A stretch of 64,000 nt of DNA, taken from the NCBI GenBank assembly GCA_002104905.1, contig MCFE01000140.1, positions 1 to 64,000 of the forward strand, written 5' to 3'. The notes under the pieces were generated by a model. That model did not search any database. It was given only the letters and a program-made list of their open reading frames with translations, and was not told the origin of the DNA. Positions within the stretch are counted from its first letter, which is position 1, and every line of letters begins with the position of its first letter. Shown in pieces: positions 1-64,000 of the stretch. Source of the DNA: Basidiobolus meristosporus CBS 931.73. Taxonomy: Eukaryota > Fungi > Basidiobolomycota. A program made the position numbers and the translations under genes.

Positions 1-800
1 CCTGCATCTCAAGTTTTACGGTCATACGGTGGGCCACAGTTCCACCAAACGATCGTATAGTCCATGGGACTGAATGAGTCGTATTTGATCAATGTAATTA
101 CCTGCCAAAGTGTCGATGCTTGTATACTGTAATATAAGTGCCTTGCAAGACCAACCAAGGATCAGCACAATCCGAATATGGGGTGAATACAGAACAATGG
201 AGACCGGTTGCCATTTGGTTTGACAGGCAGCATCACACTGCATGCATCCTCATGATTAATATCTTGTTACGGACCTATTCTTCCATGATGGGAGCTTGGA
301 ACATTGTTCTCAACTTCAGTTCGAATCCTGCCTTTCAAATAGACCGCGAGCAATGAATGAACACCAAGGATGTAGAAGTTGTCATAACGCCCAACCTTTT
401 CGATATTAAGGAGCTCCTCCCAGATGGTATCTCGCCAACGGACATTGGTACGGGTTAAATAGTCGTGTACGACACCAGTTCCACCGATATGAAGCCCACC
501 AAGAGCCCCAATGGCACTGGCTTCCCGTGCGAGTCTAATAAGGTCCACCACCACCTACAAACGTATCCACTTGCGTTTTCCCTCTATCTGCCTATAGGCC
601 TCGGCCCATCAAATCAAGGGGGATTGGGGTGATCTTCATCAAACCCTCACCCTGGGCTTGGCGCATGTAGGGTTCTAGTACCAACATTTCACTCCCTGAC
701 TTCAGTGGCCACAGTACTGCCATAAAGAAGTGAGGTCCACAAGCTGATGACGGTCGCGTCGAAGGAGAGTGATGATAGCCCAACAGTACCTTGCCTAGAT
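1..800 (-). pseudogene. Fragmented NRPS module relic (adenylation - PCP - thioesterase), runs off the window edge
   Basis: Manual minus-strand translation across shifting frames gives A-domain pieces LSSLSFDATVISLWTSLLYGSTV (~700-780), [17 protein letters not shown] and [19 protein letters not shown] (the GELYIGG.GVARGYL motif). The PCP reads [28 protein letters not shown] (GGHSL-like, ~300-420) and the TE reads SIDTLAGNYIDQIRLIQSHGLY (~60-125). There are stops, frameshifts and large internal deletions. Confidence 0.8.
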
Positions 801-1421
801 GCATATATTCGCACTGCCTGGTGCAAATAGTTACACACGCCACTACGGGGGACCAAAACTCTTGGTAGTATATATGAGATAAGGATTGCTCTTGGTTGTA
901 ATGATGTGATGGAAGAACATTAGAGCGTAAATATCCTAGATATTGTCTATTCCCTCTTGTACTTGATTCAAGATAAAACCAATTTCCCTCTGAGTTAAGT
1001 TGATGAGTGGTGGCACTTCAGAGTAATTTGAGTAGTGTTATTAATGAGGCTACATGGTGCTGATGTTATTGTTATAGGGTCCAAATTAAGAGATTGGGCA
1101 ACTACATTTGAGGAAGGTCTCTCAAAACTTTAATGAATTAACAAGTCCAACTTAACATGATGAAGGTGCTTAATCAATTGTACAGCTAGCAGAGCATGAT
1201 CTCCTGGCATGAAAAAGCTGTCATGACATACAACTTTCTCAATTCCAAGAAGCACATTCTAGATCTCAGCTTAAGTCTGTGCTATTGCTGGGCAAACTAT
1301 ATCATCTGTGAATATTAATAGGTACTTTAACAAATGGAAATGTCCATTAATGCTTAACTACAACCCTTTTCTATTCTCTCAGTTAAGGCCTCACCACCAC
1401 AGTCAAGTGACCTTACCATTA

Positions 1422-1770
1422 CCTTGTAAAAATTTGGAATTCCACCTAAATATTCACTTAACTTAGTCACTTAGATCATTACCTTCAAATCCTAGAGAAT
1501 ACTGACAAAATTTCTAGTTGGGATTTACTTAGAATATATTCACCAAAATATCAGGTACCCAGAACATGAGTATTAGATAAGTTGCCCAAACAGCCCTAAA
1601 CTGTGCGCACATGTTCTTGGGACCTGCCTAAACATATTCTGTGTGCTTGTTATGCCAAGATCATGTAAAAGTACCAATACTACCTTTATATTCAATAAAT
1701 CATAAAGTTAAAATCACATAAACTACTTGCTCTCCCAATCACTTCTAATATTGCCCAGACTCTTACAACA
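1422..1770 (+). mobile_element. Ty1/copia solo LTR (diverged copy of the 35993-40669 element LTR)
   Basis: Collinear with the LTRs at 35993 and 40322 (ccacctaaatattcac...caggtacccagaacat...gactcttacaaca). The 3' end ACAACA is intact; the 5' TG is eroded. Confidence 0.85.
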
Positions 1771-1809
1771 TACCTAGCATAATGACTTTATTCTTGCTTC
1801 CTTGCTGGC

Positions 1810-2520
1810 ACCAAATATCATAGGATGGTCATCATATGCTTTGGGTATAAGTCAACTGAGTTTTTGGACATCCATAAGAGAGAAAATAAGCCAAATATCA
1901 GCTAAATCTTGGTATAATATCAGCAGAATTCCAAATTTCCAAAAATAAACAACTTTTCATATCTCAGGTTCTTGCTGTTTTGCTGACAAGCAGACTTACT
2001 CTCCAGGAGAGGGCTAAGCTGACTAATATCCATATCAATTGTTTTAATTAATCACTCACTGCTTCCACATTTATGTACAACTGAGAAATTGAAGGAAAAG
2101 CACTAGCATATTGACAGCAATATACTGACAGAATACCTGCAAAATATCATATAAAATACAAACACAAGTCTTTTGAAAGGGGAGCTCAGGGTGCAAATTA
2201 TTCTAACAATATTTGTATGGTGTCCTGATAAAACCAAGACTTCCTGCTGATAGGAATAAAGCCCTGTGATGGTCTTTTAACAGGATGATCAAAGTTTTAT
2301 TTCATGGAGTGGCATATTTAACATTGTGGAATCATTCCAAGTGTTGCCAATAAAGCTCATTAGGACCCTGGTCAATGTACAAATTCTGACCTTCTTGCAC
2401 TAAATCAACAACAAACTAAGCAGATTGAAGCACAAATGTGGGGGCCATTTTGTTGAGCATCCTCAGCCAATAAGGTATTAGTAGTCCATCTAGCCCAGTG
2501 TTATCCAACACCAACACTAA
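1810..2520 (-). pseudogene. Probable non-LTR (LINE) reverse transcriptase remnant
   Basis: Degenerate motifs appear in RT order on the minus strand: TGLDGL, SQGFIP..DTIQIL, QLSPLL, KAYDD (YADD-like). There are many stops. Motif matching was by eye only. Confidence 0.4.
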
Positions 2521-2657
2521 CTTCAGGAGTACACACCAGTGTAGGTAAGTTTATTTATTGGACCAAATGGTCTCACACTACATTAATGAATAATGGGTAT
2601 GGCTTTGAACAATTTTATTTGAGACATTTAAATACTTATCCTAATATCTGTAAAGAG

Positions 2658-4000
2658 TTACTGAGCATTATTTGTTTTCTCATATACCACCTTCAAGTAC
2701 TTAGTATAGCAGTCTTTACACACTGGATGACCAGGGTTGCAACTACATGAGAACTCAACCATAGTGCCTGTAACATGAGCAGCAGTACAAGCTAATCTAC
2801 AACACTTTAAGCCATAACCTTCACTCATTGACAGGTAAGTGTGGTTTTCATCCCTTCTGGGTTGCCTCTGGCTACCCAGTGGTCCCTTGATGTCTGTACC
2901 AGCCCAATTCTTATAATATTGCAAGAACTTGTATGCTAAGACACTGTTGCAGGAGGAGTGAAGTGACAACCACACTTTTGATAAGAAAATATATGATAAG
3001 AACAATAAGCATTTGCTTCACAGATACCCAGGATGAATCCATAGAAGTGCAACTCCCATTTTTCTGTAGATATAACATCATGGTAAGATGACAAATTCTC
3101 TCAAAGGTTATTAGCAGCATCAACCAAACCTACAAATATAGTAAATTGAGCACATGCTGTTTCTTCAAGACAGGATTTTACTTACTTCTATGGGTCTCAT
3201 ATTGTTCAACCACTTCAGGTTGCTGAATAGTTATCACTCCACCATCCAGTAAGCCTTATTGTGCTGCACAAAAAAATAAATTCATTGGTCACAGGAGGCG
3301 CACACAAAGATTCTCCTGCCCCTTGTCTTATTCTTAGTGAAGTGAGCACCATACTAGTTGCCAACACTAGCAGCAACAACAGCGGTAGGCATACCAGATG
3401 GCCAGTAGCAGCGCTTAGTCACTTGCATAATGGAATACAGACCAAGTTCAGCCAACATCATTGTCATATTTGGGGATCCAAACCAAGAGTCAGCAATAAC
3501 TAATAAAACGACGGCTTGACTAGTCGCTTGACAATGGAAGTCAACTTGGACATACCAAGATCACTGTCATTTTCCTTCTGTAGCCAATCACTCCCTGTAT
3601 CTATTCTCGGGATACAAGTAGTGTGATAGTCTGCTAAAGTCTTGAATTCCTGTCCGATGGGACTTTCATAAGTTTGGGCAAACCAGCACCTAGCCATTGA
3701 TTTGTCAATGACCAAATACTTGCAGGGCTCCAAGTAAGTTTTCATATGTTCATTAAAGGCATCAACAGTGGATTTAAGCTGATACAGTGCATTGATGCTC
3801 TTGGGAAGGGATTTCAAGAATGTGCATTCTCAGAATATCTTCAAAGTTAATGTTCATTAAGAAACAACAAGATCCTTGCTTCTAGCAAGCTTTTTGGCTT
3901 GGTTGATGCAATCCACATCACGTACTCGGCAAATGTAATGTCAGTCCAGGGGCCAATGCTAGTTGTAAAACGAATATAATGCATTATCAAAACAACTCCA
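2658..4000 (-). pseudogene. piggyBac-like (DDE_Tnp_1_7) transposase pseudogene with a Cys-rich C-terminal domain
   Basis: Motifs LVIDKSM..PIGQEFKTLAD, VIADSWFGSP..LYSIMQVTKRCYWP and VDAANNL..SYHDVISTEKWELHFYGFILGICEANA; C-terminal CSCNPGHPVCKDC. In-frame stops and frameshifts are present. No TIRs were identified. Confidence 0.7.
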
Positions 4001-5528
4001 AAAAAGAAATATTCAGATTCTTGTTTATCAGAATATGATATGAAATCAACAAAGAAAGACACCCATTCAGAAAACACATTTATATTTATGTTTATAAACA
4101 TGCTTAAAATACTTTGGCCCTTTAGCTTCATTTCTGTTGTAACAAACACTATCGGCCCCTTCACTTGGACACTGAGTTTGGAGATGTTGGGAATGTATGC
4201 ACCTTCTCCGGTGTCCGGACCAATCCCTTAAGCCATATCGCTTACCTCGCTGTTTGCAGCGAAGGTACTCTCGCAGGCAATGTACAACCATCCTTTGCAA
4301 ATTACCAGCAACGAATCCATATATGTATATAACCCAAAATATGTGTAGATCTTGGTAAGATGGCATGTGTACTTATTTCCGAGTCTGATGGATTGAAATT
4401 TGGTGATATGGTGGAGACAGTGACTTACTGATCGTCGTTGTGGTTGTGCTAATACTTCACTTGTTAGCCTGCATTCCTTATCGTGTTCCAAGATTGCGCA
4501 ATATAGCATCATAAACATTATAATAATATGGCTACGGTTTGCCCTTAAGGGTAGTGTAAATTCCCTCGCATATTAGTATTCAATAAGCCAGTAACTAATC
4601 ATGGATATCTTCTAGTGCTTCTGCTCCAAACTGACCATTTCTTTTCAAAAGCTGGCTTACCAGTGGTTGAATTTGCCTTGTTGCTACTCTAGCTTTGAAC
4701 CGGTGGCTACCCATACCTGCCAGTTTTGTGGGCTTTTATTCAGCCACTCCTGCTTCCTAAACTACCTGGAGACCCTGAGTGGCATACATTTTTGTATTTA
4801 GGGATTTCCATGCAAGCATATGATCATTTATTTCTTAATAGAACCTACCTCAAAACCAACAAGTGCAAAGGAAAAACTGAAAATGTGTTGATGACTTAGA
4901 GTGAACCTACTGGAAGCTCCTCACTAGCATCAATGGATCACGTTTGATCATCAGTGTCTAGCAACCCATTGGGGCCACACAACTGTGTATAAACCCAAGG
5001 CCTTACCATATTGAGGTATAACTATATGAAGACCACTATCTTCTGCTTCCATATACAAAGCAAAGAACCTAACCATTGATTTTTTAATAGTTTGGGATTT
5101 CTTGGTAACAGTTAGGTGGAGAGCCCAACACAAGAATTTGGGCAGCTAGAAGACTAGCACAATATTCACATGTTGATTTGTTACTAAATATCTATACATG
5201 AGGTAGGATGGATGCTTAGAACGCGTAGAGAAGAGTCTTAGGAAGTGGTGTATAGAGTTTGGAGTCATTGCAATGAGTTTGATAATCTTGATAACTGACT
5301 ATAGGCTTTGTCATATATATGAGCTACGAAGTAATATTCCACAATACTGAAACTTTAAATTGTCAGATGTTGGCGGCAAAGAAAAAGGCATTACGGAACA
5401 TATGGTGATACAAGGTACCATTTTGGCAACACTCTTTGCCGCAGTTATATCACAATAGAATTCGAGGTTGGGAAAGAACCTCGTACACTCTACCAGTATT
5501 TTCTCACTTTTGGCGACATAACGACAAA

Positions 5529-5861
5529 ATGGATTCTCTACAGGTGGGGGATATGTTTTGGGTATTTGCTGCTGCGGAAAAGGTACTCAGCTGCAATGAC
5601 AACGATGAGCTCTGTTTTGTCGACGCCTCGACTGTATCGTTGGATGAGCAAGTACTTCTGCTATGCGGTAATAAAAGACAAAGGGACAGCTTCTACTTGA
5701 CCTTCAAGCACAAGAGGGGCTTTCTTGGCACAAATTCGAACGGAAGGCTGATCAACGGCTTGCCATTCTATAGCAGAGGTTGCTTTACGACAGAAAGCTT
5801 TTCAAAAGCACTTGGTTGCCAGTTTACAATACGCAAGCAGCCTACAACTGATCAAGACTAG
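5529..5861 (+). CDS. Possible small hypothetical protein (110 aa from ATG) or gene relic
   Basis: ATG-started ORF inside the 5436-5861 track ORF, in a locally CpG-retaining patch. No recognisable motif. Confidence 0.25.
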   Translation: MDSLQVGDMFWVFAAAEKVLSCNDNDELCFVDASTVSLDEQVLLLCGNKRQRDSFYLTFKHKRGFLGTNSNGRLINGLPFYSRGCFTTESFSKALGCQFTIRKQPTTDQD

Positions 5862-6235
5862 GAGTAATGTGTAGTTGACGCAACCGAAGCAAACCAACAT
5901 TCACTAATCAACAATAAAGTAAATAAATCACGTTGTTCCAATTTGACCAGTATCTCATCAATGCGCATAGACCTTGCTATTGAGGCAATTGGTCAAGCCT
6001 AAGTCATGGATTCAGAATGCTTTAATGCAGCAAAGTTGTTTCGTTGGCGTTTTTCGGGAAAGTTGGTACAAACTAGAGATGTTTATCAAGACAATAGGAT
6101 GCGGGTGCTAATCAGGACTGTATGGCAATGTGATAAATAGGACTTGGCTACCAACCTGTATAAATAGGACTATTCCCGGTCTAATTAAACTCATTGAGCG
6201 CTTATAAACAACGTATTATACAAGCCACTGCTACT

Positions 6236-7537
6236 ATGATGGTCGGGTCACCGTTTCGTTTGCTCCAGCCGGCTACGCCACTTCCTTCGCAAGCAATCCA
6301 GCTTAATGATGTTGATTTATTTCAACTGCCGTTCTATGTCTATCCTACATTCATCTTCCGGAATGATGATCGGTTGTCCCAGTTTCTACCCACCGAGAAG
6401 TTGATAGAAGGCTTGCGACAAGCCTTGAACCACTTTCCAATTCTGTACGGCCGCCTAGGCAGGACTGCGGCTGATGGGGTTGAGGTTCAGCCTTCCGGTG
6501 AAGGTGTTCCGGTCTATGAAAGCCAGACGGATACCAGTGTGCAGGATCTTGAGCCTCATTGGTGCTGTTCGGATATCCCAGTGGATTCAGATAGCTACAA
6601 ATTGGATGCGCAACAAGGGGATCCACTATGCGTAGTACAGATCACTCGTTTCGCTGGCAATACGGGAATTGCCCTCACGGTGATTTTACACCATTTCTGT
6701 GTGGACATCTTCAGTGCTGCTCAATTCACTCGCACATGGGCCGACTTCGTGCGCGGGTGCAGTCCACCTGAGTGTGTACAAAACCGAGCTCTACTTCAAG
6801 CAAGACCCACTGGTAATTCCACCCCGCCACCCTCTGTTGACACCTCCGCTTCGATGCAAAAGCCGAGAACGGTGGCGTTGGTTCTTGCCTCCGCGAAGAA
6901 CCTGAACAAGCTCAAGGAGGATGTGCAGGCCACCCTGCCTGCTGGGGAGAAGTTTTCGGTCCCGTGGATCTCGACACTGGATGCCCTGCATGCACTGCTA
7001 ATCGATGGATACCTACGTTTCGATGATTCGGGCGACGACCGTATCATCGCGGTGCAAGTCAACATTCGAAACCGGGCACCAAGCAGAATCCCAGCGAACT
7101 ACTTTGGAAATGCAGTGCTTCCCATCACGATTCAGGTAAGCGCCAAAGACGTGCTATCCCAGCCATTAGGCTATGTCGCAGCAAAAGTTCGCCACGAAAT
7201 CAACCAGCTGGACGAGGAGGCAGTGCTGGCCATGATCGATCGACTTGGCGATGACCCATTCGGGTGGCCAACACACGAATCATTGATGCGTACCTTCAAC
7301 ACGATGGACCTTGGCCTGACTGATTGGTCCAAAGCGAATCTATACGCCATTGACTTTGGCCACGGCCCACCAACTAGGTTCAGGGTGGCTAAGCGTAAAC
7401 AAGGCCCTCCTGCTATGTACATAGAAACCCCGCCGGATCTCGACGGCCTTGAGATATTCGTGACGATCCCAACCGATTTCTTTGAGCAATTCAGAACCGA
7501 TCCGCAGCTTAACAAATACCTAACCATCCTGAGCTAG
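6236..7537 (+). CDS. BAHD/transferase-family acyl-CoA acyltransferase (trichothecene 3-O-acetyltransferase/HCT-like), intronless
   Basis: HXXXD motif (HFCVD), YFGNA and DFGHG (DFGWG variant). First in-frame ATG is at 6236, with TATAAATA at ~6160. Confidence 0.9.
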   Translation: MMVGSPFRLLQPATPLPSQAIQLNDVDLFQLPFYVYPTFIFRNDDRLSQFLPTEKLIEGLRQALNHFPILYGRLGRTAADGVEVQPSGEGVPVYESQTDTSVQDLEPHWCCSDIPVDSDSYKLDAQQGDPLCVVQITRFAGNTGIALTVILHHFCVDIFSAAQFTRTWADFVRGCSPPECVQNRALLQARPTGNSTPPPSVDTSASMQKPRTVALVLASAKNLNKLKEDVQATLPAGEKFSVPWISTLDALHALLIDGYLRFDDSGDDRIIAVQVNIRNRAPSRIPANYFGNAVLPITIQVSAKDVLSQPLGYVAAKVRHEINQLDEEAVLAMIDRLGDDPFGWPTHESLMRTFNTMDLGLTDWSKANLYAIDFGHGPPTRFRVAKRKQGPPAMYIETPPDLDGLEIFVTIPTDFFEQFRTDPQLNKYLTILS

Positions 7538-7560
7538 AAATGCAATAAACTTTCCGAACG

Positions 7561-7653
7561 TCAATGCTATTATTCAGCCCATTTATGGTTACTTTCAACG
7601 CTATTATTTAGCCCATTTATGATTACTTTCAATGCTATTATTCAGTCCATTTA
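7561..7653. repeat. 34-bp tandem repeat, ~2.7 copies
   Basis: The unit tcaatgctattattcagcccatttatggttactt repeats directly with a few substitutions and no spacers. Confidence 0.9.
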
Positions 7654-7874
7654 TCAATGCTCGCGACATATATACAGTGTAACGAGATATGATTCAGCTA
7701 ACTAGCACCAGTAATACATCCGTGGTGATGACTATAGTATTAGACAGTATGACGGATATCATTGTGGCTTGTCTACGTTTAGGGTTGCAACGTTTCAGAA
7801 TGAGGAATGCTCGTTTCAAGGGCCGATTCCATATATAAAGGGTTGGTTGCAGATTGGCAGCTACTGCCAAAGAA

Positions 7875-8267
7875 ATGAGGTTCTCTCTCCCCTACGCTTC
7901 CACTTTGTTGCTCCTTGTTCAGGGTATCCACTGCATGGATCAGCGCACGGAAGTTCGAGTGAAAGTGGATGTGGATAATAAGATATACAATGACGAAAGG
8001 AATGTCGAGCCTTTCTCCCTGTTTCTTCGCGACACTGACAAGCTGCTAGGGCGTTTCAGAGAGGAGATCCGAGCCGAACACGAACGCCGGGTGCGCTCTC
8101 GGCACCAAGCGTTGCATAAGATCAGCATCCTAGAGGAAGAGATCAAGCGTCGTTGGAACCACGCAAGGAAGCATCTTCCCTACCACAGACATAGCAGATG
8201 GGAAAAGCAGGTTAACAACCTTCTCCACATGCTTCGAAAAGTTCGAAAGATGATCAAGAACCTATGA
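7875..8267 (+). CDS. Small secreted orphan protein (130 aa) with a basic, helical C-terminus
   Basis: Signal-peptide-like start MRFSLPYASTLLLLVQGIHC; Arg/Lys/His-rich helical tail; TATATAAA at ~7832 and AATAA just after the stop. Confidence 0.7.
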   Translation: MRFSLPYASTLLLLVQGIHCMDQRTEVRVKVDVDNKIYNDERNVEPFSLFLRDTDKLLGRFREEIRAEHERRVRSRHQALHKISILEEEIKRRWNHARKHLPYHRHSRWEKQVNNLLHMLRKVRKMIKNL

Positions 8268-8702
8268 TCAGCAACTTCGCAATAAATATTCTGATTCACA
8301 GCCCAATTTGATTAGCAGTCTTTTGAAGAGTAAACGTGATAGGTTCACAGTTGGAGGAACGAATAAGACTTGTGGAGAGCGGCACCCTGCATCATAAACA
8401 CCTAGCTTACATTGAAAGCGCTCTCACTGGCCACCACACTGTGTAAGAAGCTCTGATCTGCAACATGCAGTCAGTCTTGTGTTCGTAATGGCATCCAACC
8501 TGCAAAAGCTCTAGGAACACTCGACACTCCAATCAAATGAGACGTTGGTGGCTAATAAAATTTCCAGGCCTCCTGGTAACACTAGATAGATCAGGAAAAT
8601 GACGTTGCCAAGCGCATTATCCAGTCATCGGGGTTTAAAAGCACTCCTTTGGCTCGGAAACCTAGGAAACGTTCTCGGTGCTACTAGCTAATACCAATTA
8701 TT

Positions 8703-10320
8703 ATGATTCCACAAGTAATTCCCGTCCTGCGTGTTCGGCCAAACCCCTACTAATGGCTTGTGTTAGTTGGAAGGCAACAGTTTGCTCAAAGAAGCTGCTT
8801 TCATAAACGGCAAGTTCGTCGAGGCCTCTTCAAGCGAGCGCTACACAGTAAAAGGTCGAGAACAGTTGGCCAGGGCTATGGGAAACCCTCGACTAATCTT
8901 TGTGTTATACAGATCCCGCGACTGGTATGGCACTTGGAGAGGTACCTGAAATGAACGGTGAAGACTGCAAAGCTGCCATTGAAGTTGCCACTACTGCCTT
9001 CAAGACTTGGAAGAAAACCACCGCAAAGGTATGCGTTTGAAATTCAGTGCGGGGGGCTTGCCTAACGTTCGTGAATGGTAGTCGAGAAGCGACCTGTTGG
9101 AAAAATGGTATCAGCTTATAATCCAAAACAAAGAGCCCTTGGCGCAGATTCTTACTGCTGAGAACGGGAAAAATCTGGTGGAGGCCCGTGGGGAAATCGA
9201 CTACGGCGCCTCCTTCATTAAGTGGTTTGCTGAGGAAGCCCGTCGGTCATACGGAGACGTAATTCCCGCCCCAGCACCTGATAAGCGTCTCTTGGTGATC
9301 CAACAGCCTGTAGGCGTGGTGGGAGTCGTTACCCCTTGGAACTTCCCTAACGCCATGATCACGCGGAAGCTTGGCGCAGCCCTGGCGGCTGGATGCACAA
9401 CAGTTCTCAAGCCAGCACCAGAAACTCCATTCTCGGCACTGGCGCTCTGTGAGCTTGCCAATCAAGCAGGCATCCCAGCAGGGGTCATCAATATCGTCAC
9501 AACAAGCAAGTACACAAAAGAGGTAGGGAAGGAGCTAGCCACCAGCGAAAAAGTGCACAAATTGACCTTCACTGGGTCCACGGCGGTCGGCAAATTGCTG
9601 ATGGAGCAAGGAGCCTCAACCATCAAAAGAATCTCGTTGGAGCTGGGGGGAAATGCGCCGTTCCTTGTTTTCGACGATGCCGATTTAGATGCAGCAGTCG
9701 ACGGAGCGATTGCCTGCAAGTTCCGCAACACTGGACAGACCTGTGTATGTAGCAACCGAATGCTGATCCAATCGGGGATCTATGAGGAATTCTCCAGGAG
9801 ACTGATCGAGAAGGTGAAGAAGTTCAAGGTCGGGCATGGGTTTGAAGACGGGGTCACCCAAGGCCCGTTGATCACCGAGGCGGCGGTGGCCAAGGTGAAG
9901 CGGCATGTTGATGATGCCGTGTCCAAAGGAGCCACGCTTGCACACGGGGGTAGGCACATGGGAGGAAACTTCTATGAGCCCACTGTACTCCTAGACATGA
10001 ACACGTCGATGGTGATCTCTTCGGAAGAGACTTTCGGGCCAGTGGCCGCTCTATACAAATTCGAGAGCGAGGAGGAGGCCATTGAGCTGGCCAACGACAC
10101 ACCATTTGGATTGGCGGGGTACTTCTACAGCAGAGACATGGGTCGTATATGGCGAGTGGCTGAGGCGATGGAGGTTGGCATGGTGGGAGTGAATTCCGGA
10201 TCGGTGGGCTTCGAGTCGGCACCGTTCGGGGGCATCAAACAATCCGGACTAGGCCGCGAGGGCTCCAAATACGGGCTAGAGGAGTATCTGGAGAAGAAGC
10301 TCATTTGTATGACCATCTGA
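8703..10320 (+). CDS. UGA2: Succinate-semialdehyde dehydrogenase (ALDH5/GabD), 4 exons, 484 aa
   Basis: Exons 8703-8714, 8767-8854, 8913-9028 and 9082-10320 sum to 1455 nt. ALDH motifs: [45 protein letters not shown]. Confidence 0.95.
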
Positions 10321-10491
10321 GAACAACAGTGGCCAAACAAGGGCCCGTGGCTGATTGGTTGAGGCAATGTAGCTGATCATGAGTAGACAAAGACACTTGC
10401 ATTGAAAGCAGGTGCCACGATGCCAGCCTGGTGACTTTCAATAAATTCTGGCCCTGAGCCCAACCAGCGTTTCATTCATTTTCTCTTCCAA

Positions 10492-11545
10492 ATGGCAATC
10501 TACGCCACAGCAAAAATGAGATTCCTCCTGGCAATCTACTCGATAGCAATTCTGCTCGTTGGCGTGGTTTCCTTTCCACAGAATCTGTTTGGGATTTCCC
10601 GGAAGTCGGGTGTTGGAATCGATCCTTCTAGGGAGACACCAGCACAGATCAAGGAGCTACACTTGCCAAACACAACGCAGCGGCTGATAGTGATAGGTGA
10701 TGTGCATGGGAGCCTGGATCCACTCAACAAACTGCTGGCCAAGTTGGACTACGATCCTCGATATGATCATCTGGTGCTGGCCGGAGACATCGTTGGTAAG
10801 GGACCAAAGTCAATAGAGGTTCTTCAGCGAGCCCGAGAAATCAATGCAAGCTGTGTAAGGGGGAATCACGACAATCTCCTTCTGGAATGGAGCCAGTTTC
10901 TTCAGCTACTCTCCAGCGCTGAAGCGGAAGGCCATAGTAGCCCATTCCCGCCCGATCTGAAACCAAAAAGCCCATATTATCCGCTAGCCAGGTAATCCCA
11001 GGCCCCTTATTATCGCACTCCTAGACCCTTTATTACTGAAATCGCCGCCTCACCTCCCACGCCCTTCATGATCGAAATCACCAACTCATGTTGAATTTAG
11101 GAAGTTGAAGGAGGAGCATCTCGAGTATCTGAAAACCTGCTCCCTCATACTGTCCGTCCCTAGATACTCGCTCTACGTGCTTCACGCTGGGATCGATCCC
11201 TCCATACCAATCGAGCGACAGGACGCCAACGTAGTCATGAATGTGAAGAATATTTTGCCCGATGGTACGCCAAGCAGAAGTAACAAACTGGGAAAACACT
11301 GGTCAGTGTTATGGAATATGAAACAGAAGGCCATAGGGGAGGCCTCCAAGACTATCATTTATGGACATCAGGCCTCTCGTGGGCTGAATATCAAGCCGCA
11401 CTCGATTGGGTTGGATACTGGATGTGTCTACGGCAAACAGCTCACCGCCATGGTGTTCCCCGGCAACAAGCTATTCAGCGTGCACTGTGAGAAGTATCAT
11501 CGAAAACCACTCTCTTTTCTGCCCATCTTCAATGACTTCATCTGA
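10492..11545 (+). CDS. PPN2: ApaH/Ppn2-like calcineurin-family metallophosphoesterase with an N-terminal hydrophobic segment, 2 exons, 314 aa
   Basis: Motifs GDVHG, GDIVGKGP, VRGNHD, HAG, GHQA and LDTGCV. A GT-AG intron at 10992-11100 joins the two track ORFs in frame. The symbol is by family resemblance only. Confidence 0.85.
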
Positions 11546-11957
11546 GCTTAAATCCGACATCGCTTGTCTGCTGGGCACGTCAGGTAGTCTGGCCACAAAC
11601 GCATATGCGCCAGAAGAATCACCAGGCCATGGGCACTAGATTGGTTTTAGTTGTGACATTCTTGGGGTGCACATCCAATCAATTTGAGTGATCAGGAACT
11701 CCGCATGACTTTTACTTTCATTGTTACGTATTTGGAATTAATGAAATGTGGATTAGCTGGTGATTAGCTGGTGATTAGGATGTGTGAGATGCGAATAAAA
11801 GATTCCAATGAAACTCAGCTTATTCTGTCATGGATGCGTCAGGATTTCCTCACCACAATGGGGCTCATATAAATACTCCATCCATTTCTCAACGTCTCTC
11901 AGCTCAAGTTTTCTTTCTCATTTTTTTCTTTTGTCACATATACCATTCATTCCTGGT

Positions 11958-12593
11958 ATGCTAGACCTAGCTCGTCGAATATCCGACATGGTCTCCACCT
12001 CTTCTTACTGCCTTATACCCAGCAGTAGTAGTTGTTCTGCGCAACATGTCTCCCAATTTCAAGCTGAATACCGAATGGAGGGGGACGAGGATTGGGAAGA
12101 GGATTTTGACCTTGACTGTGAGCTAAATATCCCCACCTCGCTTGTGGTTGTGCAGGATGCTTTGAATAGAGACCGTGTATGCATGCTTCAACTCGCGAAG
12201 AGAATGCAGGAGTTGAAAAACCTAGTTTTCAAGGCCCAAACTGCCCTCGACCCTTTGTTTAGCAGCCACTCGACAGCCCCCCTCACGAGAGATATTCAGC
12301 TGGCCAAACTACTACTTGAGCTGAGTGAGAATCCCTCTCACCTGTCGGAGCTACCTCTGATGGATACTCACCAAAAGCTCTTCTACTGTGACCTTGACAC
12401 CTGGAATGGGCTCGAGAATTGCTCAGCCCTGGAGCTGGAAGAAAAGCTTTCCAGCTATTCCACAGCCCCTGGTCCCGAACTGGTACCTGACGTGCACTGG
12501 ATTGATCTCTTGACCTTGAAAACGGAAATTCTCCAGTCTCGCTTGGAGAAGCAATTATCTGAGGCGCCGGGTGTCGATGTCGAGACCATCTAG
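11958..12593 (+). CDS. Hypothetical protein (211 aa) with an acidic DWEEDFD motif followed by a coiled coil
   Basis: Long ORF with normal codon usage; ATATAAATA at ~11867. ATG 11958 was chosen because the upstream in-frame part is pyrimidine-rich and UTR-like. Confidence 0.7.
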   Translation: MLDLARRISDMVSTSSYCLIPSSSSCSAQHVSQFQAEYRMEGDEDWEEDFDLDCELNIPTSLVVVQDALNRDRVCMLQLAKRMQELKNLVFKAQTALDPLFSSHSTAPLTRDIQLAKLLLELSENPSHLSELPLMDTHQKLFYCDLDTWNGLENCSALELEEKLSSYSTAPGPELVPDVHWIDLLTLKTEILQSRLEKQLSEAPGVDVETI

Positions 12594-12942
12594 AACTGCA
12601 TCAGTCAGCTCACACTAACCATACTTTACCCACGCCTGGTCGGGCATTTTGTAATTTATTACCTTTGGAAACTTGATTGTAGATACTTAACGCATATAGA
12701 CACCCCACCCCCACATAAAATTAAGCACTGTAACCCTGTACTTAACTCACTCGTATACCAACGCCAACCTGCAAGCTCAACTATACCTACGCATCACGTA
12801 TCAGAGCGGATCCATGGCTGATCTACCCTTCTCCCTTCCCTTAACCAATTCTGATGGTTATGTACAAGACTTTATTCAGCCATATATAGCATTATGAGTA
12901 ACAGCGGGAATTAAACATGATATTTAACATTATTTCACAAGA

Positions 12943-15900
12943 TTACATCCGAGGATTATTGACGTCCAACTCCCCCTCAAACATACTTACTTGGTCGTCG
13001 AGCACCACCGCGAGGTTGGATGCGATGTAGATGATCTTGCCATCGAGTCTGAACTCGAGACCATCAAGCACCCAGGAGTCCTTGAAGATGCCTACCTTCT
13101 CGAACCGGATTGCAAAGTGTCGGATCTGGCTCAACTCAAATACTCCGGCAACATCGATGAAGAACGAGTCGGTGTTCCCCTTGCCGAAAGACTTCCGAAG
13201 CAGTGTTTCCAGAGGATAGATTTGTGCGTAGTAGGACTCGGCCCGAAAATCCCCCAGCTGAAGGTTGACTCGTCCCCAGGTGCCAGCCCCATCAAAGCTG
13301 TACCACGGGGCAATGGAATTCTTGCCGGTGACGATGGTGATCTGCATCAATCGTAGGTACGTGGTGCTGATGCTAGGTGGCAGTAGCTCCTGCAAACTGT
13401 TGATGTAGTTGAGTATCGAGTGGCCTTTCCTTTCCGAAGCTTGATGGCAGTCGGGACATGATTGAATCCAAGGGTGAACAGGTTTATCGGCATGCTATGC
13501 ACCACGCTCAACTCCCCGTGGCAAACACCATCACTGGGATCCTGGAAGTGATAGCCTCGCATAACAGTCTGAAGGGTGATCCAGTATTGCCTGAACCCCG
13601 CATCGCCTACCGGTGGTGCTCCGTATGTCAGGCACTTGAGGAAGTTGCTGGATTGCGGTCCATACTGCTTGACCAGATGGTTGGTTAGGTCCACAGAACA
13701 CAAGATGGCCATAGCACCGCCTAGCGAATGGCCAGTGACGTAGATGGCCTCCATCCTCTCGGGGCCGCCCAGCTCTTTGATCAAGCCGTCGACCTTCTCG
13801 AAGATCTGGTCCTTTAGAGCGGTGTAGTAACGCAAAAAGCCTCGATGCACTCGTAGACTGCTGTAGGATCTCTCGGCATAGAAATCAGTGGTCAGCATAT
13901 CAGCATCGGCGAAAACGTCTTGCCAGGACATTGTTCCACGAAAGACCAATACGATGGAGTTGCAGTTGCTGGCGAAAAACCCAAACGAACTCTCTACCCC
14001 CACTCCGCCAGCCAGATACTCCCGCACCTTGAGCCCCATGTTGCCTAAGCGCTCTTCGATCTTTTCCCTGGGGTCGTAAGCAATCGAGGACAGGTTGGCA
14101 CAAAGCAGGGCGTTCTTCGAGAAATCCTTGTCGTAGCAAACCTCCGGGACATTGAGCGATCTCCTCCAGACACTCCCGTCGCACCCCAATCCCCAGACAT
14201 GGTTGCTATTGCCTGTGTGGACACTTCTTAGCTTCCCGTTCTCAAGAACGAACTTCTTGTTCCCTGTGTAGCGATAGATGTCCATATAAGGGTCAATCCC
14301 CCAGATTGTGCCGTCGCTGCCCACGCTGATGGACTTCAACTTGATGTGCGGGATCAGCTTCCAGCCGAATTGGAAGGTGTACTGGTACACTTGGTTGTAT
14401 ACAGTGGTAGCCCAGATATTCTCTGCATTCCCACTGCGATGGTTTGTAATTTCCCTTGGACATTTCCCCAGCTTCTATTCTTCTCCTGACCTTCTGCGGA
14501 ATTGTCCCAGGTCTCTTCCCCCTGCAGTTTCTTCCAGCCATTCTCCGCTCTTCTCCATAGAAAGCCATCCTTGTCCAGGCCCCATATCACCCCATCCGAG
14601 CCAACGTTGACGCATCTGAACCCATGCGATTCCCCGTCTTTAATCCATACGTTGTCCCGGAGCTGGCAGTACACATCACCCTCGGCATCCACGGCCCAGA
14701 CATTGTTCTTCATTCCGACGGAGATGCAGGTGAACTGACCGCTGATGGGCTTCCACCAACCACCACCTTCAACGCCCAAGCTCCACACGGACTGGTCTTG
14801 AGCTAGTCCCCAGACAGATCCATCACCACTTACACTCAGGTCTCGAAATCCGCCAGCCTGCGGGACAGGGATCTTTTCCCATCCTACATCGCTATTCCAA
14901 TAAGAGGCTTTTTCGGGCATGGGCAGCAGCCAGTTCTCCTCCCAAGGCTTGCATTCGTTGAGGTCTTCGATGTCTCTTGAGTAGATGGTATTAAAGGAAT
15001 CCACCCCGACCAGCCTGCACCCCTGCTGAGTCTCCACAAAGGTTACATGGGTCAGCAGCCGATCCGCAGAGAGATCGAGAGTGTTCCAGTTGAATGTTGA
15101 CATGGTTTTCAAGTGAATTTGTGTGATGCCTTCATCCGATTCCTGGATGTTGAACATCGTAGAACTGCCAAGTGCCAACTGGCTCAATTGGCCCATCGCT
15201 ATGTTGCCACGCATTACTTTCCTCGATTTCCTGCTGCCGAAATTTAGAGAGTACACCTCGCAGTCCGAATCGTAGACAAGCACCTCTTCTACTTGCGAGT
15301 AAGGTTGGAGATGAGTGTACATTCAACAGTGTGGAGGCTGCCAACTATTACCTGGCGATTGTTGATTCACGAACCCAGAAAACGTCTGGTTCGGAAATTC
15401 CTGAGCGAGGGTACTTCCTTTGGAGTTCGCGACGCTAAATCTCCACACTGTGCCACTTTCAGTGATGCCATAGAGAAACTCGCCCTCACCATGGATTACT
15501 CGGATTTGGTTAGAGAGGATGTGATTAATGTTGATTACCTTCCACTCGGCGGGGTCTTTCTCCTCCGAGAGCAGAGATATGGAGTAGATCTTTCCGTTAA
15601 CGCCTAAGGTGTACATGGTATCTTGGCTGATGGCAAGGCAACTCAAGATTGTAGGTGGCATTCTCGGCCATGATCTGTACCAAGCAGGCTCAGATTCGGA
15701 GCTAAAATCCATACTCCAGATCTCGTTGCGTTCGGTTAACATGATAAGACGTTGGTTCCAATGTATCAGCATAGGCAATTGTCTACGATGTATATTAGTC
15801 ATCGGTTGGTGCAGCAGGTCGGTCTATACTACTTACCGAGAATAAACAAAGTTGCGCTTTTGTTTCCGGCGAAACGGGAAATTCAGGCTGATTCGAATGT

Positions 15901-16507
15901 AAGTTTGGTTAGAAGTGCGACGCTACAGTTAACAGGACAACCAGACTCACCGTATTTTGCGCGGCTTGTTTACTTTCCAACGCCACCAGTTTCTCAGCAG
16001 CCGATTAATCAATCTTAGGCACTGGCGCTTGATTTCCGGTTTAATTTCGTCTAGTGAATCCACAACTGCTACTCCCTTCTCGGATATGTACTTGGTCTCT
16101 GCAACATACGGCCGCAGATATGATTCGACCCAGCGGCTTGCTTCGGATGAATTACCAACCGTAAGCTTGAGCTCTCTGTTGGGAAGCTTGACGAATATAA
16201 CGGATGGCTCGATCAGTTCGAAATTCAAAATACTGGAGCAATTGATTATTTTGGGCGCATGCAACATCTTGGGGCTTGAGCAGATAAACAGCGTCCGAGA
16301 GTCCGTATTGACTGCGTCGTAGAACTCGTAGATATCTTTCAGCTCACACTCCACTTTGCCGATACCATGGCGATTTAAAATTCCCTCGGTATCTTCGACG
16401 CTACTTGGTCTTTCATAAAGTATAAGATAGCATGACCTTTTGCCATCCTTTACCGTACCTTCACACAAGATCAACCGATTGTTTGAATCATGCACCGATG
16501 AAACCAT
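12943..16507 (-). CDS. ~1,129-aa multidomain protein: unknown N-terminus + six-bladed tectonin beta-propeller + class-3 lipase + PLAT/LH2; two 1-nt frameshifts in this sequence
   Basis: Exons 16507-15951, 15887-15837, 15782-15352 and 15291-12943 (GT-AG introns) total 3388 nt, or 3390 with 2 nt added. Six SVG-x-x-G-x-(V/I)W-type tectonin repeats. Lipase motifs VFRGT, VHRGF, GHSLGG and TYGAP. PLAT motif ITIVTG..AGT..F..G.TDSF..W.L. Confidence 0.85.
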
Positions 16508-17027
16508 GAAGATTTACTTGGAGGATTGAGAAGAAGCTATCTTCAAGGAGGACGAAGAAAGAAACTCGTTGATATAGGATACAGCGAATTGCCTGTGTGT
16601 GCAATGCGGTATTTATGGACAAGCATGCACCTCGGTTACACAAATAATATCACAAACCGGATTGTTAAATTAGAAGCTAAAAGTGGGCTTGTGTTCAATA
16701 AAATTAGACATTGTCGGGCTTTAAATTGATCCAGTCGCTCCGACATCATTCCTCCACCCAATTGAGTATCATGCTGAGGACTAAATGTAGCAGTATTTTC
16801 TGCAATGATATTGCTTCAACCCCTGATCAACTCTTACCTGATGGTCCTACTAACATCAGTTGATGTTAAATGTTCAACTTGCTTGTGTTGACTTTGTACT
16901 ATCCTGGCCTTATGACATCAGGAAATTGAGTCCATGAGCATACACTCACGTGACACGACCCGCATATATCCTCGTTTTTAATATAACCAGTATGGTGCTA
17001 CAAATAGTGGTTTCATTATAGTACACG

Positions 17028-20000
17028 ATGATCCGGCCACTGGAAAAAGAGACCATTAGAAAAATCAGCTCTGGACAGGTGATCGTTCATATTGACAACG
17101 TCGTGAAAGAACTCTGCGAGTAAGTCCTCGTTCTACGCTGGCCAATTTTGATTTGCACGAGTTCATTAACCACCATGACTGGTCTTATTTCCTGGATCAG
17201 AAATGCGCTGGACGCGGAGGCGAATTCAATTACCATTCGCCTGGTTGATGGCGGGTTAACTTCAATTTCGGTACATGCTGGCGGTGTATGATTTCATTAT
17301 TGTAAATCCTTCACCAAGCTAACGGACCGCGGCAAGGTCAAGGATAATGGCACCGGAATAGCCATTTCCGATCGTCCGAATATGACCAAACGGTACCATA
17401 CCTCGAAGATCACCAGCCTAAAGGATTTGAGCTCAGTGTCATCTTACGGCTTCCGAGGTCTACTCTCCATTCGCTACATTACTTACAGAAACTGGTACTA
17501 ATCTCATTCACAGGTGAGGCATTAAACTCCATATCTACAGCATGTCAACTACTGCAAATCACCACCCGGACGATTGATGATTACACTTCGTCCGTTTATG
17601 ATATTGACCAAACTGGTGAGATTATAAGGTCCGTTTGGCGTGTGTATTCTAGGCATACAATCTACTAAGTGTTTGACAAGCGTAAAATCCGCGGGAGGTG
17701 AATTGGGAACGACGATTTGTGCCTTCAACCTGTTCCAACCATTTCCAGTGAGAAGACAGGTACGTCTGATGGAATTGTCTCGCATTGAAACAAACAAGTG
17801 ATGCCCTTGAATAGGTTGCACAGAAAACAATCAGCCACGCCATTAAGCGCATCATGGATTGCTTAGTATCATATTCCTTGATTCACCCCAGTATCCGATT
17901 TTCGTTTAAAAACATAGATATCAAGAATTCCAAAAAGAAAAGCGCCGAGGCGAAAGAGTGGATCAAGATTGGAACCAAGAGTATTATGGATTCGATTAGC
18001 GCGATCTTCGGGAAGGTGCTTGTGAGCCAGCTTGAGTACAAAACGTATAGAACTTCTGAAATGCCCGGTGCCGTGAGCAGCATCTATTTGGAAGGGATTT
18101 TTCCCAAAGCAGATTCAAGTAACTTCGTTGTGTTTAATCTTCCGAGGTTTTACTGAGATTAAGCAACCCTCCCTAGACGCAGCCGTTGTATGCCGAGGAG
18201 AGAGATCATTTTTCTACATCAACAAAAGACCAGTGCTACCCAGCAAAGGGGACATTAAGCATATTTTGGGCAAAATTCGGGAGAAGTACAATCAAGCGAC
18301 CGGCCAAGCGCTGAGAGACACTACTTCTGGTCAGTTGTAGGACCATTCTCTGCGCCGATTATACGAAATGATTGTTGACGGTTGAGTCTAGGGCCAAAGA
18401 GAACTCCGTTTGTATTGCTTCATCTCGAACTGCCCTTGGGCAGCTTCGATGGTAACTATGGGTTGTTGTTTTTGAGATTCAGCACCAAGCTAACCATCGC
18501 ACAAAGTCAATGTAGAGCCCAACAAAAATGTCATCCTTCTGCATCAGTCAGAAACAATCTTTCATGCCATCGACAGATTTTTAGAAGAATTTTACTCTGA
18601 ATCGCACGCTTCTGTCCCGTCGGAAGTAGAGAGAAGACAGGAAATAGTAGAAAAGACACAACTCAATCCGGAGCCTGCTTCCAGGTAAGATAGCAGTATA
18701 TTGATTCATTATTCAACCTCACTTAGTCTCCTTTAGCTCCGATGTAAAGTCAGAATTAACAAAACCGACAGATAGCGCACATCTACAAAATGCTGAAGCA
18801 CAATATTCTACCACGGATAAGGATGGCTTAGAGAATATCAATCATAGACCACCCATAGTGACAAGATCGTATGAAAGCGATCCAAAACTTATTGCTGGTC
18901 CAGCAAAAGTAACTTGTCCTACGGAAAGACTTGAGTCTGCCCCCAAGAAAATATTAAACATCAATGGTAACCACTGCATCAGAGATGATAAATCACAGTA
19001 TTCATCCCAGAAGTTGATTTCCAAGGAGCATTGGAGTAAAGGGCATGTAAGCAGACCTGCTGTACTACTCAATTCCGATAGAAGCCAAGCCAATGCTACG
19101 ATATTGGATCCGATTCCTCATGCTCCTATCCTCTCAGGATCGAAGGCATCGTCCTGTGGTACAAACATCAAGTCTAAGACTCCTGGTGAAGTGACTCGAT
19201 CAACCTCTACCGATAAAGCTTTCAAGTCCATACCAAAGCCATCAAGTGCCCGGCTTATCGCAGCCCCCCTACCACCTAAGAAGAACTTAAATGGAGCCCC
19301 TGGGTTAAGTAAAGCTGAAGATCTTGCTGTCAACTTGGACAATCCCCAGTCTATGACTTCACACGATCTGAACCAAGTTTCTATAAACAATGTGCCAACT
19401 AATGGTAAACCGATGAACTTGGCAAAATCCCCAGGCCATAGTTGTAATCAAGAGCATAATAATCAACAACCGCGTCTTCAATGTGACACTATCAATGCAG
19501 AGACCTCTTTTACTGGCAAGCGGGAATCTGCAGTGACCCCGAAGTCGCAACCGAAACGATTCAAATTCAGTTCAACAGAAAACCCCGTTAATCCCACTCA
19601 ACTGCTGCACGAAGATTTACCGCCGAGCTCATGTCAACAGTCACACACATATCCACCCAAAATGGTGGATTCGCTATGTCACGAGCTTCAACAAACATTT
19701 AGTGAGCCCTCTGCCACAAGAGGATATCGCATAATGCGAAACCGATGGGAACGACTATTTGATCATCACGATCGTATAAAATATCAACAGCCATATCGAT
19801 ACATCGGAAATTTGGAGAAATTCTGGATTATTAAACATGAGAACAACCTGTTGGCAGTGGATTCGATCAGGTATATGGTTCATACTGTGTTGGCTATGCA
19901 CATATTCATATTGCTGACCATGTAAAAACAGGGCCCAGTACCCGATTATCTTCTCAACGCTAATGGAGGGCTATGAGTTCCCTCTTACTCCTCTCAAGAC

Positions 20001-20549
20001 ACCCATTCCAGTCTCACCCAAGTAAGCGTAGCTCCAAGTGTTGGTGTGAAATATTTCTCAATAGTTTTTAGTTCTATTGGAGGATTAGTCAACCTTGATT
20101 TTTTAAGTAGACTTGAGTCAACTGTGGATGGATACCGCCATAAGATACAAGACCGACGCTTGATAGCTAACGGATTTGAAATTTGCTTGGTTAAAGGTAA
20201 ACTACACGTGGAATATTGTAGACTTGATGGTAGTTAGTGTTCAACACAATTGACTATAGATCCGTCAGATAAGATTCCTCAGATAGAAATCGTCTCAATG
20301 ACCACGTTATTACCCTCACTCGATATCTCAGCACTATCGAGGCTAATTGCGCAGCTGATAGATCTCGAGCCCGAAAAAGACCTGAGTAAAACCCGTACCA
20401 AAGAGGTGGTGGACTTTTTCAAGAACGAGGCCAAGCACTTTGCAAATTACGATCTTCCTAGGGATCAGACCCAAGGGATGATAAATGAGGTATTTCGGAT
20501 GAATCACGAGCCTCGAAAAATATCCACTATCCTATGGTCATGGGCATGA
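17028..20549 (+). CDS. PMS1: MutL-family mismatch-repair protein, vertebrate PMS1-type, multi-exon
   Basis: GHKL motifs split over exons (KELCENALDA, VKDNGTGI, SYGFRGEAL), INKRPV, a long low-complexity linker (18.8-19.7 kb), and a C-terminal domain lacking DQHAxxExxxxE. Not every internal exon boundary was verified. Confidence 0.85.
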
Positions 20550-20773
20550 CCAATACCAACACCTTTGGATGGTTGCTCGAATTTACTCTTGTTGAGCAAT
20601 ATAAGCTGAATTATTGATTGATTGGGAAAATGTTTGTTCATTAGTAATTAAATGATTGCTTAGGACTGGTGAGATAGTTTCGACGAAGTAAAAATTGAAA
20701 AAAAAATCATATCAAGCCACCATATATCCCATTTTTTACCGCTTTCTACGGGACTTTCCAACACAAGCCGGTC

Positions 20774-22907
20774 ATGGTCAAGAAGAGTAAGTGCCAATAA
20801 ACAACCAAAGAGTGCTCACCAAGGTGCGTTTGACTAATGATGTATTACTTGTGACAGACGTTAGAGGAAAGAAAGCCGTTGGCCCACCACAGCCTAGTAA
20901 GTGAAGGACGAGCGACCTTTGGCACCGAGCTTGTCTGACCCTATCATCTTCCCTATAGAATTGAAGAAAGATCCGGGTCTCCCAAATCTTCGTACAGTCA
21001 AGCAAAAGCTGACCAACCAACTCGAGAGACATAAGAAAGACATCGAGGCTCAAAAGAATCGCCAACAGGAGGCCCGTCGCAGACTTTCCAACCAGAACCG
21101 CAGCTTAACTGCATTGGTCCGCAATGCTGAAAAGCGTGACGCCCAATTCAACGCTAGTCAAGGAAATGGTGCCGAAGAGAACTACGCACAAGTGGCAGAA
21201 GCTGCCCTTAGCTCCAAAGATAACTCTAGAAGAGCCTATTACAAAGAGTTCCGTAAGGTGATGGAGGCTGCTGATGTTATCCTTGAAGTTTTGGATGCAA
21301 GAGACCCTATTGGTTGCCGTACCAAGCAGATAGAAAGACTCATCATGGAGAGCGGCACAAACAAGCGAATCATCCTGATTTTGAACAAGATCGATCTCGT
21401 CCCCAGAGAGGTTGTTGAGCAATGGTTGAAGTTCCTTCGTAACGAGTACCCCACTGTGGCCTTTAAAGCATCCACTCAAAACCAGAGAAAGAACCTTGGA
21501 CAATCCAACATCTCAGTCGACACTGCATCCGAAGATCTCCTCAATACCAGCGAATGTTTAGGTAAGGCCCACCACGCCCTGGGGTTTTCGTGCAGGATGG
21601 CTAACCCATGAGTTGCTGATAGGTGCCGACAATCTTATCAAACTGTTGAAAAATTACTGCCGAAACTCCAACCTAAAGACCTCGATCACCGTGGGTGTCA
21701 TTGGATTCCCCAACGTTGGTAAGTCTTCGGTGATCAACTCTCTGCGCAGATCCAAGGTGTGTGGTGTTGGATCTACCCCTGGCTTCACCAAGGTTGCCCA
21801 AGAGATCCATCTTGACAAAAACATCAAGCTTCTCGATTGCCCTGGAATCGTGTTCAGTAAGGGCGATAACGGAGAGTCACTTAGCGAGGTGTTGCTTAGA
21901 AACTGTATCAAGGTTGAGCTTCTGGAGGATCCAGTCACCCCAGGTACTTTCCCACGTGCTTTCCGTCTATCGGGGCTCACGATCACTCACCGTGACTGTT
22001 TTAGTTGAATTCATCGTTGAGAAATGCAATCCCGAGCAGCTGATGAGCCTGTACAGCGTGGAGCCTTTTGCCAACGCCAACGACTTCCTGATCCAGTTGG
22101 CCAAACAGCGTGGTAAGCTGAAGAGAGGCGGTATCCCGGACATCGCATCCGCCGCCCGGTCAATCCTGAATGACTGGAATATTGGAAAGATTCCATTCTA
22201 CACGGTGCCACCTACAACTCGCCGAAATGAAGCGGATACTGCCATCGTTCAAGGATGGAGTAAGGAGTTCAGTCTGGACGAATTAGACGAAGATCAATCC
22301 ATCTTGGCCGGAGTGGCACCGATGGTGGAGTTCTCCGCCAAGCCAATTGTCATGGTAAGTGGTCTCAACCTCGCCTGATCACACGAATTCAGATTAACCC
22401 GTCTTCGATGTTTGTAGACCGCTGAGGAACAGGACAACATAGACGAAGCCATGAAGTATGTTCGATCGCAGCAAAGACCATGCAATACGTTGTGACTAAC
22501 TGTTTCTTTAGTAGCGACTCGGATGAGATGGAGGAAGATGATCTCTCTCACATGGACATGAAGCCACAAATCCAGATCAACCCCAAGGTAAGGCCCGCAG
22601 TTTGTTCTTTTTTCCCCTGAACGTTCCACTGATTCCCGTCACGCAACAGATAAAGAACAAGCCTATCGTCCGTACCAGCAAGGTCCAGGATCTTATCACT
22701 GAGGCCGAGGCCGAGCTGAATCCACAGATGAATAAGAGCCTCAAGAAACAAATGAAACAGCAACGGAAGAAGGCCCAAAAGGCCGTCGCCAGATCTGGCG
22801 AGGATATGGAGATGGAGATGGAGGATGGTGCACCACCGCCGGCCTTCGATTTCGGCTCCTACGCTGGAGGTCTGCCTGGGGATGATGAAGACGAAGAGGA
22901 ACTCTGA
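20774..22907 (+). CDS. NUG1: Nuclear circularly permuted GTPase Nug1/GNL3 (60S biogenesis), multi-exon
   Basis: [22 protein letters not shown]4 NKID preceding G1 [10 protein letters not shown]3 [23 protein letters not shown]; acidic C-terminus. Confidence 0.95.
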
Positions 22908-23130
22908 TCCAAGCGCATCACTAGAATTTTTATACTATATACTACACGTCAATTCAAGGAAATCTAATTTATTCTGGAATATATGGTTCTGGGCTTCTTT
23001 GCAACCTACACGTTGTTTCTCTATCCCTGTCATGATGTATGTACAAAGAACCCGGCGGACAAGCAAGATGTATGTTGAATGTCACCCTTCTTTCCCTTCC
23101 CTCTCTTCCGCACTTCAATTAAACCAGAGC

Positions 23131-24776
<1,646 letters not shown>

Positions 24777-24961
24777 CTGGTTTCCTTCCCGACCGTTGGT
24801 CCTTGGTGTATCTCGTTCGAGCCACCCGTCCGCTCCGATCCGGTGTTCGCTCCCCCCCCCCTCCGCTCCCTCGTCGAGAATTTTTTTCATCTTTTTTCCT
24901 GGCCGGGTTAGTGGGAATCCCAACCGCGGATTGGATTTACCGAGGTGGGAAAGGGTGAAAG

Positions 24962-24988
24962 TAGGGATCAGGGTTAGGGTTAGGGTTA
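24962..24988 (+). promoter_or_regulatory. Telomere-like (TTAGGG)n tract with four G3 runs upstream of QTRT1
   Basis: Sequence tagggatcagggttagggttagggtta, about 190 bp upstream of the QTRT1 ATG. The regulatory role is inferred. Confidence 0.5.
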
Positions 24989-25106
24989 AATGATCACCAG
25001 GATCCATTTATTGGGTAAACATACATGTATTATTGTTACGCGTTGAAGTCAATCGACTGGTTGACCTCGACACCTCTATCGGTATATACAAAACAACACC
25101 GTGGGA

Positions 25107-25772
25107 TCAGGGGGCGGCCGAATCCGTTTCAAACGACATACGAAAGTAGGGCAACGTGTCGGCCGGTCTCCACCACGAGGATGGGAAACGGCTCGGGGCC
25201 CTGGGCTTCTGTAGCTCCGACCGTAGAAACCCAAGGTGGCACTGGAAGCTCAGAGGGATCACCGCGCGCACCTCCGAGTGGGAGGTCGGGTGGTCGACCG
25301 GGACCTTCTCCACCAGGTAGGTCAGATGCCAGCAGTCCTTCACCACCTGGATGTTCATCCCGGTGGTGGTGAGGTTCAGGGGGTGGTGTTGGTAAGGCGG
25401 GGTGGGTCTCAGTCGACACACCGACCGCCATAGGTGGCATAGGTTGCGGGGCTTCGCGTGGTGGAACAGGTACTCCTCCCGTTTCAGGTGGAACGTGAGC
25501 CAATGCGTTTTCGGGTTGACGTGGACGGCGACCACGGTGCTTCGGAACGTCCCCACCTTGTCCTGTCCGAACTCCAGCACCGGAAGTCCTTGCTTACTGG
25601 GCCCCCCCTCCAGTAGTCGGCTCGCCTCCTCTAGCCTGTCCGTGGTGCAGTTCGACAGGTAGCTCACGAGGTGCGGGAATTTCATCGACTTCAATCCCGT
25701 CATGGTCCCGTAGTCGAGCCGTCCGCCGTGGTCTACGTCTTTCGTCGAGGTGATGAGTGAGCAAGGGGGCAT
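25107..25772 (-). CDS. Intronless orphan protein (221 aa), GC3-rich
   Basis: Open from ATG 25772 (MPPCSLITSTKDV...) with strong C/G third-position bias matching the neighbouring QTRT1. No motif recognised. Confidence 0.65.
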   Translation of the reverse strand: MPPCSLITSTKDVDHGGRLDYGTMTGLKSMKFPHLVSYLSNCTTDRLEEASRLLEGGPSKQGLPVLEFGQDKVGTFRSTVVAVHVNPKTHWLTFHLKREEYLFHHAKPRNLCHLWRSVCRLRPTPPYQHHPLNLTTTGMNIQVVKDCWHLTYLVEKVPVDHPTSHSEVRAVIPLSFQCHLGFLRSELQKPRAPSRFPSSWWRPADTLPYFRMSFETDSAAP

Positions 25773-27039
25773 GGGATTCTGGTGGGCAGGGTGGTGAGGG
25801 TCAAACGGAGCGAGTGTGCGTAGGTGTGGGTGTCGGTGGGAGCGCGTGTGTTGGAGGATCAGAGGATGGGTGAGTGGGTTGGATGCGCGCCCGAAGGGAA
25901 TAAATATCGACCCGAAGAAATTTTCGGGATCGATCGGTGGTGGGTGCACATCGCATCCAAGTAGTCACCCATCCGACAGACGCCTTCCACTGATCTCAGA
26001 TCCGCCTCCAGTCGACCAATCCACTCGTCCCCAGTGGATCGCGAGCCTGGCCATCCCTACCCACTTACCACCCAGGGTTAGGGGGAATGTTGCTTGGGTG
26101 CACCTTCCATATCCGGCCGCCGGATCCCGTCCTTCCTCTGCTCCCACTGGATTCTCACCATACGCCAGGTCGGATTAGTCCAACCCTCGCCCCAACTCTG
26201 TGGGCGATCCATGTTGCTTCCGATGATCTCCACCGTCCTACCCGGGGACTGACCGTTCTGGATCCCCAAGGACCCGGAGACAACCATCCCACGGCCTGAT
26301 TTGGTACCGAGTTGCTGGTCCGAGCTTCGATCCTAGACCCGGACCCGGAGGATCGATCAGGCCGGTGCTTGGTGGGACCGGACCTCTTCCAGTGGGGGGG
26401 GGGAGGGAGTTTGGTGAGGGTGCATCGACCCGGCCTCTCCCAGTCACTTGTCTTTCCTGTTACCATCATCCACTCCACCCCCGGCTCTCCAGCACTCTTT
26501 CAGATGTTTGGGACACTGGGCTTTCTCCGTCTCTCGAGCCATACCCAAACCCAGAACCGGGTCCCACCACGACAGGTGCTCTTGGTGGGTAAGCCCGGGA
26601 TCTCCCAGTGCTGCACGCCCAATAAGAGAATGGCGGGATTGGATCGGGGAGGAATTGTGGGGACACCAAGTGGAATATCTGCCAGTCGCCTGGTAGGTTC
26701 CGACGGAGAGGCCGACCCATCGGTCCTTCAGGGGGATTGGCAGGTGTGGAAGGTGCGATCTATCATCCAGGTTTGGTGAAAGAGAAGTGGTCAGGTATGG
26801 GGGCATCTGGGCAGCCCTGAGACATCCTTGGTCGCACCAATGCTCAGGTCCAACTCCAACCCCAACCCCAACTCCGACCCACATCCACGGCCCTACATCA
26901 ACAATCCCGTTGGGTTCCTTGGGAATGGTCAAGGCACCGACGGTTGACTGCTGGTTTTGGTTGGAAATATCTCGTTGACACCTAAGCCATTCGCATCCCT
27001 TAAGTGTCTAACTGGCCGATTGCCAAGTGATCTACCACT

Positions 27040-27533
27040 CATAAAAATGTGGGAGAGGAAGCCTTAAAGTACCAGAAGAAAGAACAAAGTGCCTTTAACT
27101 GCATTTGCCTTAATGTCAAAGACAAATGGCCAACCCAATGCTCAGGATCAAAAATGGCAACCAATGCCTGGAAATCATTAGAAGACACCTACCGGTCATG
27201 CTCAGCAGTTCAGAAAGAGTATCCTAGACAAAAACTCTTTACTACAAAGATGGTTCCGGGAGAAGAAATGAAATATCCAATCAAGAGGATTATCTTGTCA
27301 GTGGATAAAATGTTATCAGCAAGGGTATACACTGCCAATGAACACATGGTGGGGACCTTCTTGAATAGCCTGACTGACATGTTTCTGGACCTTGTATCAG
27401 CCCCAGAGTCCAGAACTGAAGATTTGACTTCACATCATGTATACAGAAGGCCCATGGATGAGGAATCAAGAAAATCAAGCACCAATAAGTAGGAAGAAGA
27501 AAGTGCTTCAATGAGCAATGACAACCACCAAAG
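27040..27533 (+). pseudogene. Ty1/copia gag fragment (old copy)
   Basis: Near-identical to the gag of the 35993 element (GEEALKYQKKEQSAFNCICLNVKDK). Truncated by the minus-strand LTR at 27534. Confidence 0.85.
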
Positions 27534-28255
27534 TGTTGTAGGATTCTTGGAGAGATTGGAAGTGACTGGGGAAACAAGTAGACCATGTGGGTTCACATAA
27601 TGATGTATTAAATGTCAAGGTAGTATTTATACTTTTACGTGGTCTTGACAAGACAAACTTGTAGAATATGCATGGGAAGATCCCAACAGCATGTGAGCAA
27701 AGTTAAAGGCCATTTAGACAACCTACCAAAATCTCATGTTCTGGGTACCTGGTTTTATGGTGAGAATATTCTGATGTCCCAATAAGTAATTTGGTCAGTA
27801 TTCTCTAGAATTTGTAGGTCACAATCTATGTGACTAAGCTGGGTGACTATTTAGTTTGAATTGAAGATTCTTACAACACTCCTACTAACTAAATACTCAT
27901 ATTAACTAATCCCAATTGTGTGCTAAGATATTCAAATATGTCATTAACCAATGGTTTGTTAAACATATCTGCAAGCATTTCATTTGTAGGATAGTAGGCT
28001 AAGTTAACTGAGCTGCTTTCTATAGCTTCATGTGTGAAATGATGTCTAATATCTATGTGCATAGTTCTTGCATGAAAAGCTGGATTTATACATATTTGTA
28101 TATATCCTTGATTATCCTGAAATAATATAGCAGGGGCCTTTTGACATGCATCCAGGTCTTTAAAAAGCTTTCCCAACCACATTGCTTCATTTGTAACCTC
28201 ACAGGTAGCCATATACTCTGTCTCTGTGATGGAACGTGTTATAGTTTGTGCCTTC
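27534..28255 (-). mobile_element. Older Ty1/copia copy: 3' LTR (27534-27878) and RNase H end
   Basis: Reverse complement of the family LTR with TG..CA ends, a PPT-like agtaggag, and RNase H motifs EYMATCE..AMWL and HIDIRHHF. Confidence 0.85.
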
Positions 28256-28399
28256 CCCTATGAAAAATAATTTGGTCCCATGGGTGGATCCAATCCAGAT
28301 CAGCCATCAGGATCCCATTTGGGGACTGTCATAATACCAGCAGCATGGAATCAGTGACCCTCTTAACAATCTTATGACAGGATCACAACAGCATTTAGC

Positions 28400-31192
28400 T
28401 AATTTTACTGCCAAATAAAGTTAAAAAACTTGATGGGGTTTGATTGGTGCTGTAGCAATAAGTGCATGGCATTGTTGTCTTAATGCACTCTACAACTATT
28501 TTAAATGGATCTAACCAGCCAGTACATCCAATTGCCTTATATGGCAAGAAACTTGACGGTGTTTTGACAGCCTCATTGCAAATCTCTGATGGCATTATCA
28601 TGGCAGTATGCCAGCCTACAGCAAGTTCTGTACAATGATGCCATAGCAATTTACCAAATGGTATTTCCTTTTTCTACCTCCCCATTTGCAATTCATATTT
28701 TCCACTGTAGAATCACCCCTCCTTATTTGCTTACCCACCACTACCTTGGGTATTCTACCTATAGTTCAAATCAAAAAATTCTATGGCCTCTTGCTTACTA
28801 ACCTCTACAAATGTGCACACCTGCCACAATTGACATACTTCTATCACCTCAACTCTACAGCTTTTTAGTGTGATATTTGCAAATTTGCCATATACCTTGT
28901 ACTGCTGGTAACATATACATCTTGCAAGCATACGCTTGGTTGCTGCCACTTCTGTCATGAATACCTCCTGAATCTCCACAAATAACCTTTTGGTATTTAG
29001 CCAATATTTTCCTGTCCCTGCTGGATTCTAGTCCCCCTTATAGGTGCACTCTGGCTCTTGCTTGAGTGAATTCCGTATTGAATGGCATAGAAGTTGGCTT
29101 GTGACCCTGAGAAACATGGCATACTTAGGTAGAGCTTTCCTAACAATAATTAGTTGCTTGTTGCACCTAACCCAACTTTGCATTACTTAACTGATTACCC
29201 ACACATTGGGGCTGCTTAGCTTCTTATTGCCATAAGCATAGGTTTCTCCATGTGCACATCTGTCCTCAGTATTTTCCAACTCTTCCTGGCTGTCCTCCAT
29301 TTACCAACTTATCACATCCATCACAGACTTGAAGGTAATATTCTTGATGAGATTGAGATATGGTAGTACCTGCAACTTGACTTGTCTTCCTATCTCCCCA
29401 CCAATCCACTCCATAGGAAGCTCCCAAAAGGTGAAGCAAGGCCCAATATTCTCCATACACCAAGAAAGATGGAGTAGAGAATGGATGCAGTAGCTACAGA
29501 GATCTATGTTTTCAGCTTTATGTGTGTAGTAGAGCTGCTCCAATCCCATTACAAACTCCTTGCACAACAGCAGTAGATGTGCCAAGTTAGGATTAATGAC
29601 CCGCTTCTGGATATATATTCTACAATGTCCACATATGACTCCCAATGCTTCCAATGTGCCCTTGGTAGGAATGGCTTCAGAACACCACTTGAATAAATAC
29701 ATATCCAGTTCATCCAGTCTTTGCATTTGTATTGTCACATATGTGTATGAATATTGATTGGGGCCCATGAGAAGTGCTTAGGGTAGCAGATACTCTGTAA
29801 TATTGTACCAGTTCTTTCAAATTTCCCCAGTATGCAGAAGGGCTCATTTAGCATGAAATGCCCCATGTACAATTTAGTCATCAGTATAGGGATATTGTTG
29901 AAAAGCAAATGCATTGCTCCCATTGCAAAGCTATTGCTCCAACGGATACCCTCTTTTGTAAGTAACTCCAGCTTCCAATTAATTCCATATTCCAACCAAT
30001 AGCTTATAGCTTGCCAACTTTGCTGCAATCTCATACTGACTTTGGTACATTCTCTCCATGGGAAGATGATATTCTTAGTGTTGGTGTTTGGGTAATAATA
30101 ATGTGTGTGAGCTATGGAGTAAGTCCCCTGGATCTCACACATTCAACAGCAATACCATCCATTGTGCCCAGAAAAGCCAGCTATCTTGCTGATGGCTGGG
30201 GTATCTCCAATGCAGATAATAATATGCACTTTGACATGATGGCTGTTTACTGTTATCCCACTGGAAAGCATACAAAACTCATCCAGCAATGGAGACAGGT
30301 AGCTATCCAGGTTGGATGGCAATATAGGCCTATATACCAGTGAGACTACCATCAGATTTCTGCTCTTATACTGTTAGAGTGGTGGCAGATTCATGTTGAT
30401 GAGAATCAGTGGCCAGCAGGATTTGCAGGTAGAGTACTTGTTTAATGTGAATCCATCAGGTGCCAAGGCAAAGGCATAGTCATATATACCATCAAAGTAG
30501 CCCTTACTTCTTAGCTGTTTGTAACATTTACCATCTAATATACTGGATATATTTGTGCTTGATTGACACTGAGTGCAGTACTTTATAGCTTTGCAATATT
30601 TGTTGGACTGCATGAGCTTCTTTAGATGGGGTATTACTGGAATATATCCAGAGTGTGAGCAATGTTTTTCCTCAATGGTGGTGGATTCCTGACAACTTGG
30701 ACATGTTACAATGGTGGCATTTTTGGATGTGAATGCCATGCAACTGTTAACACATGCTGGAATCAGGACAGTCTCTGGGTCATATGTTGCCAGCCACACA
30801 AGGGTTGTCCACTTGCACCATATATATTGCAGGTTGCATCCCAAGATGATTTTTGCAAGAAGTAGTAATAAATCCTCAAAGCCCCCATTACTGATATTAG
30901 GGGAAATGCACAACTTCTCTAGCCACAACATTACATCATTCACCAGTAGATGATTTAATGGGCTTACTTGGCTCCATAAAGTATCCTTGGCATTTGTTTC
31001 AATGGGTACTGTCACAAAGACAGCCATGTGCAAGTATAGAAGTATTAACTGGCTGGCAAGATAATATTGGTACAGTAGTGACTGATCAATGGTCAAATAT
31101 GCCTTGTGTAGCAAAACACTGGCTGTGATCTTTGTAATACTTCCTATGCTTTTGCAGTGCTCCATGGCTGATAGCATTGCTACAATGGCCAT
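28400..31192 (-). pseudogene. CACTA/Tnp2-type transposase, degenerate
   Basis: YIPVIPHL..ILDGKCY..ALAPDGF..CWPLILINMNLPP; LDSYLSPLLDE..IGDTPAISK..GHNGWYCC; HSLLHL..IGPCFTFWELPMEW. Stops and frameshifts are present. Confidence 0.85.
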
Positions 31193-31466
31193 ATGGTCTT
31201 TTTTCTCTTCTCTTGCAGCGTTGAATCAAAGTAGTCTTGTCCATGAGGCAAACAGCTTGACCTTCATTTACATGACACTATTATATCACTTTTTGTTCAA
31301 TACTCATGTGAAGTTAAGACAGTCTTGTATTTGAGACATTGCACCTACATGAATGTAAGATTCAATGATGACCTGCCATAGTAAGCATTATAAATACAGT
31401 TGTGGCACCACATACACACTTATATGTAAAACTGTCTCCCCTTTGGTTTGACTCACTTCAATATAT

Positions 31467-33352
31467 ATGCCACCAAAAAAAAAGCAAAGTTGTCTGGTTC
31501 TCAGCCAAACCCCACAGCTGACAGTAGCAGAAAAATCATTGGACAACAGCTTGCTTTGACATTCAGTGCAACAAGCGGGGCTACATCCAAAAAAGGCCTT
31601 GTTGACAGTGTGCCCACCAAAGGTAATAATGAAGACTCTTCAGGCTCTCAGTCAAGTAGGCAACTGAGAACCTCTGCAGAGCTGCAAGCTGACCATTATG
31701 CTCAGGCAGATGAGAGTGTAGCAAATGCAGTACCCTCAGTTGAAGACCAGCAAGTGGCCATCATAACATCACCATCACCCATATTAGCAAGTATGCTGCC
31801 AGCTCATACCAAAGCTTTAATGAAGTAATCAGGTGCAGTGGCTGATAGGATAGATGCTATGGCCTAGAGAAATCAGGAAATAGCCCAGAAACAGGATGAG
31901 CAGATAGGACATGTAGAGCAATCAATATTGCAGGTAGAGAAAGCAGTATCTTTACTGCAAAGAAGGAACTCAAGTAGCTCAATGTCACATCCAAGAATTG
32001 GGCCATTTCCCAATGTAACAGCAGAGATACACCATACAGTCTATAAAGTTCAACAACAGTGCCCAAAGATAAAGCCCACAGAAAAACCTATCACAGCATT
32101 GGAAGGAGACAATGAGGTGTTTATACCAAAGCCTAAAAATCCAAGACATTGAAGATCTGTAGGAGTTGTTGAGTGCAATGATAAAGAGTGGGCTAATATT
32201 CAAGAGGCTGTTAGAAGTCTAGCACACCATCACCTTAAGGCCACCCTACCATGGGACAATCAGGAACTCAAGGCCAAGCAGAATGCAGTTGACTTGCTCC
32301 ATGAGCATTATCCTGGACTCAAACAGGAAAAAAGACTTTGGGTCAGCATTGCTATGCTATGAGAGTATCTTAAGAGCAGCAGAAACTATCAAAGGCAGAA
32401 GTACAAGGGCACTATGGCTAAAAACCTGCAGCCTTCTCAAGAGCCTGTTACAAGCAGGGCCAAAAGATCCAAACAAGCATCAACAAGATAGCCGGTAGCT
32501 GGAAGAGTGCCAATAAGGGAAAAGCAGGCAGACACAGATGCACCAGCACAACATTTATCAAGCAAAAAGCGTATTACCACTCAACAAGCACTCAGTCAAA
32601 GTAGCAGTCAAGTACCTGGCAGTGATAAAAACCAGCAGCTTCCTCAGGAGCCTGTCACAACTACAGCTAAGAGCTCAAAACAAGCAGAAAAGAAATGTCA
32701 GGCCGCCAGGTGAGTGCCAGCCAGGGACAAGAAGGCCAAAACAGAGGTGTCAGAGCAGAATTTATCAAGGAGAAAACATATTTCATTACAAGAAGCACTC
32801 AGACAAAGTAGCAGTGAAAGACTGGGTAGTGATAAAGGAAAAGGCAAAGGGAAAAATGTTCACCCAAGACTGAGACAGGGAAGCATACAAAAAAAGCTGC
32901 AGTTCTTGCCAATTAACACCATAAGCCCAAAGCATACTGAGTCCCATCATAGCCAAGATGAATTACCAACAAGAAAACAGCTGCTTTCACAAGAGCTGGA
33001 AGTGCAGGCAGTTGAGCTACAATCCAGCTAGGTAGGGGAGTTTGCAGAGAAAGGCAATTTGTCTACCACAGCCTCCACATCATCCATTGTTGACAGAGGG
33101 GAGTTCCCACTGACAGACAAGGCTACAATGTCAGGAACTCAAAAGACTATCACAATGCCTTCAGTGAGTTTTTGCAACATTAATGGGTGCACCAAGTGGT
33201 TGCATCACTTCTTCAAGAGCAGTGCTCAAGAAAACACACTTGAATATTGCAAGGATTTATTGCAAAGACTGGCAGGTGAGGTGCTAGACCTTGTAATGCC
33301 AGCTGAAGCCCAGGATGTGTGGGAACCAGAGCATCACAGCAGAAATACTTAG
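31467..33352 (+). pseudogene. Second ORF of the CACTA-like element (divergent from the transposase), degenerate
   Basis: Starts MPPKKK. A long reading frame is broken by stops, several of them TGA/TAG compatible with CGA/CAG. Homologous segments recur in five other copies of the element. Confidence 0.65.
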
Positions 33353-33809
33353 TGAGTGGTGCATTTTAATGGAGTTACTTGCTGAGTGTGGGGTTGGGCT
33401 TAATGTTAGTTCAGGGTACAAGGACTTATATAGGTCAATACAATTGGCAATTTAGATACAACTGAAGTTCAATGGAAATAAGTCAATTTGTACACATAAA
33501 AAGTAAGAGAAACAGTTGAGTCAGAAAGCAAGGAGTGTGAAAAAGAGGCAATAGCCAATCAATGTACACAAACATAGGTGATCAAGTGTCTGGGATCAGA
33601 AAGTGCGCAAATTGGCAGGGAACCAATCAAAAGCCACTAATATATCATTGGGATAAAATATTTTGACTAAGTTTTTAGTGAAATCTGGGGTGTAATTATT
33701 TTTTGACAGTCTGAGCCTGGCTTCCTGACAGGATCAGTACCTCTTAGTCACAGGACTTTAAATTTGTGACAGCCTTTTGATGGGATCATCTTAATAATTT
33801 ATTTTAGGG

Positions 33810-34358
33810 TTTCTGGATTTCCATCAAATTGCTCCTTTGTAGTAAAGAATGATGTATCCTGTGGTACATCTTCTGTCTTCTATGATTTGTCACCAATCAG
33901 CATCAGAGTATCCCACAAGATCTTGTTCTGAACCCTTATAGGTGTACCTTAAGCAGATATCAGTAGTTCCTTTTAGGTATCTAAAAATCCACTTAACTAC
34001 TGCAATATGATCAGATCTATGGTTCCAATTGTACTGGCTGACAACTCCCACTGAATATGAGATATCTGGACATGTTCTAAGCATGATGTACATCAGACTG
34101 CCAACCATTGACTGATAAGGAAAGTCAAGGCTTTCAGATGGCACCAAGCTCAGTTGATCTAGTTGAGTTGTGATCAAGTTAAGATTTGTCTGCATTGGGT
34201 TAGTAGCAGGTTTATAGTCTTCCATTTGGTACTTCTTTGGTATATCTTGAACATACTAGGATTGGCTTAAGGAGATGATATGGATATCTCTGTCTATGGA
34301 GAATTTCATCACTTGGTAGTAACTTTGCTCTCCTAGATGAGACATCTTGAACTTCTTA
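33810..34358 (-). pseudogene. Continuation of the older copia (RT/RNase H)
   Basis: PYQSMVGSLMYIML..PDISYSVG..GYSDADW..KGAI.WKSRK joins in register to the 28255 flank. Confidence 0.85.
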
Positions 34359-35992
34359 CCCTATGAAAAAATAGTAGTGATGATCCCATCAGAAGACCAT
34401 TACAAGCTTTAAGTCCTATAACTAAGAGGCATTGATGCCATTAGAACACTTTGTTACAACCACTGAAAGAAAATTGCATCTCAAATTTCATCAAAAACTT
34501 GATCATAATTCTCATTACAGCAGCTTCCTATTTGCTGCTGAATTGTTCTCTGCCATTCCTCACACTTTCTGATCCCAGGCACTAAATCATCTCCTATGTT
34601 TGTGTTCATTAATTGGCTATTGCCTCTGTATAACACTGCTTACTTCTTGATGCAACTAAAGCTTAACTTTTTTGTGCATAAAAGTTAGTTTATTTCCAAT
34701 GAATATGCTGTTGTGGCTGAATTGTAGATTTTACAGACCTATACAAGTCCCTATTCCTAACAATACATCCTGGTCTTCTCATAACACTACAGGATCTAGC
34801 TCCTCCTCTTCCAGTCTTTGCAATAAATCCTTGTGGTATTCATGTGTTTTTCTTGTGCACTGCTCTTGAGAAAGTGCTGCATCCTCTTGCTGTGCCCATT
34901 ACTGTTGCAAAATTCACTGTAGGCATTTTGGTAGTCCTCTAATTTCTTGATGTTGCTGCTTTGCATGCCAGCAGGACCGCCTTTCTATCTTTAATAGGGG
35001 ATGCAGAGGCTGTGGTAGACAAAGTGCCTTTCTCTGCAAACTCATCTACCTCACTTGAGTGTGGCTCAGCAGGCTGTACTTTCAACTGTTGTGAGATCAG
35101 CTATAGTCTTGTTTGTAATTTTTCTTGGGTATTTTGGGATTCATACCACTTAAAGTCAACTATTCTATTCGTGAGAGCTGCAGCTTTTTCTCACATTACC
35201 CTTCCTCTGGTTTGGGTAGACTTTTTTACCTATACCTTAACATCCACCTTATCTTTATCACTGCCAGGTCTCTCACCACCATGTTGACTGCAGGCTACTG
35301 GTATTTTACTACATTTACTCCTTGATAAATGCTGCACAGCTGCATCTACCTGCTTGCCCCTAACTAGTACTCTTCAAGCTACCTGACTTTTCTTTACTGC
35401 TTTTTGAAGGTTTGGCCTTACTTGTAACAGGTGCTTGAGGAAATGTTGTGTTGTATTATGATAAGTTTGGGGCTTGTTCTACAATGTAGAAGCTAATCAA
35501 CAATATACAACAACTTCTAGTATGCTAATACTGATATAGTTTTTTGGGAGTTTGATATACCAATATAAGATATAACTTTCACTAATTTCCTCAATCTTAG
35601 GCTCAAAATATACTGTAGGCAGTGTTTATCACTTCTACAGTAGTGTTCTGACCTTCTGTTGACTAATGGGCTTATTTGCTTTTATAGTAACTTTTCCTTA
35701 TTTGGAAGTCACTTTCCTTTCTGGGAAAATATTTCCTAATATGGAAATTCTGAACTCCCCTTTAACCTAAAGGGGTGTGTAGTAGAAGTCTCCACAGGGG
35801 TCTTTAGACCTAAAGGGGTTTCTAAAGGAGTGTCTTTAGAGTAAAGGGGCATCTTGTAGTGATCTCTAAAGTGGACTTTACACTAAAGGGGTGCCTAAAG
35901 GGGGCTTCTTTAGAGTAAAGGGGTTCCCTAAAAGGGTCTCTAAACTAAAGGGGTGTCTTTAGAGTAAAGGGGTTTCTTAGAGGGGACTTTTC

Positions 35993-38900
35993 TGTTGTAA
36001 AAATTTGTATTTCCACCTAAATATTCACCTAACTTAGTCACTTAGATTATCACCTTCAAATCCCAGAGAATACTGACCAAATTCCTAGTTGGGACTTAGA
36101 ATATTTTCACCAAAATACCAGGTACCCAGAACATAAAAATTCTCAAAGTTGTCCAAGCAGCCCAAACTTTGCACACATGTTCTTGGAACCTTCCTTAATC
36201 TATTCTACGTGTTTGTAATGCCAAGGCCAGGCAAAAGTATAAATACTACTTTTACATTCAATAAATCATTAAGTGCAAACCACATAATCTACTTGTTCTC
36301 CAAATCACTTCCAATATCTCCAAGACTCTTACAACAGGTTATGAGCCCCAAGCTGTCACTCTCTGCAATCTCTACTACTGCTATTACTGGAATTTTTCCC
36401 TCTGCTGAAAAGTTGGATGGATCTAACTACCAAGTGTGGAAGGTGAAGATGAAGATGCTGCTACAAGAAAGAGGCCTTTGGGATATTGTCATGGGAGAAG
36501 AATGCCCTCCTAAAAACGTGGGAGAGGAAGCCTTAAAGTACCAGAAGAAAGAACAAAGTGCCTTTAACTGCATTTGCCTTAATGTCAAGGACAAATTGCT
36601 AATTCAATGCTCAAGAGCAAAAACAGCAAAGAATGCCTGGAAAGCATTAGAGGACACCTACCAGTCATGTTCAGCTGCTAAGAAGATGTATCTGAGACGA
36701 AAATTCTTTACTACAAAGATGCTGCCAGGAGAAGAAATGAAAAATCTAATTAATAGAATTACCCTGCTGGTAGATGAGATGGAATCTGTGGGTGTACCAA
36801 CTACTGATGAGGATGTGATAGTTACCATCCTGAATAGCCTGAGAGACGGGTTTCAGGGCCTTGTATTAGCCCTAGAGTCCAGAACTGAAGATTTGACCTT
36901 AAATTATGTATATGGAAGGCTCCTGGATGAAGAATTAAGAAAATCAAGCGCCAATAAGAAGGAAGAAGAAAATGCTTTAATAAGCAATAATAACCAACAA
37001 AGGAGGTACCCAAGACCCTACAAAGGCAACAGCAACCTGTTTTGTAACTACTGCAAAAGAAATGGACACACATCAGACTGGTGTCTCAAAAAGAAAGATA
37101 ATCAGCAAAAGAAGCCTGAATATGGAAATGCTGCAACAACTGAAGATAGACTATTCATATCTGCACTAAATATGACCACAAACAAGGATTCTCAGACATG
37201 GTATATTGACTCTGGAGCATCTCAACACTTTACACACCAAAAAGAACTTTTTACCCATTATCAAGAAATTCCAATTAAGAAGGTTTTCATGGGTGAAGAT
37301 AGAACACTCAATGCAGTGGGAGAAGGAACTATCCAAGTAAACCTTAGAAGTAGTGAAGGAAGCCATACACCAACCTTTAAAGAAGTACTCTATGTACCAG
37401 AAATAGCCAAGAACCTACTCTCTGTAAGCAAGGTCACAGCAGAGGGACTCAGTTTCAGTTTTGACAATTCTGGATGCAGGATCACTGATCAAAATGGTGC
37501 TCATATTGCTTCAGGCATCAGAGATCAGAATCTATACAAGTTGACTTATATTCCATCATATCTGGAAGCCAATATAAGTAACTTAAATGAAGAAACACCA
37601 ATGCTTTGGCACAGGAGATTTGGGCACATCAATTTTGATTATTTGCGCAAAATGATCAAAGATCAGCTAATTTCTGGAGTGAAAATTGATCCCCCAGCTA
37701 ATTTGGAGCACTGTGAAGCCTGCATATATGGGAAACAAGCCAGACAACTCTTCAAGAGCTCTGGGTTAATCAAAACTAAGAAAAGATTAGATCTAATTCA
37801 CTCAGATCTGTGTGGACCTATGCAAAATTTATCCTTAGGCGGGATGAAGTATTTAATCACTTTTATTGATGATTATACAAGATACACATGGGTCTACTTC
37901 ATGGAGAGAAAGGAAGAAGCTCTGTCTAAGCTCAGGGAGTTTAAAGCCATGGTGGAGAGAGAAACTGGTGAAAAAATCAAGAAAATACGCTCTGACAATG
38001 GTGGAGAATATACCTCAAAACTCTTCATCCACTTCTGCAAAATTCATGGGATAAAGCAAGAGACTACTGTACCATACTCCCCACAGCAAAATGGAGTAGC
38101 AGAACAAGCTAACAGATCAATAATTGATATGGCAAGATCTATAATCCATGATCAAAAATTATCCTATGATTTTTGGGCGGAATCAGTTGCCACTGCTGTA
38201 TACCTTAAAAATACGAGTTATAACAGAATACTTTGTGATTCTACTCCATTTGAAGCATGGTATGGATACAGACCAAGTGCAGAACATCTAAGAATATTTG
38301 GGTGTACAGCATATGCCAAGAAACTGGCCAGAAATCAGTCAAAATTTGAGCCAAAAAGTGTAAAATGCATATTTTTGGGCTACTGCAATGAGAGTAAGGC
38401 ATACAGACTCTACAATACCAAAGCAAAGAAGCTGATCAAGTCCAGGGATGTGTTGTTTGATGAAAATTCAAAATTTTCACAAAAAATGACATCAGATGAT
38501 GACAAAAATTTGATCTCAAGTCCACCAATTGTCAGGATAGAATCAGAGCAAAACAATGAATATTTTTCACTCCAGAGGACTCTACAACCGTGGTTCAGCC
38601 AGAATCAGTGCCCAGGAATGTCCCAGAAGTGATCATTTCAGTATCAAATGCCCGGAGATCCAATCAAACAAGAAATAGCCCAAGTTACTATATTAATGAG
38701 GGTACAAACTTAGCCTATGCCTATTCAGTCCATATTGATGAGCCCCAGACTGTAAAAGAGGCCCTAAATAGCCCTCAGACAAAGTTTGGAGATCTGCAAT
38801 GACTGAGGAATATCAGGCCCTGATGGAAAATCAAACTTGGGACTTAGTCAAATTACCAATCAACCAAAAATCAATTGGATGCAGATGGATCTTTAAGACA

Positions 38901-40669
38901 AAATACAAGGCTGATGGTACAATTAAAAGATACAAAGCAAGACTTGTAGCCAAAGGATACTCTCAAACAAAAGGACTTGACTATACTGAGACCTTTGCAC
39001 CAGTAGCTAAGTTTAATTCCATCAGATTAATATTGGCTATTGCAGCCAAATAAAAGTTTTTTATTCATCAAATGGGTGTAAAAACTGCATTTTTGAATGG
39101 AGAACTTGATGAGGACGTGTATATGAACCAGCCTGATGGGTTTGTTGACCAAAATAACCCCCATTTGATCTGCAAGCTTAAAAAGTCACTATATGGTCTC
39201 AAACAATCACCAAGAGCCTGGAATTGCAAGATAGATTCATATTTGGAATCCTTGAGTTTCAAAAGAAGTAATGCTGACTATAGTATATAATATAAGCCAG
39301 ATAGAGCAAATCCAGTTCTATTAGTTCTATAGGTGGATGATCTTATTATAGCCACCAATAACCTAGAAACATTGGAAGAGACTAAATCCAGCCTATCTAA
39401 AGAGTTCAAGATGTCCAATCTAGGAGAACTTAGTTACTACTTAGGGATTAAGTTCTCCATAGACAGAAGTACCCAGACTATTACCCTAAGCCAATCCAAG
39501 TATATTCAAGATATACTAAAGAAGTACAAAATGGAAGACTGTAAAATGTCAGCTACCCCAATGGAGACAAACCTTAACTTGGTCAAGACACAACCAAATC
39601 AAGAGAGCTTGGTGCCATCTGAAAGCCCTGACTTTCCTTATCAATCTATGGTCGGCAGTCTGATGTATATCATGCTTGGAACACATCCAGATATATCATA
39701 TTCAGTGGGAGTTGTCAGCCAACATAATCAGAATTATGGATCTGATCATATTGCAGCAGTTAAGCGGATATTTAGATACCTAAAAGGAACTGCTGATATC
39801 TGCATAAGATACACTTAAAAGGATTCAGAACAGGATCTTGTGGGATACTCTGAGGCTGATTGGGGACAAAATTTGGAAGACAGAAGATCCACCACAGGAT
39901 ACACCTTTCTTTACTGTAAAGGAGCAATTTCATGGAATTCAAGAAAGCAACCAACCGTAGCACTTTCTACTACAGAGGCAGAGTATATGGCAGCCTGTGA
40001 AGCTACAAAAGAAGCAATGTGGTTAAGAAAGCTCCTTACAGATTTAGGCCAATATCAAAAAATGCCTATTACTTTATTTCAAGATAATCAAGGATGTATA
40101 CAATTAAGTAGAAATCCAACTTTTCATGCTAGAACCAAGCACATAGATATTAGACAGCATTTCATACGTGAAGCTATAGAGAGTAACTTAGTTAGCTTAG
40201 TTTACTGTTCTACAGATGAAATGATTGCAGACATATTTACCAAACCATTAGCTAGAGACAAGCTTGAATATCTTAGGTCAAAATTAGGACTGGTCAGTAT
40301 GAACATTTAGCTGAGTGGGAGTGTTGTGAAAATTTGTATTTCCACCTAAATATTCACCTAACTTAGTCACTTAGATCATCACCTTCAAATCCTAGAGAAT
40401 ACTGACCAAATTCCTTGTTGGGATTTACTTGGAATATTTTCACCAAAATACCAGGTACCCAGAACATGAAAATTCTCAAAGTTGTCCAAACAGCCCAAAC
40501 TTTGCACACATGTTCTTGGGACCTTCCTTAACCTATTCTACGTGTTTGTGATGCCAAGACCAGGTAAAAGTATAAATACTACTTTTACATTCAATAAATC
40601 ATTAAGTGAAAACCACATAATCTACTTGTTCTCCAAATCACTTCCAATATCTCCAAGACTCTTACAACA
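35993..40669 (+). mobile_element. Full-length Ty1/copia LTR retrotransposon (4677 bp)
   Basis: 5' LTR 35993-36336 and 3' LTR 40322-40669 (TG..CA; ~13 substitutions plus a 4-bp indel by manual count). TSD TTTTC at 35988-35992 and 40670-40674. PBS GGTTATGAGCCC at 36337; PPT GAGTGGGAG at 40313. Confidence 0.97.
36341..40310 (+). pseudogene. Copia gag-PR-IN-RT-RH polyprotein with frameshifts and stops in the 3' half
   Basis: Open 36341-38632: gag LDGSNY..W, zinc knuckle CNYCKRNGHTSDWC, protease WYIDSGAS, HHCC, integrase HSDLCGP..RSDNGGE..QNGVAE. Then frameshifts near 38590 and 38790 and stops at 39051, 39288, 39331 and 39816 in RT/RH. Confidence 0.92.
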
Positions 40670-42524
40670 TTTTCCAACAGAAAAGTGGTAGTTCCTTGTA
40701 GAACTTAGATAGGATTCTTGTGAGCTTTGCAGTCTCTTTACTGATGTAGTACTGATCAAAGTCAGAATACTCAACAGTGCAAGTGATGCAGGGGAAGTCT
40801 TATAACCTTTAAACTTGTAATCGTAGTGTGGAGATTCTGGAAAGAGAGGCTCTCTCTTTATTTTTCAGCTGGGGAAGTCATGTATATGAAAATTTTGAAG
40901 GATCAAAGTTTTTGGACAATTGTGCAAGCAATACATGTAATACAAAGCTAAATTTTGCAGTGGCGCAGATCAGACATAGGTGCAGCACCTGTAAAAATTA
41001 CACATGATTTGATTGGCTAGTTTGAAAGTTACACATGATCAAAGTCACCATAGTAATCCTAGCAATAAGGCATGGTATATATATTAATTGGACACTTTTG
41101 GTCATAACTCCTTAAGTACTGCTTGAAATGAGCTGTAGTTTGAAACATGTGTTGGCTACTACGTGTTCTGTATGACATAATATTCTTGGGTGGATTGCTT
41201 GTCAGGGTCTGGAGCATTTGTTCTTCAAAGTTCAAAATTCTTGATCTTTCACTTGTGTGTTACAATAGCAAAAAGCAAAATAAAGAAATGAGTGCAATAT
41301 TGGTTTAGAGATATTGTAGTAATGAAATACTTTCCATTACCACAGAAGCTGCTGATTTTTAGCCATTAAAGCCTTGTCCTTCTATTATTGAAAGTTTCTG
41401 TTGCAGTTACAGTATATTCTTGGTATACAAATGCTGGCCTAAGATCTACTTACTTGTTTGGATCCAGGATAATGCCCATGGAATAAGTCAAGTACACATT
41501 GCTTGGCCTCAAGTTCCAAACAATCCCATGTTACATTAATCTTAAGGTGATGGCATGCTAGATTTCTCACAGCCACCTGACAATGGGCCCACTCTTCTTC
41601 ATTGCACCTGGCAGCTTCATGGAACTGCAATATCTTATGACTTTTGGGCACTGATATACATTTTTCAGTCTCTCCCTTCCATGGCATAATAGGTTTTTCA
41701 GTGGGTTTTATCATTGGGCTGGTGGTTGCACTTGAAAGACAGTATGCTGTTCCTCTGCTGTTAAGTCAGGAAATGGCTCAATTCTGGGCCGTGACATTGA
41801 GCTACTTGAGTTCCTTCTTGGCAGCAAAGATACTGCATACTCTAATGAGGATGCTGATTGCTCCACTCACAATGTCAATTCATCCTGTCTCCAAATAGCT
41901 TTCTGATTTCTCCAGTCCATTGCATCTATCTTGTTAGCCACTGCTCCTATACACCTCATTACTGCTTTGGTATGAGCTGACTGCATACCAACTGATACCA
42001 GTGATGGTAATGTTATGATGATCATCTGCAGATCTTTATCCAGAGGTACAGTGGTTGATACATTCTCATCTGCCTGAGCATTATGGCCAGCTCAAAGATA
42101 AGCAGATATTTGCATTGCCTACTTGACTAAGATCCTGAGGAGTCTGCACTTTCACCCACAGTAGGCACACCATCAAATGGATCTTTTTTGGATGTAGCCC
42201 ACTTATTGCACTGAATATCAAAGAATCTAGTTATCCAACACTTCCTCAGCTGCTGTTTGTGATGGGATTTAGTTGGGAATAAGACAACTTTTTATTGTGT
42301 TATGGCAGCATTTATACAGAAGTGGGTTAAACCAAAGGGGAAGTGGTGGTACATATACATGTATATATTATGCCATAAATATATCTAAAATGCATAACAT
42401 AACAGGTCATCAATGAATCTGACAATCATGTAGGTCCAATATCTTAAATAGTGCAATTTTTAAGTTGTCACCTAAATATTCATGCTAACTTGATCATATA
42501 GATCTTATTCTGTGATTAGCATTT

Positions 42525-43403
42525 CCCTAAGAGAAGTAATTTGGTTGCACAAGCGGATCCAATACAGATCAGCCATCAAGATCCCATGAGGAGACTGCTA
42601 TAATAATGGCAGCCTGGAATTAATGACCAATTAAACCATCTTATGATAGGATCACAACAGCTTTTGGATAATTTTATAGCCAACTAAAACTAAAAAACAT
42701 AATGGTGTTATATGGTGTTTTGCCAAGAGTGACATGGCATTGTTGCAGTCTTAGTGCGCTCAACAATTATCTGAGTGAATCTAACTGGCCAGTACATCCA
42801 ATTGCCTTATATGGCAAAAACTTGACGGTGTTCTGACAGCCTCATTGCAAGTGTTTGACAGCACTATTACAGCAGCATGGCAACTTACAGCTAGTTCTGT
42901 ATGATGCTACCATACCAATTTACCAAATGGTATTTCCTTTTTCTACCTCCCCTTGTGCAATTCATATATTCCAATGTAGAATCACCCCTCTTTATTTGCT
43001 TACACCTACTACCTTGGGTTTTCTGTATATAGCTCAAATCAAAAAACACTATGGCCTCCTGCTTACTAACCACTACAAATGCACACACCTGCTGCAATTA
43101 ACATATGTCTATCACCTCAACTTTACGGCTTTTTAGTGTGATACTTGCAAAGTTGCCTTTTACCTTGTACTGCTGGTCACATATACATCTTGCCAATATA
43201 TGCTTGGTTGCCACCACTTTTGCAATGAATACCTCCTGTATATTTGCAAAGAACTTCTTGGTATTTAGCCAATATATTCCTTCTCCCTGCTGGATTCTAG
43301 TCCCCTGCATAGGTGCCAGCCATTGTTACTTCTATAATGGCATCTAGCTATACTTATCACCTTGCTCAAACTGAGTCAGGTGAGTTTGTGACATCCTTAG
43401 GCT
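42525..43403. mobile_element. CACTA-like copy 3: left end plus transposase C-terminal fragment
   Basis: ccctaagagaagtaatttgg matches the left end at 28256; collinear with 28256-29050. Confidence 0.8.
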
Positions 43404-44097
43404 TGTTGTATTCAAGAGAAAAGTGTAATAAGCTCTTGAATGAGTTAACTGAACCTAAGTGACAACTAAGTGCAGAATCTTAGAACTGTCAAGAGTGACA
43501 GAAATATTAACAGAGAAGTTCTGGTCTAATATTGATTTTGTATATAGTTGAGTTGGGCTATAAAGGCAACAGGGTTGGTTTGCTATACAAGCTAGGCTTA
43601 GTGTGCTTGGAAATGCTAGATATGCTATGCTTGGGTGGAAGCTGGAATGGAATTGTTGAATTCTTAATTTTGCAGAGGCACAATGTTAATTTTGTTGAGA
43701 CACACACTAAACCAAAAGGTTCAGTAAACTTTGTATATTTTTCTGATCAGGTTAAATTAGTAAGCACCAAGTGACTGGACTAATTGAATCCTGTTGGGGT
43801 GTTAATAGGTGCATAAGATAAATGAGCAATTGCATCATTAATCAGCTGATGTCCTGGCAACTGCTAAGTGGTTGGATAGATCTCAGATGACTAATCACTT
43901 GGAAAGGCTTAGCAAATCAGTTGAGGACATAATGACCATGTGAAAATTGATCTGGTATGACAGCTAAAAATAGATTCTGAGAGTTGATAACATGAACCAT
44001 AATTAAGATTGGTTGTGTTTGGGTTAGTATAAATTATTTAGGGTACAACATTTTCTAATAGAGTAAAACTGGCTTAGTTGTAATGTTGATGCATAAC
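43404..44097 (-). mobile_element. Solo LTR family C, inverted copy
   Basis: Reverse-complement match to 51272-51937; no TSD recognised. Confidence 0.75.
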
Positions 44098-44544
44098 TAG
44101 ATTTAAACTCACCTTAGAGCTTTAGCCACCTCCATTACTCTATTTTCAAGGCTAAACATATTTTATCAGTACTCCCTTATTACATTCTTGTATCTTCTTG
44201 TGATTTCTTGCAGAGTTGGAGCAAAGAAAGTTACTGTCAATTACATTTCATCATCATATTCTTTTATAAATTTACAACTTCCTTTATTTCTCATACAAAA
44301 CATCCTGCTTAAATCTAAATCCAAGCTCTTTCTTACTAGGCAAACTCAAATATACTTACATTGTAATTGCAGTTGCTATATTTACACAATCTTCTCATAT
44401 CTGAAGATTGCACTTTATTTGTATGCTTCCCAGTCAAGAACCAGCACCCTAACTTAGATATATGTACCCATTCCCTTGACAGCATGATTTCAGGTGTTTG
44501 CTGTAAGATTATTGTACCATTTAATATATATAGCCACCTGAAAC

Positions 44545-46591
44545 TGTGGTAACAGAAAGTATTCCATTACTACATATCTCAAAACCAATATTGCACTCAT
44601 TTCCTTATTTTGCTTTTTGCTATTGGAAAACACAAGTGAAAGATCAAGAATTTCCAACTCTGTAGAGCACATGCTCCAGACCCTGACAAGCAGTCCACCC
44701 AAGGATATTATTTCTTGCAGAAAACTCAGTAGCTAACACATGTTTCAAATTACGTCTCATTTGAAGCAGTACTTTAGCAGTTATGATTGAAAGAGTCCAA
44801 TTATCATATATACCAGGCCTCTTTTGCCAAGATTACTATGGTGACTTTGATTGCATATAACTCTTGAACCAGCAAATCAAATCATATAGAAATGTCACAG
44901 GTGCTGCGCCTATGTCAGATCTGTGCCACAGCAATATTTTAGCTTTGTATCTGATGTATTGCTTGCACTGTGGTGGTGTAGAGGTACTCCTGGGAGAAGC
45001 TACACAACTCAAGGTGTGTGAGGTGTCTGATGGGTGCAATAACCTCTGGGTCTAAACTGCTGGTGTCTTTGTCATTATGTCACTATGGTAGAGCTCCTGC
45101 TTCCCTAGCTTCCTAGGTGCTCCAAGTGTCTCCAAAGGCCTCTGTGTGTCTTGTGCACTACCCTGAAAAGCTCCTTGATGGCAGGTCTCAGATGTACTAT
45201 TAAAGGCCAGTGCAGTGATCAACTGCTAATCAATAAGGGAGAAGTGTTACTGATGGAAGGGATGATTTATTGATGAGGGATTGCTTTCCATAAAATACTT
45301 TTCCTGATTGCCAAGTGATTGCAAAGACAAGGTTCTAGAAGATTCTATGCATCAGTGGAATTCTTGATGACATCACTATGAGCTAAAAATATGCCAAGAA
45401 TGTCCTGGAAGGTTCTAAAAGGCACAGCACATCCAACCAATCAGGAATCAGTAGTCTGAAACCTGTGCAACATAGAAATACCATAAATGGTATTGAAATG
45501 GTAGGGATGGTTACACAGACCTAGGTCATGTGTCACAGGCACTGATGTAGGTACTTGCCTTATGTAGAGACATATACTGATCACAATGCTGAATAACATC
45601 TGGGATAACTAATGCTAATAACTAATCAGGGTAAACATCATATAGGGATAATACTGATAATGTGGGTAAAAGAAGAATGGGATAATACTAATAAGATGAA
45701 ATATGGATGAGTATATCATAATGGCTATATGAATAAACTTGTCTGTGGAGGGTATGTTTACCCTACCGCAGCGCAATTGCCCAAAAACTTTGATCTTTCA
45801 GAATTTTCTTATATATGACTTCCCCAGCTAAGAAATCAATGCAGGCCTCTCTTTCCAAAATCTCCACACTACAACTACAAGTTTAAAGGTGGTAAGACTT
45901 CCCCTGCATTACTTATATTGTTCAGTATTCTGACTTTGATTGGCACTACAACAGTAAAGAGACTGCAAAGCTCACAAGAATCCAATTCAAGTTCAACAAG
46001 AAAACTACAGCTTTTCTGTCAGAAAATTCCACTCTAAGAAACCCCTGTACTCTAAATACGCACCTTTAGACACCACTTTAGTCTAAAGACCCCTTTAGAG
46101 ACCACTTTAAGAAGTCCCTTTACTCTAAAGAAGCCCATTTAGGCACCCCATTGGTGTAAAGTCCACTTTAGAGGCCACTACAAGATGCCCCTTTACTCTA
46201 AAGACACTCCTTTAGACACCCCTCTAGGTCTAAATACCCCTTTGGAGACTTCTACACTGCACCCTTTTAGGTTAAAGGGAGTTGAGAATATCCATATTAG
46301 AAAATATTTTCTCACAAAGGAATGTGACTCCCAAATAAGAAAAATTTGCTATAAAAATAAATAAGCCCAATAATTAACAGAAGGTCAGAACACTGCTGTA
46401 CAAGTGCAAAACACTCCCTATAGTATATTTTGAACCCAAGATTGGGGATATTAGTGAAAGTTATATCTTCTATTGGTATATCAAACTCCCAATAACCATT
46501 TCAGTATTAGCATACAGGAAGATGTTATATATTGCTGATTGGCCTCTATATCATAAAACAAGCCCCAAACTAATCAAAATAGAACACAACA
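44545..46591 (-). mobile_element. Solo LTR family A (inverted) containing a nested LTR-B
   Basis: Same termini as the other LTR-A copies; flanks aaac/tatc do not match. Confidence 0.8.
44969..45770 (-). mobile_element. Solo LTR family B (802 bp)
   Basis: TG..CA ends; TSD gcac/gcgc. The uninterrupted target gcttgcacaattgccc is seen at ~48840. Confidence 0.85.
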
Positions 46592-47411
46592 TATCCAATA
46601 TTGGAAGAGTTTAATACGCTATCCAATAGGATAGCAGTAGGTGGCCATCATTGTAATGAGAAATTATTGTGATTATCCAATTAAAAGGCCATCATCAATT
46701 TAAAGTCCTGTGACTAAGAGGTATTGATCCCATCAGTACACCATGCCAAGATCACCACAATAACTACACTGCAGATTTCACAATAAACTTGTTCAAAATT
46801 TTTCATCACAATAATACAAAAGTGGCTTTTGATTGGTTCTCTGTTAATTTTCTCACTTTCTGATCCTGGACACTTTACCACCTCCTACATTTGTGTGCAT
46901 TGATTGGCTATTGCTTCTGTTTCACGCGCATCACTTCCTGATTAAACTGTTTCTTTTACTTTTAATGCATACAAATTGATTTATTTCCCTCAAGACTTCA
47001 TTTATACCTCAAAAGCCAGTTGTATCAACCAATGTGTGTCCCCATATACTACACTAACATCAGGCCCAGCCCCTCACTCAACAAGTAAGCCCATTAATAT
47101 ACACTACTCTATATGTATTTCTGCTGTAAATCTCTGTTTCCATGTCTTTGGCAGGAACCCTACAGCTTTATCCCACTGTTTGTTCACTAGTGCCCATTCA
47201 TCCTGGTCTTCAGCTAGCACTGAAGATCTAGCACTTCATCTGCCAGTCTTTGCAATAAATTCTTGCAACATTAAAGTGCATTTTATTGAACTTCACTCTT
47301 GAAGAGGTACCACACCCTCTTGGTGTGCCTTTTAATGTTCCAAGAATCTGCTGAAGGCATTGTGATAACCTTTGAGTTCTTGACATTGCTGCTTTGTCTG
47401 TGGGTGGGATC

Positions 47412-48095
47412 TGTGGTAATGGGAAGTATTTCATTACTACAATGTCTCAAAACCAATGTTGCACTCATTTCTTTATTTTGCTTTTTTTTCTCAACACACA
47501 AGTGAAAGATGAACAAATTCCAACTTTGAAGGACAAATAAACCAGACCCTGACAAGCAATCCACTTTACTCCAAAGACATCCCTTTAGACACCCCTTTAG
47601 AGACCTCTTTAAGAAACCCCTTTACTCTAAAGAAGCCCCCTTAGGCACCTCTTTAGTGTAAAGTTCACTTTAGAGACCACTGCAAGAAGCCCCTTTACTC
47701 TAAGGACACCCCTTTAGACACCCCTTTAGGTCTAAAGACCCCTTTTGAGACTTCTATACTGCACCCCTTCAGGTTCAAGGGGAGTTCAGAATATCCATAT
47801 TAAGAAATATTCTCTCACAAAGGAATGTGACTCCCAAATAAGGAAAAGTTACTATAAAAGTAAATATGCCCAATAATCAACAGAAGGTCAGAACACTGCT
47901 GTAGAAGTGAGAATCACTGACTATAGCACACTGTGAGCCCAAGATTGAGGATATTAGTGAAAGTTATATCTTCTATTGGTATATCAAACTCCCAATGAAC
48001 TATTTCAGTGTTAGCATACTGGAAGTAGTTGTAAATTGATGATTAGACTCTACATTACAGAACAAGCTCCAAACTAATTATAATACAACACAACA
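47412..48095 (-). mobile_element. Internally deleted solo LTR-A (684 bp)
   Basis: Perfect 4-bp TSD GATC at 47408-47411 and 48096-48099. Confidence 0.9.
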
Positions 48096-48394
48096 GATCT
48101 CCACACCATCAACAATAGAGGATGTGGAGGCTGTAGTTGACAAATAGCCTGTCTCTGCAATCTCATCTGCCTCACTGGAGTGTAGCTCAACAGGCTGCAC
48201 TTCTAACTCTTATGTAAACACCAGTCTTCTTGTTGGTAATTCTTCCTGGCTATGATGGGACTCAATGTGCTCCAATCTCCCAGAGTTAATTGACAAGAAC
48301 TGCAGCTTTATTCTCATGCTTCCCTGTCTCTGGCTTTGGTAGACTCTTTTCAATTTACCTTTTCCATTATCACTGCCAGGTCTTTCAATGCTTC

Positions 48395-49600
48395 TGTGGT
48401 AATGGAAAGTATTCCATTACTACAATATCTCTAAACCAATCTTGCACTCATTTCTTTATTTTGCTTTTTGCTATTGTAACACACAAGTGAAAGATCAAGA
48501 ATTTCCAACTTTGAAGAACAAATGCTCCAGACCCTGACAAGCAATCCACCCAAGAATATTATGTCATACAAAACACGTAGTAGCCAACACATGTTTCAAA
48601 CTACAGCTCATTTGAAGCAGTACTTAAGGAGTTATGACCAAAAGAGTCCAATTATTATGTATACTATGCCTTATTGCTAGGATTACTAGGGTGACTTTGA
48701 TTGCGTGTAACTTTTGAACCAGCCAATCAAATCATGTGTAATTTTCACAGGTGCTGCGCCTATGTCCAATCTGCGCCACTGCAAAATTTTAGCTTTGTAT
48801 CACGTGTACTGCAAATTATTTGCTTTGTATCACATGTATTGCTTGCACAATTGCCCAAAAACTTTGATCCTTCAAAATTTTCATATATATGACTTCCCCA
48901 GCTGAAAAATAAAGGAGAGCCTTTCTTTCCAGAATCTCCACACTACAATTACAAGTTTAAAGGTTATAAGACTTCCCCTGCATCACTTGCATTGTTGAGT
49001 ATTCTGACTTTGATCAGTACTACATCAGTAAAGAGACTTTAAAGCTCACAAGAATCCAATCTTAGTTCTACAAGAAACTACCACTTTTCTGTTGGAATAG
49101 TCCCCTCTAAGAAACCCCTTTAGAGACCCCTTTAGGAAACCCCTTTACTCTAAAGAAGCCCCTTTAGGCACCCCTTCAGTGTAAAGTCCACTTTAGAGAC
49201 CACTATAAGAAGCCCCTTTACTCTAAAGACACCCCTTTAGACACCCCTTGAGAGACTTCTACAACACACCCCTTTAGGTTAAAGGGGAGTTCATAATTTC
49301 CATATTAGGGAATATTTTCTCAGAAAGGAAAGTGACTTCCAAATAAGGAAAAGTTACTATAAAAGTAAATAAGCGCATTGGTCAACAGAAGGTCAGAACA
49401 CTGCTGTAGAAGTGATAAACACTGCCTACAGTATATTTTGAGCCTAAGATTGAGAAAATTAGTGAAAGTTATATCTTCTATTGGTATATCAAACTCCTAA
49501 TGAACTATCTCAGTATTAGCATACTGGAAGTTGTTGTATATTGTTGATTAGCCTCTACGTTGTAGAACAAGCCCCAAACTAATCATAATACAACACAACA
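48395..49600 (-). mobile_element. Solo LTR-A (1206 bp)
   Basis: Perfect 4-bp TSD CTTC at 48391-48394 and 49601-49604. Confidence 0.92.
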
Positions 49601-51271
49601 CTTCTTTGTCTGAGTGCTGCTTGTATTGAACTACATCTTCTCATTGATAAATGGGGCTCTGATGCTTTTGTTTTGGCCTGCTTGTCCCTTGCAGGCACTC
49701 TGCAGGCAACCTGGCACTTTTTTCCAGCTTGTTTCAAGTTCTCAGCCCATGCTGTGACAAGCTCAAGAGGTGTCCACTGGTCTTTATTACTCCCTGGTCC
49801 TTTACTGATACTTTGAGTGAATGCTCCCTGAGTGGATCTACACCTATTCCTTGATATATGTTGTGTTGGTGTATCTGTTTCTGCCTGCTTGTCCCTGATT
49901 AGCACTCTTCCAGCAGCATGATGTCTCTTTGATGCATGTCTGGAGCTTTTGGCCCTGCCTGTAATGGGTTCTTGAGGAAGCTGCTGGTATTTAGTTATTG
50001 CACCCTTGTTCTTTTGCCTTGAATGGTTTTGGCTATTCTTGAGATACTTTTTAGAAAACCAAAGCTGGCCATTAATCTGTTTGCTTGTTTGAATCCAAGA
50101 TAATGCTTATACAACAGGTCAAGCACATTCTGCTTGGTCTTGAGTTCCTGATGGTCCGATGGTATGCTGGCCTTAAGGTGTTGGAATGCAAGACTTCTAA
50201 CAGCCTTTTGAATATCAGCCCACTCTGCATCATTGCACTCAACAGCTTCAAGGATCTTCAATGTCTTTTGATTCTTAGGCTTTGGAACAAACACCACATT
50301 GTATCCCTCCCATGCTGTGATAGGTCTTTCTGTGGGCTTTATTTTGGGGCACTGTTGTTGTGCCTCAGATACAGTAGGGTGTTCCCCAGTTGTTAAATCA
50401 CAAAATGGCTCAATTCTTAGCTGTGACATTAAGCTACTTAAGTTCCTTCTTTGCAGCAAAGTTACTGCTTTCTCAGCCTGGGATACTGATTGTTCTACTC
50501 ATTTTATTCACTCATCCTATATCTAGACTATTTCCTGATTTCTCTGGGCCATTGCATCTATCCTACCAGCTACTGAACCTAGTTCCCTCCTTAATGCATT
50601 GGTATGAGTTGAAAACATTCTTGCTAATATGGGTAGTGGTAATGCTACAATGGCCACATGCAGCTCTTCAACTGCAGGTACTGTTTTTGCTATATTCTCA
50701 TCTGCCTCAGCATTACAGGCAGCTTGCAGCTATGCAGAGATTCCCAATTGCCTACTTGGCTGAGAGCCTGAGTGTTAGCATTATTACCTTCAGTTGGCAC
50801 ACTCTCTAAAGGGCCTTTTTTGGTTGTAGCCCTTCATGTTGCACTGAATGTCAAAGCAAGCTGTTCTCTAACTGTTTTCTGCTGCTGTCAGCAGTGGTGT
50901 TTGGTTGGGAACCAGACAACTTTTCTTTACTTTTTGGTGGCATATATATGAAGTGAGTTAAACTAAAGGGGGAAAGGAGTTACAAATATGTGTGAATGTA
51001 GTGCCACAACTTTATTTATAATGCTTACTATGGCAGGGCATCATTGAATCCTACATTCATGTAGTTTCAATGTCTCAAATATAAGACTGTCTTAGATTCA
51101 CCTGAGTGTTAATAAAAAAATGACATAATAGTGTTAAATTGATGAGTATCAAATTGTTTGCCTCATGGACAGCCTACTTTGATTCAACACTATAAGAGAA
51201 GGGGAAATAGACCATGCAGCTATTGTAGCAAGCCTCTCAGTCATATTGCACACAGAGAGCATAGGGAGTAT

Positions 51272-51937
51272 TGTTGTGCATCAACATTTAAAACTTGGCC
51301 AATCTCATTCTGTTGGAAAATCTAGTACCCTAACTGATTTTCCCTAACCCAATCATAGCTAATCCCTGTTATGGTTTATTTTATCACTTCTCAGAATCTA
51401 TTTTTGGCTGTCACACCTGATCAATTTTCATGTGGTCATTGTGTTCTCAACTGATCTGCTTAGCCTTTCCAAGTGATTAGTTGTCTGAGATTTATCCAAC
51501 CACTTAGCAGTTGCCAAGACATCAGCTGATTAATGAAGCAATTTTTCATTTATCTTATGCACCTATCAACACCCCAACAGGTTTCAATTAGTCCAGTCTC
51601 TTGGTGCTTACAAGTGCAACTCAATCAGAAAAGTATAAATAAAGTTTACTGAACCTTTTGGTTTACTGTGTGTCTCAACAAAGTTAAAATTGTGCCTCAG
51701 CAAAATTAAGAATTCTACAATTTTGTTCTAGTTTCCACCCAAGCCTAGCCTGTATAGCAAGCCAACTCTGTTGCCTTTATAGCCCAACTCAACTATATAC
51801 AAAACCCATATTGGACCAGAACTTCTCTGCTAAAATATCTGTCACCCTTGACAAATCTAAGATTCTGCACTTACTTATTACTTAGGCTCAGCTAACTCAT
51901 TCATGAGCTTTATTACACTTTTCCCTTGGATACAACA
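51272..51937 (+). mobile_element. Solo LTR family C (666 bp)
   Basis: TGTTG..CAACA ends; perfect 5-bp TSD AGTAT at 51267-51271 and 51938-51942. The flanks rejoin into the transposase 5' region. Confidence 0.92.
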
Positions 51938-52949
51938 AGTATTACAAATATCACTGCCAGTGTTTTGCTACTCAAGTCATATCTCACCATTCATCAGTTA
52001 CTACTGTACCAATCATATCTTGCTGGCCACCTGATACTCCTATAATGGCAACTGGCTGTACTTGACACTTTGTGCAAATTGAGTCAGGTGAGTTTGTGAT
52101 GCCTTTAGGCTCACCCCAGCCTTCTGTATATGGGACAAAGAGTGATAACTCTGGAGAAGCAGGCTCACTCATGACTGGTGAGCCTATCTCCGCAAACAGT
52201 AGTACCCTGCAGGGGCCTGGTAAGATCTCAGTATGCAATGAGACAACACCCATTGAAAAATATGCCAAGGATACTTTATGGAGTCAAGTGAGCCCAGTCA
52301 TCCATTTACAGGTGATTGATGTGAAGTTGCGGCTGCATAAGTGGCTTGTTTCCACTAATATCAGTATGCAGGCTCTGAGGATTAACCACTACTTCTTGCC
52401 AAAGTCATTCTGGGATGCTACTTATCATGTACATGGCATAAAAGGACAACCAACATGTAGCAGGCAACATATAACCCACAGACTGTCCTGAAACCTGTGT
52501 GTCTTAACAGTTGCATGGCATTCACATTAGTAAATGCCACCATTGAAGGTGTCCAAAATGGTGGGTATCCACACCATTAGTGGAATGCATTGTTCACACT
52601 CCGGATATATTTTGGCAATACCCCATCTAAAGAAGCTAATGCAGTCCAACAGATATGGTGAAGCTACAAAGTACCACACTCAGTATTAATCAAGTGATAA
52701 CATATTCACTATATCTGATGGCAAACATTATAAACAGCTAAGAAGCAAGCGCTACTTTGAAGGTTTTTATGACCTTGCCTTTGCCTTTGAACTTGATTGA
52801 TTCTCATTAAAAGGTACTCTACAAGCAAATCCTGCTGGCCATGAACTCTCATCAACCTGAATCTGCCACCTATGTTACAGTATCAGAGCAAAAATTGATG
52901 GTAGTCTCACTAGTATCTGGGCCTAAATCACTGTCCAACCTGATAGCCA

Positions 52950-54756
52950 CCTGTATATGGAGTAGAGAATGGATACTGCAGTGGCAGAGATCTACATGTT
53001 CAGCTTTATGTTTTTAGTACAGCTGCTCCAATCTCATTACAAACTTCTTGCACAATAGCTGAAGCTGTGTCAAGTTGGCATAACAGACTTGCAGTATTTG
53101 TTGGACTGCATCAGCTTAGAAACCAGATCAGCAGACAATACACATAGAGCAATCAATATCCCAGGTAAAGAAAGCAATATCTTTGCTGTAAAGAAGGAAC
53201 TCAAGTAGCTCAATGTCACAGCCACAAATTGAGCCATTTCCCAATGTACCAGCAGAGGAACACTGTGCAGTCTTTGAGGCACAACAACAGTGCCCCAAGA
53301 TAAAGCCCACAGAAAAACCCATCACAGTGTGGGAGGGTGACAATGTGGTGTTTATGCCAAGCATAAAAGTCAAAAGACATGGAAGATCTGTGAAGCTATT
53401 GAGTGCCATAATGAAGAGCGGGCTAATATTCAAGAGGCTGTCAGAAGTCTAGCACACCACCACCTTAAGGCCAGCTTACTATGGGACCATCAGGAACTCA
53501 AGGCCAAACAGAATGCTCTTGACTTGCTCCATGAGCATTATCTGGGATTCAAATGGGCAAACAGATTTTGGGCCAAGGAGGCATGCAAAAAAACTGCAGT
53601 TCTAACCTATTAGTGCTACAAGCCTGGAGAAGACTGAATCCCATCATAGCAAGAAGAACTACCTACAAGAAAACAGCTGTTTTCATTAGAGTTGGACGCA
53701 CAGCCAGTTCAGCTACATTCCAGCAAGGTAGACAAGTTTGCTGAAAAATGCAATTTGTCTACCACAGCCTCCACATCCTCCATTGTTGACAGAGTAGAGA
53801 TCCCACTGACAGACAAGGCTGCAACATCAAGAACTCAAACAACTATCAGCAAGAAGAATTACCTACAAGAAAACAGCTGTTTTCATAAGAGTTGGAAGCA
53901 CAGCCAGTTCAGCTACATTCCAGCAAGGTAGACAAGTTTGCTGAAAAAGCTAATTTGTCTACCACAGCCTCCACATCCTCCATTATCAACAGAGTGGAGA
54001 TCCCACTGAGAGACAAGGCCACAATGCCAGGAGCTCAAAAGACTATGAAAGTGCCTTCAGAAGAATTTTGGAACATTAATAGGCAAACCAAGAGGTTGCA
54101 ACACTTCTTCAAGAGCAGTGCTCAAGAAAATGCACTGGACTATTGCAAGAATTTATTGCAAAGACTGGCGCATGAGGTGCTAGACCTTGCAGTGCCAACT
54201 GAAGACCAGGATGTGTGGGAACCAGTGAATGAACAATGGCATAGAGCCATTGGGTTCCTGCCAAAGTCATGGAACCAGAGAGACACAGCAGAAATGCTTG
54301 GTGAGTGGTGGATTTAATGGAGTTACTTGTTGAATGCGGGGTTGGGCTTAATGTTAGTGTGGGTATAGGGACTTGTATTGGTCAATGCAACTGGCAATTG
54401 GGGTACAACTAAAGTTTCAACAGAAATAAATCAATTTGAATGCATGAAAAGTAAGAGAAACAGTTGAGTCAGGAAATAAGGAGTGTGAAAAGAAGCAACA
54501 GCCAATCAATGCACACAAATGTAGGAGGTGATAGAGTGCTCAGGATCAGAAAGTGAGCAATTGGCAGGGAATCAAACAAAAACCACATATATATTTTTGT
54601 GATGATAAGTTCTGACTAACTTTGTTGTGAAATCTGGGGTGCAATTATTTTCAACAGTCACTGGATGGTGTCCTGCCTGGATCAGTACCTCTTAGTCACA
54701 GGAATTTAACTATGTGAAGGCCTTTTGACAGGATCATAACACTATCTTTCATAGAG
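52950..54756 (+). mobile_element. CACTA-like copy 5, internally deleted, with right end
   Basis: A short transposase piece is joined to ORF2 (53150-54317). Ends ..tttcatagag, the TIR with one mismatch. Confidence 0.75.
53648..54047 (+). repeat. 200-bp tandem duplication inside ORF2 of copy 5
   Basis: agcaagaagaa(c/t)tacctacaagaaaacagc occurs at 53648 and 53848; the units are collinear. Confidence 0.9.
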
Positions 54757-56530
54757 CCTGTGAGACTGCCTTTCAGATGCTCAAGAATGAACTTGCTGAG
54801 CTGCTAAGCTTAAGCATACCAGACTTCAGAAAAAGAGTTTACTCTATCCTCAGATGCTTAAGACTATGCAGTTGGTGGAGTGCTGAGCCAAGAATATGAG
54901 GGAGAGGAATACCCATTTGCTTTTGTGTCCAAGAAGCTGAACTCAGCAGAACAAGACTATATACACTGCTTAAAGACCTGGAGATGCTATATTCAAGGAG
55001 TCAAGTGCACTGTGAAGACTGATCACACCTCACTCAAGTATATATTTACTCAGAAAGTACTCTCCAGAAGAATGACAAGATGGAGTGAATACATTCAGCA
55101 ATTTGACTTGGAGATTTTCTACTGCCCTGGAAAAAACAACACAGTGCTGGTACCTTATCAAGACTAGAACAAGTTGCACAAATCAACTGGGTGCATGAGT
55201 CAGATTGGCCAAGCCTATTACCAAAGTACTTGCAGGACCTAGTCATTCCTAATGTGGTGTGGTGGGGTCACAGTGACACCCACTAACAGATGTGCTCATT
55301 CTTATATTTTCTACTTCCCTATTTCTCTACTACACTTGTATTAGTCTTATCCCATTTGTCTTACCTGATCAGTACTATCCCATAAGCAAGCTGACTATCA
55401 CACCTGCTTACCTTATTGCATAACGTATCCCTCACTTAAGTAAGGTTACTAGCAGTAAGTGCTTCCATATTTGGCAAGTATCCATGCCAGTACCCTTGAC
55501 ACATGATCAACCTGCGTAAACATCCTTACCATTTTTATACCATATATGGTATCTCTATGTTACACAGGTTTCAGAGTTCTGATTCCTGATTTGTTAGATG
55601 TGCTGTGCCTCCGAGAACCTTCCAGCACCTACTTAGAGCATACTTAGGTCATTCTGATATCATTAAGATATCTATTGATATCCCAAACCTTCTGGAACAC
55701 CATGATTAGTAATCACTTTGCCAGTGAGGAAAGTATATAAGGGAGGTAATCCCTCAACAATAAATCATCATCCCTTTTATCACTATACCAACTTGTTGAT
55801 TAGTGTGATCACTGCTATCTGCTGCTACCTGAACTTCCAACCCCTGGCCACAGAACACTTCCAGGAAACCATGCTGACAGTCAACTGACCTTGGAGACAC
55901 TACTGGTGAGGAATACTCAGAGTAGGTATCTTTTATTATATTTAATTCTTTCCCAAGTTTGTTCTTGTTCAGGCAAAGATGCTTTTCTGTCTTTGTAACT
56001 ATTGACCATAGCTGCATACTTATCAAGTCCCTGCTGGTGGAGTTTACAGTTGTTTCACTTTGGAAGCTTTAGTATATTGTAATCTCAAAGGATGCTGAAC
56101 CCAGCACATACTTTTATTAAGATGCCAACTAAGTTGGGGATTGTAAATCAATAGTTTTCTCTTGGCAAACTTGTGGCTTTGTTCCCCATCACAATAGATT
56201 AGAGACAGAACCCAAGTATTCCTAGCAAGCTTTTGCCAGAGGTTATTACATTGAGTGAACACCCCACACACAAAACACTTCAGAAGTGTTGGACATATCT
56301 CTCCCTTGGACTGATACACCACCACAGCGGTGGATGAAGAGATTCAGAAGACAATCTAGGATGAAGCCAGCAAACTTGTAGCACAGGATGAAACACTCTA
56401 TCAAATTGTTGATGGAAGTCCTATGGCCTATTGCCATTATGTTGCTTGCCTGGATTTAATACATAAGCTACACAATGGATAAGGACATCTTGGAATCTAA
56501 TAGTAGACATTTCACAGATTGAAACTTTGG
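54757..56530 (+). pseudogene. Ty3/gypsy pol remnant (RT connection/RNase H into integrase N-terminus), split by an LTR at 55253-56326
   Basis: AFQMLK..PDF..F.L.SDA.DYAVGGVLSQ..PFAFVSKKLN.AEQ.Y; VKTDHTSL..RMTRWSEYIQQFDLEIFYCPGKNN. Resumes at 56327 collinear with the 63590 copy. Confidence 0.85.
55253..56326 (+). mobile_element. LTR related to family B (~1.07 kb)
   Basis: Starts TGTGG, ends CACCACCACA like LTR-B; internal block 55480-55790 is homologous to 60010-60320. No TSD recognised. Confidence 0.65.
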
Positions 56531-56880
56531 GCTTGTAACTTCTAGTAAGCGCTTGAGAAAAAGTGGATGTGATTAGGTAATCAAATTGATAATAAGGTTT
56601 TTGCTGGATAATATATTGCATGTCAAGGTAATAAGTGTACTTTACATGGTGGTGGCAAAACAAACACACAGAACATGCTAAGGAAAGTCCCAAGAGAATA
56701 CGTGCAAGGCTTTGGGTGGTTTGAAGTATTAAAGTTTTAGGTGCTTTGTACTTACTATTTGGTGATAATATTTGAAGTTTATCCCAATACAGATATATGG
56801 AGAAATATTCTAAAACTGGTAGGTAAGTACTGAAGTGACTAAGTTAGGTAAGCATATAGGTGCAATTACAGAACATTACA
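56530..56880 (-). mobile_element. Highly diverged copia LTR with a PBS remnant
   Basis: Reverse complement contains cacctatatgcttacctaacttagtcact, followed by agttacaagccc resembling GGTTATGAGCCC. Confidence 0.5.
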
Positions 56881-57540
56881 GCAATATTCCATTGTATCTG
56901 GAAGCCAATATAACTCAACTAAAAGAAAAGACATCAATGTTCTAACACAGGAAACTTGAACTAATTTGTTCTGAGTGTTCAATCTCAATGATCAAAAGTC
57001 AGCTAAGTTGAAGAGCCATTTGATACCAAAATTGATATGCAAAAAGTTAAGCCTGCATATTATGAAAACAAGTTGGACCATCTTTCAAGTACTCCAGCTA
57101 AGTTATAACCTTGAATAGTATAGATTCAACTTACTCTAATCTGTGTAAGCATGTGTAAAAGGTATCCTTAGCTGGAATGATATATTCAGTGCATTTATTA
57201 AAAGTTATGTGGTATACTTACTGCTCTACTTCACCAAGAGAATCAGAGATGCTTTGTCCCAAGATTGAGGAGTTCAAAGAAATGTTAGAGAAAAGTCAAA
57301 GGCCAAATGGAGAGGATCTACACTAATAGTGAAGGAGAATATAGCTCAACACTCCTCTAATACTTCTACCAATTTCATGGGGTAGAGTAAGTGACCACTG
57401 TACCATACACTACACAGCACAACATAATGTCAGAATATGAAACTAGACTGATAACTGTTGTGGCAAGATATATGACCATTATCAAAAGTTACAACTTGCT
57501 TTTGGGGTAAAAGCAGTTGCTACTGCTATATATCCTGTAG
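56881..57540 (+). pseudogene. Degenerate copia integrase fragment
   Basis: Nucleotide similarity to 37550-38200 (tatctggaagccaatataa..., gcagttgctactgctatatat). Confidence 0.6.
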
Positions 57541-57644
57541 TTGAAGCTGTTGAGATATTTTAGAGATATATTGAAAGTGAAATAAATGATTAACAGATAT
57601 ACATGATATTCACATGTTCATTTATTGAGTTGCAACACATTCTG

Positions 57645-58678
57645 TGTCAAAAATTTAAAGTCCTGTGACTCAGAGGAACTGATCCCATCAAGACACTGTC
57701 CAGAGACTGTTGAAAAATAATTGCACCCCAGATTTCACAAGATATTTAGTATAAATTTTTCATCACAACAATATATAAGTGGCTTTTAATTAGTTCCCTG
57801 CCAATTTGCTCACTGTCTGATCCCAGACACTCTATCACCTCCTATGTCTGTGTGTATTGATTGGCTATTGACACTTTTTCACACTTCTTACTTTCTGACT
57901 CAATTGTTTCTCTTACTTCTCATGTGTACAAATTGAATTATTTCTGTTGAAACTTCAGTTGTACCTCAATTGCCAGTTGTATTGACCTATATCAGTCTCT
58001 ATACCCTACACTAGCATTAAGCCCAACACCACACTCAACAAGCAACTCCGTTAAAAACCATTACTCACTATGTATTTCTGCTGTGATGCTCTGGTTCCAC
58101 CGCTATGCCACTGTTCATTCAATGGTTCCCCCACATCCTGACCTTCAGCTGGCACTGCAAGGTCTAGCACCTCATCAACCAGCCTTTGCAATAAATCCTT
58201 GCAATATTCCAGTGCATTTTCTTGAGCACTGCTCTTGAAGAAGTCTGCAACCTCTTGGTGTGCCTATGAGTATTCCAAAGTTCCACTGAAGGAATTTTGA
58301 TAGTCTTTTAAGTTCATGATGTTGCAGCCTTGTCTGTCAGTGGGATCTCCACTCTGTTGATAATGGAGGATGTGGAGGCTTTGGTAGACAAATTGCCTTT
58401 CTCAGCAAACTCATCTACCTTGCTGGAATGTTGCTCAACTGGCTGCACTTGCAACTCTTATGAAAACAGCCAATTTCTTGTTAGTAATTCCACTTGAGTA
58501 TGATGGGACTCAATCTGTTCCAGGCTGCAGTTTTTTGTATGCTTCCCCGTCTCAGGCTTGGGTAGATTTTTTTACCTGTACCTTTTCCTTTATCACTGCC
58601 AGCTCTTTTGATGCTACTTTCTCTGAGTGCTTCTTGTAATGAACTACACTTTCTCCTTAATAAATTCTGCTCTGATGC
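57645..58678 (-). mobile_element. CACTA-like copy 6 (inverted right part, terminus truncated)
   Basis: Reverse-complement match to 32750-33775. Confidence 0.8.
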
Positions 58679-60602
58679 TGTGATAAGGTAAACATACCTC
58701 CCACAGACAAGTTTATTCATATAGCTATTATGATGTACTTATCCATATTTTATCTTATTGGTATTATCCCATTCTTCTTTTGCCCATATTATTAGTATTA
58801 TCTGTTGTGTTGTATTGTGATTATTTTGGGGCTTGTTCTACAATGTAGAGGATAATCAACAATATACAACAACTTCCTGTATGCTAATATTGAAATTGTT
58901 TATTAGGAATTTGATATACCAATATAAGATATAACCTTCACTAATTTCCTCAATCTTGGGCTCAAAATATACTATAGGCAGTGTTTATCACTTCTACAGC
59001 AATGTTCTGACCTTCTGTTGACTGATGAGCATATTTACTCTTATAGTAATTTTTCCTTATTTGAAAGTCACTTTCCTTTCTGAGAAAATATTTCGTAATA
59101 TGGAAATTCTGAACTCTTCTTTAACCTAAAGGGGTGTGTTGTAGAAGTCTCTAAAGGGGTCTTTAGACCTAAAGGGGTGTCTTAAGGGGTGTCTTTAGAG
59201 TAAGTGGGCTTCTTGTAGTGGGCTCTAAAGTGGACTTTACACTAAAGGGGTGCCTAAAGGGGCTTCTCTAGAGTAAAGGGGCTTCTTAGAGGGGACTTTT
59301 CCAACAGAAAAGTGGTAGATTCTTGTAGAACTTAGGTTGGATTCTTGTGAGCTTTGCAGTCTCTTTATTGATGTAGTACTGATCAGAGTCAGAATACTCA
59401 ACAGTGCAAGTGATGCAGGGGAAGTCTTATAACCTTTAAGCTTGTAATTGTAGTGTGGAGATTCTGCAAAGACAGGCTCCCTTTTTATTTTTCAGCTGGG
59501 GAAGTCATATATATGAAAACTCTGAAGGATTATAGTGTATGGGCAATTGCGCAAGCAATACATGTGATACAAAGCAAATAATTTGCAGTAGCGCAGATTG
59601 GACATAGGTGCAGCACCTGTGCAATTTTCACATGATTTAATTGGCTATTTCAAAAGTTACACGCAATCAAAGTCACCATAGTAATCCTGGCAATAAGGCA
59701 TAGTAAATATAATAATTAGACTCTTTTGGTCATAACTCCTTAAGTAATGCTTCAAATGAGCTGCAATCTGAAACATGTGCTGACTACTACAAGTTTGGTA
59801 TGACATAATATTCTTGGGTTGATTGCTTGTCAGGGTCTGGAGCATTTGTCCTTCAAAGTTGGAAATTCTTGATCTTTCACTTCTGTGTTACAAGAGCAAA
59901 AAGCAAAATCAATAAATGAGTGCAATATTGGTTTAGAGATATTGTAGTAATGGAATACTTTCCATTACCGCAGAAGCATGGAAATGATCTCTATATGTAT
60001 CTATATTAGGCACGTACACGCACAAGTAGCAATGACACATTACCTAAGTCTGTGTTACCATCCCTGCCATTTAAGTACCATATATGATATCTCTATGTTG
60101 CACAGGTTTCAGACTACTGCACTCTGATTGGTTGGATGTGCATTGCCTTTTTGAATCTTCCAGGACATACTTGGCATATTTTGAGCTCATTGTGATGTCA
60201 TTAAGAATTCCACTGATGCCTGGGATCATCTAGAATCTTGTCATTAGTAATCACTTGGCAATCAGGAAAAGTATTTAAGTGAAGGCAATGCCTCATCAAT
60301 ATATCATCCCTTCTATCAATAACACTTCTTCCTTACTGATTAGCAGTTAATCACTGCACCTGCCTTTAACAGTTACACCTCAGACCTGCCATCAAGGAGC
60401 TTCCCAGGGTAGTATACAATACACACAGAGGCCTTTGTAGACACTTGGAGCACCTAGGAAGTTAGAGAAGCAGGAGCTTTTACCATAGTGACATATCAAC
60501 AAAGACATCAGCTGTTTAGACCCAGATGTTATTGCACCCATCAGACACCTCACACACCTTGAGTTGTGCAGCTTCTCCCAGGAGTACCTCTACACCACCA
60601 CA
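58679..60602 (+). mobile_element. Solo LTR-B containing a nested LTR-A
   Basis: 58679-58802 and 59973-60602 match the reverse complement of 44969-45770; the outer flanks do not match each other. Confidence 0.8.
58803..59972 (+). mobile_element. Uninterrupted solo LTR-A (1170 bp); contains the empty site of the copia insertion
   Basis: ggggacTTTTCcaacagaaaagtgg at ~59290-59315 carries a single TTTTC. Confidence 0.9.
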
Positions 60603-61029
60603 ACAGTTGAGTTGCAAAGTAAGAAGTGTGAAAAAGTGGCTATAGCCAATCAATGTACACAAACATAGGAGGCAATTGAGTGGCTGGGATCAGAAAGTGA
60701 GAAAACTGGCAGGGAACCAAGCTGATCAAGTCTAGGGATTTGTTGCCTACTAAAACTCAAAATGCTGAGAGCAATCTAATCCCAAGTAAATCTTTAATCA
60801 GGTTATTGTTAGAGCCAAACAAAAAAGCTTTGGTCATTGCAGATGATAATACATTTGTGGTGCATCCTATATCAGCTCCCAGGTATATCCTGCAAGTGCT
60901 CATTCAAGTATCAAGAAGCAGAAATTCTGACTAGACTTGAAGTAGCCTTTGCTATTCAGTTAATGAGGATAAGGAACACTGTTCTCAAAGAAAGCAGCAC
61001 TACTTGGCTTACTGTTTAGCTTCTCAGTA

Positions 61030-62420
61030 TAAGGATGTTACCTATCAGATCCATATTTTTAGTCAGCAGATCCTTATCAGACAGAAATAAATATAATAAG
61101 TAGGATCTAATTGGGTGATGATGATGCAATCAAATGAGTTACTAGCCACAATCTACATTGGGAAATACAATTGGTCAGCAATTTATCTGCTATATTTATA
61201 TGAGGAGCTGCTGGAACCTAAATAAAAAGAAGTTCAAGCCTTAGTGAATACAATGCTAGCTACATTCCCTATTTCTCTTCAACATGTTTATCAAGATTTG
61301 TAACAGTAGATACCCATACCCAGTGGCTGAGCTTCTGTCAACAAAATCCCCATCCTAGTCTAAATCTCCATAACCATCATATTTTTGCCTATTAGCTGCT
61401 CCAGAGTATTATGGTGACATACTTTTGCTGCCTTGTAGATATCTGTAAAATTGCTCAACTGATATAACTTGATTAGATCCACAATTTTGCATAAATTGAC
61501 TTACTATTCCCACTATCACTGCAATATTTGGATGTGTCAATACCATTAGGAGGATCAGGCCACCAATCATTGACTGATATTGAAAGTTTTGGTCAATATA
61601 AGAGCTTTTTCACCCAATTTGGCTGAGATTTGCTCAATATTAGGTAACTGTCCATTAATTGCTGCAGGCTTCCATATTTCCACTTAAAGTGTGTAGGAAT
61701 GTCCTGGATATATGTAGACTGATTCAGCACAGTTTTCTGTGTAGTTTTGTAGAATACAACTTCAATTCAAAGAAAATAGCTCAACTTTCCAAGATTTCTC
61801 ATCTCAAATTTGCCAAAGAGCGCTGACCTAGTCTGCTTAGGAGCCTCCTTGTCACTTATAGCTATTGTTAGGTTGTCCATATAAAGCATCAGGATAGTTA
61901 CTTCCTTTTTAAGTTGTCTCACATATATATTTTGTGATCTGCAGTACAGCAAAGGTACTCAATCTTGTTGTACCATGCTCTAGGTGCCTACTCAAGCTAG
62001 TACAACAATTTTCTCAGCCCATTCACCTTAAAAGAGCTCTTTGCTTGGCAATCCATCTGGCTGCTCCATTTGTATAGTTTCTTGCAGATCACCTTTTAGA
62101 ATAGTGGTTACAATGTCAGTTTGGTGTGGATCCAGACTGTATACAGTTGCCCATGCTAGTATTACAAGTCTTGATATGAGAGTTGTAGAGTAATAGGGAG
62201 TTTGCTAGCATTGTATCCACCAAAACTTGAACTGCATTTTTTTGAGGTTCCAGTGGCTCCTCATATACATTGTGCCAGATCAATTGCTGAGTAATTATAC
62301 ATCCTAATGTAGGTTATGACCAATAATTCATTTGAATGCATCATCACCACCCAATTAGATCCTACTTCCTATATCTATTTTTGTCTGATAAGGCTCTGCT
62401 GATTCATCTGCTGGATAATA
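61030..62420 (-). pseudogene. Degenerate Ty1/copia RT region (second family) with an associated repeat also found inverted at 61030-61330 and at 63790-64000
   Basis: HQTDIVTTILKGDL..MEQPDG, LMLYMDNL, FEMRNLG.LSYFL. The block gatcctacttc..cacccaattag occurs three times. Confidence 0.65.
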
Positions 62421-62429
62421 CTACTGACT

Positions 62430-63780
62430 TGTTAGATAACATTGATATACTGGTAGGCTGAACATAAGACCAACTGACTTCACTAGAAACTGATCTAACT
62501 TAATCATTCAAGTGGAGATCACAACTTTCTCCCCTACTAAAGCTGAAATGGACTTTGTCTGACATTCTTGAATGAGCAGGTCTATTGTGGCTCAAACTTC
62601 TTTCATGTTTTGTTTCTCAGCAATACAAAGTTCCCAATAGTCAATGCTTCCAGTGATGCAGTCTTATTCAATCTCTGCTTAATCTTTGCTGCACATTGAG
62701 ATACTTTGTCCTGTGCCTCTTGATGTCTTTGTTCCAGCCGCTGATGTCTACCTGGCTGACTGAGTTCATCCTTCTAAGGTATCTCTAAAATTTAGTTTTG
62801 CAAGATTTCATGGAATCCTTGGTTCACATTCATTGACTAAGTAAAATGGCAATGGTTGGGTAAAAAGTGCTTGGTCTGTAAACTCATTACATCTCCTAAT
62901 AGCGCCATTTACATGTTTGGTCAGCATTTTTGCAAATAGTCCATTAAACTGCTCAGTAACTCCATTAGTTCTAGGTTAATATGCCAAGGTTTCAGGTGCT
63001 TTATCTGCTGCATTTTCAGGTAAGCTTCTAATGTCATTGCTGTGGAGTTTGCTCCTCAATTGGATAAAATCTCTACAGGGCATCCAAACTTCATAAGGAC
63101 CTCTTGGTAGATGAAACTTGCAACCTCTGGCTCACTGACCACCAGTACAGTTCTAGCAACTGGCCATTTACTGGCATTGTCAATTGCTATTGGGATACAG
63201 CAGTTGCATTTCCTGGTGGTTGGCAATCTTCCAATAAGCTCAATTCCCCAACTCTCAGATGGGCTCACAGGCTCCAAGGAAAAGAGTTAAGCAATTATCT
63301 GTGGTTGGCCTTGATTGATTTGGCAGTTTGGGTATGTTTTCACCATTTTCTCAGATCTAGTTTCATTCTGGACCACCATGCTCTGACTTTGGCATGGCTA
63401 TAGGTTCATTCAATTCCAAGAAGGCCCTATCCATTGTGTAGCTTGTATATCAAATCCAGTTTAGCAAAATACGGGCAATAGGCAATAGGGCTTTCATCAA
63501 CAATTTAGTAAAGTGTTTCATCCTGTACTACAATTTGTTGGCTTCATCCCAGATTATCTTCATGATCTCTTCATCCACCTAATTAGGAGTGGCTTGGTTC
63601 TCCAAGTACTTTGGTGATAGGCTAGGCCAATCTGATTCATGCACCAAGTTGAGTTGTGCGACTTGTTCTAGTTTTGATAAGGCATCAGCAACTGTCTTGT
63701 TTTTTCCAGGGCAGTAGACAATCACCAAGCCAAATTGCTGAATGTATTTACTTCATCTTGTCATTCTTCTGGAGAGTACC
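62430..63780 (-). pseudogene. Ty3/gypsy RNase H end and integrase remnant
   Basis: YCPGKNKTVADALS, WGIELIGRLP..AIDNASKWPVA..FGCPVEILS, HPRTNGVTEQFN; multiple stops. Confidence 0.85.
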
Positions 63781-64000
63781 TTCTGAGTAAATGTTACAAG
63801 TCTTTGCATAAGAGTTGTAGAGGAATAGGAAGTTTGGTTAGTATTGTATTCACTAAAACTTGAACTGATTTTTATTGAGGATCCAGCAGCTCCTTATAGA
63901 CATTTTTGCCAGATCAATTGCTGACTAATTGTATTTCTTAATGTAGGTTGTGGCTGATGACTCATTTGATACATCATCATCACCCAATAAGATTCTACTT

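Follow-up and report, generated by a model that had tools for sequence, protein, structure and literature searches.

The window, a stretch of 64,000 nucleotides of DNA from Basidiobolus meristosporus CBS 931.73, carries on its minus strand a single gene with three short introns (16507..12943). Its full extent from ATG to TAA, 12943..16507 with the stop codon at 12945-12943, was established by searching the window with P0001 and P0152 in tblastn. The gene has already been deposited as JGI locus K493DRAFT_314232, whose product is the hypothetical protein ORX97082.1 (UniProt A0A1Y1YGD3). Its B. ranarum ortholog is K7432_004023, and synteny between the two loci is conserved, with MutL, Etd1-like and Metallophos genes as neighbours. 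The product of roughly 1130 residues is organized, from N to C terminus, as a PH fold, a divergent propeller-like region, a six-blade tectonin propeller, a class-3 lipase domain and a PLAT domain. All of the motifs that the earlier note had claimed are present, on the minus strand, where it placed them.

Exon 1 (15951..16507, minus strand, as are all features below) encodes the PH-fold domain, at about 16477..16103, and a helical linker. It is followed by intron 1 (15888..15950; 63 nt, GTGAGT..CAG), whose removal yields an open frame that matches the JGI and B. ranarum proteins. Exon 2 comprises 51 nt (15837..15887) and contains LNFPFRRKQKRNFVYS, and intron 2 (15783..15836; 54 nt, GTAAGT..TAG) separates it from exon 3 (15352..15782), which encodes the first part of the middle region, assigned as propeller-like from a beta-strand model and generic propeller matches. 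Intron 3 (15292..15351; 60 nt, GTAATA..AAG) holds an in-frame TGA at 15325-15323. The JGI model places the acceptor of this intron 3 nt further on, and a paralog, L005, has an in-frame stop at the position equivalent to the TGA. Exon 4 opens with the remainder of the middle region (14884..15291) and continues through the tectonin propeller (14151..14883), the lipase domain (13390..14126) and the PLAT (LH2) beta-sandwich with a short tail (12946..13358). The earlier description omitted the N-terminal PH fold and propeller-like region, as well as the possible pseudogene status of this copy.

As assembled, the window copy contains two one-base frame breaks, each visible as a gap of one base when the B. 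ranarum ortholog is aligned to the window; both are covered over in the “frame-corrected” protein of the earlier note. Frame break 1 (14429..14432) cuts blade 4 of the tectonin propeller within a short run of G/A that separates ...KLQTIAVG from NAENIWAT..., while frame break 2 (13425..13426) falls one codon ahead of the catalytic His and puts this residue out of frame with the catalytic Ser and Asp. The JGI model masks the first break by a 41-nt “intron” and the second by a 68-nt “intron” whose removal takes out the His motif, leaving ORX97082.1 without the catalytic His. Neither can be accepted as a genuine intron: together they would excise the near-invariant catalytic His and the conserved core of a blade, they begin with GTCCAA and GTCCCG, unlike the three genuine donors, and the ortholog and paralogs are coding throughout.

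Neither site interrupts the reading frame in the B. ranarum ortholog or in L005 and L088, two B. meristosporus paralogs from the same assembly as the window, so the window copy is either mis-assembled or recently inactivated, and there is little call to invoke programmed frameshifting at the breaks. Because of its two one-base frame breaks, an active enzyme cannot come from this copy as assembled. That it is a recently inactivated pseudogene, while the intact paralogs L088 and L005 perform the family's function, is a reading that we rate just short of probable. Two separate breaks fall within one exon of 2.4 kb, the second immediately ahead of the catalytic His, and no such breaks occur in the two paralogous exons (~2.4 kb each) or in ~6 kb of neighbouring coding sequence from the same assembly, a comparison that leans towards real lesions in the window copy. 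Moreover, the near-duplicate homeolog L088 (~71% amino-acid identity) could give redundancy. However, both breaks lie in short homopolymer runs, a typical site of long-read consensus errors, and the three frame segments are free of premature stops and larger indels and show no increase in non-synonymous change. Comparison with B. ranarum gives differences per site of 0.11-0.16 for non-synonymous (pN) and 0.75-0.87 for synonymous (pS) positions across all three segments, and the family gene is under strong purifying selection. A pseudogene at this locus does not exclude the explanation that we favour for the family as a whole (see below), with which it is compatible.

The N-terminal 45% of the protein (about 470 residues) is made up of the PH-fold domain and a propeller-like region of roughly 270 residues. 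In the structural model, residues 11-135 (pLDDT about 85-89) form a seven-strand sandwich with a C-terminal helix cap and a helical insert between strands 2 and 3. Structural matches include PH domains, namely those of IRS-1 (Z 11.5, rmsd 2.0), TAPP1 (Z 10.7) and ARAP3 (Z 10.4), together with Osh3 (Z 10.2). Pfam PH gives only a weak match (E 0.034), in the paralog P0153 alone, and the paralogs, judged by eye, do not keep the basic residues in the beta1-beta2 loop. The N-terminus is polar and forms the first strand of the PH domain, which agrees with the earlier statement, likewise judged by eye here, that no signal peptide is present.

For the middle region, a model of moderate confidence yields generic propeller matches (Z about 10-10.8), and a match to BamB was obtained at E 9e-4. 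These results support assignment to a generic propeller fold, and a second true tectonin propeller is not established. Indeed, the region scores 24.6 bits with Pfam Tectonin, below the cut-off, and hhalign against the tectonin profile returns a probability of 8.5%.

The six tectonin blades described previously are real. Pfam Tectonin (PF19193, cut-off 30 bits) matches the open reading frame pieces of the window at 54.3 and 46.4 bits (E 1.7e-14 and 4.2e-12), and repeated blades with the xVGxxxxVWG core are present, six being visible, with blade 4 split by frame break 1. The corresponding region of the B. ranarum ortholog aligns with Laccaria Tectonin 2 (5FSB) over three matched stretches at E 7.7e-29.

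Likewise, the claim of a Lipase_3 domain with a GHSLGG, DPSD and GH..NY triad is borne out. Pfam Lipase_3 (PF01764, cut-off 22 bits) matches a window open reading frame piece at 79.9 bits (E 2.2e-22), and alignment columns identify the codons of the catalytic Ser (GHSLGG, 13727-13725), Asp (DPSD, 13532-13530) and His (GHSILNY, 13422-13420). Across homologs the columns for Ser and Asp do not vary, and that for His is nearly invariant. The lipase domain in the model of the B. ranarum ortholog matches the folds of FaeA (Z 24.7) and Rhizopus lipase (Z 23.7), with a Foldseek E of about 6e-14, and a search of NCBIfam gave nothing beyond a sub-threshold XopAP-like match around the nucleophile elbow. 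The domain is thus predicted, from alignment and modelled fold, to be a catalytic Ser-Asp-His lipase of the Rhizomucor type.

The PLAT domain proposed in the earlier note is confirmed at the level of the modelled fold, although Pfam PLAT (PF01477, cut-off 23 bits) scores the window piece below threshold (15 bits, E 0.042) and gives no match to the C-terminus of the B. ranarum ortholog alone. In the model of this intact ortholog (pLDDT 86.5), residues 256-386 form an eight-strand beta-sandwich that superposes on known PLAT domains. The best match is the C-domain of Clostridium absonum alpha-toxin (Z 12.5, rmsd 2.3, 112 aligned residues), followed by 5-lipoxygenase (Z 10.3), coral 8R-lipoxygenase (Z 9.7), 15-lipoxygenase (Z 9.4) and another at Z 8.7. 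Two metagenomic relatives exceed the Pfam cut-off (P0032 at 28.4 bits and P0078 at 24.8 bits), and phmmer aligns the Basidiobolus C-terminus to them at 1.5e-5 and 3.3e-14, respectively.

One exon without interruption encodes the tectonin, lipase and PLAT parts together in B. ranarum (794-aa open reading frame), L005 (806-aa open reading frame) and L088. This upholds the earlier claim that all three belong to one polypeptide, and the possibility that they are separate genes is rejected on the same grounds. Sequence comparisons indicate that the window gene is one lineage (A) of a Basidiobolus family of large, predicted-cytosolic, multidomain lipases, which comprises at least three lineages; three of these are anciently diverged. 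Public gene models are wrong or fragmented at all three B. meristosporus loci. Since ORX97082.1 lacks the catalytic His and the models for L005 and L088 are small, partial pieces, the family would be overlooked in automated surveys.

Searches of 5.8 and 1.8 billion proteins recovered the full architecture only in Basidiobolus and in no other named fungus. The representative library gave roughly 340 hits at E<1e-10. Word-indexed protein searches added only Basidiobolus fragments and generic lipases, and among the matches listed in a scan of GTDB representatives were only ordinary Lipase_3 genes, none reaching into the PLAT part. Our literature searches returned nothing relevant on tectonin with lipase, tectonin with Basidiobolus or PLAT with class 3 lipase, and no paper describing the fusion was found. 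The earlier statement that no protein of this architecture has been described holds for characterised proteins, but the gene is deposited as ORX97082.1, B. ranarum has K7432_004023, and the metagenomic protein P0024 combines ricin-B, tectonin, Lipase_3 and PLAT-like domains. By these comparisons the architecture is a real and rare design.

Partial versions of the arrangement do occur elsewhere. Tectonin is joined to Lipase_3 in P0079, P0081, P0087, P0099 and P0149, while Lipase_3 is joined to PLAT in P0032 and P0078. The lipase-PLAT portions of P0078 and P0024 align end to end with the Basidiobolus unit (E 2.5e-45 and 2.9e-33), and P0024 also has tectonin in front. However, these metagenomic relatives share only 24-30% identity with the Basidiobolus proteins, lack the PH fold and second propeller, and bear other N-terminal modules such as ricin-B and DUF5648. 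At least two of them sit on bacterial contigs; typical bacterial genes accompany P0099 and P0078. That tectonin-lipase and lipase-PLAT pairs recur in uncultured microbes unrelated to one another is an argument that the domains function together, and provides a testable hypothesis for the targets of tectonin domains. The earlier proposal, by which the protein would sense foreign glycans and hydrolyse the membrane attached to them, draws only indirect support from this repeated pairing of lectin and lipase in distant relatives.

In a lipase-domain tree that is unrooted, moderately supported and built solely from sequences retrieved by these queries, the Basidiobolus clade is sister to P0078, P0024, P0032 and P0114 (SH-aLRT 86), and together they join a tectonin-lipase clade at 89. 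Thus, with moderate support, the lipase domains of rare and at least partly bacterial proteins partnered with tectonin or PLAT appear to group with the fungal ones. The grouping of these relatives with Basidiobolus suggests a shared, possibly transferred, module. Neither the fact nor the direction of transfer is established by a tree of this kind. Bacterial gene flow has been reported for Basidiobolus, a herptile gut fungus (PMC7466969), and this family, if active, would represent a further case.

The best reading of the sequence and model evidence is a membrane-docked lipase aimed by lectin-like domains. PLAT would dock the lipase on a bilayer, as it does in lipoxygenases, pancreatic lipase and clostridial alpha-toxin, while the choice of surface would fall to the tectonin propeller, which has a lectin fold, along with the PH fold and additional propeller. 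The lipase would then cleave acyl esters of lipids in the docked membrane. The most likely setting would be antagonistic, that of a defence-type chimerolectin kept in the cytoplasm, and a defence role is plausible. Bacteria and the Basidiobolus lineage have probably exchanged the core module, to which the PH fold and second propeller were later added. Taken as a whole, this explanation (a Basidiobolus family of multidomain lipases that are docked on membranes, aimed by lectin-like domains, of defence-type setting and built on an exchanged core module) is one that we consider probable, with some reserve. A bolder version, in which a bacterial lectin-aimed lipase-PLAT module was captured, given a PH fold and second propeller, and duplicated to give three lineages of the first known lipolytic chimerolectin, an intracellular defence effector that would recognise microbial or nematode glycans and destroy the membrane bearing them, seems distinctly unlikely.

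Known fungal defence lectins do not typically have a PH fold or second propeller, and these domains point to targeting of membranes or proteins inside the cell; they fit an endogenous membrane-targeting role equally well, and such a role is almost as likely as the defence-type setting. In its complete form, the endogenous account holds that the PH fold and propellers bind damaged or specialised membranes of the fungus itself, or a partner protein located there, and that the lipase-PLAT unit remodels or breaks down their lipids, with no foreign glycan involved. The N-terminal PH fold combined with the lack of a signal peptide, the retention of three anciently diverged lineages under purifying selection, and ordinary housekeeping neighbours in conserved synteny all suit this account, and tectonin repeats are known from intracellular, non-lectin settings in TECPR1/2. 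However, Pfam scans revealed neither DysF nor other hallmark domains of TECPR1, absence of the family from every other fungus seen would be odd for a core role, and the most closely related lipases carry fused domains of lectin type, ricin-B and tectonin among them. We therefore regard membrane housekeeping, in this complete form, as possible though unlikely. Much the weakest reading is a non-catalytic, EDS1-like signalling scaffold in which the lipase fold would act not as an enzyme but as a platform for interactions; we hold it to be very improbable. Fold matches do include EDS1 and PAD4 (Z 15-18), but higher scores (Z 22-25) go to feruloyl esterase and true lipases. All intact family members and the distant relatives retain the complete Ser-Asp-His triad, and the C-terminus is PLAT with no EP domain, so that the EDS1 analogy drawn earlier is weak.

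The favoured reading, a docked lipase aimed by lectin-like domains, can be set beside several known systems. Rhizomucor/Rhizopus-type class-3 triacylglycerol lipases and Aspergillus FaeA share with the Basidiobolus domain the same fold (Z 23-25, rmsd about 2.5), the GHSLG nucleophile elbow, the Ser-Asp-His triad and the Pfam Lipase_3 assignment. However, they are small, secreted, single-domain enzymes with only about 20-26% identity to it, whereas the Basidiobolus protein is predicted to be intracellular and its lipase is flanked by targeting domains. Clostridial alpha-toxin (PLC joined to PLAT), lipoxygenases and pancreatic lipase or LPL resemble it in linking a PLAT beta-sandwich to a lipid-acting domain, and the PLAT domains of PLRP2 and LPL match the Basidiobolus PLAT fold at about Z 8. 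The catalytic domains of alpha-toxin (a zinc PLC) and lipoxygenases are nevertheless unrelated to the Basidiobolus lipase, and pancreatic-type lipase (Pfam Lipase, not Lipase_3) is only distantly related to it. EDS1, PAD4 and SAG101 consist of a lipase-like domain followed by an EP domain, and the Basidiobolus protein matches EDS1 by the lipase fold alone. TECPR1, an intracellular autophagy protein of animals, has tectonin-type propellers together with PH and DysF domains, and carries no lipase or PLAT. It has the PH fold and tectonin repeats in common with the Basidiobolus protein, but apart from the repeats no specific homology between the two was found.

Among fungal lectins, Tectonin 2 of Laccaria bicolor (Lb-Tec2; PDB 5FSB/5FSC) is likewise a cytoplasmic six-blade tectonin propeller without a signal peptide, and serves in defence against bacteria and nematodes (PMC5238581, PMC8227253). 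It is a 227-residue stand-alone lectin, whereas the Basidiobolus propeller sits inside a far larger, enzyme-bearing protein; the likeness is one of sequence homology, and binding of O-methylated glycans by the Basidiobolus propeller is putative. Marasmius oreades agglutinin and Coprinopsis CCTX2, which act in defence against predators (PMC13324453, PMC6272156), offer a parallel in design, as each fuses one or more lectin modules to an effector domain and lacks a signal peptide, as in the Basidiobolus protein. These are beta-trefoil lectins with protease or KP4-like effectors, in contrast to the tectonin and predicted lipase of Basidiobolus, and a 2025 review lists no lipase or tectonin chimerolectin (PMC12355970). 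If active, the Basidiobolus family would add a lipid-hydrolysing effector to the fungal lectin-effector proteins, in which lectins have so far been joined to proteases, pore formers or unknown toxic folds.

The protein encoded at 12943..16507 (-) in Basidiobolus meristosporus belongs to a family that, from alignments and predicted structures, combines a true tectonin propeller with a complete class-3 lipase triad and an adjacent, packed PLAT fold. All six tectonin blades listed in the earlier note are there; Pfam Tectonin hits the window's own pieces at 1.7e-14 and 4.2e-12, and the corresponding region of the B. ranarum ortholog matches Laccaria Tectonin 2 (5FSB) with an E value of 7.7e-29. 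The Lipase_3 assignment also holds (Pfam 2.2e-22 on the same pieces), and each residue of its triad, Ser (GHSLGG), Asp (DPSD) and His (GH..NY), occupies an alignment column with little or no variation.

The proposed PLAT domain scores below the Pfam cut-off in the window's pieces (E 0.042), but its fold is matched in an AlphaFold model of the lipase and C-terminus of the intact B. ranarum ortholog (39-row alignment, mean pLDDT 86.5). In this model the lipase part aligns structurally with class-3 lipases and with feruloyl esterase A (Z 22-25), whereas residues 256-386 fit the PLAT domain of C. absonum alpha-toxin (rmsd 2.3, Z 12.5) and those of 5-LOX (Z 10.3), 8R-LOX (9.7), 15-LOX (9.4) and Rab6IP1 (8.7). 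Moreover, the Basidiobolus C-terminus aligns with two metagenomic lipases, P0032 (1.5e-5) and P0078 (3.3e-14), that both exceed the Pfam PLAT cut-off. Given these structural matches and PLAT-positive relatives, the domain is genuine, its weak Pfam score notwithstanding.

The earlier domain list, although right about these three domains, left out the N-terminal ~470 residues. Residues 11-135 yield a confident model (pLDDT about 85-89) that matches the PH domains of IRS-1, TAPP1, ARAP3, Osh3 and DAPP1 (Z 10-11.5, rmsd about 2). Residues from about 200 to 470 are all-beta and match generic propellers; BamB is also a hit (E 9e-4). Homology of this second region to tectonin was considered and is not established (Pfam 24.6 bits, below cut-off; hhalign 8.5%). 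The protein is predicted to be intracellular, and its domains, including the PH fold and the extra propeller-like region, are all conserved under selection.

The gene, which was analysed as separate pieces with its sequence left uncorrected, spans five successive ORF pieces (16507..12943, -). The first of these fuse into a single open frame once three short GT..AG introns are removed from the (-) strand: 15950-15888 (63 nt), 15836-15783 (54 nt) and 15351-15292 (60 nt, with an in-frame TGA inside). The third intron has two candidate AG acceptors 3 nt apart, at 15292 and 15289 (-), which differ in outcome by one residue (QQSP-V-EEVL versus QQSP-EEVL); the JGI model takes the downstream one. That model (K493DRAFT_314232, ORX97082.1, UniProt A0A1Y1YGD3) is deposited as a 1091-aa "hypothetical protein".

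The B. ranarum ortholog (K7432_004023, P0152; 1170 aa), around which synteny is conserved (MutL, Etd1-like and Metallophos genes), runs in one continuous frame where the window gene switches frame twice. Nucleotide alignment places a one-base gap at about 14429-14432, within blade 4 (...KLQTIAVG / NAENIWAT...), and another at about 13425-13426, one codon ahead of the catalytic His, each within a short homopolymer run. The JGI model spans these breaks with "introns" of 41 and 68 nt, which cost it the blade core and the His motif, and it is therefore wrong. In comparison with B. ranarum, each of the three frame segments bears the mark of strong purifying selection (pN 0.11-0.16, pS 0.75-0.87; non-synonymous and synonymous differences per site), the equivalent 2.4-kb exon is intact in two paralogs of the same assembly, and no breaks were seen in ~6 kb of adjacent coding sequence. 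Long-read consensus error and very recent inactivation of this copy are about equally probable.

At least three B. meristosporus loci carry the family: lineage A (the window gene, with the two breaks), lineage B (L088:4075-7812, MCFE01000802.1; intact, about 71% amino-acid identity to A) and lineage C (L005:5240-9029, MCFE01000110.1; intact, about 45%). Since L088 is flanked, like the window gene, by MutL-type mismatch-repair and aldehyde dehydrogenase genes (window 17100-19925 and 9097-10320, both +; L088 1-2934 and the far end), the two look like homeologous blocks from segmental or whole-genome duplication; the genes share about 70% nucleotide identity. Upstream of the aldehyde dehydrogenase gene, a 447-aa ORF (6194-7537, +) encodes a BAHD-type "Transferase" (PF02458, 6e-41). 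In the right half of the window, which is AT-rich (GC about 0.37-0.41, versus about 0.50 around the lipase gene), an LTR retrotransposon is seen as an 827-aa ORF (36149-38632, +) that encodes gag, pre-integrase and integrase domains of the copia type. B. ranarum has the lineage-A ortholog and fragments P0153 and P0182, about equidistant from lineages A and B. The triad and the PH-fold exon are kept in all intact copies. In GenBank, lineages B and C are broken into small partial models, such as ORX98625.1 (158 aa) and K493DRAFT_157866 (175 aa), and the family is therefore hidden in the public proteome.

Neither a scan of all 1.84 billion representative proteins nor word-indexed protein searches turned up the complete architecture in any named organism other than Basidiobolus, but partial architectures did appear in rare metagenomic proteins. 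These combine Tectonin and Lipase_3 (P0079, P0081, P0087, P0099, P0149), Lipase_3 and PLAT (P0032, P0078), or Ricin-B, tectonin, Lipase_3 and a PLAT-like domain (P0024). Among GTDB representative genomes, the matches listed were solely ordinary Lipase_3 genes. Typical bacterial genes are present on the contigs of P0099 and P0078, P0081 adjoins a phage-tail-collar gene, and the P0024 contig has 69% GC. Near the bacterial P0078 gene (L003:6742-9090) lie SIR2_2, nSTAND1/CHASE2 and Tricorn/PD40 genes, and near that of P0099 (L001:12978-14558) a caspase-like Peptidase_C14 gene; such neighbours are of kinds met in bacterial conflict-system islands. In a lipase-domain tree, which is unrooted, moderately supported and sampled solely through our queries, the Basidiobolus clade is sister to P0078, P0024, P0032 and P0114 (SH-aLRT 86), and together they join the tectonin-lipase clade at 89. 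These sequence relationships suggest one ancestral lectin-lipase(-PLAT) module common to bacteria and Basidiobolus, in agreement with reported bacterial gene flow into the genus (PMC7466969).

The component domains are all well known. The earlier note knew of no described protein with this architecture; indeed, our literature searches turned up no description of a tectonin-lipase or Lipase_3-PLAT fusion, and a 2025 chimerolectin review mentions neither lipase nor tectonin (PMC12355970), but the sequences themselves are public as hypothetical proteins. In the mechanism we propose, PLAT would dock the enzyme onto a bilayer, choice of the target would fall to the PH fold and propellers, and the lipase would cut acyl esters there. 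An endogenous membrane role fits about as well as an antagonistic one, given the PH fold and second propeller. In favour of the antagonistic role, the glycan-aimed defence reading of the earlier note, lectin domains recur beside this lipase clade, and cytoplasmic fungal lectin toxins, such as Lb-Tec2 (PMC5238581) and CCTX2 (PMC13324453), are an established class.
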